This document shows positions 1 through 64,000 of a stretch of DNA of 64,000 bases, in pieces. A model generated the notes under the pieces. The model was given only the letters and a program-made list of their open reading frames with translations, ran no database searches and was not told the DNA's origin. The stretch is from Camelus ferus (taxonomy: Eukaryota): contig NC_045704.1 of NCBI RefSeq assembly GCF_009834535.1, forward strand, positions 29,760,001-29,824,000, read 5' to 3'. The first letter of the stretch is position 1. Each line of letters starts with the position of its first letter. The translations under genes were made by a program, and so were the position numbers.

Positions 1-717
1 CTTCTTCTTCTTCTTTTTTCTTAAAAATTGTCTTTGAAAACATGGATGTCATAAATCCCACCAGAAGGCAGTGATGTTATGAAATGGGCAGCTTGCTCCA
101 ATCAGACCACAAATGGAACACGAGACTGTTCTGTTTCCTGGGAGTCACTCTCACATCTGCCTGCTTGGGTTGGTGTGGGTCCCAAGGTTGGCACTCCCAT
201 TACTGCAGATCAAACAGCTACGGCTTTGAATTTCAAATTCGCCCAACAGTTGAACAGGTTTTCCTCTCTGAATACCTTCATCTGCTGATCTCAGATGTAG
301 AGCAGTGCTGCAGGGTCACATGGAGAAGGAGCCTGTGTCCCTGGGACTGATTCATTTATGCAGATGTGACATATGCCCAGAGCCCATAAGCCAGAGGCAC
401 CTTTCCCCACTAACTCATGGTGCTTAATTCAGATTACTCCCCTCTTATGAAGAGCCAATTTGCCAATTATCCCTGAAATTTCTGATTAGGTACCTTTTAC
501 CTAAGATACTGTGCCGTGGGCTGTGGACTTCTGAGGTTTATTTAATTCCCTCTGAAAGATGATTGGGGCTTGGCTGAGAATCACAAGCATGCCACCCTTT
601 TCTGGTACAAGCCAGTCTTTTTTTTTCTTAGAGGTCTTGTACCTTTGGGTTTGCATCTGGACAACGTGGATTATAAACAGCAACAGCAACAACTGTAATA
701 GCTACCATTTATCTAGT

Positions 718-895
718 GAAGTGGTTGTCTTTCTAGTTGCAAATTAGAACCACCTAGGGAGTCTTAAAAAGTACTGATGCCCAAGTTCCCACCTCTAGAG
801 GTTCCAGTTTCATGGGTCTGAGCTGGGGACTGGGCATTAATATTTTTAAAAGCTCCCAGGGTGATTCTAGTGAGTGCCCAGGATTACGAATCATT
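718..895. mobile_element. MER5A-like hAT-Charlie MITE
   Basis: Contains ttagaaccacctagggagtcttaaaaagtactgatgccc...tttttaaaagctcccagggtgattct, matching the recalled MER5A pattern. Confidence 0.65.
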
Positions 896-954
896 CATTT
901 CATGTCTACAGTGTGCCAGGAAATGTGCAAAAAGATTTACACATAGTCACAGGA

Positions 955-1085
955 ACTTGAATGAGGTAGGTATTATCCCTATTTTATAGACAGGGAAACG
1001 ATGCCCAGAAAAATTTAGTAACTCATCCAAGATCACCCAGCTAGTAGGTGGTGATGACAGAATATTAAGATTAGGTTCTCCAAAG
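955..1085 (-). mobile_element. MIR SINE fragment
   Basis: MIR core: gtaggtattatccctattttatagacagggaaac...ccaagatcacccagctagta. Confidence 0.65.
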
Positions 1086-2062
1086 TGCAGGAGAGAGACA
1101 GGCGCAGGGTGTTGGGACTGTTTGAAGTTTGAAGACCAGGGGAATTGAGACAGCCTGTAAACTGATGGAAAAAACAGGTGAGTGGCAGCATTCTCCTTTC
1201 CCAGAAATACGTGTGAGGATACACACGTAGTGCAATGTGAATGCACAATGCCTTTAGCTCAGCACAAAGCAGGAGATTTTACCCGGTTTCCATGAAGTAC
1301 AGTTTACCCACGAATTTGAGAGATGCCTGAAAAGAGAGCTCTGTGTCCTCCATCTCTCTTTCCAGAAGAGCTGGTATTTGTCAGGTAGACCTTTCTTTTC
1401 TTCTTCTGCCCTATAGAGGGAGAAGCCCTCCTTTTCTTGCTGTTGCACTCAAAAGGGAGCTGGGAGAAGCATCGAATGGCAACACAGAGAAGTCACATTT
1501 TGGGAGAGGGATGGCTGATGGGTGCTTTGGCAGGTGGGTTGGGACTGAAAGTGACCAAGGATAAAACAAGGGGGTACTTCAGGCTGGCAGTGTACGTGAG
1601 AAGGGGTGGGGGTGGCGGGCTGTGAATATGAACTGTTTTGAAAACCAGCTACAGAGACTAGCCTCTAGGTCTGACCACAGAGGAGCTTGGCCACTGTAGC
1701 ATCTTACCCTCTGTTGTCAAAGGGACCAGCCCTGGCACTGGCTAAGGCTTTGCTTTTTGTCTTATCATCTTTGTGTTCAGTGCTCCTTACTACTATTTCT
1801 TACCCACTTGTCTCCCTGTCATGCTGTGCTGGTTGAAAGAACACCCATATGTTTGAGAAATGCCTTGGCCATGGATGTGGGGGCTGAGCAGAAAACAGAC
1901 ATGAGTTATCGTTTTGCCCTTCTGTCTCTATTCTTCTTGTTCCACATGCCAAGGATTATCTCTTGGGGGTAGACCAGTCGTTCTAGAATATTTTACCTGT
2001 TTTGCTTACTGATACATATGCAGTACAGTGCCTGGGACATAGTAGGAGCTCAATAGATATAT

Positions 2063-2230
2063 ATGTATATTTTTCATTGAAGTATGGTCAGTTACAATGT
2101 GTCAATTTCTGGTACACAACATAATGTCCCAGTCATGCATATACATATATATATATTCATTTTAATATTCTTTTTCATTAAAGGTTATTATAAGATAATG
2201 AATATAGCACAGAGAACTATATTCAATATC
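2063..2230 (-). mobile_element. Short lineage-specific L1 3' end with small fold-back inversion, inserted in an L2 tail
   Basis: ttttcattgaagtatggtcagttacaatgtgtcaatttctgg is shared with the copies at 8722, 18565, 30245, 51128 and 54216. Candidate TSD tagatatat 2054-2062 / taaatatat 2233-2241. Confidence 0.75.
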
Positions 2231-3039
2231 GGTAAATATATTTGAATGAATGGATAAATAAATGGAATGCAAGGAAAATAGGAGAATCACAGAATCAGCA
2301 ACCCAGGACTTATGAACACCAGAAGCCATCAGAAGAAAAGTCTCCTACTTCTCCACTGGCACAGTGGTGTCATGTGGAGGTGGGATGTAGGATTGCCATG
2401 AAATGTCCCAGATTTTATCCTCCATCATTTCCAACATCCACTTACAAGTGAGGTGGAGTTGCATTGTGGAATCAGTGTGATTCTATATCTTTGCATGTTA
2501 AAAGGAAATAATACCTCTCTCAAAGAGTTTTGGAAGGATTGAAAGAAGTAGTACCTGTATATTGCCTATCATAATTCTCAACAAATGCATTGAGCATAGT
2601 AAATGCTTAATGAACAGTAGTTAATAATTATTATCAAGAAATAAGGTGTGGCATGCCCCGTTGGCCCTGCATCCTAGGGACAATTTATCTATGACCTTTT
2701 AGTTAACTAGTTGTATTCTTCTAAGCCTTTTTACTCCCATTTACATTCATTTTCTTATTTCACTACATATACTGAGTGCTGCTTAGCCAGATTCTCTGAG
2801 CTAGATTCTGGGGATGTAATAATAAACAAGACAGAGTGTTCCCTGCTGCAATACCGGGGTGCTTCCCATGGAGACGACAGAGCCCATGTCCCAGGATCCT
2901 CCCTTGGAGATCCTCCCACTTCTCTCTGGTCAGGGGGAAGACCTGGCCTTCCTATCACACAACTATAATGTCAGTAACTTGACTCAGCTTGATTGGTGGC
3001 ATCCACAATAGGAGGTGGAGAGCCACTCTTCCCTCTGTG

Positions 3040-3340
3040 GGAATGCTGTTTCCCTAGGACCTTGTTTGGCTCACCCCCTCTTCACTCAGAACTCCACACA
3101 AATGGTGCTTCCCGGGGAAGGGGGTGGGGTGGAATTTCTGTATCCCAATTCACTCTGTCCCATCACTCTGTGTTACATCACCTATTCTATTTTCTTCATA
3201 GCACCCGTCAATGTCCAGTGATATTTTATTCATACAACCCTTTATTTGTATATAGTCTGTCTCCCTTTCTAGAATATAACCTCCATGAGGTCAGGGACAA
3301 TATATACCCTTTTAATAGTTGGTACCATTGCACTTAGAAG
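3040..3340 (+). mobile_element. L2 LINE 3' fragment
   Basis: gtctgtctccctttctagaatataacctccatgaggtcagggac resembles the L2 3' end. Confidence 0.55.
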
Positions 3341-3505
3341 GGGGACGGGCATATCATTATTATTTGATACATGATTGTGATTGAAAGTCTTTATGGTCTG
3401 TCTCCAAACTCCCAGAGGCTGCTTTGGGCATCTCCCAGAGCTTCTGGAAGGTAGAATTTTCTCTTGCAGGTTGAGAAGGGGTTCTTTTGACAATAGAGTC
3501 AAAGA

Positions 3506-3709
3506 NNNNNNNNNNNNNNNNNNNNNNNNNNNNNNNNNNNNNNNNNNNNNNNNNNNNNNNNNNNNNNNNNNNNNNNNNNNNNNNNNNNNNNNNNNNNNNN
3601 NNNNNNNNNNNNNNNNNNNNNNNNNNNNNNNNNNNNNNNNNNNNNNNNNNNNNNNNNNNNNNNNNNNNNNNNNNNNNNNNNNNNNNNNNNNNNNNNNNNN
3701 NNNNNNNNN
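3506..3709. other. Assembly gap (204 N)
   Basis: Run of N in the sequence. Confidence 0.99.
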
Positions 3710-4644
3710 TTGCTATGTAAGGGAAATGAAACAGACTCCTAGCTTCGTGTGCAACACATTTCAGCTTCTGAAGGGTCTGGCTTGGGTGGTGGCGAGCTTT
3801 GTGGGTGGGGAGGTGGTTCATGAATTTAGACGGGTTTAATGTCTTCCTGGCTTCAGCACAAGATTTCCGGGGCATCAGCACATTAGCCAATTTCCAATGC
3901 AAACAGATTTGATCCATCACTGGTGTTGAAGAAAAGCTCTACCCCTCAGATCTGTCAGGTTCTCAAACATGAGCCAAATGAGTTAATATCTTCTCATTGT
4001 TGTCTTTATTAAGCCTTTATTAAGCCAATCTTGAATAATGATGTGTCCCTGTCAGAGGTCTTTTAATAAAGTAAGGGTTGCTTTATATAACTTCTCCAGG
4101 GAGAACACTGTGTCTTTAAAAATGCAGGGAGCCACAATGTCCAGAATGTAAGCGGCAAGGCTAATCCCCACAGCACTGGGCCTGAGATTTTAGCAGCAGA
4201 CCAGGGAGCAGCTCAGAATTTGTGGCACAGGCTTCGGAGGCAATATGCACAGGAAGCTAGATTTGGATGTCCTGTGGGCAGTAGAGGGAGGGGTTGGATG
4301 CTCTGGTGGCTGGGACAATGTAGGCTTAGTGCCTGTCTTACCACCATGGGAGATCCAGTTCGTGACTTAGTGCCAATGCCGTGGCACAGGGACAAATGGA
4401 GAAAAACCACATGGACTGGCCCAGTTCTCTTTGCCTCCACCTGTCTACATATAGGGATGCGAGTCTCTGGGAAACCCACATTTGGTTTATTATCAGTTCA
4501 CAGCTTGCTCACCAGGCCCAACCTGCCAGGACAGCGCTCAGTTTCTAAAATTGTCCCTCCTTCCTCCTTTTGTCAAGCTCCCCCTGCTGTCACCTAACCA
4601 TTTTGCTGTAAAGAGCTGATAAACAAAATCATACTAATGACTTA

Positions 4645-5180
4645 GGTGGTAGGTAGCTCATAAGATGGCCCCAGTGGTCCTGGCCTCCTAGTATTCACCG
4701 CCTATATAATCCTGCTCCCTTATCGCCAGTAGAATACTTCAGGGTTGAGGGAATGCCCCTTCTGTGATTAGATTAGAAAAGATGACCTTACTCTTACTAG
4801 AGGACTGTCTTGCTTTCTTAGCTTGCCCACACTTGGTGAAGCAAGAAGTCGTGTTGGAGAGGCCCCTGTGGCCAGGCACTGAGGGCAGCCTCTGGATGTC
4901 AGCCAGCAGGAAACAGGAGCTCTCAGTCCAATAACCCACAAGGAACTGAATCCTGCCAATAATCATGTGAGTTTAGAAGTCTGTCCTTCCCTGGTGAGCT
5001 TTCAGATGAGACTGCAGCCCTGGCTGACAAGTAGCTTACAGCCTTGTGAGACACCTGATGTAGATGACCCACCTAAGCTGTGTCCAGATTTCAGACCTAC
5101 AGAAACCATGAGACAGTAAATGTGTGTCCTTTTAAAACACTGAGTTTGTGGTGATTTGTTGGATGGCAATAGAGAACTTG
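4645..5180 (+). mobile_element. MLT1 (MaLR) solo LTR
   Basis: MLT1 hallmarks: aagatggcccc...aaggaactgaatcctgccaataatcatgtgag...cagatgagactgcagccctggctgac...tttgtggtgatttgtt. Confidence 0.8.
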
Positions 5181-5574
5181 CATGAATGACAAAGACTTAG
5201 TGGGCATCGTGTTCTAGGGAGGGAATGTGTCAACAGGCTACATCATGGTAACCAAAGAAGCATTTCTCTGATGGTGGTGATGAGCAGGATGGATAGTCCA
5301 CAGAATATTAACAAGGAGAGACTGTGGGTAGTTTCTGGAGCTTGTTTTTGAGGTTTGCCAAGAGGGTATCTCTTCACTCAATTGCAAGGAACCATGGCAT
5401 CTCTGTTTTTTAGTTTTTCCCTTCTGAAGAAAACCTCTCAAGTCTTAGCCATCCTGTCCCACAGAGGCAGGCATGCTCTGCCTTTTTGGGTTTTCATCTC
5501 TTGCTCTTTTATCAATCAACCAATAATCTGCCTTCTTTAAAATGGGAAGGCACACTCTGGCCAAACCATATGCC

Positions 5575-5790
5575 AAGAGCAGTTAAAGAGTGAGGTCTTC
5601 AGAACTTTGTTTATGCCTCTCACTCTGTCAGCTAAGTGAGATGACCTCTCAGTGTCTCAGTTTCCTCATTGCAAAATAGAGTTAAAATCATACCTATCTG
5701 CATACGATCTTTATAAAGGTTACATGTCAATCTCTTAGAGCTCAATATGGAGTACTTAGTAAATACTAAGTAATGAGTAAGTACTCAGTA
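5575..5790 (+). mobile_element. MIR SINE
   Basis: MIR core: ctctcagtgtctcagtttcctcattgcaaaatagag. Confidence 0.6.
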
Positions 5791-7269
5791 AGTGTTAGGG
5801 GTTATTATGGCTTTAACAAGTTCTCCCCTTTAATGCTTGCCTGTCCCCAAGGCTCTGGCAATAGAATGCACATCTAGAGGTGATCTGTGTCTCAAAGTCA
5901 TAGATTTCTCACAGAGGTAAGGATGCACCTGTGTCCCAGGGTCACTGCCTGTTTCCAGAGCACCCCACTCTCCTACTCCATGGATATTGGGAGAAGCCAG
6001 GACATCATGTCAGCTGTGCCCCTACCCTACCCCGGGACTTGAGTGGATCAGCTCCCCTTTCTGGACCTCAGTTTCTTCATCGGTGAGATAGGACTAAAAG
6101 CCACCCACTCTTCCTCCCAGGTTGTGGTGAGAGTTAGAGGGATGGGAATTTGAAGAGGACTGAGAAACTGAGACTCCATAATAGACTTAGAAAGCAAAAT
6201 TGGAGAATGTAGGCAGAGGTCAGGGGAGACCTCAAGGAGGAGAAGACAGGAAGCAAAAAGCAAGTCTCCAGGCTGCACAGGTACAGGTATCCTCATCCTT
6301 GGCCCCAGAGAGAGTGCCCTCTCCCCCTGGGATAGTGGGTGCTTTATGCAGAGGTTGTGTCTCACCTTTTTCTGAGCCTGGAACACAGGAGGCCCTTGGC
6401 TGATGCTTGCTGAGTGAATGTCTGAGTGAGTGAGTAAGACTGTGTGTTTTCTAAGTGCCTGTGGCCCACACATGACGCATGTGGTCCCTGGATGCTTAGA
6501 GACTCCTGAGAAATAAAGACCTGACCGACGGGCCTTCTATCCTGGATGTGGGTCTGTTCCTGCCATGCTGAGGCCACGTCATGATTTTCACTCCAGCAGT
6601 GAGCCTGTGGGTGTCAGGCTCAGGTCCAGAGGGTCAGTAGGGGAGCCCAGCATATGCACACAGTCCTGCTCCTGGAAGGGGAGGAAGTTGGCAATATGGT
6701 GACCCAGAATGCCAAGGCCATTCTCAGGCTGCCTCAAGGTGGGTTAGCAGGTGGACATTTGAATGGTGATGTCTGTTTCACTGGTCACTCATGAGTCAGT
6801 GCATAAGAACCTGGAGTTTCCAGGTGACAGTCCGAGGTCAGAGGTTAGGATACCCTGGAAAGGCCTGGACTGATGCCTGACAGTCTCTTTGGTGCCTGTA
6901 GGGATCCAAAGTAGATGGCCTCTGACTTGGCCCCAGGCCTGGTCACACTGAACACCACCATCTGACCTCCCACAGTCAAACCGAAGGTCCTGGGGGAACA
7001 GGATATGGCTGGTTCATCTCTGTCCTTGGTGCCTGGGGCTGGGAGTAAGTCAGTGCTAAATAAGGAAATAAATAAGCCAGTGAATGAATAAATGCACAGA
7101 AGAGGGCAGAGGAAAAAGTTCACATGTTCTGAAAAAGGCTGTAACCTGGAAGCCAGGAGACCTCACCTCCTGCATGACCCTGGGCCAATCACTTCCCTTC
7201 TTTTGATCCTCAGTTTCATCCTCCATAAAGAAGGGAGGCAGCCTAGACCAGGTCACACACTGGGGACTC

Positions 7270-7466
7270 ACAGGCCCTTCAGATCTTAAACATGTTTTGT
7301 TTGGCCAGCATTGGAATTTAATATGAAACTTACATGTATTTAGGCCAAGCACACACACTGCCCAGCTGTCCACAGGAGTAGCTCACCCCGGTACCCAATA
7401 CCCTGCTTGCTTACACATTTATATGACTTGCTGACTCCCAAGGGCACCTGAGTTTGCTACCCCTGG
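7270..7466. mobile_element. MER102-like hAT MITE
   Basis: tgttttgtttggccagca at one end and the terminus gggcacctgagtttgctacccctg at the other. Confidence 0.5.
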
Positions 7467-8721
7467 CACTGGAATCCTCTAGGAGCACTTTTGGCTTTGT
7501 CATTCTTGAATTCTGCTAAAGCAAGAGGGAAAATAAATGGAGTAGAAGAGAAGAAAAGGGGCAGAGGGAGAGCGGAAGGGAAAGAGAAGAAATAGGGGAA
7601 GGTGGGGGAGGAGGACAGAGAAGTGGAGAAAGAGATCAGATAAAAAGGAAAGTTGTGTTCAAGATTCACCCTAACCTGTCCCTTGGGTTGAAAGAAAACC
7701 CTCAGCTACTTTTGAAGAAAAAAGCATCGAAAGAAAGAAACAAACTCTGGCCTGGAAGAGACCCCCATTCCCTGGGCTCCCAGACAGTGTCCAGGAGGCC
7801 TGACCTCAGGCTGGGTCTGGGGATCAATGTCTGTTCCAGAAGGACTTCATCTTCTTCAAGGACCAGAAAACCCCTCAGAATTGACTGACTGTGGGAAATA
7901 GCACAGACCTTGCCTCTGGGGCTCCTCATGGCCGTGGAGGTCCAGGCTGTTTCTAGAGCCAAACCCAGGAGGAGCCAAGGCTGGGAGGGGCAGGGCCCAG
8001 AAGTTCTGTGGCCCTGGCCATGGTCCTGAATTATTAATGTTCATTTCAGTTATCCTCTGGTTCAGCAGAAATATGACAAAGCAATCTCAGATAATGAAAT
8101 CACCTACATTTTCTGCTGTTCACAGCAGGCTTTCAGGGGCAAATTGTGCCCCCACCATCACAGCGCTGATTGAGTTACATGGTTCTGGGTGAGGGTGGTA
8201 TCGATTGGTGTGTAGGACACAGATTAGAGTGACCTGAGAACCTTTCAGCAGGTCAGTGACTGCTCATGGGTGGCCTGTGAAAGAAAAATTTTTGAGGAAC
8301 AAGCAACTTTCAATTCAAAGAGGGTCTCTTGGGGGGGCATCAGGAGGCCAGGCAGCCCTGGTCTAGCCTGGAACAGCTTCACCCTTCTCCCTGCTCCTCT
8401 CTCTCAGTCTACTGTCACTGGACCTTCACACCTTGAACTGTGCCCTGTTATGGCATCTCAGAGCTCATCTAAGACTCACCTAAGCACTTTTATTGGAGAA
8501 GAAGGGACTTGCCTAGGGTTATGCTGCTTTCTTTTCCTTCCTTTCGTTCACTCTCCTGTACTGTCTCTCCATGCCTTTTACGTAAAATTAGAAAAAAAAA
8601 TCCAGAATCCTAAAAACCAGAAAGTAAATTTACAATCAGTCACCCAGAAAATCCAGGACCCCAAATCAGGTATAGCAGATGTTCACCAATGGGCCGAATC
8701 TACCACTCAGTCATAGTCTAT

Positions 8722-9005
8722 TTCTTTTTTTTCAAGTTTTATTGAAATGTAGTTGATTTACAATGTTAGTTTCAGGTATACAGCAAAGTGATTCAGTTAT
8801 ACATATATGTACATACATATTTTCTTGTCAAATTCTTTTCCATTAAATGTTATTACAAGAAATTGAATAGAGTTCCCTGTGCTATACAGTAGGTCCTTGT
8901 TGTTTATCTATTTTATATACAGTGATGTGTGTCAGTTAATCCCCAACCCCTAATTTATCCCTCCCCACCCTTTCCCCTTTGGTAACCATAGTTTGTTTTC
9001 TATGT
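8722..9005 (-). mobile_element. Lineage-specific L1 3' end, interrupting a MER102-like element (~8668-9240)
   Basis: T-tract followed by caagttttattgaaatgtagttgatttacaatgttag...tttcccctttggtaaccatagtttgttttctatg. Confidence 0.8.
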
Positions 9006-9554
9006 AGTCATGCTTTATTTCTTGATGGTGATTAAATCGCCTCCTTGGTGATTGAAAACATCAGATTTAGTAGACTACGTTTTAAAATCGAGGATATCAC
9101 ATAAAAACCTAGAGGTAAAATTCTCCTGAAATAGTGAAAGTTCTGGCTGTTCAAGCCCAAAGAAGACCAATTGTCCAGTGATGAAACTCGAGAGTCAGTG
9201 TTCTTTATTTTTCTCCAATTCTTTGAACATTGGCAACGTATGCAACCTTATAAGATCAGTTAACTAGCATATACCAATCCCCAAAATCAAAAGGAAGACA
9301 AAAGAAGAATTCGGTGGGTTTTGCCATAAATGTAAGTGGAATTCATATGACACTGTCCCTGGGGGTGGTTGTCTTCAAAGTGTTATTTCCTTTTGAAATA
9401 TTAATAATTAACCATTGTTCACCCATTTTCAATTATTCTAATTTTAAACGTTTATTAAGCGATAGGAGTACCCTTACCCAAAGAATAAAAATATTTTCCA
9501 GGCTGCATTAGAGGTGACCAAGTTAATTTCACCCTAGGTACGAGAGGATAGAAG

Positions 9555-10015
9555 TGTCAGGGTTCTCCAGAGAAGTGAAACCAACAAGATGCACACACCC
9601 ACAGATTTATTATAAGGAATTTGCCCATACAATTATGGGAGCTGGAAGGTTCCCTGATCTGCTCTCTGTGGGCTGGAGGCCCAGGAATGCTGGTGGTACA
9701 GGTTCAGTGCAAGCTGGGGGGCCTGAGAACCAGGGGTGCTGATAGTGAAAGTCTCAGTCCAAGTGCGGAAAGAGACCAAAGCCCAAGCAGCCAGGTAGAG
9801 GGTGGAGTCTTCCTCCCTGGGCCTTTTATTCTGTCCAGGCCCTCAGGAGATGGGATGAGGTACACTGAGGAGGGCCATCTGCTTTACTCAGTCTACCAAT
9901 TCAAATGCTAATCTCCTTTGGAAACCCTGTCACAGACACATCTAGAATAATGTCTAGACAAATATCTGGGTATCTCGGGTCCTGGTCAAGTTGATACATA
10001 AAATTAACTATCATA
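9555..10015 (-). mobile_element. MLT2 (ERVL) solo LTR
   Basis: Starts cagggttctccagagaa and ends ggtcaagttgatacataaaattaactatcata, the reverse of the MLT2 start. Confidence 0.85.
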
Positions 10016-10029
10016 AAGGGGTAAAATTA

Positions 10030-11918
10030 GAGGATTTCCGGTCAAGATGGCAGAATGATAGGGCCAAGAGCTTGCCTCTCCCTGCGACTGCAATGAAACC
10101 ACAACTGAATGCTAAACAACCATCGAAAAAAGACTGGAACCTAGCAAAAAAGACCTTCTGCAACTGGAAACAAAGAGGGAATCAGAGCAAGAAGGTAGGA
10201 GGGGCGTGCTCACGATATAATTGGGCCCCAAACCCCTTGGCTATGTGACCCATAAGTTGAAGATTTGTTAAGTTGCAGAGGCCCTCCCACAGGAGTGAGA
10301 GCTCTAAGCCCCACATCAGGCTCCCCAGCCCAGGTCCTGGCATTGGGAAGAGAAGGAGACCCCAGGATATCTGGTTTTGAAAGCCAGGAGGGCTTGGCTC
10401 TGGAACCCTCATGGGACTTGGGGAAATGGAGACTCCATTCACTTGAGAAGCATACACAGAAACTCACGTGCATAGGTCCAAGGACAGAGCCAGTGATTTC
10501 ATAGGAACCTGGGCCAGGCCTGCCTGCTTGATTTGGAGGGTCTCCTGAGGACAAGAGGGAAAGCTGGGACTCACTCAGGGGACATAAATGCTGGTGGCGG
10601 ACATTCTGGGAGTGTTAATCTACATGAGCTTCCTTGGAGGCTGACACCTTGATTGGATCATTAGAACCAAGATCTAGCCCCACCCAACAGCCTTTAGAGA
10701 AGCCTCAGGCCAAACAACATACTGGGTGGAAACACAGCCCCACCCATCAGCAGACTTCCTAAGTCACAAAGGCCTCTAGACACAGCCCTACCCACCAGAG
10801 GTCCAGGACCAAGCTTCACTTAGCAGAGGGCAGGCACTGGCTTCTCCTGCCAAAAACCTGCATAAGCCTCTAGTCCAGCCTCATCCAGCAGGGGCAGTTA
10901 CTAGAAATAAGAAAACAATAATCCCAAAGCCTTTGGAAAGAATCCACAAACACATAGAAAGATAGAGGATATCAGATAGCAAAGGAATATCTCCCAGGCC
11001 AAGGCACAAGATAAAACTCAGAAGAAGAAATAGGTGTTGAGGAGATAGGTAATTTATCTGAGAAAGAGTTTAAAGTAATGATGGCCAAGATGTTCAGAGA
11101 ACTCAAGAGGAGTATAGATGCACAGAGTGAAGTTTTTAGCAAAGAGTTGGAAAATATAAAGAATACCCAGAGTTGAAGAATTAAAATGAGTGAAATGAAC
11201 AATACACTAGAAGGAACCAAGAATAGACTAAAGGAGGCAGAAGAATGGATCAGTGAGCTAAGACATATTAGTGGAAATCACTACTTCTGAACAGAAAAAA
11301 GAAAAAAAGACTAAAAAGGAATGAGAATAGTTTAAGAGAACTCTGGGACAACATGAAGTGCTCTAATATTCGCATTATAGGGGTCCCAGAAAGAGAAGAG
11401 AGAGAGCAAAGACCTGAGAAAATTTTTGGAGAGATAATAACCAAAAACTTCCCCAACTTGGGAAAGGAAACAGTCACCCAAGTCCTGGAAGTTCAGAGAG
11501 TACCGCACTGGATCAACCCAAAGAGGAACACACCAAAGTATATAGTCACCAAACTGACAACAATTAAGGATAAGGAGGAAATATTAAAATTAGCAAGAGA
11601 AAAGCAACAAATAACATACAAGGGAGCTCACATAAGGTTATCAGCTGATTTTTCAGCAGAAACTCTACAGGTCAGAAGGGAGTGGCACAATATATTTAAA
11701 ATGATGCAAGGGGGAAACTTACAAACAAGAATACTCTATACAGCAAGGCTCTCCTTCAGACCTGATGGAGAAATCAAAAGCTTCACAGACAAACAAAAGC
11801 TAAAAGATTTTAGCACCAACAAACCAGCTTTATAACAAATGTTAAAGGACCTTCCCTAGTCATTAAACCATAAAAGAGAACAAAAAGAAGAAAGAGAAAA
11901 ACAAAAGGGACCTACAAA
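10030..11918 (+). mobile_element. L1 5' UTR + ORF1 (5'-intact element that breaks just after ORF1)
   Basis: Starts gaggatttccggtcaagatggc, typical of an L1 5' end. The downstream part translates to ORF1p. Confidence 0.9.
10965..11859 (+). pseudogene. Disrupted L1 ORF1p
   Basis: Track ORF 11353-11835 gives NIRIIGVPEREE..QITYKGAHIRLSADFSAETLQVRREW..RLSF..GEIKSFTDKQKLKDF, the ORF1p RRM/CTD. There is a premature TAA at 11833-11835 and stops or frameshifts upstream. Confidence 0.9.
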
Positions 11919-12197
11919 GGATTGCTTTGGCTTTTTGAGTCTTTTGTGATTCCTTATAAATTGTGGAATTGTTTGTTCTAGTTCTGTGAGGAATGTTGCA
12001 AGTATTTTGATGTGGGTTGTGTTGGATCTGTGGATTGCTTTGGGTAGTGTGGCCATTTTGATAGTGTTGATTCTTCCAATCCAAGAGCACAAGAAATCTT
12101 TCCATTTCTTTGTGTCATTTCAGTTTTCAGAGTATAGGTAACCTCCTTGGTTAAGCTTATTTCTTGGAATTTTGTTGTTTTTAATGTAATGGAAATA
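11919..12197 (-). mobile_element. Inverted L1 ORF2 internal fragment
   Basis: The minus strand gives [21 protein letters not shown], matching the ORF2p motif [21 protein letters not shown]. Confidence 0.85.
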
Positions 12198-12249
12198 TCT
12201 CTGCCAGTTATAAAATTCTGGGTTTTGAAGTGAAGAAAAAGTGAATGAA

Positions 12250-12450
12250 GGGCTGCAAATGGCAAAATATCCTTCTTTTTAATGGGTGAGTTGTATTTCA
12301 TTACATGTATATATATACACACATATGCTGCATCTCCATTATCTATTCAACTATTGATGTGCACTTAGGATGCTTCCGTATCTTGGCAATTATAAATAAT
12401 GTTGCTGTTAATAGCAGGGTATATGTATCTTTCTGAGTTAATTCTTATTT
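12250..12450 (-). mobile_element. L1 ORF2-end/3' UTR fragment
   Basis: gctgcaaatggcaaaatatccttctttttaatgg...cttggcaattataaataatgttgct. Confidence 0.7.
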
Positions 12451-12569
12451 TGTGGTTGGCTTTATTCCTTTGATAACTATGTAAGTTTAAAAAGCTAAAT
12501 CTGTAAACATTCTTTAAAACAATGAACAGTACATATATGTAAATTAAAAGATAAATGTGCAGTAAAAAA

Positions 12570-12900
12570 AAAAAATCAAGCCATGAAAGCCATAGAAGAA
12601 ACTTAAAAGATATATTACTAAATGAAAGAAGGCAGTCCAAAAGGGCTACAAACTGTATGATTCCAACCAAATGACCTTCTGGAAAAGGCACAGCTACAGA
12701 AACAATAAAAAGATCATAGTTTCCAGGGGTTTGAGGAGAGGGAGGGAGGAATGAATAGATGAAGCACAAGGGATTTTTAGGGGAATGAAATTATTCTGTA
12801 TGACACTATAGTGGCTACATGTCATTATGCACTTGTCAAAACCCACAGAATGTACAACATCAAGAGTAAACCCTAATGTAAACTATGAAAAAAAAAAGAA
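12570..12900 (+). mobile_element. Old L1 (L1MB/L1MC-like) 3' end
   Basis: ctgtatgattccaaccaaatgaccttctggaaaaggc...aaaacccacagaatgtacaacatcaagagtaaaccctaatgtaaactatg followed by an A-tract. Confidence 0.75.
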
Positions 12901-13199
12901 CTAATTCCTGAGTCAAACTAACGCTAAAGGGTTTGGAAGAAAAGTGGAAACCATCAGCGGAGTCACAGAAGGAAAGGCCAGTCAGTTCATAAAAAAACAG
13001 AAACCAACAACAAAAACAATTATAAAAATGGTAGAATGCATTGAACTGGCATCTATATCATGGAAGCATTTCAAAGAGAAAGAGAGACTGACTGTGTCAA
13101 ATGAAGCTGATAAAGAAAAGTGTGGACTGAGAAATCTTTTTTTCCTATGATAGAATTGTTCTAAAATGGGATTGTGAGGGAGACACAACTCTGCACATT

Positions 13200-13860
13200 C
13201 ACACACACAAACAAAAGAATTTTGTATTTAAATGAGTGAATTTATGGCATGTAAATTATACCTCAAGAAACCTCTTCCAAAATGAAGGAGTGTTTAGCAC
13301 AGATCTACCCAAAAGAGCTGCTCCCAGGTATGCGTCTCACAGGGTAAATGAAAACAGATATTTAGAAAAAAGATGCATGTATATATATAATCAAAAATAT
13401 TTATTCATAGTAACCCACACTTAAACTAACCCAAATGTCCATTATTAAGAGAATGGATTAATATTTTGTGATATAATCTTACAAGATCAAATTATTCAGC
13501 CCTACAAACAGAATGAATGGCGTATTCAAATAAAAACATGTAGCTCTAAAAACATTCCTTAGAGCAAAAGAGACAGACATCAAAGTATTCATTGTGATTT
13601 TTTTCATTTTCATCAAGTTCAGCCACCATCAGACTGATGGATGCATGCCGTGAGAGTATGTGTATTTCTACTGAAATGTGACGGAGGGTATATATTCTAT
13701 GTTAATGGATGTGATTCAAACATGTGGCTTGTACACTGACTTTTCCGATACTGTTGAGGGTTAGGAATTTGAAAGATTTGTGAAATCATAAACTTTACAT
13801 TGACACATTTCACTATGTTTTTATTGTATACAGATACAAACACACAACAAAAGAGGTAAG
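13200..13860 (+). mobile_element. Old L1ME-like fragments
   Basis: Degenerate L1 3'-end motifs, including aactaacccaaatgtccatt and gcatgtaaattatacctcaa. Confidence 0.45.
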
Positions 13861-13961
13861 AAAGAATTATCATTAGACAATAATAGAGAAAATGACATTT
13901 TAGTTCCAACCCTCTCCTCTGACAACACCCTCCTCCCCACCGACACTGACCAGATAACTGA

Positions 13962-14044
13962 CCAATCCAGGACGTCAGTTGGGTTCCAGGTGGAATGTTG
14001 GGGTGTCCCCTGGGGCTTGCTGTGGCTGGTGGCTCCATGGTAAC
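13962..14044 (+). promoter_or_regulatory. Candidate promoter motifs upstream of the retrogene (CCAAT, CRE-like, RFX X-box-like)
   Basis: CCAAT 13962-13966, GACGTCA 13971-13977 and GGCTCCATGGTAAC 14031-14044. Motif matches only. Confidence 0.35.
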
Positions 14045-14072
14045 TGGGCAGAGCCCTGGGTGGGTCAGTGCC

Positions 14073-14699
14073 ATGGAGGGGCTGCCATCCTCTGTGGAGC
14101 TTGGCTTTGGGCTGATCCTTAGGAAGCTGAGTGCGATCCTGGTTTTGCTGCTGTTCAGTGGCCTGTGTTCTCAGTTCATGTTCTGGAGCCTCCACAGGGA
14201 GACAGCATTGAGTCTACCTGTCCTCACCTTATTGCTGGGTGTCTCATTCAGTTTCAGACTTATTTGGTCTGTTAGAAGTCAACTTAACAGAAGACATGAA
14301 AAGCAACTGGCAAAAACACTCGCAGCACAGATTAAGGAGAAATGCCACCTCATCGACCAGCTTTGTGTGGCTAAAAATGATCATGCCAAGATGGAGATAA
14401 CTGTAAAGAATGCCAAGCTACAGGAGCCAGTAAATATACCCAGCCTCGCTGACACTTACACAAAGTTGATGACAATCAACCTGAGCTCAAGGAAGGAAAT
14501 CAGTTTTCTCATCCAAGAACTGAGAAAAGAGAGATCCTTACAGTCTATACAGGAAGAGATGGTGGAGACGCTAAAAGTGCTCAAGTTCCTGGAAGAGATC
14601 ATGAGACTCAGCACATCACAAGGCACTTTTACACACCAGCCAGGGGACCGAGCACCAAGTCCTGATGGTCCCTTTCCCAGGAGTGGGCCCTCGTCTTAA
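14073..14699 (+). CDS. Intronless, diverged cTAGE family (cTAGE5/MIA2-like) retrogene, 208 aa: membrane anchor + coiled coil + stub of proline-rich domain
   Basis: Lies within track ORF 13995-14699. The ATG at 14073 has a strong Kozak context (gccATGG). MEGLPSSVELGFGLILRKL resembles the recalled cTAGE5 start MEEPGATPQPYLGLLLEEL. SVRSQLNRRHEKQLAKTLAAQIKEKCHLI resembles SVRSRLYVGREKKLALMLSGLIEEKSKLL. SLADTYTKL..EISFLIQELRKERS resembles SLEATCEKL..EILCLEKELKEEKS. No introns. Expression is not shown, so it could be a pseudogene. Confidence 0.8.
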   Translation: MEGLPSSVELGFGLILRKLSAILVLLLFSGLCSQFMFWSLHRETALSLPVLTLLLGVSFSFRLIWSVRSQLNRRHEKQLAKTLAAQIKEKCHLIDQLCVAKNDHAKMEITVKNAKLQEPVNIPSLADTYTKLMTINLSSRKEISFLIQELRKERSLQSIQEEMVETLKVLKFLEEIMRLSTSQGTFTHQPGDRAPSPDGPFPRSGPSS

Positions 14700-15371
14700 A
14701 GCTGTGCTGTTCCCTCCCCTCCACTCAGGCCTCCCAAGCTGCCAGGCTGCATTCACTCACTCAGTCAGATCCCCACCTGAGCTGCACTGAGGCCAGTGGA
14801 GGGAGGGCAAGCCCCTCCTTTGGACCAGAGTTCCTCCAACTTTACCAGTGAGCACAGCAGTGAACTCCTTCATGGTCAACATCTCTCATCCAAAATATAC
14901 TGGAATTCCCAGAACACACCACGAAGCGTGGGACTTTTTTTATGTCCAGCAAATGTTTGGATTATCTCTCATTAGTTGTGAAAGAAATGTTGTAATTGAA
15001 ACTGATCTTCTACTTAGTTTGAATTATATTAAGCCTCATATCTCAAGACAGTTTGGGTAACTATTATATATCAGCAATGCAAGTGAAGTGTATATATAGT
15101 TATTCTATATATATTATATTTGTATTATAGTATAAATATTGCATTATAATTTTAAAATGTATGCAATTTGTCAATATAAACTTTTAGATGGCCATAGCAT
15201 TTATTTCTAGAGTTTAATTCTGAAGTCATAAGTTTAAGTCAAAGAGCCTTTTTTACCTGAGTATGTATAGCTTAAAAAAAATAGATGAACTTTTTAAAGA
15301 TGAAGCTAAATTGTACTCTTAGAAGAAACTTTTATCATTTAATTTTTATATTCTGTTATAACAATACCCAG

Positions 15372-15383
15372 AATAAAAATAAA
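15372..15383 (+). terminator. Tandem polyadenylation signals closing the retrogene's AT-rich 3' UTR
   Basis: AATAAA at 15372-15377 and 15378-15383, followed by a short A-run near 15397-15402. Confidence 0.5.
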
Positions 15384-17629
15384 TTTGATAAATTTTAAAA
15401 AATTACATTGAGGATAGATGTGGTGTGGAACATACACACGTGCTCAGAAAAGCTGCTCTGAGCCAGTCTGATGGTACTTTGGTGACGCTGGGTAATACTT
15501 GGTAATTGTCAGCTGTTGGATAAAGCTATTGGGTGACCCTTGGTCCTTGCTTTCTATGCCATTCACATTGAGCTCTGGGATGCTCTTCATTCTCCTCTGC
15601 ATCTCCTTAACAACTCCTGACGACCTAGTCCTGGGACTCCCTTTTCCTCAGGCTCCCTTGGGCCGCTAGGGCTGAGGATGCCTTTGCGGAGCTGGTATGA
15701 GCTCCATCATATCTTGGCTGGGGTCAGGGCAGTGCAGTTGGTTTTCGCTGAGGCCAAGCTTGTGGGTTACAGTGTCTGCCCCTACCTTGCAGAAAGTGAG
15801 GCTAGAACACAGCAGTAAATACACAGGACATCACCCTTTTAAATATCAGGACTGGATCTTGGGCTCCCCGACATTTGGTACTCAAAAACAGCTCTGGCAA
15901 ACAGTCAAACATTCACACAGAAGACCAGAAAAGACAACATCTACAAAGAATTGGGAGACAACTCACAGCTGTCCTGGAGAATCTCTTTGGAGGTGGTCTT
16001 GTTGGGCCCTGTGCTTCCAGGCAGACTGACCCTAGCCCAACCTCAGAATGGTGGAAACCCCAGGCCTCGGACCCCTGCCTCCTCCCTGGATTCCCCCACA
16101 GGTCATGGGAAGGCTAACCCACCATTCCAACAGCAAAGCCCCATGGTTTGCTCTGGGGCTGGGAACCTTGGGGCCGGGGCCTCAGAAGCCCCTCACCTGC
16201 TTCTCCCCTCCCTGGCAAATGTCTCTTTATCAGTCGCCAACGATCAGTTTCTCAGAGATCTTCTGGCTTTTATTTTCTCCCCATGAACATTATCTATTTG
16301 TCCAATTCATTCCGAAAATAGCCCGGCCCAGCCATCTCATAATGCCCCTAGCCTGTGTCACTCAAAACAGGGGCCCGGCAGGAGGTCCGAGCTCTTCTTC
16401 CTGTCCTTTCTCTTCTTTAATAAGCAGACCCCGGGCTTCAGTCAATGCGTTTCCTCCAGATTCATGAGTTGGCTGCTTCTGCAGCGGCCCCAGATCCTGC
16501 AGATAAATCTCCCCCGGAGCTGTGAACACAGATAGAGGGGAACAGCTCCACCGGATCCTCAGAGAGGGGACCATGGAGACACCAGATTTATTACCCACCC
16601 TGTCCCTTAGGGTGTCTCCTCCTTGACCTTCAGGAAGAAGAAGGGCCAGTGTACGGTTTTTGCTGCCAGGGACTGAGATGCCAAAGGCGCTGCCTCCAAA
16701 GGTGCCCTCCCTGCTTGTCGTTGGTGACAAGTGGAGAGCCCGGTTGTGGAAGATGGTAGGTGAGGGGCCTTAGCCCCTAAAGGAAGGGATGACCATGCTG
16801 CTGGCCTTGCTGGGGACTCACCACTGCTGGAGGGAAATGCACTGATTTCTAGTCCTGCTCTCCAGGGTCACTCTGGGTTAATTTTAGCTGCTTCTCTGCC
16901 CCTGGATGGGCCACACATTTTTCCTCCTTAGCTGCGTCCAAGGCTCTCTTCTCACACAGCCCCAGCACCCACCCAAGCAAAATTGAGACATGTGCTTATG
17001 ACAGTGTGTTTCCATGAAGACAGATCGCTCTCTCTCCAAGGTCAAAGCTCCCGCTGGCCAGGCTCTTTGGCAAACGATTCGTCAAACAGGGCAGCGGGCA
17101 GCAGAGAGTCAGCTCTCAGGCCCCTGGCTGGTTGACACGTCAAAACCTTTCAGAGGATTATTGTGCCCTGTAGAACTTTTCTCCTTCCACTGTCTGTCTG
17201 GGCCTCCCCTGCCGGCACCCCCGACATGGAGGGATGAGTTGGCGCAGTATCAGAAATTATGACAGGGACCCAGAAGGCAAAACAAATCCTTCTGCAGAAA
17301 TTGGGAAATTTCTCAGTCATTTTCCAAGGCAAGAGCCGTGGCCCCTTGTGAGATTTAAAAAACAGGACAGCGAAGACATTGTGCTTGTTCGCTTACTTGT
17401 CAGGCTCCCACATCTGCGAGCGGGACTGTCTTGTTCGCCACCGGCCCTTAGCACAGGGCTGGCTTTTGTTAACTTGTGTATGTACTCATGTGTTTACTAT
17501 TTATTAAATGTCTACTATTAGCCTGGCCCTGGGCACAGGGTTCCTGTCCTCAGGGAGCTTACTGCCTTGTAGAAGCTCTCACTCCATAACGAGGGGAAGG
17601 ACATATAAAGGTATTAATGGATTCAGAGA

Positions 17630-18020
17630 TGTTACAAAGTTTACTCTGGGAGGCACCCTCGAAACCACACCCAGGGACCCGGCCTCTGAAACTTGAGCCC
17701 TCCTGTGACGCCCTCCCCTCCTGGGGGGGGTCCTCCTTTCTGAGGAACGGAAGACAGCATAAGTGATGGCACGTCACTACGAAGATGATTTAAAACGTGA
17801 CTTCTGCCCTGCTTGTCACTGATCTCTCCCTCTCTGAACTCCACCTCTAATAGAACTGTCCACGGTTGATCATAAGCTCTGAGGTGCCCCCACCCCCATT
17901 CTTAAAGAGCTGACTTTCAAGAATGCTCAGCTGAAACCCTTTGGAGAGTTAGGGTTTTGGGGGGCATGAGCTACCCATTCTTCTTGCTCAGCCCAGCAAT
18001 AAATCTTTCTCTGCTTAACA
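17630..18020 (+). mobile_element. ERV1-type solo LTR with target-site duplication
   Basis: Termini TGTTA...TAACA. 5-bp direct repeat AGAGA at 17625-17629 and 18021-18025. AATAAA at 17998-18003. Confidence 0.8.
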
Positions 18021-18039
18021 AGAGAAAAAATTGCCACTT

Positions 18040-18320
18040 GTAGCCCTACCAGAGGCCCACGTGGCAGGGAACCCACGGCTGCAGTGAAGCACCTGCAAGT
18101 TCCCGAGTCCTGTCAACCGCCTTGTAAGTGAGCTGGAGGTGGCTCTTTCTCGGGTTGACCCTTGAGGTGACTGCAGCCTCAGTCAACCCCTCAATTCTAG
18201 CCTGGGACAGATCCTGAAACAGAGACCCCAGCTAAGCAGTCAGACCCCTGCCCCACAGAAGCTATGAGATATTGGACGTTTGTTGTGTTTAACTGCTAAG
18301 TTTTGTAGTGGAGTTTTTGA
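18040..18320 (+). mobile_element. MLT1 LTR 3' fragment
   Basis: gaggtgactgcagcctcagtcaac...ccccacagaagctatgagata...ctgctaagttttgtag. Confidence 0.65.
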
Positions 18321-18564
18321 TTAGAGGTTATAGAAGAAGCCCTGTGGAAGTGAGGTGGCTAGGAAAGGCCCACCTGAGGACATCGCCTTGAAGGATGTGT
18401 AGGACCAGATGTACAAAAGGCTGGAAGAATAGCATTGCAAGCAAAGGGAACAGCATGTGCAAAGGCACTTAGGCAGGAAAGGGCTTGGATTATTTTGAGT
18501 CATGGCTAAAAAGTCAGGCCTGGATGGTAGGCTTGTCTCTTTATTTCTTTAAAAAAAAGGTATT

Positions 18565-19025
18565 TTTTTTTTATTGAAATATAGTTGATTCGCAATGTTG
18601 TGTTAGTTTCTGGTGCACAGCATAGTGATTCAGTTATACATACTCTTTTTCATATTCTTTTTTATTATAGGTATTACCAGATATTAAATATAGTTCCCTG
18701 TGTTACATTGTAGGGCCTTGTTGTCTATCTATCTTATATATAGTAGTGTGTATCTGTTAAAACCAAACTCCTAATTTAGCCCTCCCCTCCTTTCCTCTTT
18801 GGTAACCATAGTTTGTCTTCTATGTCTGTGAGTCTGTTTCTGTTTTGTAAGTAAGTTCATTTGTATCATTTTAAATATTCTGCATATAAGTGATATCATA
18901 TATTTGTCTTTCTCTGTCAGACTTACTTCACTTAGTATGATGATAGACTTAGCTCCATCCACGTTGCTGCATATGGCATTATTTCATTCTTTTTTATGGC
19001 TGAGTAGTATTCCATTGTATATATA
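18565..19025 (-). mobile_element. Lineage-specific L1 3' end
   Basis: T-tract followed by attgaaatatagttgattcgcaatg...gctgcatatggcattatttcattctttttatggctgagtagtattccattg. Confidence 0.85.
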
Positions 19026-19074
19026 TGGCTTGTCCCTCTATTTCCACTGTCTTTATTTCCCAACTCAGCCTTGA

Positions 19075-19230
19075 AAAGTGGGCATTATTATTCCCACCAC
19101 ATTGCTGGGGGAAACTGAGGCAGAGAGTGGTCTGTCACCAGTAGAAGTTCACACAACTAGAAACAGAGAAGGACTTGGAGTCCCAGCCTAAGTTTTCATC
19201 ATCTAGAACCTGTGTATTTGCTCATAACTC
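19075..19230 (-). mobile_element. MIR SINE fragment
   Basis: attattattccc...ggggaaactgaggcagagag. Confidence 0.6.
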
Positions 19231-19479
19231 TTAGTACCATGTGACTTCTTCCAACCATTTATCAGACCCCCTCCCCCACACTCCTGATACTACGTTCTAG
19301 GAACACGTGGTTCCTGTCCTGATGTAGCTCATAATTTGGAGGGAGAGATAGAGAGAGGAAACGTTTTCCAGGGCTTTAATCTTTGTTCCTCATATAAACC
19401 CTGCAAGGCAGCTGAGCATGGACAGGCATCATCCTTGTCCCCATTTACAGACAGAGAATGGGAAGCCCAGAGAGGATAC

Positions 19480-19498
19480 TGGCCAGCAGGGGGCACCT
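19480..19498 (+). promoter_or_regulatory. CTCF motif
   Basis: TGGCCAGCAGGGGGCACCT compared with the consensus TGGCCASYAGRKGGCRCY. Confidence 0.5.
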
Positions 19499-20437
19499 TG
19501 TTAATGAAGGGGAAATGTGGTCTAGATCCCAGGTTCTCACACTCTTCCCTCTATGCTCAGGGTCCTAATTCATGCAGAAGCCCCCGAGAAAGGTGCTGAG
19601 TGCCAACAGACTCTTTATAACCAGCTCTGCTATCAAACTAGATTTGTACGCATCACAGTTGCTTGGTTGTGTACATGACAATTCTCACAAAGCAGCTGAA
19701 TGTGGAAAACTGATGTATGGTACACGAAAATCTTTGACTGTACAGTTTTACTATAGGCTTTGCTTATAATAAGTAGACTTTCTGGTTCATTAATCATAAG
19801 AACTCGAGGAACAATCCAAACTTGCAGGGCAGTATGTATCTCCCCAATGGGCAATTGACTTCTTGTCTTCTTAACTCCCACCGTGCTTTGGTCTTAATTT
19901 AAATGTGACTTCCTCAGAAAGGCCTGGCTTGAGTCCCAACACCAGTTAGGGTTGTGCCCCTCCCAGCATCCCCGGCAGCTCCTTCTTGGCTCTTACCATG
20001 ATGTGTAATAGACGACATTATTCGGGGGTCCATTTATCCAACGTGTGTCTCCCTGTGAGCCTCAGGCAGGCAGACCAGTGTGTTTGGAGTTCACTATTGA
20101 ATCTCAGCCTAGCACTGCGTGTGGGGTGTGGTAGGAACCCAGTCAATTTTGTTAAAGTAAAATGGTGCCATTGACTCATCACCAACACACTGTGGGGCAG
20201 GTTGCTGAGTTGTGGGTGTGGGAGGGTGGCGTGGGATACCTTTGGGGTGGAGGTGAGGGTGAGGGTGTAACTGAACAACCGGAACCTAACAACAACAAAA
20301 ATTATAATAGTGGTTCATATTGATTGAGCACTTTATGGATGCATGTAAGTGTTTCAAGGGTACCACAAGTTAGGTGATTTCAAGGAATAACTTAGAGATA
20401 GGTATTCTTCACACAAATATTCTCCCATGCAAGTAAT

Positions 20438-20553
20438 GAGGTGACCAACTTGCCCACGTTAGTCTGGGACTGTCTCATTGCTAAAACTGAAAGGCCTTAG
20501 CATACTAGGGACCCCCTCAGGCTCAGGCAAAATGAGATGGCTGGTCCTCCCAG
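20438..20553. mobile_element. MER81-like hAT-Blackjack MITE
   Basis: ggtgaccaacttgccc...gggactgtctc...aaaactgaaagg...gaccccctcagg...ggctggtcctccc. Confidence 0.55.
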
Positions 20554-20584
20554 CAAGGGGAAAACAGTCAGTGGACTTTTGCCA

Positions 20585-20615
<31 letters not shown>

Positions 20616-20700
20616 TTATACGAAAGAGGAGGGAGAGGAGGAAGAGAAAGAAATCAGCAGTGAGTCTGGGAACAGTGAATCTTGCTTGCATTTGTCAGGG

Positions 20701-20714
20701 GTGTGTGTGTGTGT

Positions 20715-20746
<32 letters not shown>
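20701..20746. repeat. (GT)n microsatellite
   Basis: About 23 dinucleotide units with one interruption. Confidence 0.97.
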
Positions 20747-20747
<1 letters not shown>

Positions 20748-22489
20748 GAGAGGAGGTGGTAAACTGATTAGTTAGCAGCTAGAAAAGAGGCCAGGTTGTG
20801 CATCCTGTCCTTGAGCAGGATAGTGAAGGATATGACAGAAAACAATTTTCATTGCGTATAGTTTCTGCAGAAAACCTGTGCAGCGGGTGTGGCTGGCCAC
20901 TCTGGGTCATGTCTGCCAGGTCCTTCTAGCAGCCGTCGCTGTAAGCAAGGCCAGCTCGTCACCACTTCCCTTAGCCGAATTCTCAGTAGCCTGTGCTAAG
21001 TTCTATAGTGCAGCATCAGCACCAGGCTTTGGGGACCCAGAGTCGGGGAGACCTCAGTTCCAAGATGAGGAGAGGAATTGGCAGTTGAGTAGGAAGAGTC
21101 TTCACTTTCCCTGTGTTTCAGGTGAAACTCTTCAGTCCTCTGTTACTTGTCCTAAATAAATGTTGCTTTGGGTCATCAGAGCATACACGGAGACCCTTCA
21201 TGGTTGTTTCTGGAATTCGTGGCCCCTTGGGGAAGTTCTGCTCGCACCATGGCACTGGCAGGTGAGGGTTGCATGGTTCTGGGTGAAAATTCTAGACGCT
21301 CATAACCCTTGGCTGTAGAAACACTCCATATTCTCAGGCAGCAGATAAAGATGGGTGAAAATAAATTTCTCAGTGACATGAAACACATCCTGGGTTCTTA
21401 AGGATGAAGGGGTTCCTTAATGGAACAGAAAAACAATCCCATTTCTGTGTGGCTCTCAGGGCCACCCATGAGACGAGGGAGAATGTTTTGTGCAGAAGGT
21501 AAGGGTGTGAGCAGGAGGGCTGGGCCCTATATTCTCAACCGAGACCAGTCCCTCAGGTATTTGTTTGCATATTAAAATCCATTCCTTTCTTCATCCTTTC
21601 ATTTTTGTCCATTTGTTTGTTTACTCATAAATTCCTTTATTCTTAGGTATTCATGGTTTCACTTATTCCTTCATTTGTGCTCATTCCACCTCCCCACCCC
21701 TATTCTTAAAAGTTTTTACTGAATACTTACTATGTTGTCAGAGACGTGCTAAGTGTTCTGGGCCAGAAGGGGTCCCTGCCTCAGGCAGGAGCTCTCTTTC
21801 TCATTGTGGTAATAGATCCTTCCCCATAACCCTAATCCAAGGTGTCTTTGGCTGAGTCCTGAGTGGTGGGCCTCAGAAGATGCCTATCTGGAAACATTGG
21901 TCACTGCAGTTTGTGAAGAATTCCTGAATCCTCAGCATCATTGAGAGACTCAGTACAGAACCCATGGGCTTTTTGGCCAGGCCTCTGGGGACTGGATCCC
22001 TGTGGGTGACCAATAAGATGATCCTGGCCCCAAAGTAGATTTTCTCTTGACTCAGATGGTCGAAGGCTCGGTCTCCATTTCTTGGCTTTGTTGGCCATGT
22101 TTACAAGGTGATGACGGAGGCAGAGCCCAGGCCTCCCTTGCCCATCAGCACAGCCTCAGGAATCTAGAAGCTACAGAGACAGAACTTCTGTATTTCTCAA
22201 AATACCCACAGGAAACCAAACCAAGTGGGAGTTCAGGGACCAGGCAGCAAAACTCCAAGGAAGGCTGGCCAAGGCCATATGTCCCATCTTCCTGTGCCCT
22301 CCTGAGCGCTCAGCCATGCTAGGCATCGTGGGGGGCCCAAGAGGGAAGAAAGAACTCAGTCTTTGCTTTGGAAAGATGCAAGAAGATAACACAAAACACA
22401 AAAATAAACAATACTTGTATACCGTTTACAAAAAGGTTTTACATTGCTCTTCTTGTCTGAGCCTCCTTGGGGCTGTGTGAGGAGATGAG

Positions 22490-22605
22490 ATATCATTGCC
22501 CTTTTTTGACATGTAAAGAGAGTACTGGAATTGTCCAAAGTCACACAGTGAATGGACAGCAGAGTCAGGATTTGAACCCAGGTCTCTTTGATTCCAAATC
22601 ACTCA
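22490..22605 (-). mobile_element. MIR SINE fragment
   Basis: ttgtccaaagtcacacag...caggatttgaacccaggtct. Confidence 0.65.
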
Positions 22606-25600
22606 TCTATGCCATGAGCCCACCTCACAGCTTGCAACCCCAGAGAGCTGGGGGATGACTTCCTTAGATAAGAGGAATTTGGAGAGAGGGAGAGGTCCCT
22701 GCCACTGGGTGTGATCAGAGGAGGCTTCTTGGAGGAGGTGGAATCTTCTTTGGATTGAGGAGTCAGAACTAATCATGAATATGCCTTTGTTTTTACCTGC
22801 CACCCTCCTTAATAAAGCAGGGAATGGGTTTCACCTGCTAGCTCTCACCTCTTCCTGGGGAATGGGATACACATCTCTTATTCCTCAGTAATATTGAGGC
22901 TTGGGCATGAGACCTGAATGGCTCAGAGAATTTAATCATTCAACAAGCAGGTTTGCCTAAGAGCAGAAGTAAGAACTGACGCGGAGTCCTCTCTATGGGT
23001 AAATATAATTAGCCTGGCTATTATGCTCCAAATCCTCCCTAAGCCCCTACGTTCAGGTGGCAAAAGAAACTTGCTGGCTTTTGGTGACCCTCAAAACTGA
23101 GAACCTTTGCTGGGGCTGCAGTAATTTGATTTATCTCAGAAACAAGCCAGCTTTACAAGGTTGGTTTGCAATTTCAATATGCAGAGATTAATTTACATGC
23201 AGAGCTAATTAAGCAACTGAAACACCCACTAATTGATTATTACATGAAAAAGAACACATCAATTTGGAGAAAAACACTCTATAAGGTTGTACAATATTTG
23301 CAGACTTAATTGTCAAGTGGAAATTCCTCTTTTAGTGGCCAATAAATTGAACCAATTAACCTTTGCCGGGATGGTCTTTTTAATTCCTGGAGTCCAGGGC
23401 ACTCGTCAGGAACGCTTTGGTCTCTGCCTTTTCAAACTCAAAGTCAGAAAAAACAGTGGCTCTGGGCTGATTTCCGCACTTGGCACAGGACCGGTTCATA
23501 GTAAGAGCTCATAGTAAATGCTGTGAATAAATGTCCAAAGAGTCTACAGCAGTTATTTCCCATTTATTTTTTATTATGAGAGTTTTTCTGGACGATGCTC
23601 CTGGAAGGTATTATTATTATTCACCCCGCCCCCCAATTTGTTTTGAAAGCTACACTGCATTGACAGAAACCTAGTAAATAACCCCCAGTCTCAAAGCTGG
23701 CAGGGAGTGGATTTGGGCCTTGAACTCAGATCTTCTGACCCCAGGTCCAATGCTTTTTTTTTTTTTTTTTTTTTCCATTTCAAGCTCTTTCCTGTGTCTC
23801 AGTGACTAAGATGGACTATCTGTTGAGGTGGAATAAATCGTCACCCAAAGAGCATGATGTGATGGGTCCCAAAGGCCTCCAGCTTCAAAGCATCACCCCC
23901 TGGTTTGACACAGTGCTGGATCCCATCTCAGACAGTGATTCCCATGATTGAAGGAGGGGCTGGACCTTTAAGTCCCATGTCACAGTGCAGAGACCTCTTT
24001 AAAGAGTCACCATCAACCTCTCCCAGTCACTGTCACCTTAGCAAATGTGCCTGTGCCAGGCAGATTCACTTTTTAGGTGGAGTCACAGACTACAAGGATC
24101 CAAGGGTATGGGACATGGGACAGATACATCTTGACAGGTCAGACAGAGGCATCATTGTCTGGGTGTGTGGCCAAGGAAGAAATGGTCCTGATGGAGAGGG
24201 AGGTCCTAAGTTGCTAGAGTCAGCACAAGAGCATTGGTACATGCAAGATTTTGAAGCAAAAAGGGTAAAGATTATGGGCAAAGGGACGAGGGAAAGGTGT
24301 ACTGCTACTTCCTAATGTGTGGCGTTGAGAACGTTGTGCAATGCCTGCAGGTCTCCTTTTCCTTATCTGCAAAATGGGAGTCAGGAGACTGCCCTTCCAG
24401 GCATGTGTGAGGCTTAAATGAGCCATCACCAGAAAGCTTTTAGCCCAGTTCCAAGTACTCAGGGACCGGCCGGCACCTGGGGCTCTTCCTGCAATGTCTG
24501 GGCAGCTTATTCCTCCAACGCTGGACAGAGACTCAAAAGGCTTAATATCCAGTCCCGGGTCATCTGCAGACTCACTGAGGGCCCTCTGTCAATACCCTCC
24601 TCCTTCAGCCCTCACTTTTCCTCTATAAACTGAGGCAGGAGGACTGGATGATTTCTAAGGGCCTCTATACCCAATTCATTCATTTATGGATTTGCTCAGT
24701 GATTATGTCTTGAGAGCCCACAGTGTGCTGGGCACAGGGCCAGGCTCTGGGGGCATAACTTGGAAAGACAAGGCCTCTGCTCTAAGGGAGCTGACGGTCA
24801 AGTGAAGGAAGCAGACCATAAACAAGTATGGGAGATACTTTCGGATAATGATCAGTTATGTAAAGGAAAGCGAGAGGATCTGTGTTCACCGAACTTTTCT
24901 TTTTTTTCCCTCCCCAAAGTACATGAACCAATGCTGAGAAGTTTAAGGAGTAAAAAAAAAAAAAAAAAAAAAAAGGCAGGGGGCCAGTGTTTATTAGCAG
25001 GATTAGAGATTCTCACGAAGTCCCAGGAAGAGCTGAACGCCAAGCCTCAGGAAATCCAAGAACCAGACAAGCTCCAGGATCCCACAGCCAGCTTCCGTGG
25101 AGCCTCCTTTCTGGAAGGCTCCTAACAGCTTACCCCTTGTTATCTCTGATTCTTGGATGTTAGCTTCTGTCTTCTCTCTTCTGTGGATTCTGTTTCTCAT
25201 TCTGTGCAGTGGAAGACATGGTCAAGGTCACATGCTGAAGCCCTCCAGAGACTCGGTTCTCCCTTTCTCAGTCACAGCGCTAGGTTCCCAGGGGAGGGCC
25301 TCTGACTGGCTCACCTTGGGTCAGGTGTCTACTGTAGGCCAATCAGCTGTAGCTTGAGAAGAGTGGACACCACTGTGCAAACGTGGCGGCTGTAACCATA
25401 AGGGGAGTAAGCAGGAGGAACAGTTTCCAGAAATCTGGGGTCAGGGGTGGGGAGCCGCCAATTCAACACACAGATTAACCAGGCTGTGATGCCCAGAGAG
25501 TCTCCCACATCCAATTTACTTTTGAGTTGGAAGTCATTTCCCAAACAAAAGATAGTGATGAAGCATGCTGGAAGTTTGTTCTGGGTGTGGAATCCAAAGA

Positions 25601-26444
25601 TTCTGAAACCAAGTCTTTGCTGACCTGATGCTTGACCTTAGACGAGTCATTTACTCTCTCTGAACCTTCAGTGGAAACGTGGGATAATAATACTAGAGTT
25701 ATTGTGAAGTTCAAAGAAAAGGAAGGATGAGAAGGTGCTCCAAATTTTGCAGAAAGTTATAATATTTGGGGTTCTTAGAAAAGAATGGGAGCTACAGAGA
25801 TGAGAAGAAGGGAACTTACTGGAGAACTCTTCAGGACTTTTTCCCCAGAATGGTGAGGGTTTTTTTTTTTTTTCTTCCTTCCCCAAAAGCTTCACATTTG
25901 GTCCTCTTTGTCTGATTCACTATCGGGACATATGCATCCGTGTTTACAACCAGCATAGGTCATTCCCAGAATGCAGGCTATTGGCAGGTTTATAATTTTA
26001 CCAACTCATCCTGGCAGATAGATACATCACCCCCCATGGAGCAGGACATTAATTTTTCTGAGTAAATGGAGCCAAGCTCTTTGGTGTTATGATCTGTGCA
26101 GGGCTTCACAGCCAGCAGGGAGGGCGGCTGCACCACTCCCCGCCAACCCCCAACCTAACCCCACTCTTCACAGTGGCATTCCAGCTTCCTCTCTCTGTGG
26201 GACTTCGGGGTCTTGCTGAGTCATCCTAGATGCCTCTCCTCAACCCCAAGACCTTCTGATTCTTCTCCAGAGTAGCTCTCCCCAATACTCCATCTTTATT
26301 GCCAGCACACTGTCCATCACCAGTATCTCTTGTCTACATGACTGCGTCACTCTCCTAAATGGTTTCCTTGCCTTTAATCTCCCCCCTTCCCCAGATTTGA
26401 TCATGTTGCTTTCTTGCCTAAAACCCACTGGGTAAACCATGGTG

Positions 26445-27157
26445 CATCTGTTAGGATGGCTGACATAGTAAACACAGTCAAGTGCTGCTGCTGATGCAGA
26501 GCAACTGGAACTCTCACATGTTTGTTATTGCTGAGAATGCAAAATGGCACAACTATGCTGGAAAGCCGTTTGGAAGTTTCTTAAGAATATAAATGTACAC
26601 TTAGCATATGACACAGCAATACCACTCCTAGGTATTTTTCTTAGAGAAATAAAGATGTCTGTTCATACAAAGACCCATACACAAATGTTTATTGCAGCTT
26701 GAGTCATAATTGCCCCAGACCACAAGCAACCCAAATGACCTTCAGCAGGTGAACAGATAAACAACCATATGAAGGAATACTACTCAGCAATAAGAGAAAG
26801 GGGTTAACTGTGATCCAGGCAACATCTTACTGATTCAGGATGAATCTTAAAGATATAATGGTGAGTAAAAGAAACCAATTTCCAAAAAAATTACATATTA
26901 TAGGATTCTATACATTTGCAGAAACACAAAAATATAGTGATGGAGAACAGATCAGTGATTGCCAGGGGTTAGAAGTGGCGAGGGTGGGTGGGGAGAGGAT
27001 GTGACTATAAAGGAAGACTTTGAGGTTATGGAACTGTTTTGTATCTTGATTATGGTGGTGGTTATATGACTCTATACATGTGTTAAAATCCATAGAATAG
27101 TACAAGAAAAGAAAAAAGTCAATTTTACCAGATGATATTAAAAAATAAAAATAAAAG
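26445..27157 (+). mobile_element. Old L1 (L1MC/L1MD-like) 3' portion
   Basis: gagcaactggaactctcac...caataccactcctaggtat...gatcagtgattgccagggg...ttttgtatcttgattatggtggtgg followed by an A-rich tail. Confidence 0.8.
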
Positions 27158-27499
27158 ACCCCTTTGGGGAAAAATTCAAATTATTTGGAATGATTTTAGA
27201 GCATCTCAAGTCTGGCTCCTGCCTTCTTCACCAATTCTGTCCTTGGTCCCTTTCTTTTTGATCTTTATGCATTGAAAATACCAAGATACTTCTAGCACTT
27301 CAAACAGACTGGAGGCAGTCTTGCCTCCAGGTTGAGCCTTCTGCCTTACTGATGTAGTTAATTCCTATTCATCCTTCAAAACACTGCTCAGAGACTCCTT
27401 TGTGTAGCTTCCTTTCTGTCATCTTCCTTAACACCAGATTTAAGAACTCTCTGTTCTATGCTGATTCCAGATCTTGTAAATAATTTTACTATTGTGTGT

Positions 27500-27906
27500 T
27501 ACTCTTATAATCACCTATTGCCAGCTTCCCTGTGCAGAGTATGACTTTCCACATTTTGTCCCTAGGGTCTTCTTTGACAGTGTGGAACCATCTTGGCCCA
27601 TGCTCAGAGCCCAGGAGTGAGTGGTTACTGTCTGGGGCAACCCTCAACCACCTGGAGCAGGAGCCATCTTTCAGGTGGACAGTTCTGGGAGGTGGTCTGG
27701 ACACTACCCAGACATCCTGGTGGACTCTGGCCTTGGTTGTCCATGGTGGCAGTTGTGAAAACACACCATTTAAATGACTTTCCTTCTGCTCTGCCATTCT
27801 CTCTGCGCCTTCCCTCCCACTTCCTGGAATCACCTCCCAAGTTGACCACACCTGCACCCACATCCATGTCTTGGGCTCCACTTTCGAGGGAAATCAATCT
27901 AATACA
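27500..27906 (+). mobile_element. LTR16-like ERVL LTR
   Basis: The 3' end ttcctggaatcacctcccaagttgaccacacctgcacc...gggaaatcaatctaataca resembles the LTR16 terminus. Confidence 0.6.
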
Positions 27907-28089
27907 CCTTTTTTTTCTATTGCAGTCATAGAGGGAAGGATGGGTCTGCAGCAATTTGCAGGAGGAAATTTCCTGACAGGCCTCCACTCTCAGAGTCAGG
28001 AGGCCATGACTCTGCCTCTTTCTGTTTAGGAGACCTTGAAGAAGTCTGCTTGTCTGAGCCTCCGTTTAGCTCCCCCGTGCAGCTTAATC

Positions 28090-28455
28090 TTTCCTGAAGC
28101 TGAGTTTGGGGGTACGAGATACTGATTAGGGACCAATCTCTGGGAAGTGAAGGGGAAGAGAGCGGGGCTGAGCAGAGGAGGAAGTCAAACTGCATTGGTG
28201 GCCGGACCAAGTAGTGGCCAGCCCCAGCCAAGAGACCTATGCTGCCTGTGAGATTTGCCTGGCCAGGCCTTTCTGTCCCCACCTCACTCAGTCACCAGAT
28301 GTGACACTGGCAGCCCTGGGTGGGGTGTGACTGCAGATGACGCAGCTCCCTGCAGCTGAGGTGGACCCTGAATGTCTGCTGGCCACACTCTCTGCAGTTG
28401 GGCAGCCAGCCTTTCCTTGCAGGGCCATCTGGGCAGCACGTGTCTGCATCTACTT
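28090..28455 (-). mobile_element. LTR16/LTR33-like ERVL LTR
   Basis: gggaagtgaaggggaagagagcgggg...aagtcaaactgca...ctcactcagtcaccag...gccatctgggcagcac. Confidence 0.55.
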
Positions 28456-29735
28456 AGGGCCCAAATGAAAATGCCACTGGGCTCCACTGAGCAAGGTATG
28501 TGCATCCAGTGTGGAGTAGTGGGGACAGTGGTGACCAGGGTGTAGCCATTACTCAACTCCAGTTGACTTCTGCAAGCAGGCATATTGTTGCCAAACTCAA
28601 GAGACTCTGGGAATTTCACGATTTATATAAAATTTCTTGTCCTTAAACCAGAACATAGTTAGCTACTTCAAGTTAGCTACTTCATAATACCTCTGAATGC
28701 CTCTGGGTTGACTTCTGATTGGGAGAGTAGCATTCATCTCGGGCAGTTCTAGGGGCAGGAGAAAGCCTGAGATTTTTCTGGGTGGGTCCAGAGCCATCTC
28801 ACAGAGATAGAGAACTCTTGTGGGGAAAAGGCTGGGCAGGGCCTGGAAGGGGCATAAGGTTTTCCTGTGTGGACATCTACCACCTTCAGACATTTCTTAC
28901 TCAGTACACATGATTGAAGTCGAGACCTTGAGTACTTGTGTTGGGAGTGAACTGGTCTCAGACAGGGAAGGCAGGCTCTGTTGGGCCCCCAGAGGCGTGG
29001 CTTCAAAAGCTCTGGAATCGGTGGCCTGTGCAAAATGAGGCCACATCTGTTCTTGTGCACCTTAATTACACCTTCCCCAGGGCTGGTGGAGCCAGGATTA
29101 TGTGTGTTTAAGGCAGTATCTTCAGTCCTGTCCACTCACCCTTGCTAACGTGGCAGGCCAGGTTTTTAATTCCATGGGGTCAGGATGCTGGAGTATGATT
29201 TCCCTAGTGAGTACTTCCAGGCGCATCTTGGCTTGGAGGGAGGGGGTGGCATGGACCTAGGGGACTGAGGGAGAAACTCATGGCAGTCCCAACAAAACCA
29301 GAAGTGCCCTCTGGGTGGGGACTTCTGAAGTCACAGGGGACACTGAGTGAGTTCTGGGGCATACTGGCCAGGGGCTCATGCTGCTGGAGCTGCCTGCCCC
29401 AGACTCGTTCACTTCCTCTTGGAAAAGACTATGAATTCCCTGGCCGGGGGCTCCTAAGAGAGCCCAGGAGAACTCTCCCTCCCTGGTTCCTGTGCATGGG
29501 TGGGCAGAGTGAGTGTTGAAGCCACCCTGGTTATTCTCCAAAAGTCAGCTTGGGTAACAGGGCCGTTTCTGGGAAACAATTTGCATCGGCTGCCACAATG
29601 ACTTATGGGGACATATGGTGTTGGGCTTTGTCACATCCTTTGGTCTCCTGCGTTTGAATACTATGAAGAAGAAGAGAGGAATGTTGTTTGGGAATTGCTG
29701 TTGTGCAGGATGGAGGGGACCAAAGTGTTAGGTGC

Positions 29736-30180
29736 TGTAACAGTTATCTATTGTCCTATAAGAAACTTCTTTAACATTTAGTGGCTAAAAACTAGAGCCA
29801 TTTACTTCCTTGTGATTCTGTAAGATACCAATTTGATAAGGGTCTCCCCTGTGGCTGCAGTCATGTAGTGGCTTGGCTGGGGCTGAGTGGTCTTGTATCT
29901 GGTGATTGGTGCTGGCTGTCAGCTGAGCCACACTTTCCCAGCAAGTTATTTTGGACTTTTTTTTTTTTTTTTTTTAACATAGTGGCTATGTTCCAAAAGT
30001 TGTGAGAAAGAAGACAAGCCCCATTGTACAAGATTATGCTCTGGTCATTCTTGCTAATGTTCCGTTGGCCAAGGCATGCCACATGGCCAAGCCCAGATTC
30101 AAGGTGGCAGGGGCCTATGCAAGGTTGAGGATACAGGGAGACATGTTTCATGGGGACCATTACTATAATAATCTACCACA
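29736..30180 (-). mobile_element. MLT1 solo LTR
   Basis: Runs from tgtaacagttatctattg through ttggccaaggcatgccacatggccaagcccagattcaag to aatctaccaca. Confidence 0.8.
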
Positions 30181-30244
30181 ATGTGTTCAGGAAGAAGTTG
30201 GGTACAATTCCTACTTCATTCATTCATTCATTCACTAAAAAAAA

Positions 30245-30392
30245 TTTTTTTATTGAAGTATAGTCAGTTACAATGTGTCAATTTCTGGTGTACAGCACCA
30301 TGTCCCAGTCATATATACATGTATTCATTTTCATATTCTTTTTCATTAAAGGTTATCATAAGATACTGAATATGATTTCCTGTCCTATGCAG
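30245..30392 (-). mobile_element. Short lineage-specific L1 3' end in an L2 tail
   Basis: tttttattgaagtatagtcagttacaatgtgtcaatttctggtgtacagc. Confidence 0.8.
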
Positions 30393-30399
30393 CATCCAT

Positions 30400-30830
30400 T
30401 CATTTTTAATAAATATTTGTTGAGTATCAACAAGATGGCAGGTCCTTATGGGCACAGGGGATTTCACAGTGAACTGGACAAACATTACTGCTCTTATGGA
30501 TTTTACAATCTAGTTGGGGAGTCAGACAATAAACAAAATACAGTCAGATGGCATCACTTGTCTCAAATCAGGTAGAGGAGGATAGGGAGTGCAGGGCTCC
30601 CTGGCTCTGGGAGTTGTGGACAATGACCCTGGCAGGGCATGAAGTTGGCAAAGGGAGAGAAGACTGGGGTGCCCTGGTAAATGTTGGGTTAAGCAATGGA
30701 ATGTCTGACCCAGAGAAGGGTGGTTCTACTGACAGGGCTACATGGAGATGTTGCAGCTTCTTTGGGGGAGAGCCTCCATCATCCAGCGAGGAGGGCAGGG
30801 AGCAGCTGAACCTGGCTCTGTGAACACTCA
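30400..30830 (-). mobile_element. L2 LINE fragment
   Basis: aataaatatttgttgag...tttacaatctagttggggagtcagacaataaacaa. Confidence 0.55.
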
Positions 30831-32018
30831 CATGGAATCCAAAGCTTCAGATAGAACTGGCCTGACAGGACCCCTCCCCAACACCCACATAGCAGCACAC
30901 GTGGGAGGGAGAAAATGACCCACTATGACCCTCCTTCCTTGTCCCCCAAACTAGAAGAACTGGAAACGGGAAGAAGAGGGGAAAATCTCAGATCTGGACC
31001 TTGTGCTCCTTTCTTTTCTCTGAGCAGTGTGAGGCTGGCTGGGGGAGGGAAGAAGGGGAGCTTTGAATCAAATCTGGAGATTAAAGGGGAAAAAATCACA
31101 GGTGTAAGCTTACACCATTATTTGAATAACTGGAAGAGGCCAAAGAGTTATGGAGGTGGCCCAAGGTATCATGGTGGCTCTCTGAATTTAGAACGTGGAA
31201 GATTTGACGTCTAATGTTCTCCTTCCCACCTGTTACCACAGGAGAATCATCTGGACTCCAGTAGGAAACCAATCCCTCCAGCCGTGCACCGGATCCCACC
31301 CCTTCTTGACTCTTCAGGGATCTTACTCCAGCAATCCTTTCCTCTACCTCTCACTGCAGCAGAAATCTCCTCCCTACCGGAGCTTTCTCTAAAACATACC
31401 AGCAGTGCTGTCATCTTTCCCCACTTAAAAATGATACCCCGACCCCATTTACTGTGTCATCTACAACTGCGTTTCTCTTCCCATCTCTGCAGCGCAGCCC
31501 CTCCTAGAGTTGTCTGTGTTTGCTGTCTCCAGTTCCATCCCTCCCCTTTTCTCTTAAACCAGACCCCGCCTGACTTTTGCCCCCACCACTACACCAGAAT
31601 AGCCATTGGCAGGACCATCAGTGACTTCACGTTGCCAAATCCAGTGGTCAATTCTGAGTTCTCACCTTGGTTGAACTGTCAGCAGCATTAGTCATGATCA
31701 GTTCTCCTCTTTGGTACCCTTTCTCCCCTGGGATCCCAGGACACTAAACTCTGTTACCTTTCCTTCTTTACACTATTCATTCCTTCTCAGCTCTTTTCTG
31801 CATCCTCCTTCTCTCACCATTTCTGAATGTTGGAATCTCCAGGACTTAGTTCTTGGCCCTCTTTTCTTGTGTGTCTTCCCTTGGTTTCACCCAGTCTTTA
31901 GGACTCAAATACTATCTACACTTCAGTGGCTTCCCAATTTGTTTCTCCAGGCTGGACCTCTCTCTTTCACTCAAGACAAGTATACCCCGCTGCCTACTTG
32001 ACATTTCCACTAGGATGC

Positions 32019-32352
32019 TGTATCAGGCAGGAGAGACTCGGTTATGCTTTGCTAACAATGACCTCAAATCTCAGTGGTATATCATGAAAAGGTTTATTTC
32101 TCACTCATGCTACGTATCCTCCATGCTCTGCACTATGTCATCATCACTGCAGGACTCAAGCTGTTGGAGCAGTTCCCATCTGGAACATTGTTGATCACAG
32201 TATAAGGGTGAATAGGAAATGTGGCAAGCCATAAACTGGTTCTTAAAATTTCTGCTCACATTTCATTGGCCAAATCAACTCCCATGGTCAATCTTGACAT
32301 CAGTGAAGCAGGGAAAGATTGCAGACATTCATGGCAATTGCATAGTCTATCA
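32019..32352 (-). mobile_element. MLT1 solo LTR nested in L2
   Basis: tgtatcagg...ctcaaatctcagtgg...ttcattggccaaatc...ctatca, splitting contiguous L2 sequence. Confidence 0.7.
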
Positions 32353-32623
32353 GATATACCCAACAGACATCTTAAACTCATCTTATCCCAAACTGAACTC
32401 CTTTCCCCACAAACCTCCTCCCTTCAGTGTCCATTTCAGTCGATGTTGACTCAGTACTTCTGGTTACTCAAGTCAGAAATTTTGGTGTCCTTGATTTCTC
32501 TGTTTCACATCCCAAATTCAGTCCTTCAAGATACATCTTCGCAATACATCAAGAATCTGACCTCGACATCGACCACTCTGTCCATGCATCAACATCTCAC
32601 TAGTGGATTATTTTGATGGTCTC

Positions 32624-32727
32624 TCTCTCTCCTTTTTTTTTTTTTTAATGGAGATACTGGCGATTAAACACAGGACCTTGTGCATGCTAAGCATGTGCTC
32701 TACCACTGAGCTATACCCTTCACCCTC
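32624..32727 (-). mobile_element. tRNA-derived camelid-type SINE (Vic-1-like)
   Basis: The reverse strand reads ggtatagctcagtggtagagcacatgcttagcatgcacaaggtcctg then poly(A). TSD TGATGGTCTC at 32614-32623 and 32728-32737. Confidence 0.85.
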
Positions 32728-33429
32728 TGATGGTCTCAATGTCAGGCCTCCCTGCTTCTATCCCTGACCTTTCCCCACTCCCACTCCCAATAGCCTATTC
32801 TGAACAGAGCAGCCAGAGTGATTCTTTTAAAATGTAAGTTACATCATTTCTTGCTTCTGCCTGAAATCCTTCAAAGGCTCCCAATTCCCCCCCCCCCCCC
32901 AGTAAAACCCCAGTTCCCCAAATGGCTCACAAGTTCCATCCAGTCTGGTCCCTGTCACTTCTCTAACCTGTTTTCCTACTATTCTCAGCATCACATATAC
33001 CAGCATCCTTGCTTATCCTTCACCCAGCGCCTTGACAACCGCTGGTCCCTGGCCCGGAATCCTCTGTTCCCAGATGCCACCTGGCTCCCTCTCCCTTTCT
33101 TCCCAGCTCACCTTCTCTGTGCCGATCTCCCTGACCATCTAGTTGAAGTTTTCATCCTCTCTTTCACAATCTCTGAATCCCACAGCATTTTCTCGTTTCT
33201 CATTTACTATATAATTTCCTTATTATGTTTATTGTTTGTCTGTTTTTATCAATCAAAGGGAAGCTCCAAAAAGGCAGCAATGTTTTGGTCCATTTCACTC
33301 ACTGTTGGGTGTCCAGTGTTTAGAACAGTGCCTGGCTCATGATAGCTTGATATTTATCTATAGAATGAATTGAATGCATGAATGAAGGAATGAATGAATA
33401 GCAATACAGTGTGATGAACTTTTAAGAAA

Positions 33430-33551
33430 TTTTTTATTTTGTCTTTTGGAGGGGAGGTAATTAGTTTTATTTATTTATTTTTAATGGGAGTGCTGGGCTT
33501 CATTACCCAGGACCTCATGCATGCTAGCATGCATTGAGCTGTACTCTCCCC
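33430..33551 (-). mobile_element. tRNA-derived camelid-type SINE (degenerate)
   Basis: ggaggggaggtaattagttttatttattt...cccaggacctcatgcatgctagcatgcattgagctgtactctccc. Confidence 0.75.
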
Positions 33552-35768
33552 GCCATGATGAAATTTTGAAAGTTCAAAAAGGATCTGAAGCCTTGAAAGT
33601 CATAGTGAGATGAGTTCGGAATAATCCAGGATTGATTTCAAGTCTAATTGAATCTCAAGGTGGGATGGGGACCATTATAAGTGTGCAACAGTTTTGGTAA
33701 TACGTGGAGGAATGAGTTTTATTTTAAGGGTTATGTGGTCATGCTAATTAATTGTAACAAGTGATCCAGTCTTTCATCTATGGCAAGTATGTTGTGAAGT
33801 TTCCCTTTACAAATAAATAAAATAAATCAAAGCAAGGGAAGAATAATTGGTACAGGTGATAGGTGGATATGGCAAAACCTATGAAGATGCCGTGTGAGTG
33901 AGTGACATTTGGGAACCCCCAGGCTGTACAGAGAAAGGAAGAGGCAGTGCTGATGGATGTGGCTGAGCCAGCTGGGCTCTGGGCAGGGCCTGGGCCCCTG
34001 GGAGTGACTCGGATCCCCTCCGTGCAGAGCTGGCCACCTGCTGCCTGAGCCTGGGCTCCTGTGGCTGCTGACTCCTGGAGAAGGGAGGCCCAGAAAGCAA
34101 CCCTGCTTGTGGGGGTGCATAGCAGCAATGGCACCTCCAATCTGTTACCGTCAAGTTATAATTGCCATCTTCCTGAAGTGTGGTTTGCCTCATTAGGCTT
34201 GAAATAAACATCTTATATTTTTGTCACAATTTCCATTCTGGCTTTGTTTCTGCTGACCTCATTTCCTCCTCATGCTTCATCCTCTCCTGCTTTGCAGAAT
34301 GAGGTGGGGCCAGTGTGCAACGGACCACGCTGTCACCAAGATGCTTGATATTTATATGGAGCCCTCAACTCAGATGCCAGGCCCAGACAAAAGACAGATC
34401 ATGGGAAGCAGAGAGACGGAGAGACAGAAATACATAGTGAGAGAACTGTTACAGTACAGAAGTCTCCACACCTCTCAAAGCCATTTGAAATCTTCAATGT
34501 CCAACCTTCTTCCTTATTATTCACCCCAGGAAAAGGAGAGGAGCCACGGTTTCTACTCTGTTTTTCTCTTGCTGTCAAAGGCTCCACTCCAGTCATCCCT
34601 GTGCCCTTTTCATATAGAAAAGACTACATGAAGATGAAAAATGACCTGAGTCAGCCTCTTGGCTGAAGTAGGGCATCTCTCCATCTTCTCCTAGTCACTC
34701 TTAAGACAACTTCCCTTCAGTTTTTCTACCTTTAGAAAGATATCCATTTTGATGTGATTGGGTTCCATCTGTCCGTCCGTCCATCCATCCATCTATCCAT
34801 CCAATGTATTTGATGATAGTTACTGGGGTCTTTGCTCTGTGGGGTGGGTTAGTGTAGAGGAAGGGCTGGAGAAGTTATATGGGGTCAATATTCACAGCCT
34901 CACAGCCAGCCTATGAGGAAGGTAAGATAAAGCTAACTTTCTGCTTGTACATGTAGAAAAGGTGAGATTGAGGGAGGATTAAGATGTGTCAAGGTTATAA
35001 AACAAGTGTGTGCTGGAGCAAGCTCAGAACCCAGGTCGTGTTCCACATCCTCCATCTGCATATGGGGGAGTTAAGGTTGGAGAAGAGGCTGGGGCTAGAA
35101 GCTGGACCGTTGCTTCCAGAGGAAACTGTGGTGCATTTTCCCCCACCCTAAGTTTGTGTTACCTTATGTTCTATCTTAATAGCAGCCCAATTCAGTGAAC
35201 TTTTAGAAAAACTATTTAACGACACTCAGATGCATTTTTAAGTCCCTTCTACTTCCATTGGGGAACAAAAAAATCTCAGTTCCAACATAGGACTTGGACA
35301 TTACAAGTAAAACCCCGGTTAGCTCTAAATTATCCACGTACGACCCAGAGAGCAGAAGGGGCACAGCATCTGAGTCTCCACATTTGCCATGTGCATTTTC
35401 TGGGCTTGCCTCTGTCCCCGGGATGTCAGATACAATGGGAATTTAAAACACATGAGACAGACACAAGGCCTGACCAAGAGCTTTGACCCAGGGCCAGCAG
35501 GGATTCTATTTTTTCATTCTGTTCCTTGCTTTGATGGACACAGAATCTCATCTGTTGGGCTGATGCAGAGGATCAGACTAAGCAGAGACAGTGGCTGAAA
35601 AGCTTCCTGTGGAGCAGAAGAGGTGGTTAAGAGGGTTTTTCTGATATGCAGGGAAGGCAAAAATAGGAGAATGAGATGTAAACACCTTATTTAGAGTAGC
35701 CCTTCACCTCCCTACCACGTCACTCCCATTTCTACTGTCTTCACAGCATCTGTGTTTCTCTGAAATTT

Positions 35769-35866
35769 CTTTTCTTTTCCTTAAGTTTTTTTTTTTTTTT
35801 AATGGAGGTACTGGGGATTGGACATGCTAGGCATGTGCTCTGCCATTGAGCTATTCCCCACCCCAG
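35769..35866 (-). mobile_element. tRNA-derived camelid-type SINE with internal deletion, inserted in an L2 tail (~35690-36010)
   Basis: aatggaggtactggggattg joins directly to gacatgctaggcatgtgctc. Perfect TSD CTCTGAAATTT at 35758-35768 and 35867-35877. Confidence 0.85.
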
Positions 35867-36771
35867 CTCTGAAATTTATTATTCTTTGTTATTCACTTGT
35901 TATTGTCCATCTCCTTACTAAAAGGAAAGCTCCGTGAGAGCAGGGATCTGGTCTACCTTGAGCAGCTCTTCTAGAATGGCATCTGGCCCAGAGGTGCCAA
36001 ATACATATTCACTGACAGCAAGAACAAGGAAGTGATTGCTAAAAATGGTGTTGAGGGAGATCACCTGCAAAGCAGGACAGGTAATAGACATGGCTGTGAA
36101 GGTGGCTGACCTTACCAAGAAGCAAAGAAATGCAGACAGTGGTGCCTAAGTTTACTGGCTTTGGATTTAGATCCGGTATCAAGTCCTAGGTCCTCATCCC
36201 AATTTCCTCATCTATAAATGAGTTAAGACTATTTCCCGAGTACCTACTCTGTGCCAGGCTCCATGGTGATCTAGAGAAATCTACTTCTCCTGTGGACTGA
36301 ATTCAGGCAGGTGTCCACTCCTATAAGTAAACAAAGGAGCACATATTCTGCAAGAACTAAAAGGGAAGAAGAACAAGGATGACTCTTCTAGGCAGTCAGA
36401 GAAGACCTGAAGGAACCGCTGAAGCCTGCCTGAAGGTGTGTGTGGAGGTCTTTCAAATAAGGGAGATGGCATGCACTAAGGAAGGCAGCTAGGAGCTCCA
36501 GCATTAAAGCAACTGCACTTAGATGTCACGGCATATATGAGATGTAGTGGGGCCCGAGGCAAGAGATGAATGTGGAGAGATAGGCATGGACCAGATATGC
36601 TTCATAGGCTTGTGAGGATTCCAGGGATCATTCATTCATTCATTCATTCACCCATTTACTTATTGAATAAATTTATTGGGTGCCTCCCTAGGTCAGGAAT
36701 TATTCCCAGCACTGGGGATACAGTGGTAGAAAAACAGACAAATTTCCTGCCCTTAAGATCATCTGTGCTAC

Positions 36772-37052
36772 TAGGGATGTAATGTACAACATGACGATGG
36801 TTCCCAGTGCTGTTATGATGTATATGAAAGTTGTTAAGAAAGTAAATCCTAAGAGTTCTCATTATAAGGAGAAAATGTTTTCTCTATTTTTACCGTTTCT
36901 TTTTTATGGTATCTATACAAGATGATGGATGTTCACTAAACTTATTGTGGTAATCATTTTACAATGTATGTAAGTCAAACCTTGATGCTGTATACCTGAA
37001 ACACATACAGTGACGTATGTCAATTACATCTCAGCAAAACTGGGAGAAAAAG
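36772..37052 (+). mobile_element. L1 (L1MA/MB-like) 3' end inserted in a minus-strand L2 (~36625-37290)
   Basis: gaaagttgttaagaaagtaaatcctaagagttctcat...cttattgtggtaatcattttacaatg...gtcaattacatctc. Confidence 0.75.
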
Positions 37053-37328
37053 AGCATCTATTCTAGGTGAGGAAGACAGATGCTAAACCAATAACAGGAA
37101 TAAGTAAATTATTTGAGTATGTTAGAAAGTGGTAACAGTTATGGAGAAAAATAAAACAAAGGAGGGGGCATGGAGAATGCCATGGGGAGGGATTTTTGCA
37201 GTGTCATGTAGTATGGTCAGGGCAGGCCTTAGTGACTTGAAAGGAGATAATTCTCATAAAGATATAGAGATTTCAGCAGAGTGCTAGTACACAGTAGGGC
37301 CTCAATAAGCCAATTAGCCAGTTAACTG

Positions 37329-37412
37329 TGATGATGATGATGGTAGTGATAATGATAATGATGGTGATGATGGAGATGGTGATGGTGATGCTGAAGATGA
37401 TGATGGAGAAAA
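37329..37412. repeat. Degenerate (GAT/GGT)n trinucleotide repeat
   Basis: gatgatgatgatggtagtgataatgataatgatggtgatgatggagatggtgatggtgatgctgaagatgatgatg. Confidence 0.9.
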
Positions 37413-38997
37413 TGAAGAAGACGGGCAAAGAGAAGGGGGAGGAGTCAGTAATGGGAAGTCCTTTGCAAGAACTCTTTCCTGACCAGCCCGTCACCAGGAA
37501 GGACCTTTCTTCTCTCTTTTGTCTGTTAATGCCTCCTCTAGTTCTTGGGCCCAGTGGGGGTCTCAGGTGGCCATTTTTAGTACCAGAAGAAGCACACAAA
37601 TGGTGGCCAATTCCTTCAGAAATTCATCTTCCAAAAATTGCTTTCCATCCATTTTGCTCCAATTCTGCTTTATTTATTACCTAGCAGTGAGCAGATGGAG
37701 CCATTTTTTCTCAGGGCTGCCTGAAAGAGGAGCATTGCAATGGTGCAGCAGGTTCGGGGGCTGATTTATGAACTGTGTGCCCCCAGGAGCCAGGCCCAGT
37801 GCCCCCACCTGTACCTACAGCTGGCAGAATGTAACACTGTCTGACCTGACTCCCTGTGGGCTGCCATTTGGGGAGGGTGCTATAGGTACTGACACGTTAC
37901 CTGGTCAAAGAAATCTCATCTGCTCCCATCTTGTGCTGTTGGAGTCTCTCCCTCCAGGCCTCTAACCCTGGTCTCACCTCGGTGAGCAGGAGGGAGAGAA
38001 AATATTTCTCAAGACAAAGGCAATTTCCTACTGCCAAAGGAAACACTCGACCACATCTTTAATCATCTGAGTTTTCAGAGAGCTGCTCAGTTGAGCCATT
38101 TAGAAGTTATTATAGAAGCTAATTTCTTCTTTGACATTTTCCATTGAATTTTCAGTTCCCTCATTCAAACTTGAAAAGATTATGACCCCACAATGTGGCC
38201 TATAAACCCACATTATAACTACCAATTGGACCAAAGCTTTATCTTTCCTGCTTACTTGGTGCATGGCTGGGCAAGTTGTTGAGCTTCACCAAGCCTTAGT
38301 TCCACATTTGTAAAATGGGGTGGCTCTTGGTGTCTGTCTCATAGGACCATGGTAAGGATTAAATGAGGTAATGACTCAGGGGCCCCCACTTAGCCATCAG
38401 AGTCAGGAGCCTTGGCTGCAACAAGATTAGGAAGGAGTTGGCTTCCTATTTTATTCCCCTTACATGATCTCCTGGCTTTTCTCCCAGCTGATATCTAGAC
38501 CCTGTTTTGTTACTTGCTTGCTGACTGAATGTTGCTGGGCCCAGGGAGAGACCTAAAGAGCCAGAAGCCTGTTTACTTCTGTATCTTCAGTGTTTTGAAG
38601 GATGCAGATGACTATACTGTGCCCCAAGCTCCCGGACAGGAGGCAAGGGTTACAGTGGGGGAGGGCCATGGCGGGAGCTCAGCCGCATTGGTCCTCCTGA
38701 AGGTGCTCCCTTCCTCCGCCTCTTCCCATCAGAACGTGTCATACTGGGAGGGAGCTAGATTGGGAATGTCAGTGTATAACATCCTTGTGAAAGCTCCTCT
38801 CCCTGAATCAGTATTTACATATGACATTAGGTAATCCCTTAATACATGGAAGACTTTCTAGATCAATGTACTTTCCTGAGTCTTCCAGGCCAATTGTGCA
38901 CAAGGTCTCAGTCTCAGAAACCTGAGGTCCTGGTGGTTACCACCCCAACGGTTTGGGTCCTGTCTAATAACTCCCTTTCTCTTTATATATTCTCAAT

Positions 38998-39188
38998 CAG
39001 CAGAGCCCAATAAAACTTTCTGCAACAATGGAAATGTCTTTTATCTTTGCTGGGCAATATGGTAGCCACCAGCCACAAGTGGTTATTGAGCCCTTGTGGC
39101 TCATGTGACTAAGGGACTAAATTTTTAATTTAATTTAATTCATTTCAATGGCCATAGTGTGGCTAGGGCTACCATATTGAACAGCACA
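38998..39188. mobile_element. MER3 hAT-Charlie MITE
   Basis: cccaataaaactttctgcaacaatggaaatg...tagccaccagccac...tgtggctagggctaccatattgaacagcac. Confidence 0.8.
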
Positions 39189-40149
39189 AGTCTTAACAGT
39201 CTTTCTTTTATTTTACGGAGTCAGTATTTGCCGGAGATGAAGGATGTGAGGGCCTCCAGGAGGCCAGCCCCCGTGCCAGGCTCTGCAAGGGGACACATGG
39301 GAAGAGAGGCTTAGTGGCTACTCCATGCCTTGGAAAAGTTTCACTTCTTACTTGGGAGGAGAGATGGAGGTGAAACAATTGAAGGCAGAAGCAAGTGCTG
39401 GGCGAAGGATCTGCAGATGCTGTTAGTCTTGTCTGCCAAGCAGAGAGTAATTTCCTGGAGAGCAGGGGTCAGCTCAGCACAAGCTGAGTGCACAGTGGCT
39501 GCCTAATAAGGACAGATGTGCTAACAGGGACATGGTCTCCAGTCAGGGGCTTGCTCAGCCATCCAGGCAGCTCGGCATGGCTGTGGGTGGGACATGGAAG
39601 GAAGAAACTCCTTGGCTGAGCTCCAGGGAGCTGAGCCCTGGTCCTGTCTCAGGTGAAGAGACAGAGCCCTGCAGAGATGCTGTCTAATCCCCCAAAGCAC
39701 CCCAGGGTTCCACCCTCTAGCCCACCCAGCAGTACCATGCTGGGTTCTCACAAGGGATGGCTGGTGACATCCAAACTTTCTTTCTTTGTGACTCTTTTTG
39801 GAATGGTGATCTGGCTGAACTCTCTGGAAGACACTAGAGGCACACCCCAGCCTCCTTCCCTGATGGCTGTAATCACCAGCAAAACATTGAGGCTGGATGG
39901 CTTGCTGGCCTCTCGATGCAGGGCAAGTGGGTTCTGTCCATCTATCCAGAATGAGTGGTTTCCCTGAGTCACACAGAGCCCTGACTCTCCCTGGGAGCTG
40001 TGCCTCCCTCTGTTTTCACTCAGAATAGCTCAGAGATAGTATTGGCTTCAGGATAACAACTTTTGCTCCATGAATGTCAGGGTAGATTTTTTTTTTTTTT
40101 TTTTGGTAAACAATTATTTTGAAAAATTTCCCCAACTTGTGCAGGAAGC

Positions 40150-40372
40150 AAATGGCTATAGCATTTATTTAAAAAACACTCATAGTGCTTTCTATGTGCC
40201 AAGACTGTTTTATGTGTTTTACAAATATGAATGTGCTTATGATTTATAACAATGCCAGGAGGAAGCTCTGTTTATAGTCCTGTCCTGAAGACTGAGGAAG
40301 CTGAGGCACAAGTAACTTAATTAATTTGCCCAAGGATACAGCGACAGTAAGAGGCAAGTTAGGAGATGAACC
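40150..40372 (-). mobile_element. MIR SINE
   Basis: ttctatgtgccaagactgttt...gaggaagctgaggcacaagtaacttaattaatttgcccaagg. Confidence 0.7.
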
Positions 40373-40374
40373 TG

Positions 40375-40500
40375 TAGGGTGACAAACCATCCCAATTTGC
40401 CTGGGACTGAGGGGTTGCCTGGGACCTTGGATTTCGGGTGTTAAAACCAGGACACTCGCAGGTACACCAGGACGAGCTGGGCATCTTCTACCCTGAGGAA
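40375..40500. mobile_element. MER81-like hAT-Blackjack MITE
   Basis: tagggtgacaaaccatcccaatttgcctgggact...accaggacgagctgggcatcttcta. Confidence 0.6.
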
Positions 40501-40613
40501 GGCTAGCTCCAGATTTCCTGCTCTTAATCTCCATGCTTCATCTTTGCAGTGTGGGCACTGGGGGTACCTGGAAGAAGATTAGTGAATCAGAGTTAATTTC
40601 GTCCTATAGGCAA

Positions 40614-40614
<1 letters not shown>

Positions 40615-40658
<44 letters not shown>
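40615..40658. repeat. (TCTA)11 tetranucleotide microsatellite
   Basis: Perfect tandem array. Confidence 0.95.
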
Positions 40659-42094
40659 CCCATCTATCTCTCTATTTAGCTTTATCGTATATTTGTCCCA
40701 TATATATATATATAGCTGTATCCTATAGTCTTTCTATAAATGAGAAAGCTGAGGCCTGGCAAATACTCACCCAGACCTCAGCGAAGTCAGATGCAGAGCT
40801 GGGACCACACTTTGATCTATGAAGTCCCAGCCTGGGCTCAGTCCCTGGGTTCCTGAAATTTATTTGTTCTTTTAAACCTCATATCTATGGAAAAGGGATT
40901 CAAAGTAACCTAAAGGAAAGGATGTGACAACAAGTTGCCAAAATACAAACAGTGGGAAAAAAATCAAGACCAAAGTTTAATGCAAATACACCAGCTTTAG
41001 TAGGTAATTTGGGCTTGAGCTTCCTGGCATCCACAGTAAAAAAGGAAAGCCCTCAGAGTTTTCTCCAAGGAGACAGAAGGTTGTTATGTTTATAACTGAG
41101 TTATAATCTATTCAAGATTCTTGGATAGGAACTATTGACTAGGAGACAGTGCTTCCTGCTAGTTTCCTGTGAAGGCAGAAGTGTGTTTCCATGGCTGCCC
41201 ATGATACCAACCCTTTCTGAAAGACAGGGCATCTGGTTAAAACACAAGTCAGAAAAGTGACCCAGAAAGTGGCTGAGCTAAGGTGGTCCAGGTCTGAAGA
41301 CCTCTGAGGGCTCAAACATAAACACAAAAAACTCTGATGCAGGGTATACCTTATAGAACAGTTACAACTGATGGTCTGGAGGCCTGGAGCCCTGCCTGCT
41401 CCCCTGCCACCACAGCCCCGAGGCAGTCCACGCAGCTACAAAGACTCTGGAGTGAATTCTCAACCCTGGAACTGCCCGAGGACAGACACAGGCTTTTGGA
41501 AGCCTGCTGGCACTTCCCCCACCTTGAAGGCACCCTGAGCTCTATCTAGGGTGGGTGCCTACTAGCATCGCTTCATCCTACCCTGTGCTCCAGAGGCCGG
41601 GTCCCAGCTGGGCACAAGCCGGCATTCCCTGGTCCCCTTGCCTGCAGCCAGGGGATGGCTGACTGCTCAGCCGGGAGCCATCTGATCCTTCCTTGTTAAT
41701 TTCTCATTAGGATTTTTGTTGGCTTTTCTTTTAAACAATTTCTTGGGTTTCATTCAAGGTCAAGGAGGAGGATGCCACTGAAGGAGGGGGGAGAGCCCCA
41801 CCCTAATCAAATCTGAGAGGAGACAGGATAAAAATTAACCTTCATTTGAATATGTAAACAAACACTGCGCTTGGTAACTTCCAGCCGTCCTTGGCTTGGG
41901 TCACCGAGGAGCGGAACAGTGATTCATCTGCCAGGTCTCTTCATGGCAGGAAAAACTTTATTCTTAAAGGCTTTTTACACTTGAATAAGTGCTAAATAAT
42001 AATAATAGGCCAAGTAACTCTTTCCCCTGGAAGAGTGTCAACACAGGCGGGATGGAGGAACTGAGAGTTCTTCTAGGGAGTGAGGGGGTGACAA

Positions 42095-42362
42095 NNNNNN
42101 NNNNNNNNNNNNNNNNNNNNNNNNNNNNNNNNNNNNNNNNNNNNNNNNNNNNNNNNNNNNNNNNNNNNNNNNNNNNNNNNNNNNNNNNNNNNNNNNNNNN
42201 NNNNNNNNNNNNNNNNNNNNNNNNNNNNNNNNNNNNNNNNNNNNNNNNNNNNNNNNNNNNNNNNNNNNNNNNNNNNNNNNNNNNNNNNNNNNNNNNNNNN
42301 NNNNNNNNNNNNNNNNNNNNNNNNNNNNNNNNNNNNNNNNNNNNNNNNNNNNNNNNNNNNNN
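42095..42362. other. Assembly gap (268 N)
   Basis: Run of N in the sequence. Confidence 0.99.
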
Positions 42363-45300
42363 CCTCAAGCACTGGAGTACGAAGCCCGTCTGGGAGAGCG
42401 GCGCACTCCCAGCCAAGCGCCGGGAAACCTTGAAGCCGCCAGCATTGAATAATGTTTGATTTATGAAGTTGGTTTTGAATTTGTATCAGTTGTTTTATTA
42501 AAAATATATGAAAGGAAGTTTTAAATATGAGCAAGCGCTGTCGGCGCTCGACTGCACTCAGCCGCCGCCGTCTGGCCAGCCTCGTGCTCCCTCCTGGCTC
42601 AGTTGGTCCCTCCATCCCATCCGGTGGGGAGCCAGAGGGCAGGAACCCATGGCTAATTTGTGAGCTTCACTTGGTCTGCTGAGATTAAGTCTCAATTAAG
42701 GTGCAGGGGCAGGAGAATGGGGAGTGGGCGGGTGCAGAGTGGGTCTGATCTGCCATCTGTTAGGTGGCCCGGGATATCTCTCAGCTGGGCTGCATTTACT
42801 TGTTAATAACAACAATGTCAACTCTGGAAGAGGTGTTCTGGCTTCCTTTCAGGTAGGCTGCAGCACTGGAGAAGAGGCAGGGTGAAGGTGGGTTTGTAGG
42901 AGACCTGTCTGGGGTCCTGGATGTAGAGACGGGGGACTGCGGAGCAGGTTAGGACTTCGGGCCTCACTTTTCCCATCTTTCAAATGACAGATCCCCTCCC
43001 TCCCCATCACTGCCTCCCGCCCAAAGGTCCTCCTCAGAGCAGTAAGAGGAGCCCACCCAACAAGACAAGACCTTCAAGCCCAAGCTCCTGATCATTTCAG
43101 GGCCAGAGGAACATCCCAGAGAGAGGAGTGCTAGTGAGAAGGGCAGGGGCTGAATGCCAGTGGGTGAGGCAGGCTGCTGGCATCCAGAAACGAGGTGTGT
43201 GGGATGTTGATGCTTGTTGGTCAAAGGGGCTTCCGTCTCCAGGGCCAGCCTAGGTGGCAGCCAGCACACAGACCAGCACACAGACCATGGTTGGGGGTAA
43301 GGGCTTTTGCAGACACTTTGAAGGGCGCCTACTTCACATTTCACCCGGGAATGTCCTTATGTGAGGATGCTTCTCAAGGTGTGATGTACACTCAGATGTA
43401 CCCGCCCAGGCTTTCAGCGAGGAGCCCAGGGAGTGAGCGTCACAGAGGCCCCTGGGGACATCACTCTGTTCTCCCTGTCCCTCCTGCAGGGAGGAGGAAG
43501 CTGGCATCCCCCAGGCTCCCAGGGCCCTGCCTCAACTATCCCTCTGTGGCCCCCGTGTCAGGCACAGAGTAGGAGCTTAATACATATTGGTTCAGGGAGC
43601 GGATAAAGGCCTCCGATCAGCTCCCATTCTCCCTCCCACACCACCAGTGCTGGTGAGGGCAGCCAGCCAGCAGGCCACAGCGGGGGGTGGGGGGTGCGGA
43701 GAGCTCATTTCAGGCTTGACCTGGGAACCTCCAACAGGTGGGTGGTTTTAAAGGTCCTGAAGTACTCTCTGTACGCTAAGGCTGTACCCCAGTGAGGATG
43801 CTGGGCGAGTGAGAGCTGTAGCAGGCTTCAGGGACAGGCCCTGGGAGCCCGTTGTGGGGGTGGTCTCTCCCTCTTTCTCTCTACCTCCCTCCCACAATGA
43901 AGAGGAGGTCTGAGCATCCTTGAGGGGCTCACATCCACTTTTATATTACTGCTGTATTGCCCTCACACCGCCGCCCTATGCCAGGCATACTGGAGATAAA
44001 TATGTGTTGAATGGATCAATGAATAAATGAAGCCATCCATCAATTTCAACCTCACCCCACCCCACCCCATTAATGCCACCCCAGTGAGGCCGGCCAGCAC
44101 ACTGACTCTGCCAGGGAGCTGTGGGCATTGCAGACCCTGCCCTCCAGATCACAGTGTGGCGTTTCTCCATCTTCCTCAACTCCATCTGCAGGTGTTACAA
44201 TTCATCACCGCAGGCCTTCTAATGCCTTGGTACCACGTTGCACCTGAGCTGGGGCCTAAGCGGGCCAGGTGCTGGGTCCGGGCTGAAGGTCACAGGCAAC
44301 ACTTGGGTTTTAAGGCACGGCTAGTATTTTTGAGCTGACAGTCCTCCAGGAGGTGGGCAGGAGGAGTGAGGGAGAGCAGGTCTGGCCCCTCGCCACACTC
44401 GGCACGGGCCTCCCACCCAAGGGGGCTCTATGTCAGTCAGCAAATGCTGGTCAGCAGGGCAGATGGCAGAGGGGTTTACTCCCCACCTGCTGAAGTTGGG
44501 GGCCCTTTCAGAACTCCCTGTCCCCATGCCATGGCTGCTCCATTCCCAGATCAGGTGGCCCTAGGCCTCCTCCGTCTCTCCTTCTTCCTGTTCCCTACTC
44601 CCCTCACTGTGTGCAGTCACTTGCTCTCTGATGTCCTCCATTGCCCTGCACAGCTCCTGGGTCCCGGAGATCCCGTGAGTTCTCCCACATGCTCAGGCTC
44701 ACCTCATCTCTTCCTGCACCAGCTAAGCCCTGGGGCCCCCACACCTTGAGGCGACATAGTCCTGGGAGGTGTCATTGGAGACGGTGTCACCTCTCAGGAC
44801 ACTGGACCCTGCCAACCTTTGTTCAGCCAGCCTAGTACCACGCAAACTTCCGGCCTTGCCTCCTGGCTGGCAGCTTTGGGCCCTAGAACTTGTAAAACGC
44901 TTTGTTCTTCCCTGCCTGCTGGTAGCTTAGGCTGACTCAGTCTTTTGATGAGTTGAGCTCCTGTGATACTGAATCTGAGGGATCGTGGGCTGTTTGGAAT
45001 TTTGTCTTGAAGGTGAGCCTTCAACAGTCTGTGATGCTTTGTATTTCCACCTACTTCTGATTAAACTTGAGCAAATTTCAGTGCTGTGGGGTTTTAGCCA
45101 CTCGAGACACCAAGGATTGGGAGGAGCAGAGAGGAACTTGGAAAGGACAGACGGAGAGGGATCTATAAACAGTTCCCCTTGAAGGGGTTCTTACGCCCTG
45201 CAGCGGCTCCCATGCCAGCTGCAGACTCAGATCACCTGGCTTTCTTTGCCCAGGTGAACTCCAGGCCGGTGCTGGGAGGAAAATACAAAGCACTCCCAAA

Positions 45301-45467
45301 GGGCAAATCAGCCTGCCTCATGGAGGTTTCGCTGACCTGTGCGTCTTTCCTATGGGATTTTCCAGGGTTCAATCATGTTACCTGATGAACTAGCCCATGC
45401 GGATAGGGGGAGCCTGAGGAGGTCTTCTCCTTCAAGAATCGGGCTGCCCCTTTAATTGGAGAGAGGC

Positions 45468-45900
45468 AGTTAGGATTCGTTTGAAGCAAATGACAGAAAT
45501 CCAAGCCAGGTTGATTTGATCCAAAGGAGAATGGACTGGCCCCAACAACTAAAAAGCAACTGTGGATTCAGACAGCAGAATTCAAGGCTCAAACGTTTAT
45601 TTTGGAACCTGGTCTCTCTCCATCTCTCCATGTTATTTTCCTCTGGGTCACTCGTCTCGCACAAGCTGGTTCCAAGTGGTACCACCAGCAGCCCCTGATT
45701 TACACTCCTTTCTTGGATGCTGTGGCGGACTTCTGAAGACTGAGTCTCACTGGACCCATCCAGGCTACGTGCGCATCTCTGAGCCAACCACGAAAGCCTA
45801 GAGGAGGTTGATTGGCCCAAACTGGGTCATGTGCCCAACCCTGGAGTCAGATCAGTGCCACATAAACCACATGGATTCAGAGTGGGGTGCAGGCAGGGGA
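45468..45900 (-). mobile_element. MLT1 solo LTR
   Basis: gaagcaaatgacagaaatccaagcc...gattggcccaaactgggtcatgtgcccaaccctggag. Confidence 0.7.
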
Positions 45901-47696
45901 GCAAAGCTAATGCTTATTAAAGGGCCACTGAGGACATTTGAATTTTCCAGCAGTCCTACCTTTGCTTAAGCCATTTCTTCCACCTGGTGCTGTCATCCTC
46001 CCTCCCTGCTTTTCACCTTCACTGACTCATGTCGAGTTAGTTGTTAATTTGATGTCCACGTGGAGAGATCTTTCCTTTTTCTGTGTCTCAGTTTATGCAA
46101 AAAGAGAGGGTTAGAATAGACTCCATGACTTCTTCAAGCTCCTAAATACTAAGCTTTTCAAGGCTCAGCTGAAGTGCCACCTCCTCCAAGCAGGACTCCA
46201 GTATGTCATCCATCTGCACAGCTCTGATTTTGCCTTGAATCTTGGCTATTATGTGCACATTTTGCCTCCCTCTTATCCCATGAGCTCCTCCAGGGTAGAA
46301 TCATGTGTGATTCATCCTGGATTCTTCCCTGATAGCACCTCACACACAGCAGGTACTCATAAGACTCTCAGAGTTTTGGGACCTGGGTAACTTCTATATT
46401 TTGATCCCTCTTCTATACTAAAAAATAAAAGAATGGCAAAATGGACCAACAAAAATTGTTTAGTTTGAATGTTTTCCTTGAACAAATAAATGCTTTCACA
46501 CTAAAGCAAGCATAACACAATAACTTACTACTCTGCTCCCATAAAATACATATCTGAATAATTCTGACTACTGCAAAACATCAGAACATTTATGGCAAAA
46601 TAATGACACCTCAGAACTTTTGAAACAACAGGCAGTGTTATATCAATTACCGTCTGAATGATAGGTACACGTCACTCATAATCCCCCGACTTAATTCTGT
46701 TTTCAGTGTTCTACCACAGGTGGCAATGTCCTACAATGTAATTTGCTATTCACAAGATAATTACAGGATTTATTTTTAAGAACTTAATTCATAGCGCATG
46801 CCAGGTGGTGGGGTTGGACGAGGGGACCCAGGTTTAAAGTTGGAGGATGGGGGTCTTATTTCAGTCCTCTTGTGCATCACTGTACGTTATGTATAATGTC
46901 CTCTGGTGAAAACGTGGAGTCTACCTTTGAGGTCTTCTGTGAATCTGCAGCCACCCTCCTTTTTTCCTGTCCACACCCGCCGTGATGAGCAGGGCACTCA
47001 CTGGGCCTTTACTGCCACTGATTCAGAGACCTGACAGTGCAGTGGAGGTTTGGGGACTGACAGGAAGGGAGGGTGGTGCTGGGACCGGCTGGTATGGGCA
47101 CATTTGGTGACTGTGATCACACTGCGGGAGGCTGGACAGCCTTCTCGGCCATGCATATGCATGGGCCAGCCCTGGGGAGCTGGGGAGTTGGCTGGTCTCC
47201 AGGAAGGGCACCATATGGAAAGTGTGTGGGTTTTTTTTTTTTTTTCTTCCAAGACGACCAAAACAAAAGAAGTAAAAAAGGAAAAAAAGGAGGAAGGAAA
47301 AGAAAGCTTAGAGATAGGATGGTACAAGGTTAATGATTAAAAGAGTCATAAAGATCAACGAACTGCTCCAGCCCCGACATGGCCCAGATGGAGAAATTGA
47401 TGAAGCGTCGAGGGGGCATATCCAAGTCCAAAGGTGGAAGGAGATGCCAGGGGTGCAGCACAGTCCCCTGGAGAAGCATGATCTTCAGCTCCTGAGGCTT
47501 CCACTGGTCCCTCTTGGGATTTCCTAACAGGACAGTGTGGCAATCTGTGGTTTCACATTTCTGGATTCCTCTAACAATCCAATAATTTCCTGGCCGTTGG
47601 TGTTTTACATAATCAGTTCTCCAAACCTGTCACCCAAGATGATTCTTTTAAATTATATAAGCCTTTAAATTCCCCTTTTGGTTTAACGAAAAAATG

Positions 47697-48556
47697 TTTC
47701 ATTGTGGTAAAGTAAGCTTAACATAAAATTTACTATCTTCACCATTTTGGGAGATGATGAAATATTTATTGACAAGGAAATATTTGCACAGTGTATTCCT
47801 TTTTTAAAAATTGTGGCAATAAAACAGATAATGCAAAATTTATCCACTCAACAATTTCTAAGTATACAGTATAATGTCAACCATGGGCATTGTTGTGTGA
47901 GCCAGCCCCAGAACACCCTCCCCTTCTGCATGACTGAGACTCTACACCCACTGAAGAACACCTCTATCTTCCTCTCCCTCAGCTCCTGGCAACCACCAAC
48001 CTGCCTTCTGTGCTATGAATCTGACTGCTTTAGATACCTCACCTAAACGGAATCATGTAGTATTTGTCTTTTTATGACTGACTTATTTCACTTAGAATAA
48101 TATCCTTAAGTTTCATCCACATTGTGGCATATAACAGAATTTTATTCCTTTTTTTAAGGCTGAATGATACTCCATTGTAGATATACCACATTTTCTTTAT
48201 CCATCCACCCACCGAAGAGCAGTTAAATTGTTGCCACTTCTTGGCTTTTGTAAATAATGCTTCAGTGAACATAAGGATGCAAGCATCTCTTTGAAATCCT
48301 GTTTTCAGTTCTTCTGGCTATATACCCCAAAGTGGGATTGCACGATCATACGGTAGTTGTGTTTTTCATTTTTTGGTGGAGCCTCCGTATGGCTTTCCAC
48401 AGTGTCTATACCGTTTTCCATTCCCACCAATAGTGAATTGTTTCCGTTTCTCCACATCCTGGCCCCATCTTAACCATTTTTAAGCACCTGTTTCAGTAAA
48501 GTTAAGTATATTCACGCTGTTGTGCACCCATCTTTAGAACTCTTTCACCTTGCAAA
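47697..48556 (-). mobile_element. L1MB-like 3' end nested inside another L1MB-like 3' end
   Basis: Direct repeat atcttcaccatttt 47735-47748 / atcttaaccatttt 48467-48480. The outer element resumes after the second copy. Confidence 0.7.
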
Positions 48557-48879
48557 CAGCTTAAGTCATTTGGATTGGCTTCTATGATTTGCAATGAAAA
48601 AGCCCTAATTTATACACCCCCAGTAAAACGCACTCCAGTTCCCTGGTGCATCATGTCAGCACATTCTTAGTTTGTACGAGGGGGTGGGTTTGGGGATTAT
48701 AGGAGAAAACGGTGCCCTAGGATTTCTGAGTTGGGCGATAAGGCTCCAAAAGGTAGGAGAAGGAGGATGAGAACCCAGAGTAACTGATGTGTGGGATGAC
48801 ACATGTAGACCTCTGCTCCCTTGCTGTCCTGGAGAACTGTTATTTTTGCCTAACAAAAACACATGTTCATTCTCTTAGT

Positions 48880-49030
48880 CTAGTGGCTCCAAATTTAGCA
48901 TCCCCTGGGGCACTTGTTCAAAACATCAATACCAGAGCCTTGCCTTTTCCTTCAGGATAGAGGATTCTTCAGGAAGACAAGCCTCAGGTCCAGATAATCT
49001 CCAGATTCGGAGGCTGAAGCAACTGTTTGC
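48880..49030. mobile_element. MER5-like hAT fragment
   Basis: agtggctccaaatttagcatcccctggggcacttgttcaaaaca. Confidence 0.4.
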
Positions 49031-51127
49031 TTTTGGGACAGGAACTGCCGGCACCCCTCATAGAGGGCTGCTTTTGAGATCACCTGCCATACTATTACCA
49101 TTGCATTTCCTTGTCTTTTCCTTCTACAAGGGCTGTTGAAGGTCACATCACAAACCGGATGTCTGTCATAACAGAGAATTCTTCCCTGATAAAAGAGGTA
49201 GTTGGGGGAACAAGTGCTTGGCTTGGTGATTTTAGAAGTCTTGATTTGTCAAAGCCAAGAATAGCCTTGTAATAATAAAGGGAAAAAATTGCTTGCGATT
49301 CCAAAGGGAGTCATGATTTAGCGATAGTCCCGAAGGAAAATTAGGGTCCGTGTGTGACGGCTCCTCTCCTTCCTGCTGCCTCCTGAGAGACGATTACTCA
49401 TTCGTAATTTATTAGCTAATTATGCACGGGCAAAGGAGTATGAATCACTTCATTTAGATGATAGCAATTAGCGAGGACTTGTTGGAGTTCTTTCTGCTGT
49501 GGTTCTGAGTGTGTTTAGACAACACAGGTGCTGCCTGGGCCAGGATACCTCTGGGGAGGAGGTCCTCCATTTCCCCTGCACCTGCCAAGCTAGCAAGTCG
49601 TTCCATCCTAACTCCTCCCTGATCTCCTCTGACGGGACTGCTTTCTGATCTGTCTTCCCTTCACCTCTTACAGGTTCTGCAACCTTGGGCAAGTCGTCTC
49701 ACCTCTCTGGACCCCATCTGTAAAATGGAATCATCTACTCTCCCTGCTAGCATGCAGGAGGCTGGATGGATTTGGAATCCCTGGGTGTTTGGTTTGCTCC
49801 TAACACACCAGAAAGTGGAGGAAACACCGGTCCTGAGAACCCACTGCTCCACGCCCACTGCAGGGATGCACTGTCCATGTGCTTATGGATCCAGGCTCCA
49901 GGGTGCGCCTACCACCATAGCATTTATTAGCAAAGGGCAGCCAACAATCTCAGGGTCCAAGAACAGGAGAACAGCTAAATGAAATGTGATGTATTCAAAT
50001 GATGGAATCCTACCAATCAGTTACCAGGACTGACCTAAATCTCTGTATGTCAACATGGATAGTGGCAAATTGCCAAATCATTATACAGTAGGATCTCATT
50101 CATGCCGAGAAATTGATATAAAATAATGTTACACATTTTCTGAGGAGAAGGATCTCAATCAGTCAATCAATCAATCAATCCTCTATCTATATTTGTATTC
50201 TGATGAAGGATACTGCAGGTCCAGAACAACGCATCAAATTAGGAGCTTAAAAGCATCAGAATATCATGGATAAAAATCCCTTTGGTAACTGCTCTCCAAT
50301 CCCAAATCCTTGATCACTTCCACGGAGGGTAGGAGCTGGATTTGGGAGGGTGACAAAGAAGAGTTTAATTGTATCAGAATATTCTAACTTAAAAAATGTG
50401 AACTAGGCAATTATGAACACCTGATGCCCCAACTCACTCCAAGGGTTCTGCCCTGGGGCCCCCGAAGTTCCTCCCAGCCCACTGCCACTCTTGCCTCAGT
50501 CCTCCACCCCCCAGCTCCTCTCTTTACACTAAGACAGATTTTAATAAAGTTGCCGCATGTGGAATAGGATTACCAGTTCATCTGATTTTCACTATTTGAA
50601 GTCCTAGGGGAAGAAAAGCCTTGTTTAACTCAATTCATAACACTATTAATCCAACCATAAACCTTCTGACGACTTGAAAAGAAAGAAGAGAATTCATTAC
50701 AGCCCATTGCTAAGCGTCAAATCCTTCCTCTCACACACCAGCAGGTGAGACTCTTGGAGGCCGCTGGCCCTGGGTCTCTCCGAAGGTCATTCTCAGAGCA
50801 GACTCCCGGCACAGAGCTGACTGAATGGAGATTGTGTGGGAGCTCTCACTCCTTCCCTCTCCTTCCACACTCCCCATGTGGGGCAACTGGGGCCCAGAGA
50901 GGTTGTGTATGTTGGCCAAGGTCACAAAGCTAAAAAGCAACAGATTGGACTAACTCAGCTCTCCTGATTTTATACCGAGGGATTCATTCATTGTAAAGAT
51001 AGTTATAAATGTGCTTTTATAAGTTTACACACAACCATTCTACTTCTGGGTATCCAGTACAGGGAAGTAATTCTAAATATGGAAAAAGCTGTATCCTTAG
51101 TATGTTCATCACAGTATAATTCATAAT

Positions 51128-51880
51128 TTTTTTTATTGAATCAGAGTTGATTTACAATGTATTAATATCTGGTGTACAGCACAGTGATTCATTTATACAT
51201 ATTCCTTTTCATATTCTTTTTCATTATAAGCCATTACAAGGTATTGAATATAGCTCCCTGTGTTATACAGTAGGACCTCACTGTTTATCTATTTTATTTA
51301 TAGTAGTTTGTATCTATGAACCCCAGTTTATTCCTCTACCTTCTGTTTCCCCACTGGTAACCATAAGTTTGTTTTCCATGTCTGTAAGACTGTCTCTTTT
51401 TTGCAAATAAGTTCATTTTGGTCCTTTTTTTTTTTTTTTAAAGATTCCACATGTAGGTGGCATCATACGGTATTTTTCTTCCTCTTTCTGGCTTACTTNN
51501 NNNNNNNNNNNNNNNNNNNNNNNNNNNNNNNNNNNNNNNNNNNNNNNNNNNNNNNNNNNNNNNNNNNNNNNNNNNNNNNNNNNNNNNNNNNNNNNNNNNN
51601 NNNNNNNNNNNNNNNNNNNNNNNNNNNNNNNNNNNNNNNNNNNNNNNNNNNNNNNNNNNNNNNNNNNNNNNNNNNNNNNNNNTAGAGTGCAGGTGTCTTT
51701 TTGAATTAGAGTTTGCCCCAGATAAATGCCCAGGCGTAGGATTGATAGATCATGGGGTAAGTCTATTTCTAATTTTTAAAGGAATCTCCATACTGTTTTC
51801 CATAATGGCTGCCCCAAATTACATTCCCACCATCAGTGTAGAAGGATTCCCTTTTCTCCACATCCTTTCCAGCCTTCACA
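51128..51880 (-). mobile_element. Lineage-specific L1 3' end (spans a gap) inside an old L1ME
   Basis: tttttattgaatcagagttgatttacaatgt...gaaggattcccttttctccacatcctttccagc. Confidence 0.8.
51499..51682. other. Assembly gap (184 N)
   Basis: Run of N in the sequence. Confidence 0.99.
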
Positions 51881-52314
51881 GTATTAACTCATAATTTTAA
51901 GTCCTGAATCAGTCTAAATGGATACCATTAGCGAAATTCTGTTAACAACTTATGACCAATGGTTATTATGCCACCATCAAAAATGTTTCAAAGACTCAAT
52001 AACATGGCTAATACTCATACTGAAGAAAATATGGCAGGATGAAAATGGTCCATATAAAGTTGTTTGATTATAATTTTATAAAATATACATGTATAGGAAA
52101 AGACTGGAAGAAACAGAGCATGTTGCCACACAAGGGCTTGTCACTGATTCCCCACATGTTTAATAATAAGTGATTGAACCTGTTTCAAGTTATTATAGTG
52201 TGATCCTTATATATATTTCCTTTTTGTGATTCTGTTCCCCCAAAATATTTTGTAATGTGCTACTATTGGTTTTTAATTGATATATTTCAATTTTGGAAAA
52301 GCAGTTTCACCTAT

Positions 52315-52750
52315 TGTCTTAGGTCCATTTCCCTGTAAAAGAGACTTGGAGAAAGAGATTTGCATGTAGAAGCTTTCTGGGAAGAGCTCTCGGGACCAAG
52401 ATCTGTGAGGGGTGAGGGACAGAGATGTGTGCAGAGGGAGAGGTTGGGCTGCAAGGCACTTGCAGCAAAATTCTCAGCTGATCCCATGGGGATCTCCGCA
52501 GTTGGGATGGGCCTCAGGATTCTCTGAATTGAGATGAGGGGACCAGCCTCTGCACCCACACAAAGGCAGGGATTGGGTGGAGGCTGTCCCCAGGGAGAGG
52601 ATGGAACCTTGGGAAAGGCAGTTTCCCTCACCTCAAGGCAGCTCCTGGGGAGGGACTCAGCTCTCAGCCCCAAAGTGCCCTGAAGTTCCTTGGTCCTGAA
52701 AGAGGGATCTGGCAAGTGCATTACCGCATTGGGTAAACCTATCATAACAC
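52315..52750 (-). mobile_element. LTR16-like ERVL LTR
   Basis: tgtcttaggtccatttccc...gatttgcatgtagaagctttctgggaagagctc...ctcagctgatcccatgggg. Confidence 0.7.
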
Positions 52751-54215
52751 ACACCCGTGCCTGGCAGCAAAGCAAATTGACTCAGACTCATTTCATAGAT
52801 GAGGAAATTGAGGTATAGAGCGCCTTTATGATTTTTCCAGGTCACAAAGCCAGAAAATGCATGTATTTAATAATCATGATTGCAAAGCCAGGACAAGAAG
52901 CCAGGTATCCTGACTTCCAGACTGTCCACTGCCCCACCCTGCCTGAGGCATAACCTTGAGAATTCTGCCCCAAAGCATCAGGATGTAAGACTAAGAAAGA
53001 CCTGAGGATCTTGGGCTATGCCCCAGGGAAGTCTGAGGCAAAGAGCAGGGCTTCCTTCAAGGGGGATGGAGGTGTCTGCCCACCCCTGGCAGGCCAGCTG
53101 GAAGGAACCAGGGAATAAAGCTCATTATATCACAGGACCCAAGAAACACAAGGTCTGGTCCTCCCAGGCCTGGGCACTGACAGCCGGCTGCCTGCCATCC
53201 CTGCAGAAGCTTCTCAAGAAACTGAAGCAGAGCAGGGAAGGTCAGTGAGCAACTTGATCCTTGATTTACCAGCAAATATTTCATGCAGCACTGGGGACAT
53301 GGCAGAGAATGTGGCAGATGATGAGGGCCCTGCCCATGCAGGCGCTAGAGTTTTGTAGGGCATCCAAGAGAGGCAGTGATTGTACAGTTTCAGAGTCCAA
53401 GCTTGGGGGCCAGACAGCCTAGGTTTGAAGCTTGTCTCTCCCACTCATGAGGTGTGAGAACTGGGGTGCACCTCCCTAAACCTGCCTCATTTTCCTTACC
53501 TATGAAAATGGGATGTTGGTAGCAGCATGTACCTTCGAAATCCTTTCTAATCCACATTCATGCCCATCACATCATTCAGTTCTTAAAACATTGGGGCAAG
53601 GTGGGCACTAGGAAATGTAATCCCACTGGCGGTGCTCATGGTCATGAGGTCTATGATGAATCCATCCCAACCCCAGGGGCTACTGCCCAACACCACCAGT
53701 GCCCAGGTGTTCCACCAGCCAGTGCCTCTTTAATCCCCGAGCAGAGAAGCTCATGCATTGCCACATCACCATGGCTCAGTAGCTTGGATAAAGACCCCCT
53801 CACACTCACATGTGGCCTCTGGGTGCCCCTCACCACTGGGCTCCCCCTCACACGCCAGGGAGGAGTCAGCCTCAGTAGAGCTGGGGGTCCTCCCTGGGCC
53901 AGGCATAAACTCCTCTCCAGCTTGGGAAGATGTTCCATTTCCCAGACTCCAAGCAATATCACCTACACTCTCCAGAGACATTAACTGCTGCTCCTATGTG
54001 GTCAAATAATGATCACTCCTTAAACTTTTGGGAAAAAAAAGCTAAATATAAATGTAACACAGACAGATGATAAAAACAGACAGCTCAAGAAGGCAAATCA
54101 TGAAAACGACACACCTGTCTTCTCTTACCTTACCACACAACCTTCAGAATTTTGTTTCTCAGGGAAATTCACTTCTTGTGGTCTCTACCAGCCTATATAT
54201 GTACACATCCTTTTT

Positions 54216-54683
54216 TAAAATTTTTTTTTATTGGGTTATAGTCAGTTTACAATGTTGTGTCAACTTCTGGTGTATAGCACAATTCTTCAGTCAAACGTGA
54301 ATATACATATATTCATTTTCATATTCTTTTTTACTGTGAGCTACTACAGGATATTCAATACAGTTCCCTGTGCTATACAGTATAAACTTGTTTATCTATT
54401 TTATATATACCAGTCAGTATCTGCAAATCTCGAATTCCCAGTTTATCTCTTCCCACCCTCCTCCCCACTGGCAACCACAAGTCTGTATTCTATGTCTATG
54501 AGTCCGTTTCTATTTCATATATATGTTCATTTGTCTTTTGTTTTTTAGATTCCACATATGAGTGATATCATATAGCATTTTTCTTTCTCCTTCTGGCTTC
54601 ACTTAGAATGACATTCTCCAGGTACATCCATGTTGTTGAAAATGGCATTATGTTGTCTTTTTATGGCTGAGTAGTATTCCATC
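54216..54683 (-). mobile_element. Lineage-specific L1 3' end with TSD
   Basis: TSD ACACATCCTTTTT at 54203-54215 and 54684-54696. Confidence 0.85.
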
Positions 54684-54696
54684 ACACATCCTTTTT

Positions 54697-54838
54697 AAAA
54701 AAAAATTTAGTGGGGGAGGTACTTAGGTTTATAGTATATAAAAAATAAATAATATTTTTTATTGGAGGTACTGGGGATTGGACTAATGACCTTGTGCATG
54801 CTAAACACACACTTTACCACTGAGCTATTACCCTTCCC
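54697..54838 (-). mobile_element. tRNA-derived camelid-type SINE
   Basis: ggggaggtacttaggttt...ggaggtactggggattgg...gaccttgtgcatgctaa...accactgagcta. Confidence 0.8.
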
Positions 54839-54891
54839 TCTGCATTCTTAAAATGTATACAAACGGGGTGATAATGATGCAGGAAAACATA

Positions 54892-55525
54892 TGTGGGGTG
54901 TAAGGAGGGCCGTGTCCCAGGTCTTGGTGGAGCCCCTGGGACACTCTCCACCAGATGTGGGTCCTTGGCTTCATACAGGAAAGAATTCAAGTGCGAGCCA
55001 CAGTTGAGTAAAGGTAGATTTATTTAGGGAGATACATACTGCATAGAGTGCAAGGCAAGAGAAAGGCAAGGAAAGAGATGTGGGAATTGGATTCTCAGGT
55101 TAAAGTAAAAGTAGGTACACACTCCATAGACAGAGTGCGGTCCATCTCCAAAGAGGAGGGAGCAAAAAAGGGCAGCCAGGCATGGTGTTGCCGATTTTTA
55201 TGGGCTCGGTAGCTTCACATGCCTACAGGTGGGACCATTCCAACTACCCTGGGGAAGGCGCTGGGATTCCCAGGAACTTGGCCACTGCCCACTCTTTGAC
55301 CTTTTGTGGTTAGCCTTGGGGCTGTCATGGTGCTTGCAGGCATGTTATTGATTGCGCTAATATGTTACAATGAGTATATAATGAAGCTCAAGGTATACTA
55401 GAAGTCAATCTTCCCATCATCTTAATCCTCAAGGCCAACTGGGAGTTGAATCTTCTACCATTTTGGTGTTAATTGCAGTGTCATTCCTTGAATGGCTGTG
55501 CCCTGCCCTCTTTCCTCCTGTGTCA
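54892..55525 (-). mobile_element. ERV-type solo LTR (probably lineage-specific)
   Basis: TG...CA termini. tttatt near the left end (AATAAA on the minus strand). It interrupts an old L1 fragment. No clear TSD. Confidence 0.6.
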
Positions 55526-55866
55526 ATAATATAGATACAGTGCTGCATCTCACCCTTTCACTTAAGAATATTTCATGGAGCCTACATATTAGTACATTTA
55601 AAACTATTCGATCTATTTTGATGGACATAGCAACAATTCTAATTCTTTTACAGGCTACCTTTAATTTCTAATTCTCTAACATTTTTTATTTAATTCTCCT
55701 TCTTTTTAATATACTCACCACGCCTTATTTAAACACATAACTCTTGTTGGCTGTTCAGCTGTTGGCGACACAAACAATGAGCATTTTGAATATGTATCTT
55801 GGAGAGCATACCCTTAGGGTAAATCCTAGAGATAATGTTATTTTGAAGTTACACATGGGGATTTTT

Positions 55867-55976
55867 TTGGGGTGAGGACTAGGTTTATTTATTTACCTTA
55901 ATTGAGGTACTGGGGATTGAAACTGGGACCTCTTGCATGCTAAGCACACATTCTACCACTGAGCTATACCCTCCCT
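55867..55976 (-). mobile_element. tRNA-derived camelid-type SINE
   Basis: gaggtactggggattgaaactgggacctcttgcatgctaagcacacattctaccactgagctataccctccc. Imperfect TSD cacatggggattttt / cacgtgggattttt. Confidence 0.85.
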
Positions 55977-56595
55977 GCCACGTGGGATTTTTAAAAATAA
56001 AAATCCTGTATCACATGCTTCTATATTTACCCTCAAGATGAGGAAATGTTTTGTTGGAGACAATGCAAATGTCCCTTTTGGTGCAAACAGGGGCACCACA
56101 AGTTTTAGTTGTATCTGCATGTGAGTCCTATCCTCATACTGCAGTTGGGGTTCAGAAGCAGACACGGCATGGACAACCCAAAGAACTGCCCATTTTTAGA
56201 TAGCCAGTCAATCTCTGCTTCATTACCCTAGATTTGGAAGTATTTAAGGGGTAGTGTTGGCTGATTACAAATCTAACCTGCGGCCTGCAGTCGAGTTACT
56301 AATTGGTCTTTGTGCCTCTTGCTGCTGATGCCTGGCAGTAAGCTGTGACCTGGACATGCTTTTTTTCTAGTTCTTTGGAAGGCAGGTCACTCAGCAGCAT
56401 CAGTGCAAATCCCTTCTCATATAGGGTGAGACCCAGGGGCAGGGGTCACAGCACATGTGAGTATCTATAGGTAACACCTATGGAGTACTTATTACATGCC
56501 AGACTGTTTTAAGTGTCTATGTGGGTTAACTCATTTAATTCTTAGAACAAACATATAGTGTAGGTACAATTATCCACATTTACATAGGAGGGAAC

Positions 56596-56993
56596 TGTGG
56601 TGATTATCGGTGCTGCTCAGCAGATGGTTTTATGGTTTTCTTTCCAAGCATATGATGGGTTTGCATATTCCTGCCCACTTTGAAATTAGGGATAGCCATG
56701 TGAGTTGCTTTGATTAAAAAAAAACTGTGAACAGAAGTGTCTTGCATCTCTTCTAGGGGGAAGCTTGAAGAGCCAGGGGGTGATTGGTTCCTTTCCCTCT
56801 GTCACAGAAACTGACAGTGCTCTTTATGCCAAGTACTCTGTCAATCAGGTCCCAAAGTGAGGATGATGTGGAGCAGGACCCCCAGGCAATCCATGATGGA
56901 CATGGAGTGTGAACACAAAGTAAATTTTATTTTTAGCCACTGTGATTCTGGGATTGTTTGTTATCATAGGGTAACCTATCTTATCCTGGAACA
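56596..56993 (+). mobile_element. MLT1 solo LTR inserted into a MIR
   Basis: Termini tgtggtg...ggaaca. 5-bp TSD GGAAC at 56591-56595 and 56994-56998. The MIR continues on both sides. Confidence 0.8.
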
Positions 56994-58019
56994 GGAACTG
57001 AAATCAGAGATATTAAGTAAGTTTCTCAAGGTCACACAGCTAATAAGTAGAAGAACAAGAATTTGAACCCAGATATTCTGGTGCCAGAATTTGCCTGCCT
57101 TTCTTACTCTAGTATATGGCCTGCCTGCTTAAGGACTCCAGGTTGGAACTTGAAGGGCAGAATCAAAAGCTCTTTCTAAAATTCTGAGTGTCTTTGGGAG
57201 TAGGGCTCCAGGATGTCAGGTTGACAGCCCCCTCATCATCTGGGCTTTTCAAGTTGAAAGTAACAGAAATGCAACTTAAACTGGTGTTTTATGTGCATAT
57301 GTTTAAACAGTCAGTGAATAGAATTGGCTTAAGAACCAGGGCTTCAGACAGTTCCTCCAGACACTGTCTCCCCATCATTTGACTCTGCTTTCATCTGTGT
57401 TGGCTTCAGTCTCAGGCAGCCTCCTGCCTTAGGGGAGCAACTTAGTGTCCCAGAGGAGATGCATTTTTGTACTGCCCACCTCACAGGAAGTTTTTAAGGA
57501 CTGGATGAGATGGTGTGTTTGAATGTGATTGAAGGAAAGAGAAGGATAAACATTTGTGGTCATCTAGCTGGTCTGTGTTAGCTGATGAGAGTTTAAAATT
57601 CCCCTGTCACTGGAGAGAGGAAGAATGAATGACATGGAGGGAAGGTCCTGCTGCAGAGGTCAGGGCTGAGGTTCCAGCACACAAAACCCAGAGGGACTAT
57701 TACATTCCAGCCAGAGAGGAAGGGACCAGTGCCCATGGAGCAAGGTTATGGCAGAAGACATGACTGTAGGGAGTGGCAGCAGCTGTGTACAGCCAGCACC
57801 AGATGGGGGTGCTCCTCAGAGTAGGACCTTCCTTTTCTAGAACTGGTGCTCATTCTCCAAGGGGAAGACTCCTGTGGGCATATCTGTATGACAGGACCCT
57901 AATTGGTCTGGGAAGGGGGATATGTGACCAGGCTGAAGCCATCAGGTTCTCTTTGCTGGGAGTACTACACTTGGGACAGAGACTAAGAAGCTTAGGCATC
58001 ATTGTGCTTTTATTAGTAA

Positions 58020-58540
58020 AATTTTATTGAGCACCTACTAAATGCCTGATGTTGTCCTAGGTACTGGGGTTTCAGATCACTTTTTCTAGGTCAACATAAA
58101 TTTTAAAAGATAGATTTATTAGGATGCAACTAAATATACAGATAATTTCAGATGATAACTGCTCTAAAGGAAATAAAACAGAGGAGTATGACAAAGAATG
58201 ACTAGGTAATCAGAGAAGGCTTCTCTGAGAAGGGTCATTGAAGCTAAGTCCTGAAGGAGAACATTTTTATGGGAAGAAGTGGGGAAGCAGATTCCCGAAA
58301 GGAGGGACAGAAAGTACCCAGGTGGCAAAACTTGGCATTATGTAGGGTCAGAAGGAAAGCCGGTGTGGATGGAAGATGGTGAGCAAGGGGGAGAGTGATA
58401 TTTGTGAGTCTGGAGAAGTAGGTAGGGGCTGGATCGTGCAAAGCCTTGATGGCCACAGCAAAGGGCTTGGTTTTTATCCCACATGCTCTACAAAGTGGAG
58501 TCCTGAGAAAGGCTGTCATGGTTAGGTGGATCCCTGGAGC
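58020..58540 (-). mobile_element. L2 LINE fragment
   Basis: ttattgagcacctactaaatgcc...cagagaaggcttctctgagaaggg...gccttgatggccacagcaaagggcttggttttta. Confidence 0.7.
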
Positions 58541-58662
58541 TGTCCGGGGTCCTGCCCTCCCAGTGCTTCGGCTTCTTAGCAATATGTGACAGAGTGAATC
58601 AGGTCCCTCACCTCTCAACATCCTCTGTCACACTATCTTCACTTAGGGAAAATGTCAGCCAG

Positions 58663-58686
58663 AGCTAGCTTCTGCAGAAGCTAGCT
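58663..58686. repeat. Perfect 24-bp palindrome
   Basis: AGCTAGCTTCTGCAGAAGCTAGCT equals its own reverse complement. Confidence 0.95.
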
Positions 58687-58714
58687 TATCCTTCTTTCTG
58701 CTGGAAGCATCTTG

Positions 58715-59160
58715 TCTAATGTACAAAGGTATCTTTGATCAGCTTCCCCAAGCCCAGAGCCTGGGATGGGAATTTTGTGCAAGTGATCCACTGAGGGATT
58801 ATGCTCAGAAGAAACTTGTAATGCAGTGAGGAAGGCAGGATAGGGCAGGGGAAGAAGCAATAATGTGGTTTCAGCTGACATCTAGGCTCAGCCCAACTCC
58901 TGAGAAGGCCCTGGAGCACAAATAGTCCCATAGAATCACATTGTCTTGAGGCGAGGTGACCAGGCTTTTGTATCCTCGTGCCAGTCACTGCTTGCAGGCC
59001 CCCAGGATTCTCTGGGCAAGATGGTTCCCATAAGTCAGGGCAATTCTCTGGAGAAAGTTGCAGCTGTGAGCCCTCAGCAGCCCAAATATGCAGCATGGTT
59101 TGTAACTGGCCCAGTGATGGGGATTTGAATGGGGGCACCAACAGCACCTTATGTAAAGAA
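58715..59160 (-). mobile_element. LTR16-like ERVL LTR
   Basis: cccagagcctgggatgggaattttgtgcaagtgatcc...ggcaagatggttccc...gggggcaccaacagc. Confidence 0.6.
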
Positions 59161-60599
59161 CATGGTGTATTTCCTTGGAGGGAGGCTTGAGGCTGGGCCA
59201 AAGGCCATGGTAGATATGGAGGAAATGCACCAGACCCTGGCTGCAGAGGCCAGTTAATCCCTAGATTCTGTTAGTGAGCTCTGGGAGATACTGGGTGTTC
59301 TGCCCTGGTTGGGACTGGAATGAAGACACTGGACATCTGAAGATGCTCGTCCTGGACCCATAACTTGTGCTAAAGGTAAATGACTTCACCTGTGATGCTG
59401 GCCAGCCTGCTATGGCTGAGGATCACTCTCCCTGTTCTACAAGTGGGGTCGTGGGGGCTCAGAGAGGTTATGTGGCTGGCCTCAAGTTACACGGTTAGTT
59501 ACTTGGTGGGATTTGACTGGCTCTGGACCTGGACCATGACAGTGTCTGGAGGAGTAGGGCTGGGAAAGGTGGGAAGGAAGAGCATCCTCGGTGAGTCTCT
59601 CTGGGGCAAGACTCGCATTGGGGCATCTCCACCCCACCTGGAAAGCATGACAGGCTGCAATTTCTCACTTACTTTGTTCTTATTTATCTTTCTTTCAGGG
59701 TGAGGAACCCAAATTACATTTCTTTCTAGCTCCCACAGATGCCACATTTCTCTTCTCTGTCCATTGCTTATCCTCCTCCCTCCCTCCAGTGACTGCAGAG
59801 CCTGGTGTCAGCATGTAAGGTGCATAGTAATGGCCACGGTGGGAGCCCTGGCTCACTGCTCATTTCTGCCAGGTCCTGTGACACCTTAGCTGTGACCGTA
59901 AAAGCCATTTGCATGGAAGATTTGGGCTGGTGGGAGGTGTGGGTGGCTCAGAGTTTTCTGTTTAGTATGCCAACTCTGCAATCTTTGCCATAACTTCATA
60001 AAGTTTGGGATATCCTTTACTTGCTTAAAAAAAAATTGGCTCATATTTATTACCCAAAGACATTTAGTTTAGAAAGAGACTTTATGACCACTACCATAAA
60101 TAGAAAAAAGCACTTACTTACCATAACTACAAAACTTTAAAAATGATTAAAATGGCTTACAATTAAAATCAATTTGTGGATCAGCTGTGGTATACGTTTG
60201 ACATTTTGGGAAACACTGGCATAGTTCAAAGAGTACAGGACTAGCTGTCAGGACGTTGTATCCTGGTTCAAATTCTTCTATTAACATAACAATGACAACA
60301 ACACCAGCAAGAATAAGAATAACATTCAATGTTTGTAGATCATATATTAGCAGTCAAGTACTGTGTTAAATACTTTCTACTGATCATTTCATTTAATCCT
60401 CACATTCTTATTTTGGGGCCCAAAAAAAGCAGACTCTGGGCTGAGGATTTATGTGCAAATGATATTTTAAGGAGCTGCTCTTGGGAGAGGCAGGAAGGGA
60501 GTGACAAACTCTGGAGTAGGCTTTGGTTTTAGGGAGTGGGTGGGGAAAGTATTACAGGCAGGGAATGTTCTCTGTGAAATTCCAGTCATGGCAAAAAGG

Positions 60600-61060
60600 C
60601 AACTCCTTTAGTTTGATTGTGTCAGAGAACCAAGTCAATACGGCTTCATCAAAAGGAATGTATTGCTTTAGTTTAACGAAAACGGTCAAGAGCAGCTGCA
60701 GGCAAGGCTGCACGTCCTTGGAGTTGTCTGCATCTCTGATCTCAGCTGTTGTTAATGTTGGATTCTTCCACGATGCAGGATCTCCCCACATGGTGGCTCC
60801 AGGCTTACCTCAAGCCAGATTATAACCACAGTGGAAGGAGAGAAGCTCTTTCTCATATTCCTTCAAAAGCCCTAGGGAAGGCTCTCATTGGCCCAGAGTA
60901 AGTCACATGACTGCCTCTGAAGCAATCACTCTGACCAGGAGATGTGCTCTGATTGGCTAGCCTTGGCCACATGTCTGTCCCCAGATGCTGAGGAATGGGG
61001 GCTAGTCAGGCTTGCCTGAACCACATGCACTGAGACTGGGGGATAGAGACATACATAGCA
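60600..61060 (-). mobile_element. MLT1 solo LTR
   Basis: ggaaggctctcattggcccagagtaagtcacatg...ctgattggctagccttggccacatg. Confidence 0.7.
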
Positions 61061-62027
61061 GAGAAGCTGGCTAGCAGAAAACAGCCCCATCTGCCTACAT
61101 GCCAAGCCAGGTTTGCTCTGCAGGTCAGGGGAGAAGTGCAGAGGACAGCAATGAACTGCACACTTTTAAATGTGCTGACTACATTCCGGGAGGGGTTTCC
61201 CACTGGCAGCCCAGAATGCAATCAACCTGCTGCTTTTGCCAACCCCAGCACCTGTCATATTTCATCTTCTTTTAAATGGCTTCAAGGATATGAAAGTCAT
61301 AAAAGCAAACCCAGGTAGGGTCAGAAGTGGCTGGCTCCTCTGTGTGGAGGGCTGTAACTTCTGGGCTCTTTACTCTGCCACATATTTGCATGGCCCCATT
61401 GTAGCTAAGCACAACCCCAGTAGATATTCAAATGAGGCTTAAGGGTCTGGGTGGAAATATATCACAACTGCTTGCCTGCCCCCAGGATGTACTCAAAATA
61501 AAAAAGTACGGTGGAGATTACCTTCTTCATAATTGTTGTATATTTCTTTCACCTCACAGCAGCTTAAGTTGGCTTTCAAAGAAAAAAAAATGTTGTTTCT
61601 GAGCAGCAGAGAAACATTTTAATGAACACCACAGGGTTTACTGATCACCGTTAATGAGTGAAAAACGAGTGTCCTGCAGGAACCTTCTGTCTATCTTTAG
61701 AAACCGCCCTGGATGATGGAGGGGCGGAGGTGATGGAACTGTGTGCGTGAGTCTGCAGACTAGAAAACAAAGACGTCATGTCTTTAAGGCTGTCTGTAAT
61801 GGACACTTCAGGAGCCAGCAAAACTTGTTTGCACCTTTGTTGGTGCCCTTCCCAATCAATAGCAGTAGTTAAGCCGAGATTTACTGACTTCTATTAAGAG
61901 CTGTGGCAGAAATATTCAAAGAAACGAAACTCAACAGAAACATTTCAGTCTCACCAGGGCTCTTTATCCACCATGGTGATTTGGAGGATGCTTAATGAGA
62001 AAGGCTCTCTCTTGCCAGTATACACAC

Positions 62028-62068
62028 TGTATATGTGTGTACGCGCATGTGTGCGTGCGCGCATGTGT
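62028..62068. repeat. 41-bp uninterrupted purine-pyrimidine alternation (Z-DNA-prone)
   Basis: tgtatatgtgtgtacgcgcatgtgtgcgtgcgcgcatgtgt. Confidence 0.8.
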
Positions 62069-63524
62069 CCATGGCTTTAGTATCTGTTCATGAACAGACC
62101 CACAGTCTGCACCAGAACTGGGGAACTCTTTTGCTATTAAAAGTCACTGACTCGCACTCCTGAAATCAATTGGAAGCCCAAGGAAGTAAAAAGCAATTTA
62201 ATGTAGCCAGCTTATTTGCTTCTAGAAATGGGGACATTCTCCTTGTTAGCTTATTGAAATTAAGAGCAGGGAAAATAACAATCTATTAACTACACATAAT
62301 AAATGACACAAAATATGCTTCAGTTTTATTTTAGAATGGAAGGGAGTGAGAGTGACAGAGATAGATAGGCAAAGATACAGATAGAGATGCACTTGAAATA
62401 AGCAAAGGACCACAGAGATAAGTGTGGAAGTAGTGACACAATGATTTATTGAATGCATATGAAGGACTGATCATCTTACTAATATGCCCCATAGCCCAGG
62501 AGTGGGGAATCACATCCCCTTTATACAGATTAGGACAACAAGGTTTGGGAAGGTTAAGATATCTACTCAAAATAAAGTAAGTGGATGGGCTGTGGTCGAC
62601 CCCAGGCAGCTTATCTCCAAGGCCTTTGCTCTGTACCATGTCTGGACTGCTTGTTTGTTTCGAATGTTGCTGTCCAAGGGATTATGTATGTATGCGTATG
62701 AGTGTGCAGGATAATTTTTAAAAAGTCATCTATATATGTTTTTGGTTTTGTTTTGAATGGTTAATATAGTCCGATGCCACAACCATCAGAACAGTGTAAC
62801 GAGATTAAAATGAACAATGTGTGCTTTGTTCCTCTGGGGCGCCTGCGGCACCCCCCCCCCCCCTTTGCCACGCTTTTCTCCAGGACTTTGCCACTGAAGT
62901 CCTGGAGGCCTTCCTGCTCTCCTCTGCCCACTGGGATGCTGTGGTCCATCACACCAGATCCCTGGTGGGAAGGGAAGTGGGTCCCTCTCACACTTCTCTG
63001 GCCAGGACAGAGTTCCTCGAGAGGGGTGGTGGGGAGAAGGGATGGGTGTGTCTCTAACACCTTTATAATACTTGTTACTCTCTCCTTTACAACTAAGAAA
63101 CAGATCTCAGGTGCACTGCTTTCAGTCCCCAACGCTGAACTGGGATTTAACAACTCTGGAGTGTTTAAAACTGCGTCTTTACGACTATCTTCTTTGCGGT
63201 GGCAATGTTGGTTTTTCCATATAATTAGTGAGACAAGGTTATCTTTTGGAACAAATTTATTTCAAAACAAGACAGTTTAAAAGAAGAACATTAAGTAAAC
63301 TGTCATACAGGTAGTACAAGGAAATGCCAAAATTGTGAGTTTGGGCTGCAATAGTGGAAGCTTGGGAGTTTAGAGCCAAGTTCAAAGGACATCTTGTTCA
63401 CGTGGCTTACTTGATCCTGTTCCCTCCAACATTAGCCACCCCCCGCCCCGTACCTTAAGAGATTTCAGCTCACACTGAGTGTTCTCATTGGCTCTGCCTC
63501 CTTCAGCCCAAGTCTGAGTCTTTT

Positions 63525-63700
63525 TATCCCAATTAAGAAAATGCTGAGTTCTTTCAATCCTTACTCAAATGACATGGTTTTGGATTCCTTTCCATTTTAA
63601 TCACCCTCTTCCAGATGATCATCTTGTCAATGTTCTTCTGAAATCTGATACTTCAATGTAGCTCCTGAGGTCCCCTCTTTTGATGTTACCCAAGACTGTG
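63525..63700 (-). mobile_element. L3/CR1 LINE relic
   Basis: The reverse strand ttcagaagaacattgacaagatgatcatctggaagagggtgattaaaatggaaaggaatccaaaaccatgtcatttgag resembles the L3 3' region. Confidence 0.6.
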
Positions 63701-63739
63701 TGTGTGCTAGACACAAGCTTTTCCCCTCAGTCAAAGTGG

Positions 63740-64000
63740 GGTCATGTTATGGGAACCATTTTGTAGCCTGCTCTTTTCTGTTTACTCACACATCACAAGC
63801 ATCTTTTCAAAGCCATAAATATACATCTGCTAAATCATTGTTAATGGCTGCATAAAAGCTTAGTGAATGGATGTACCATAATTTACTTAAACAGGCCTTT
63901 AGTTTTCTTCCCAAATCTTCCCAACTACTAACCACATTATAATGAACTCAAGCCAGAGTTTTTGACAAACCATTGTCATTATGTCCTGAAAGGGTTTCCC
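63740..64000 (-). mobile_element. Old L1ME-like 3' fragment
   Basis: ttaatggctgcataaaag...gaatggatgtaccataatttacttaa. Confidence 0.6.

Follow-up and report, generated by a model that had tools for sequence, protein, structure and literature searches.

An intact, intronless cTAGE5/MIA2-like gene of Camelus ferus belongs to a multi-copy, rapidly evolving family of apparent retrogenes in placental mammals

The window, a stretch of 64,000 nucleotides from Camelus ferus contig NC_045704.1 (positions 29,760,001 to 29,824,000), contains one copy of a truncated cTAGE5-like gene, as determined by tblastn. Its coding sequence is the longest open reading frame (ORF) of the 64 kb when the ORFs running through N stretches are set aside; by a rough estimate, about 0.05 ORFs of this length are expected by chance in 64 kb over the six frames. 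The original prediction of an uninterrupted, intronless ORF of 208 codons with a strong Kozak start and a 3' UTR with poly(A) signals was borne out: the frame lies exactly at 14073..14699 on the forward strand, the start context gtgccATGGag (GCCATGG) has G at both -3 and +4, and AATAAA is found at 15372 and 15378. The frame is also open 5' of 14073, with in-frame ATGs at 13995 (which would give a protein of 234 aa) and 14037, but 14073 is the only one of the in-frame ATGs that is common to all relatives and to cTAGE5 itself. The features of the locus are the following:

11510..14743, no strand assigned: duplication unit with 82-88% DNA identity to camel paralogs (blastn and MAFFT), including an L1 ORF1 fragment
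12900..13600, no strand assigned: upstream block collinear with the wolf locus (alignment to Canis lupus baileyi L012)
13948..14072, forward strand: block of ~125 nt upstream of the ATG, a putative 5' leader or core promoter, which aligns across 10 loci
14073..14699, forward strand: CDS of 208 codons plus TAA for a truncated cTAGE5-like protein, with start and stop shared by the family
14073..14135, forward strand: residues 1-21, from the cTAGE5-type alternative first exon (GLxLxxL..V segment), aligning from Met1
14202..14270, forward strand: residues 44-66, predicted transmembrane segment (Kyte-Doolittle, with an AlphaFold helix running through it), aligned to cTAGE5 42-60
14256..14420, forward strand: residues 62-116, juxtamembrane coil, equivalent of the Sec12-binding segment at aa 61-115 of human cTAGE5
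14421..14627, forward strand: residues 117-185, distal coil 1 (alignments; predicted helix 123-182)
14628..14696, forward strand: residues 186-208, Pro/Gly/Ser-rich tail predicted to be disordered (pLDDT ~40), ending at the family-wide stop
14700..15395, forward strand: 3' UTR with AATAAA at 15372-15377 and 15378-15383, ~675 nt past the stop

The interval around the ORF is repeat-rich. An L1 ORF1 fragment lies at 11353-11835 on the forward strand (Pfam Transposase_22, E 3.7e-21; Tnp_22_dsRBD, E 2e-20), and interspersed-repeat copies were found at 10040-10493, 18555-19026 and 54210-54682, as well as several times in the dromedary locus L003. One such repeat directly follows each camel gene copy, at the point where the homology to the window 3' UTR ends. 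Runs of N occupy ~3500-3750, 42030-42360 and 51500-51680, with 656 N in total.

Searches with the ORF protein against Pfam and PDB sequences gave no match above noise. In addition to the predicted transmembrane segment, a second hydrophobic stretch was found at residues 10-28 by the Kyte-Doolittle method. AlphaFold2 with the family alignment (mean pLDDT 68) predicted helices at residues 6-25, 33-117 and 123-182 followed by the disordered tail, and the pLDDT peaked (~91) at residues 81-100, within the juxtamembrane coil. The distal part of coil 1 has a 9-residue deletion relative to mammalian cTAGE5, and the C-terminal ..GPFPRSGP.. is kept in the camel, ruminant-like, raccoon dog and bat copies. 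Coil 2 is absent, as the ORF ends at residue 208, and a tblastn search with MIA2 195-806 against the ORF end and the 3' region found nothing significant (best E 0.62). The proline-rich domain is also absent, the C-terminus consisting of a 23-residue Pro/Gly/Ser tail only. The gene is thus a truncated derivative with the membrane anchor and coil 1 only, and not a whole cTAGE5 copy.

The tail matches cTAGE5 516-531, the first proline-rich exon, at 9 of 16 residues, which is not significant. A weak colinear resemblance to cTAGE5 516-588 runs from 14649 to 14882 on the forward strand, in frame through the ORF stop, and is not significant either (E 2.1 with the window as target, 0.62 with a small database). 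In turtle MIA2 an exon begins exactly at EHSPYGPSP, the start of the proline-rich region, and the family stop aligns opposite a cTAGE5 Glu codon. If the tail and the sequence just beyond the stop came from the proline-rich exon, as these alignments suggest without reaching significance, the source transcript would have had an internal deletion or skipped exons.

The cTAGE5/MIA2-like identity of the protein, which had been proposed from scattered motifs, was confirmed by sequence and profile comparisons. The window protein matched the raccoon-dog MIA2 isoform X4, an 806-aa cTAGE5-type isoform, with 28% identity (BLASTP, E 2e-12), and the family profile aligned with cTAGE5-type MIA2 from Met1, family residues 1-190 against MIA2 1-194 (hhalign, 99.6%, E 7.6e-25). 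At these E-values chance similarity to cTAGE5 was rejected. A profile built from 14 members and searched against 1.8 billion representatives returned 265 matches, many of them fragments. The long matches align exactly at the transmembrane and first coiled-coil region, and every one of those whose name was looked up is MIA2/cTAGE5; hmmsearch E-values to named MIA2 proteins ranged from 1e-29 to 1e-25.

Two properties of the alignment bear on how the gene arose. The first ~21 residues of the family match a segment of the cTAGE5-type first exon (GLVLEELRRVV in mammals, GLALERARSVV in reptiles), while the long MIA2 isoform carries a different upstream exon at that place, with which the family N-terminus does not align, indicating that the source was the short, cTAGE5-type transcript. 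In turtle MIA2 (locus L006), the cTAGE5-type residues 1-211 are distributed on at least seven exons across ~11 kb. When its junctions are transferred on the assumption that MIA2 has the same exon structure in mammals, six of them map near ORF residues 21, 69, 102, 127, 163 and 186, and the ORF is contiguous over all six, which points to a processed retrocopy, as originally predicted. No further MIA2 exons were detected in the 64-kb window with the 806-aa MIA2 query (tblastn), and the copy lies at a site away from the parent gene. Downstream of the AATAAA pair (15372-15383) only an A/T-rich stretch was seen; with the age of the insertion, a poly(A) remnant and target-site duplications have probably become unrecognisable. 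As judged from these alignments, the reading of the ORF as an intact intronless gene copied long ago from a cTAGE5/MIA2 mRNA is supported.

A search of 5.8 billion proteins recovered 21 relatives of ~200-211 aa that begin alike (MEGL.SS.EL), most of the full-length ones also ending alike (..GPFP.SGP..); overall, the family proteins measure ~200-213 aa. The nearest relatives are camel proteins annotated as hypothetical or uncharacterized (65-68% identity). Named members were found in camelids (Camelus ferus, C. dromedarius and C. bactrianus), other artiodactyls (Muntiacus, Rangifer, Cervus and Bos mutus, the last as "cTAGE-6, partial"), canids (Nyctereutes, with two loci, and Canis lupus, as "cTAGE family member 9-like"), the bat Phyllostomus, the squirrels Ictidomys and Callospermophilus, and the tree shrew Tupaia ("cTAGE 8"). 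There were no primate or mouse members among the named database matches, and a metagenome scan yielded three loci only. In the protein tree the short family is monophyletic (support 100/99), and the window sequence groups with the camel copies (100/100) inside the artiodactyl clade (100/95). When the wolf row was left out, a branch of the best tree had the family and mammalian MIA2 on one side, with weak support (40/70). The ORF is thus not a lone oddity but a member of a multi-copy family present in several mammalian orders. Literature searches turned up no description of the family, and databases carry automatic names only.

The duplication unit was delimited by alignment of the window with the two paralogs of C. 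dromedarius L003 and with that of C. ferus L001. In L003 (CM070317.1:8965435-9026332) the copies lie at 10001-10627 and 50269-50898, 40 kb apart; they are 95% identical in the ORF, the first having two in-frame stops and the second being intact. Positions 11510-14743 of the window align to both L003 copies, so the camel paralogs arose by segmental duplication, and since the L1 fragment lies within the segment duplicated among them, it was inserted before those duplications. Broken copies were also found at other loci: the L004 copy has a frameshift, and L008 and L009, located beside the intact L007, have a stop and a frameshift.

Outside the camelids, window segments 12900-13600, 13980-14380 and 14706-15388 align in order with the Canis lupus baileyi locus L012 at ~68% identity, an arrangement compatible with a common genomic position. 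The loci of the bat and the squirrel and both raccoon-dog loci share with the window only a stretch that opens ~125 nt upstream of the ATG and takes in the ORF and the 3' UTR, a pattern that fits either secondary retroposition of a family transcript or decay of old flanks. The wolf copy itself (CM106971.1, 10001-10795) is intact and extremely diverged (~33% identity), and is compositionally deviant in the tree. Its N-terminus is Ala/Gly/Pro-rich, and ~1.3 kb are inserted between its ORF and the conserved 3' UTR; GC-biased evolution of this copy is a possibility.

The block just before the ATG aligns across 10 loci from camelids, other artiodactyl-like hosts, canids, bat and squirrel, covering five or more orders. 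The alignment across loci collapses upstream of it, and it is here that the homology between dispersed copies begins. The block contains a CCAAT-box-like motif, ACTGACCAAT, and a second element, GGTGGAATGTTGGGG, both of which may be promoter or leader elements. Conservation of GGTGGAATGTTGGGG and ACTGACCAAT across orders exceeds that of much of the coding sequence. A CRE-like ACGTCA is also found in the window leader, with ATGTCA, ATGGCA or other variants at the corresponding place in the other copies. On the other side of the ORF, the first ~300 nt of the 3' UTR align with raccoon dog, wolf and squirrel, and the wolf alignment extends to ~15388, just beyond the AATAAA pair; no other AATAAA or ATTAAA was found up to 16500. 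The conserved 5' and 3' blocks would correspond to the transcript leader (or core promoter) and to the transcript 3' end.

A fraction of 0.26-0.37 of the 31-mers sampled from 13990-14960 was present in RNA-seq runs from at least four studies, and several of the runs carry the label reproductive system. The runs measured 178-914 million letters, some of them 178-242 million, and in the smallest ones most of the matching 31-mers came from the 971-nt half of the 2-kb query that carries the ORF and UTR. If their content were genomic contamination, runs this small would amount to less than 0.5x, too little to assemble, and paralogs at 82% identity share few 31-mers. The copy, or a near-identical one, therefore appears to be expressed, the 31-mer shares being blind to strand, transcript ends and tissue. 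As for the reproductive protein that had been proposed, the run labels support it indirectly, at the level of RNA.

Selection on the family was analyzed with nine intact coding sequences, for which omega on the tree was 0.68 (2 delta lnL 22.4, p 2e-6 against neutrality). An altered taxon set, with the wolf dropped, the squirrel tail trimmed and the second raccoon-dog copy added, gave an omega of 0.69 (p 1.4e-5). The family-wide omega of 0.68 indicates weak constraint. Pairwise omegas under the codon model ranged from 0.46 to 0.92, most of them individually not different from 1. Across four protein regions omega was 0.61-0.74, and the juxtamembrane coil had the shortest tree length. The Sec12-like segment was considered as a specially constrained region and rejected, because its omega of 0.61 against 0.61-0.74 elsewhere does not single it out. 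Fast amino-acid change with a kept frame is typical of reproductive and cancer-testis-type genes.

We hold it to be reasonably probable that the window copy, intact and apparently transcribed, is a camelid paralog within a retrogene family that is old and evolves rapidly, and that could act as a modulator or decoy at ER exit sites. Set against this, the whole family could consist of neutrally decaying retro-pseudogenes whose intact ORFs are seen because protein databases list ORFs. The high pairwise omegas, the many fragment matches and the broken copies L003a, L008 and L009 among the loci recovered without ORF ascertainment speak for such decay. Nevertheless, intact ORFs with the same start and stop are found in camel, raccoon dog (two loci), bat and further hosts, and the divergence between orders is 1.5-2.9 substitutions per codon. 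The frame, start and stop have been kept despite this divergence, so neutral decay cannot explain the family: neutral survival of a 200-codon frame across the camel, canid, bat and other lineages is vanishingly unlikely, neutrality was rejected on the tree with both taxon sets, and the 5' leader is conserved across orders. A family of pseudogenes is on these grounds very improbable. Slightly less credible still is the view that the gene arose from the 5' part of MIA2 by partial duplication at the DNA level, or that it is an ancient paralog within the MIA family, and not a retrocopy of cTAGE5 mRNA. This would account for a first tree in which the family attached outside the amniote MIA2 group, and for the poly(A) tail and target-site duplication not being recognisable; but the six parental intron positions are traversed uninterrupted, the gene has its start codon and first-exon segment in common with the cTAGE5-type transcript, the best tree unites the family with mammalian MIA2 once the compositionally deviant wolf row is removed, and all named members are placental mammals.

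It is possible, if rather unlikely, that the window copy in particular is transcribed but functionless, having stayed intact through short time, with any function residing in other copies. On the branch of the window copy itself, distance-based estimates of omega were 0.5-0.66, with bootstrap intervals that include 1, and ~20% of neutral simulations with 53 substitutions stayed stop-free, so that the absence of stops has a probability of about 0.2 under neutrality. Sibling copies are broken, L003a by two stops and L004 by a frameshift. The ORF, moreover, has changed no more slowly than the sequence around it: in the comparison with the intact camel paralog it has a dN of 0.18 and a dS of 0.28, with a flank distance of 0.147, and it is 82% identical to the camel paralogs where the flanks are 85-88% identical. 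The ORF being less conserved than the flanks, nothing shows strong constraint on the protein sequence. Opposed to this reading is the pattern of indels, with one 3-nt indel in the ORF against the camel paralog and 23 gap events, mostly frame-breaking, in 2 kb of flank; at flank indel rates, the absence of both stops and frameshifts would have a p of ~0.02. These rates, however, probably overstate the expectation, because the ORF of the broken camel copy is likewise free of indels relative to its neighbour, with ~4 expected. The point estimate of omega on the own branch equals that of the family, no other camelid copy has a branch as short as that of the window copy, and the RNA runs contain 31-mers of this copy, few of which would be expected in paralogs at 82% identity. 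The case is sound for the family and weaker for the copy. The original proposal that the ORF is under selection, or was copied from a functional diverged paralog, is essentially right: the ORF is one paralog of an old family evolving under weak constraint (omega 0.68, p 2e-6), and the copy itself, whose own-branch interval includes 1, may be constrained.

The history that we favor begins with a spliced cTAGE5-type MIA2 transcript that was reverse-transcribed into the genome, presumably before Laurasiatheria and Euarchontoglires diverged. What was retained is the parental start, the membrane anchor and coil 1 to residue ~190, followed by a short Pro-rich tail and the family-wide stop. The family later spread to other loci, in camels by segmental duplication, with copies being born and dying, some intact and some with stops or frameshifts.

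The window gene agrees in its start codon and first-exon segment with cTAGE5, the short isoform of MIA2 (MIA SH3 domain ER export factor 2). The transmembrane anchor and coil 1 are homologous up to residue ~194, and the protein keeps the Sec12-contact residues E75, K76 and K89. The gene differs in being intronless, in the length of its product (208 aa against ~804 aa, at 28% identity), and in the absence of both coil 2, which in human cTAGE5 spans aa 301-650 and mediates TANGO1 binding, and the C-terminal proline-rich domain, which binds Sec23/24. The positions of L93 and S97 are not conserved in the family, and the family omega is ~0.68.

Several primate CTAGE genes are intronless, near full length (~750-780 aa) and close to cTAGE5 in sequence, and the family is counted among the cancer/testis genes. 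The window family resembles the primate CTAGE family (CTAGE1, 2, 4, 6, 8, 9, 15; CT21) in that both are multi-copy and derived from cTAGE5, and annotation pipelines name its members "cTAGE family member 9-like", "cTAGE-6" or "cTAGE 8". In contrast to the primate genes, it forms a separate monophyletic clade of ~208-aa proteins with its own shared stop, and it is found in artiodactyls, carnivores, bat, squirrels and tree shrew, with no named primate member recovered. The CT21 CTAGE family has 21 human members, and an omega of 0.53 has been reported for CTAGE1 (PMC1890293). We infer that the window family is older than the primate CTAGE radiation. If its product is real, it would add a second, independent, non-primate radiation of cTAGE5-derived genes beside the primate family. 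TANGO1 and TANGO1-short (MIA3) share the plan of a membrane anchor and a cytoplasmic coiled coil, and protein-atlas feature matches point to TANGO1-like clusters; however, the named long profile matches are all MIA2, and TANGO1, whose coils do not bind Sec12 (PMC4164946), additionally carries coil 2 and a proline-rich domain.

In human cTAGE5, Sec12 is bound by aa 61-115, directly after the membrane span, with E75, K76, K89, L93 and S97 as critical residues (PMC4927275). The substitutions E75A/K76A, K89A(/L93A) and S97A lower Sec12 binding while TANGO1 binding persists (PMC4927275, PMC4164946), and S97A alone impairs Sec12 binding (PMC4927275). Two separable jobs are assigned to cTAGE5, the recruitment of Sec12 and the engagement of the COPII coat via TANGO1 and the proline-rich domain (PMC4927275). 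The window protein has E76, K77, K90, I94 and C98 at the five critical positions, so that three of the five are kept. The first three positions are conserved in most of 58 family members, with E in 91%, K or R in 81% and K in 90% of them. The position of L93 is I here (I/T/S in the family), and that of S97 is C here and variable in the family, in contrast to MIA2 proteins, in which both L93 and S97 are nearly invariant.

The product would be an ER-membrane-anchored cytoplasmic coiled coil that retains most of the cTAGE5 segment binding Sec12, the Sar1 exchange factor, and that is devoid of coil 2 (TANGO1) and of the proline-rich domain (Sec23/24). By analogy with cTAGE5, such an anchored coil may still bind Sec12 or pair with the coils of cTAGE5 or TANGO1. 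Lacking coil 2 and the proline-rich domain, it would be unable to contact TANGO1 by way of coil 2 or to engage the inner COPII coat, and would then act as a tissue-specific modulator or decoy of ER-exit-site organisation. A more speculative extension, which we regard as improbable but worth stating, is that a conserved "mini-cTAGE5", an ER-anchored protein made up of just the Sec12-binding juxtamembrane coil, exists in many non-primate placentals, is expressed in reproductive tissue and serves as a decoy or tuner of Sec12 recruitment to ER exit sites, its repeated duplication and rapid change being driven by reproductive conflict or selection. If the product is real, the family would constitute a natural experiment in which the Sec12 module alone has been kept and maintained across several mammalian orders, and it would provide a ready-made, evolution-tested fragment, predicted to bind Sec12, for trial as a modulator of ER exit sites.

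The family loci also have consequences for camel annotation, where the current gene models are chimeric or missing. RefSeq LOC116156032 spans both L003 copies, and its chimeric product of 278 aa has the look of an artefact of annotation. In C. ferus KB018518.1 (L001, 10001-11035), the 5' part of the gene is partially repeated in tandem at the beginning of the hypothetical protein CB1_002658001 (291 aa), and the contig ends in a third partial copy, reflecting either local duplication or an assembly artefact. The C. ferus protein XP_032318232.1 (298 aa, "LOW QUALITY 8-amino-7-oxononanoate synthase-like") holds the family segment corresponding to profile positions 79-194, and is a further camel copy swallowed by a chimeric gene model.
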